From the NCBI GenBank assembly GCA_041498975.1, contig JBGQJI010000229.1:1-2734 (forward strand): a stretch of 2,734 nucleotides of DNA, given 5' to 3'. Below, piece after piece: positions 1 through 2,734 of this stretch. Within the stretch, counting starts at the first letter, position 1, and each line of letters starts with the position of its first letter. The DNA comes from Candidatus Methylomirabilis sp. (GTDB taxonomy: Bacteria; Methylomirabilota; Methylomirabilia; Methylomirabilales; Methylomirabilaceae). The notes beneath the pieces are model-generated. The model was not told where the DNA came from. It worked only from the letters and a program-made list of their open reading frames with translations, and made no database searches. The position numbers and the translations under genes are program-made.

Positions 1-38
1 AGAGATTGCTTCGCGCTTTTCAGTCGCTCGCAAAGACG
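1..38 (-). repeat. CGTC-tagged REP-like palindromic repeat unit (a partner copy may lie beyond the window edge)
   Basis: The minus strand reads CGTCTTTGCGAGCGACTGAAAAGCGCGAAGCAATCTCT. This resembles the widespread CGTCATTGCGAGC...CGAAGCAATC intergenic repeat family (recalled, not searched). It has an internal TTGC(6-9)/GCAA(30-33) inverted pair. Confidence 0.7.
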
Positions 39-91
39 ATGTAACCCTAATAATTGGATTTGCTATAGTTAGGTCCTGCTACTGCTTGCGG

Positions 92-157
92 GCCTGGATC
101 TTCGTGCTCGTGAGCGGCTAGAACGAGCCGCGAGAGTGAGGAGCCGAATCGTCAGGC
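92..157. terminator. Long imperfect hairpin directly after the Ubl stop codon; possible terminator or 3' stabilising stem
   Basis: Pairings seen: GCCTG(92-96)/CAGGC(153-157), TTCG-T-GCTC(101-109)/GAGC-CGAA(141-148), and a perfect inner stem GCGGCT(114-119)/AGCCGC(126-131). There is no U-tract on the minus strand, so it is not a canonical intrinsic terminator. Confidence 0.35.
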
Positions 158-394
158 TTACCGGCCCCCCTTGATCTTGGGGACCATGAGGACGGTGTCG
201 CCATGCGCGAGCAGCTGAGTTCGTTTTACTGCCTGGCCGTTCACCCGCACTTCCAGACCCCCGTTAACTCCCAGCTCCGCCAGAAGGCTGTCGAGGGTAA
301 AGGGGCTTTCGCGCCGGACCTCCTGAGTGCTCTTGCCAAGCGTCACGATCTTTACGACAACGGGTTCCTGCTCCTGTGTGCTTGCCTGCTTCAT
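158..394 (-). CDS. Ubiquitin-like (beta-grasp, MoaD/ThiS-like) protein with C-terminal GG followed by one extra Arg
   Basis: 78 aa with the MoaD/ThiS-type pattern 'TLDSLLAELG...VRVNG......L..GD.V.MVPKIKGG-R'. ATG start with strong RBS AGGAGG 6 nt upstream. Directly downstream of an E1-family gene. Confidence 0.9.
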   Translation of the reverse strand: MKQASTQEQEPVVVKIVTLGKSTQEVRRESPFTLDSLLAELGVNGGLEVRVNGQAVKRTQLLAHGDTVLMVPKIKGGR

Positions 395-400
395 CGCAAG

Positions 401-406
401 CCTCCT
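401..406 (-). promoter_or_regulatory. Shine-Dalgarno site of the Ubl gene
   Basis: The minus strand reads GGAAAGGAGG-CTTGCG-ATG: AGGAGG with a 6-nt spacer to the start at 394. Confidence 0.85.
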
Positions 407-449
407 TTCCTCTGTTGAGCTATCTGGCCTGTGGCCGAGTCACCTGCCT

Positions 450-1097
450 CTAGGTGGTGAGGAAGGTGAGGGTCTTCTGATCGAAAATGATCTCTCGTTT
501 GCAGGTTTCGCCCATCGCGACGCGCTTCACCTGGCCTGCCACCAGGCTTGCGATCCCCAACCCGGTATAGACGATGGCCTGGGCAGTACATGGAAGCTGC
601 AAGGCCTCGTCGTCCGAATAGAGGGTTTTCTCATAGAACCGAACATGGTCAGGGTCCTGGGGGCGGACCGTGTAGAGCCTTGAGACCTCGGCGCCCATCC
701 TGGCGTCGATATAGGCTGTGACGCCGGCCTTGAACCGAATCGATCGATCCCAGATCCGCCGTCTTGCCTCCATGCTGTCGACGCCAGAGACGACGATCCC
801 CTGGAGCCGCTGGCTCTGGACGCGCTGTGGCCGCGCCACGATGCCAACCCCCGTGAAGCTCTTGATGATCTCGGCCAGGCGTTCAACCTTCGGGTGGCCG
901 ATGTCGTTCAGCCGGTAGAGCTGATTGGGGATATTGTGTTCTTCCACCAGATCATCATCGAAGATGGTGAGGTGCACGCACCCCATCTTCGCAAGCGCAA
1001 GCGCCGTGAAGGAGCCGATCCCTCCGCAGCCGATGAGGGTGATCGGGGCCTCGAGGGCCTCGGCGTCCACCAGATCGGTCTGCCGGGAGAGATCCAT
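450..1097 (-). CDS. ThiF/MoeB/E1-family ubiquitin-like activating enzyme (adenylyltransferase)
   Basis: N-terminal SRQ; nucleotide-binding GCGGIG (aa 23-28); D47-x-D49 followed by N55-IPN-Q59; G-x-x-K70; V106-D107..R112; candidate active-site Cys170 in 'LPCTA' (codon 588-590). RBS AGGAG lies 8 nt upstream. Confidence 0.95.
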   Translation of the reverse strand: MDLSRQTDLVDAEALEAPITLIGCGGIGSFTALALAKMGCVHLTIFDDDLVEEHNIPNQLYRLNDIGHPKVERLAEIIKSFTGVGIVARPQRVQSQRLQGIVVSGVDSMEARRRIWDRSIRFKAGVTAYIDARMGAEVSRLYTVRPQDPDHVRFYEKTLYSDDEALQLPCTAQAIVYTGLGIASLVAGQVKRVAMGETCKREIIFDQKTLTFLTT

Positions 1098-1102
1098 GGT
1101 CT

Positions 1103-2302
1103 TTACTCCTGCCGTGCAGGTTTGAGGCCGGCGGGCGCGAGCGACGCGGGCTGTCCCGTCTCGGGTATTTCTCGCCAGTGCTCGATGGAGACATGCCAGT
1201 CCTTCGGATTGATCGTCTTCAGGAAGTCCACAAGCACCTCAGAGGCGGCGGTGAGTTGACATTCACCGATCAACTTGGCTACTCCTTGCCGGACGTTTCC
1301 CAGGCAAGGCGTTCCGTTCCAGATGTGCGGGTGGTCATAGTACCCGTGTCTGCTCGTCAGGTTCTCAATCGTGATCTCTCCGCTGTACTGCAGATCGATC
1401 TGAAACGTTCCCAAGGAGTACAGCTTGCCGGCGTGTTGCGCCCCGATAGGCCGAGTCAAGATCCGCAGTCCCGCCGGCCCTGCCGTGACGTCGGCGACAT
1501 CGGGGAGATCCGACAGCCGATCCAGCTCGCGGGCCACATCGGCCTCGTCTTCGGCCAGCTCGCCCTTCAGTTGCCGGAGGCGTCGCCGGCACGCCTGCAG
1601 GTGACGGGTCTCGGCGGTCAGCCGGAGAGAGGCGGCTTCAAGCGCCTCTTCGGTTGAACGGACCTCACTCTCCAGAAAACTGATCTCATCCCCGATCTCT
1701 CTTCCCCGCCCCTCCTCGAACTGGCTTGTGGCTAGGGCTCTTCGCTTGTGGCGCCAGCTCGCCTCTTGAATTCCGGTCGTTCGCTGCAGGCCAGCGAGAA
1801 TGGACTCTATGCGGTCGGGGTGCAGGCCGCCTTGCGCAGCCAGGTCTGCGCTCATGAGATGGAGGGCGCGGTCGAGGAGCAGTCTGAGGAGCAGGGGGGC
1901 GAGTTCTTCCTGCTGACCGGCGACATCGAACAGGATGAAGATATTCCTGTGGTGCAGGTAAGCCAGCGATTTCCCCTCATCGTCGCGCAAGAGCGTTCCA
2001 TTTCCAAGTCGCCCCGGGGGCACCAATGCCTGTCTGGCCCCCTCGCGCAACGGATGGCCGAAGGCGATGGGCAACCCGATCATCCGAGTTTCACCTAACA
2101 GTGACATCCATGGGACCCGTCTGGGCAGGGCAAAGAGGTGAAGGTGGAACCCGGGGTCTTCCCTCGGTTTTGAGTAGAGCCGAAATGGCCGATGGAGGTG
2201 CAGAGCGATTCTCAGCGCGGATTCATAGTCCTTGATCACCGGCTCGAGGTGAGGAAACTCACACGATTGTCGTCTATCGGACATGTGATTCTTTTCGGAC
2301 AA
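1103..2302 (-). CDS. Putative prokaryotic E2 (UBC-like) conjugating enzyme with central coiled coil and uncharacterised N-terminal region
   Basis: Longest ORF, co-oriented with and coupled to the E1 gene. H324-PHIWNGTP-C333-LG mirrors the UBC signature HPN(I/V)xxxGx(I/V)CL. It is preceded by beta-strand-like segments (LGTFQIDL, ITIENL) and followed by amphipathic helices. A heptad-rich E/R/L/A segment spans about aa 203-263. The start is uncertain: TTG at 2302 or ATG at 2284. Confidence 0.75.
   Translation of the reverse strand: MSEKNHMSDRRQSCEFPHLEPVIKDYESALRIALHLHRPFRLYSKPREDPGFHLHLFALPRRVPWMSLLGETRMIGLPIAFGHPLREGARQALVPPGRLGNGTLLRDDEGKSLAYLHHRNIFILFDVAGQQEELAPLLLRLLLDRALHLMSADLAAQGGLHPDRIESILAGLQRTTGIQEASWRHKRRALATSQFEEGRGREIGDEISFLESEVRSTEEALEAASLRLTAETRHLQACRRRLRQLKGELAEDEADVARELDRLSDLPDVADVTAGPAGLRILTRPIGAQHAGKLYSLGTFQIDLQYSGEITIENLTSRHGYYDHPHIWNGTPCLGNVRQGVAKLIGECQLTAASEVLVDFLKTINPKDWHVSIEHWREIPETGQPASLAPAGLKPARQE
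1106..1110 (-). promoter_or_regulatory. Shine-Dalgarno site of the E1 gene, embedded in the last codons of the upstream gene
   Basis: The minus strand reads AGGAG-TAA-AGACC-ATG. Only 5 nt separate the upstream stop (1103) from the start (1097), consistent with translational coupling. Confidence 0.8.
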
Positions 2303-2331
2303 TTAGCAATGGCGTCAACGGTTCAAGAGTA

Positions 2332-2360
2332 AACGTAGCAAACGGTAGCTCAAACGACAA
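2332..2360 (-). promoter_or_regulatory. Candidate sigma70 promoter for the E2-E1-Ubl operon
   Basis: Minus strand: TTGTCG (2360-2355), a 17-bp spacer ending in TGc (extended -10), then TACGTT (2337-2332), in a locally AT-richer stretch about 30-50 nt before the possible start codons. Confidence 0.45.
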
Positions 2361-2369
2361 GTCAAAAGT

Positions 2370-2558
2370 AGGGAAGGCCGCTCCTGGAAGCTTGGACCGG
2401 CGAGCCGAAAGGCGCACCTCCGGAAACCCGGGGAGTGAGGGGTCTCGAATGACCCCCCAGCTATGCTCTTGGCGTCACTGAGAGTTCGAGCTCACGCAAG
2501 ACCACAAGAACGACGCCAGCGGGTGCCGAGGGGTGTGCGACACATTTGTGGGTTCCCT
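2370..2558. ncRNA. Candidate structured non-coding RNA, family and strand not assigned
   Basis: 189-nt intergenic segment with complementary ends AGGGAA(2370-2375)/TTCCCT(2553-2558) and at least five internal stems, one closed by a GAAA tetraloop on the + strand. The supplied ORF track shows no ORF here. Confidence 0.4.
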
Positions 2559-2584
2559 TTCGTCAGTCTCAGCCCCTCAACCCT

Positions 2585-2733
2585 CCGTTCGCGCTGAGGA
2601 GGCCGCGTTTTTTTGGCGGCCGTCTCGAAGCGCGTCGGCAGCGCCCAGATCGCGGCCCGGGTGCGGGCTGCCGGGATGCGGAGCGCCCTTCGAGACGCGG
2701 CCTGGGAAGATGGCCGCTCCTCAGGGCGAACGG
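2585..2733. repeat. Composite REP/REPIN-like palindromic element (cruciform; two inverted units)
   Basis: Terminal inverted repeat CCGTTCGCGCTGAGGAG(2585-2601)/CTCCTCAGGGCGAACGG(2717-2733), 16/17 match. Inner CGTCTCGAAG(2621-2630)/CTTCGAGACG(2688-2697), 10/10. Side hairpins GGCCGC/GCGGCC (2601-2621) and GCGGCC/GGCCGC (2697-2717). Apical CGGCAGC(2636-2642)/GCTGCCG(2667-2673). Resembles the recalled CTGAGGAG...CGTCTCGAAG repeat family. Confidence 0.85.
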
Positions 2734-2734
2734 G

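Follow-up and report, generated by a model that had tools for sequence, protein, structure and literature searches.

Conjugation of ubiquitin-like proteins (Ubl) in bacteria has been proven by experiment only recently, in the cases of CBASS Cap2, Bil and Bub, with a distinct chemistry in each of these systems. Conjugation by ThiF-type E1 enzymes without an E2 is also known, according to the available parts of the literature on SAMP, TtuB and Urm1, and therefore an E2 step is not required by the presence of an E1 and a Ubl. The window analysed here is a stretch of 2,734 nt from contig JBGQJI010000229.1 of the Candidatus Methylomirabilis sp. assembly GCA_041498975.1 (Methylomirabilota, NC10), which contains genes for an E2-like protein, an E1 and a Ubl. 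Judging from sequences and structure models, this operon probably codes for a thioester-based Ubl-conjugation cascade and would be a JAB-detached version of a module of four genes, so far undescribed, that comprises E2-like protein, JAB peptidase, minimal E1 and single-domain Ubl.

Gene layout and conserved linkage

According to the ORF reading of the window, all three genes are co-oriented on the minus strand, with 5 nt (positions 1098-1102) between the E2-like and E1 genes and 55 nt (395-449) between the E1 and Ubl genes, which agrees exactly with the arrangement given in an earlier note on this DNA (Table 1). The ribosome-binding sites proposed there for the E1 and Ubl genes are present as well, namely an AGGAG sequence 8 nt upstream of the E1 start codon ATG and an AAGGAGG sequence 6 nt upstream of that of the Ubl. 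The ORF of the E2-like gene reaches back to a TTG at position 2302 (1103-2302), coding for 399 aa, and contains an ATG at position 2284, from which 393 aa are encoded. Because 33 homologues start at the ATG and are mostly 388-393 aa long, we numbered the protein from there, and the cysteine previously called Cys333 therefore becomes Cys327 in the family numbering. Scanning the window for Rfam families, tRNAs, promoters and terminators yielded nothing of note.

Table 1. Features of the window, with positions counted from its first letter
Feature	Positions	Strand	Basis and details
Ubl gene, 78 aa, beta-grasp	158..394	-	ORF and Pfam ThiS; C-terminus PKIKGG-R; codons: GG 164-169, Arg 161-163, stop 158-160
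Shine-Dalgarno AAGGAGG for Ubl	401..407	-	sequence reading
E1 gene, 215 aa, single-domain ThiF-type	450..1097	-	ORF and Pfam ThiF; Cys170 codon 588-590
E2-like gene, 393 aa	1103..2284	-	ORF; stop codon 1103-1105
Shine-Dalgarno AGGAG for E1	1106..1110	-	sequence reading; within 3' end of E2-like gene
Predicted UBC/E2-like domain, aa 259-375	1160..1510	-	predicted model; HPH codons 1325-1333, Cys327 codon 1304-1306
Long helical, coiled-coil-like region, aa 128-258	1511..1903	-	DSSP on AF2 model
N-terminal alpha/beta domain, aa 1-125	1910..2284	-	AF2 model, pLDDT mostly 87-94
Repeated element, contig end	2531..2734	.	flanks the operon, outside it

The linkage of the genes was surveyed in 89 non-identical loci, 53 of which offered at least 1700 nt of sequence downstream of the E2-like gene. 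These showed the orders E2-E1 (25 loci), E2-JAB-E1 (7) and E2-JAB-hydrolase/X268 (20), with none of them in one locus. An E1 gene is thus common to 32 of the 53 loci, and a Ubl gene is present in 25 of the 26 E1 loci whose downstream sequence extends for 2600 nt or more, so the co-occurrence on which the earlier note had staked its reading was indeed found. The three-gene order appeared in dozens of independent contigs with identities of the large protein down to 25-40%, which is more than chance, and it was kept at 25-28% identity in two loci (L059 and L060).

The earlier note had also regarded the system as a standalone cascade without a JAB peptidase. Neither the ORFs nor Pfam revealed a JAB gene in the 2.7-kb window contig, and the statement is correct to this extent, but it is not supported as a property of the system. 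Members of a sister clade carry a JAB/JAMM gene with the motif HSH-x7-S-xx-D between the E2 and E1 genes (order E2-JAB-E1-Ubl), a paralogous operon type has the JAB gene directly after the E2-like gene, and JAB genes are also present in IMG/VR contigs. The notion of a standalone cascade is likewise not supported by a quick tree, in which the JAB-less clade of the window is nested among JAB-bearing clades, or by contig C2 of the window's genome, where an unlinked JAB homologue with an intact HSH-x7-S-xx-D motif is located. Among 20 genomes of the genus, JAB and operon each occur in six, both together in five and neither in 13, leaving one genome with only the JAB (80% complete) and one with only the operon (88% complete). 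This co-occurrence within the genus may stem from common ancestry in a single subclade, and the JAB on contig C2 could instead serve other Ubl-related clusters of the same genome, which are located on contigs C22 and C80.

Properties of the three proteins

The E1 matched Pfam ThiF with 74.3 bits (cut-off 28.1, E = 1.1e-20). Its N-terminal 125 residues are alignable to E. coli ThiF, including G23-G28, D47, K70 and D107, and the residues GCGGIG, D47, K70, D107, R5 and C170 are invariant in all 17 aligned E1s, which bears out the previous description as an E1 with Cys170. The remaining cysteines are found at positions 24, 40 and 199 without forming any CxxC pairs, and Asn58 stands in the place of the Arg in the NLQRQ sequence of E. 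coli ThiF. Because of the absence of CxxC zinc motifs and the presence of Asn58, full adenylation competence is not guaranteed. None of the equivalog-level NCBIfam models tried (ThiF, MoeB, UbaA, PRTRC ThiF and others) reached its cut-off, the best scores being 63.2 vs. 159 for ThiF PRK08644 and 51.6 vs. 144.75 for PRTRC_ThiF. The 'E1-E2' models of PADLOC matched the protein with a best value of 3.2e-11, covering about the first 80-140 residues, i.e., the Rossmann part.

The Ubl matched Pfam ThiS with 27.2 bits (cut-off 22.5), and its VP-I-GG residues are invariant in 17 of 17 sequences, while Lys73 is conserved in 16 of them and replaced by Glu in the phage-like contig L093. The earlier assignment as a GG-containing beta-grasp protein is therefore sound regarding the ThiS fold and the invariant GG, but the C-terminus is GG-R rather than GG. 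Among 35 readable Ubl tails, 28 extend 1-6 residues past the GG, as apparent from the individual counts (GG 7, GGR 13, GGQ 1, GGC 4, GGAR 6, GGLR 1, GGCA 1, GGLP(A/S)SRR 2). The residue after the GG must be removed before adenylation, which likewise speaks against a standalone system. Variable residues past the Gly which are processed by a JAB are likewise described for BilA in the available part of the Bil study (10.1101/2023.09.26.559546). As read from the alignments, the variable tails after the GG together with the invariant Cys170 of the E1 would be modifier-like rather than carrier-like features.

Carrier systems use a JAB to unmask the GG end as well, as known for CysO/Mec+ and QbsE/QbsD. 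The operon might provide a Ubl thiocarboxylate as sulfur donor in the making of a cofactor, thionucleoside or small molecule, with the JAB merely unmasking the GG and the large protein acting as a sulfurtransferase or persulfide carrier via Cys327. We regard this as quite improbable, even though the top family matches are ThiS/MoaD and ThiF/MoeB and the accessible part of Iyer 2006 (PMC1779556) predicts JAB-removed C-terminal extensions in carrier systems too. The NCBIfam carrier and ThiF models all stay far under their cut-offs, and no rhodanese, cysteine desulfurase or gene for thiamine, molybdopterin or sulfate assimilation adjoins the operon in the surveyed loci. In addition, the operon is present in just six of the 20 genomes of the genus, other ThiF-like matches are found on contigs C87 and C22 of the window's genome, and the module also occurs on phage-like contigs, all of which argues against a sulfur-carrier pathway.

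The 393-aa protein gave no match in Pfam, NCBIfam, PADLOC or PHROG, and its homologues are solely named 'hypothetical protein' in the source records. No database yet names this conjugating-enzyme-like family, which is also present in phage-like contigs. With E values of up to 0.001 allowed, phmmer retrieved 1,271 cluster representatives, and the wider family shares a common helix-plus-UBC module beneath many different N-terminal domains. The N-terminal domain of the window's protein contains the residues Y20, H47, N114, D120 and Q124, which are invariant in the alignment of family members, and matched neither Pfam nor any named Atlas cluster; the corresponding region differs among members of the wider family, and the domain is presumed to select targets or to bind a partner. 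It is followed by helices assigned by DSSP to residues 128-143, 145-152, 156-240 and 243-258, and the structural matches of this region (aa 128-258) were coiled-coil structures only. In fold searches with the model of the whole protein, the rows were taken up by coiled-coil and E2 structures.

When modelled separately, the C-terminal domain reached a pLDDT of 91.2 and showed a topology of one helix, six strands, a loop with HPH and Cys, and two helices. Foldseek returned E2s in 42 of 47 rows, with probabilities of up to 0.98 and a best E value of 0.024. The VIA-wide search matched UBE2S with a Z score of 6.9 over 117 residues as well as UbcH10 and UBE2E1, and a second look with VIA gave UbcH8 with a Z score of 7.3 over 117 residues, 47 of 50 rows being E2s and 3 RWD domains. 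E2 cores generally aligned over 111-126 residues with Z scores of 6.2-7.3, all of them short of the value of 8 below which the tool itself advises caution. The non-helical structural matches were either E2 enzymes or RWD domains and covered whole E2 cores. The C-terminal domain is thus predicted to adopt a UBC-like fold with moderate scores, as had been demanded of it by the earlier note. Together with the Pfam ThiF and ThiS matches, the Foldseek and VIA results support the previously proposed identities of all three proteins.

In sequence searches, neither Pfam UQ_con nor Prok-E2_A to E matched the protein, even at E values of up to 1, and 25 distant relatives likewise matched none of the curated Pfam E2 models. 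A profile of 31 distant C-terminal modules detected UBE2L3 among the PDB sequences only at E of about 0.9-1.5, in an output dominated by coiled-coil noise, and a 6-sequence profile of the globular domain retrieved no E2 and one irrelevant match from the same source. This lack of a sequence-level link to E2 families would suit an operon in which the E1 activates the Ubl and brings about its conjugation or thiocarboxylation on its own, similar to SAMP/UbaA of archaea, TtuB/TtuC of Thermus or Urm1/Uba4, while the 393-aa protein serves as a non-catalytic UEV/RWD-like adaptor or scaffold, or as the main target, and contains a structural Cys. Such systems use an E1 of the minimal ThiF type, as is found here, and the scores of RWD domains (Knl1, RNF25), whose UBC-like fold is non-catalytic, are as good as those of E2s. 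However, the signature reported previously is present as HPH(318-320)-IWNGTP-C327-LGN, i.e., HPH-x6-C-LGN, with H318, P319, H320, P326, C327, G329 and N330 being invariant in 19 of 19 close family members. HPH likewise remains invariant across the 31 distant modules, where the conservation of Cys327 and Gly329 amounts to at least 90%. The third motif residue is His instead of the Asn of HPN, and the spacing from HPH to the Cys is one residue shorter than in UbcH5. Along the chain of the UBC fold, HPH and Cys327 occupy the places of the HPN loop and the catalytic Cys. Because conservation of such degree is unusual for an adaptor, we consider an E2-independent system unlikely and prefer the thioester cascade including the E2-like protein.

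Genomic site and phage-like contigs

The operon is accessory, being an indel at a chromosomal site of variable content. Its flanks abut in two other genomes, with 224 bp between them in the closed genome G053 of the same genus and 389 bp in G050, and the same site carries other cargo in G054. The repeated element at the contig end, of which copies of about 200 nt with 89-98% identity are found on 5 other contigs, probably caused the assembly break, and the contig end shares an exact overlap of 111 nt with the end of contig C76, the carrier of the upstream flank gene. The neighbours at the operon site are housekeeping genes, namely the lipA-like upstream flank gene and a PHP-like gene, both recognised by their N-terminal sequences, and a UPF0047 gene (Pfam on the L064 orthologue). 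We found no known defence gene beside the operon, and no DUF6527 or CD-NTase among the 9 conserved neighbour clusters compared to Pfam. A CapH/CapP-like regulator was considered for an HTH gene beside a Ubl remnant on contig C111 and rejected, because the partner turned out to be a PGAP1-like hydrolase with DUF4214 repeats instead of a peptidase of the CapP type.

Viral sequences were scanned with an alignment, a single protein and a degenerate DNA pattern as queries. A complete module was found on the phage-like 193-kb IMG/VR contig L093, consisting of two E2-like paralogues, a JAB gene between these and the E1 gene, an E1 52% identical to that of the window and a Ubl ending with GGCL; 5 of 16 neighbouring genes match PHROG families. 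A second phage-like IMG/VR contig, L103 (25 kb, 35% G+C), carries an E2-like gene followed by a JAB gene, as well as an E1 gene. A tblastn search of the GenBank phage records in INPHARED gave no match. Because the operon is accessory cargo at a variable site and has relatives on phage-like contigs, a role in conflicts between phages or mobile elements and their hosts is our leading guess, albeit with a chance well below even; stress-related protein regulation is an alternative.

The same chemistry may also belong to the opposite side of such a conflict, as phage or mobile-element cargo modifying host proteins for takeover, counter-defence or superinfection exclusion. This would fit the two IMG/VR contigs, the match of the E1 to phrog_15670 at 1.6e-26, a third Atlas neighbour cluster which is 73% viral, and the indel at a variable site with flanking repeats. 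Yet the viral nature of L093 and L103 is putative, and the scanned neighbour clusters in the clade of the window (9 of them to Pfam) contain no phage or integrase gene. Moreover, the G+C content of the window (0.610) equals that of the genome (0.618), and the clade groups with the lineages of its hosts in the tree, which makes such an origin rather unlikely for the operon.

Proposed pathway and comparison with known systems

In the cascade that we favour, the precursor ending with PKIKGG-R would initially be trimmed to expose Gly77, likely by the unlinked JAMM peptidase of contig C2. The 215-aa E1, presumably a homodimer, would then adenylate Gly77 by means of its conserved residues, and the Ubl may pass to the invariant Cys170 of the E1 as a thioester. 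It would subsequently move to Cys327 in the HPH-x6-C-LGN loop of the E2-like protein, a transfer suggested by fold and motif. The 393-aa protein may combine the functions of an E2 and a substrate selector without any E3, with the helical region mediating oligomerisation and the family-variable N-terminal domain picking the targets. Finally, the modification would be reversed by the JAB.

As a wider proposal, with somewhat less than an even chance of being correct, the HPH-x6-C-LGN proteins may represent a large unnamed E2 family and make up, jointly with a minimal single-domain E1, a single-domain Ubl and a JAMM peptidase, an additional class of Ubl conjugation in prokaryotes beyond Bil, Bub and CBASS, which would be shared by bacteria and large phages and occur in at least two paralogous operon types in Methylomirabilales, that of the window having its peptidase elsewhere. 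The module would add an E2-like family with a classical His-Pro-x loop and Cys outside all curated models, as well as the smallest E1 yet linked to an E2, with 215 aa and without UFD, zinc site or separate Cys domain. Such a bare E1 raises the question of how a ThiF dimer recruits an E2. The module would also offer natural variants that differ in whether the deubiquitinase is encoded in cis, in trans or by a phage, and the whole system of about 690 residues suits in vitro reconstitution. Should the phage-borne copies prove genuine, a direct test of Ubl conjugation by phages would become possible.

A full-text search covering few subscription journals found no literature on this E2-like family, a Ubl system in Methylomirabilota or a phage module of E1, E2-like protein, JAB and Ubl, and the supplementary tables on Bil and Bub may list such operons. 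The 2023 release of PADLOC, which may hold no Bil models, gave no match to the E2-like protein or the Ubl. In agreement with the earlier note, the layout corresponds to none of Bil, Bub and CBASS Cap2/Cap3 as presented in the available parts of two Corbett-lab preprints. Bil (BilABCD, Types I and II, classes 6d/6C) resembles the wider module in combining a Ubl, an E2, a JAB and an E1 without any E3, and in a Ubl whose invariant Gly precedes a short non-conserved tail that is removed by the JAB (10.1101/2023.09.26.559546 and the Bub preprint, as far as available); the same texts describe the E2 of Bil as thought to choose its targets directly. In contrast, the E1 of Bil, BilD, consists of several domains (IAD-AAD-CYS), has a zinc site and bears its Cys on an inserted domain, whereas the window's E1 is a single ThiF domain. 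The class 6d E2s lack the classical His in the accessible part of PMC1779556, whereas the E2-like family keeps HPH. The BilB-type E2 is described as having a Cys and a downstream His but no classical His, the comparison with BilB being one by description only. Further additions in the E2-like protein are its N-terminal domain and some 130 residues of helical structure, and the JAB is absent from the window's operon, being found in sister operons and unlinked in the genome.

Bub (6E/DUF6527) shares with the window a diverged bacterial operon for E1, E2 and Ubl, and its Type II is typically without a JAB, according to the available preprint text. However, Bub is described there as forming Ser/Tyr oxyesters with an E1 and E2 lacking the catalytic Cys, and as containing a DUF6527 serine protease and Ubl-E2, JAB-E1 or E2-E1 fusions, whereas both cysteines are invariant in the proteins studied here, the genes are separate and DUF6527 is absent. 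CBASS Type II with Cap2/Cap3 has a ThiF-type adenylation domain, an E2-like domain and a JAB in common with the module, but Cap2 is an E1-E2 fusion which conjugates a CD-NTase instead of a Ubl, and the window contains neither a CD-NTase nor an effector. The closest sequence families to the E1 and the Ubl are ThiF/ThiS, MoeB/MoaD and the SAMP/TtuB-type systems, from which the operon is set apart by several features: a UBC-like protein with an invariant Cys is encoded alongside, residues follow the GG, sister operons include a linked JAB gene, the distribution is patchy and accessory, and phage-like contigs carry the module as well.

Gene layout and the E2-like protein

Positions 158-2302 of the window are filled by three ORFs on the minus strand, with intergenic gaps of 5 nt between the E2-like and E1 genes and of 55 nt between the E1 and Ubl genes; AGGAG lies ahead of the E1 gene and AAGGAGG ahead of the Ubl gene. 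Compared with these ORFs and the sequence, the earlier note's description of three co-oriented genes with short gaps and ribosome-binding sites proved accurate, its Cys333 being Cys327 in the family numbering used here. The window, 2,734 bp long, makes up one entire contig (C229) of its assembly. This assembly comprises 2.68 Mb in 241 contigs and is 84.9% complete, the G+C content is 0.610 for the window and 0.618 for the genome, and close relatives of the window's genes are found almost only in MAGs of the Methylomirabilota (NC10).

Genes of the window and of a second Ubl-related cluster on contig C22 of the same genome
Feature	Position	Strand	Length	Remarks
E2-like gene	1103-2302	minus	399 aa from TTG; 393 aa from ATG at 2284	ATG at 2284 is the homologues' start
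E1 gene	450-1097	minus	215 aa	
Ubl gene	158-394	minus	78 aa	
AAA+ ATPase	within C22:11300-15600		591 aa	
X268	within C22:11300-15600		267 aa	no family
JAB	within C22:11300-15600		282 aa	HSH-x7-S-xx-D; Prok-JAB 1.9e-5
ThiF-like E1	within C22:11300-15600		237 aa	
Protein ending GEKG	within C22:11300-15600		90 aa	no Pfam match; 63-67% identical to a 108-aa protein downstream in paralogous operons

The 393-aa form of the E2-like protein gave no matches in Pfam, NCBIfam, PADLOC or PHROGs. Its AlphaFold2 model, calculated with 19 homologues, consists of three parts, namely an alpha/beta N-terminal domain (residues 1-125), a stretch of long helices spanning about 130 residues and, at the C-terminus, a domain of a sheet plus helices. 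A new model of the last 194 residues, built with 31 diverse relatives, reached a pLDDT of 91.2, and E2 enzymes made up 42 of the 47 rows of a Foldseek search with this model, led by UbcH8 (probability 0.98, E 0.024). In an independent all-against-representatives structure alignment, UBE2S, UbcH10 and UBE2E1 ranked first (Z 6.9 over 115-126 residues), RWD domains being the sole other globular matches, and a second structural alignment returned UbcH8 with Z 7.3 over 117 residues among 50 rows, of which 47 are E2s and 3 are Knl1 RWD domains. Although moderate and short of the value of 8 below which the tool advises caution, the scores are uniform and cover entire E2 cores. The loop that follows the sheet along the polypeptide chain carries the motif HPH(318-320)-x6-Cys327-Leu-Gly-Asn, which is invariant in 19/19 close members; the 31 modules with identities of 23-40% all retain HPH, and at least 90% of them the cysteine. 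Sequence models connecting the family to known E2s were not found, either with Pfam for the protein and its relatives or with profiles against PDB sequences. The UBC fold claimed for this domain from the sequence holds as UBC-like in the predicted model, with moderate scores (Z up to 7.3), and we conclude from the model that the C-terminal domain is UBC-like with a catalytic-looking cysteine and that the family is not curated. We regard it as unlikely that the system is E2-independent and that the large protein is an adaptor.

A phmmer search of 1.84 billion representatives yielded 1,271 matches at E ≤0.001, 299 at ≤1e-10 and 21 at ≤1e-30. Full-length relatives are few, and most matches cover just residues ~200-380, i.e., helix and UBC-like domain, which occur as stand-alone proteins of ~200 aa or beneath unrelated N-terminal regions of up to ~650 aa. 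The source names of the homologues read "hypothetical protein" only.

E1, Ubl and JAB and their linkage to the E2-like gene

The E1 is a ThiF-family adenylyltransferase (Pfam 1.1e-20) which reached no cut-off among the NCBIfam equivalogs and is matched by the PADLOC "E1-E2" (Cap2) models solely over its Rossmann part. An alignment of 17 orthologues revealed the GCGGIG loop, R5, D47, K70, D107 and Cys170 as invariant. E. coli ThiF aligns to the first 125 residues; the sequence contains no CxxC pairs and no additional domain. The Ubl is a ThiS-type beta-grasp protein (27.2 bits vs. a cut-off of 22.5) ending in PKIKGG-R. Among 35 readable Ubl tails, which leave out one row truncated at the end of its contig and another with a miscalled ORF, 7 end with GG and 28 extend 1-6 residues beyond it (GGR 13, GGAR 6, GGC 4, GGLP(A/S)SRR 2, and GGQ, GGLR and GGCA once each).

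We gathered 92 loci, 89 of them non-identical, with genes in the relatives' loci called by a home-made GC3 heuristic. The gene order was counted for the 53 loci whose sequence continues for 1700 nt or more beyond the 3' end of the E2-like gene: 25 show the order E2-E1 and 7 the order E2-JAB-E1, while 20 belong to a paralogous operon type of E2, JAB, alpha/beta-hydrolase and X268, a protein without family; the single locus with none of these arrangements (L033) has the Ubl directly after the E2-like gene. The co-occurrence of the three genes, on which the earlier reading depended, was therefore confirmed, with E1 present at 32/53 loci and the Ubl in 25 of the 26 loci that carry E1 and extend 2600 nt or more downstream. 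Linkage to E1 is kept at two loci (L059 and L060) whose E2-like proteins are only 25-28% identical. A sulfur-carrier pathway appears decidedly improbable. At L031 and L033, the Ubl gene lies immediately 3' of the E2-like gene and E1 was not detected, in the latter case within 10 kb of downstream sequence.

The paralogous operon type of the Methylomirabilales (L028-L047, L076-L092 and others) comprises an E2-like gene whose product is 35-38% identical to that of the window, JAB, an alpha/beta hydrolase, one or two X268 copies and a 110-aa protein; many genomes contain both operon types. A second E2-like gene was not found in the window's own genome, which contains the hydrolase-X268 part of the paralogous operon (C80:2263-5667, L097) and the C22 cluster (L096), encoded on a single strand. 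The 108-aa protein found downstream in the paralogous operons looks beta-grasp when read by eye only.

The JAB carries the JAMM motif HSH-x7-S-xx-D, with sub-threshold matches only to Pfam Prok-JAB. A quick maximum-likelihood analysis of 58 E2-like proteins (SH-aLRT support, midpoint root) placed the window's protein in a clade of 17 rows, none with JAB (support 100). Its sister clade (support 94) contains 10 rows. In 7 of them JAB follows the E2-like gene, and E1 is also in view in 5 of the 7; two of the other three end too soon after the gene, and the third (L019) has E1 258 nt downstream and no JAB. Both clades together are sister (support 90) to the E2-JAB-hydrolase clade. Because the JAB-less clade is sister to JAB-bearing clades and phage-like homologues are also accompanied by JAB, the simplest reading of the sequences is that the linked JAB was lost in the window's clade. 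For BilA, the Bil preprint (10.1101/2023.09.26.559546) describes tails of the same pattern, which are trimmed by JAB. Considering this parallel and the residue after GG, the window's Ubl would therefore need a peptidase.

One intact, unlinked JAB homologue is present on contig C2 of the same genome. It shares 48% identity with the JAB in the operon of L066 and stands by itself, flanked by a transporter gene and a Mg-chelatase-like gene. Among 20 genomes of the genus, JAB and operon occur in 6 each: both in 5, JAB alone in 1 (80% complete) and the operon alone in 1 (88% complete); the 13 genomes with neither include eight that are 99-100% complete. This co-occurrence points to the C2 JAB as partner but is suggestive only, because the genomes are related and not independent; the C2 JAB might instead serve the other Ubl-related clusters of the genome. 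The claim of an operon without JAB stands for the window and its 17-row clade, and has to be qualified by the JAB of the sister operons and the unlinked homologue on C2.

Distribution, chromosomal site and phage-like contigs

The E2-like gene was detected in 43 of 251 genomes of the phylum, nearly all of one order, with 5/19 genomes of family f1 plus the window's own, 11/21 of f2, 14/15 of f3 and 6/6 of f5, many containing two paralogues. The unpublished genomes G034 and G044 are counted here and were used for no other claim. In the genus, the operon site is bordered by a lipoyl-synthase-like gene (named from N-terminal sequence) on one side and a block of UPF0047 (from Pfam on the L064 orthologue), PHP and FdhD-like genes (both by reading) on the other. 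These flanks lie 224 bp apart in the closed genome G053, which lacks operon and UPF0047, and 389 bp apart in G050; in G054 the site is occupied by ~9 kb of different cargo, in which the N-terminal sequence of one gene suggests a PIN toxin, and in G057 by a TPR-protein gene with the operon after it. Because the flanks are empty or differently filled in G053, G050 and G054, the cassette is accessory cargo in a variable spot. Contig C76, a flank from the window's own genome, shares an exact 111-nt overlap with the window's right end, where positions 2531-2734 represent a ~200-nt repeat with copies 89-98% identical on contigs C48, C157, C102, C74 and C64. Rfam and tRNA scans of the window's repeat ends gave no match.

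Several further observations concern repeats and flanks. Short segments similar to positions 1-45 of the window (85-94% identity) occur on 8 other contigs. At the start of another contig of the genome (C111:1-2451, L095), the final 138 nt of the Ubl gene are repeated with 93% identity, and the sequence then runs on into the downstream flank. There, an XRE-type HTH gene and a gene for a PGAP1-like hydrolase of 594 aa containing four DUF4214 repeats form an insertion, relative to L003, before the UPF0047 and PHP-like genes; the contig may represent a strain variant or a partial duplication. A ~120-nt intergenic element (L003:7628-7750) recurs dozens of times with 72-97% identity (for the most part 79-88%) in G057 and on contigs of the window's genome and resembles a REP/MITE-type repeat of the genus.

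On a 193-kb IMG/VR contig (L093, 7653-12713), we found a module running in one direction with two full-length E2-like paralogues of 473 and 458 aa, the first aligning by hhalign with 99.75% probability over 337 columns and both containing HPH…C-LGN. Downstream of them are a 369-aa JAB, an E1 with 52% identity to that of the window and an ORF of 76 aa with the ending RVNG…VPEIRGG-CL; this ORF has no Pfam match of its own and is read as a Ubl from alignment with the family Ubls. This contig is phage-like by matches of 5/16 neighbouring ORFs to PHROG families. A 25-kb IMG/VR contig of 35% G+C (L103, 5232-8774) encodes a 589-aa E2-like protein with HPHISNGEPCLGN, then JAB and an E1 of ThiF type that likewise has the PCT motif; a possible 78-aa Ubl without Pfam match lies upstream. 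No recognised defence or phage gene adjoins the operon's site in the genus. As to its role, we consider it unlikely that the operon is cargo of phages or mobile elements directed at the host, as opposed to a host defence.

Proposed cascade and relation to known systems

In the cascade that we favour, JAB would trim the Ubl tail, an E1 dimer would adenylate Gly77, and the Ubl would be handed on in thioester linkage, first to Cys170 and next to Cys327, from which the E2-like protein would pass it straight to targets picked by its N-terminal domain. Drawn from folds, invariant residues, synteny, tails and distribution, this cascade as a whole seems moderately probable to us.

The wider module has the same parts list as Bil, but the window's E1 is not the multidomain E1 which defines that system in the available published description. 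Class 6d E2s are without the classical E2 histidine, as far as the accessible part of the source goes (PMC1779556), whereas the present family keeps it. Unlike Bub, in so far as its description was available, the window has both cysteines, no DUF6527 and no fusion, and its operon is not of the CBASS Cap2/Cap3 kind. We therefore file it as a variant of the prokaryotic E1/E2/Ubl(/JAB) conjugation operons, built on an uncurated E2-like family and set apart partly by published descriptions.
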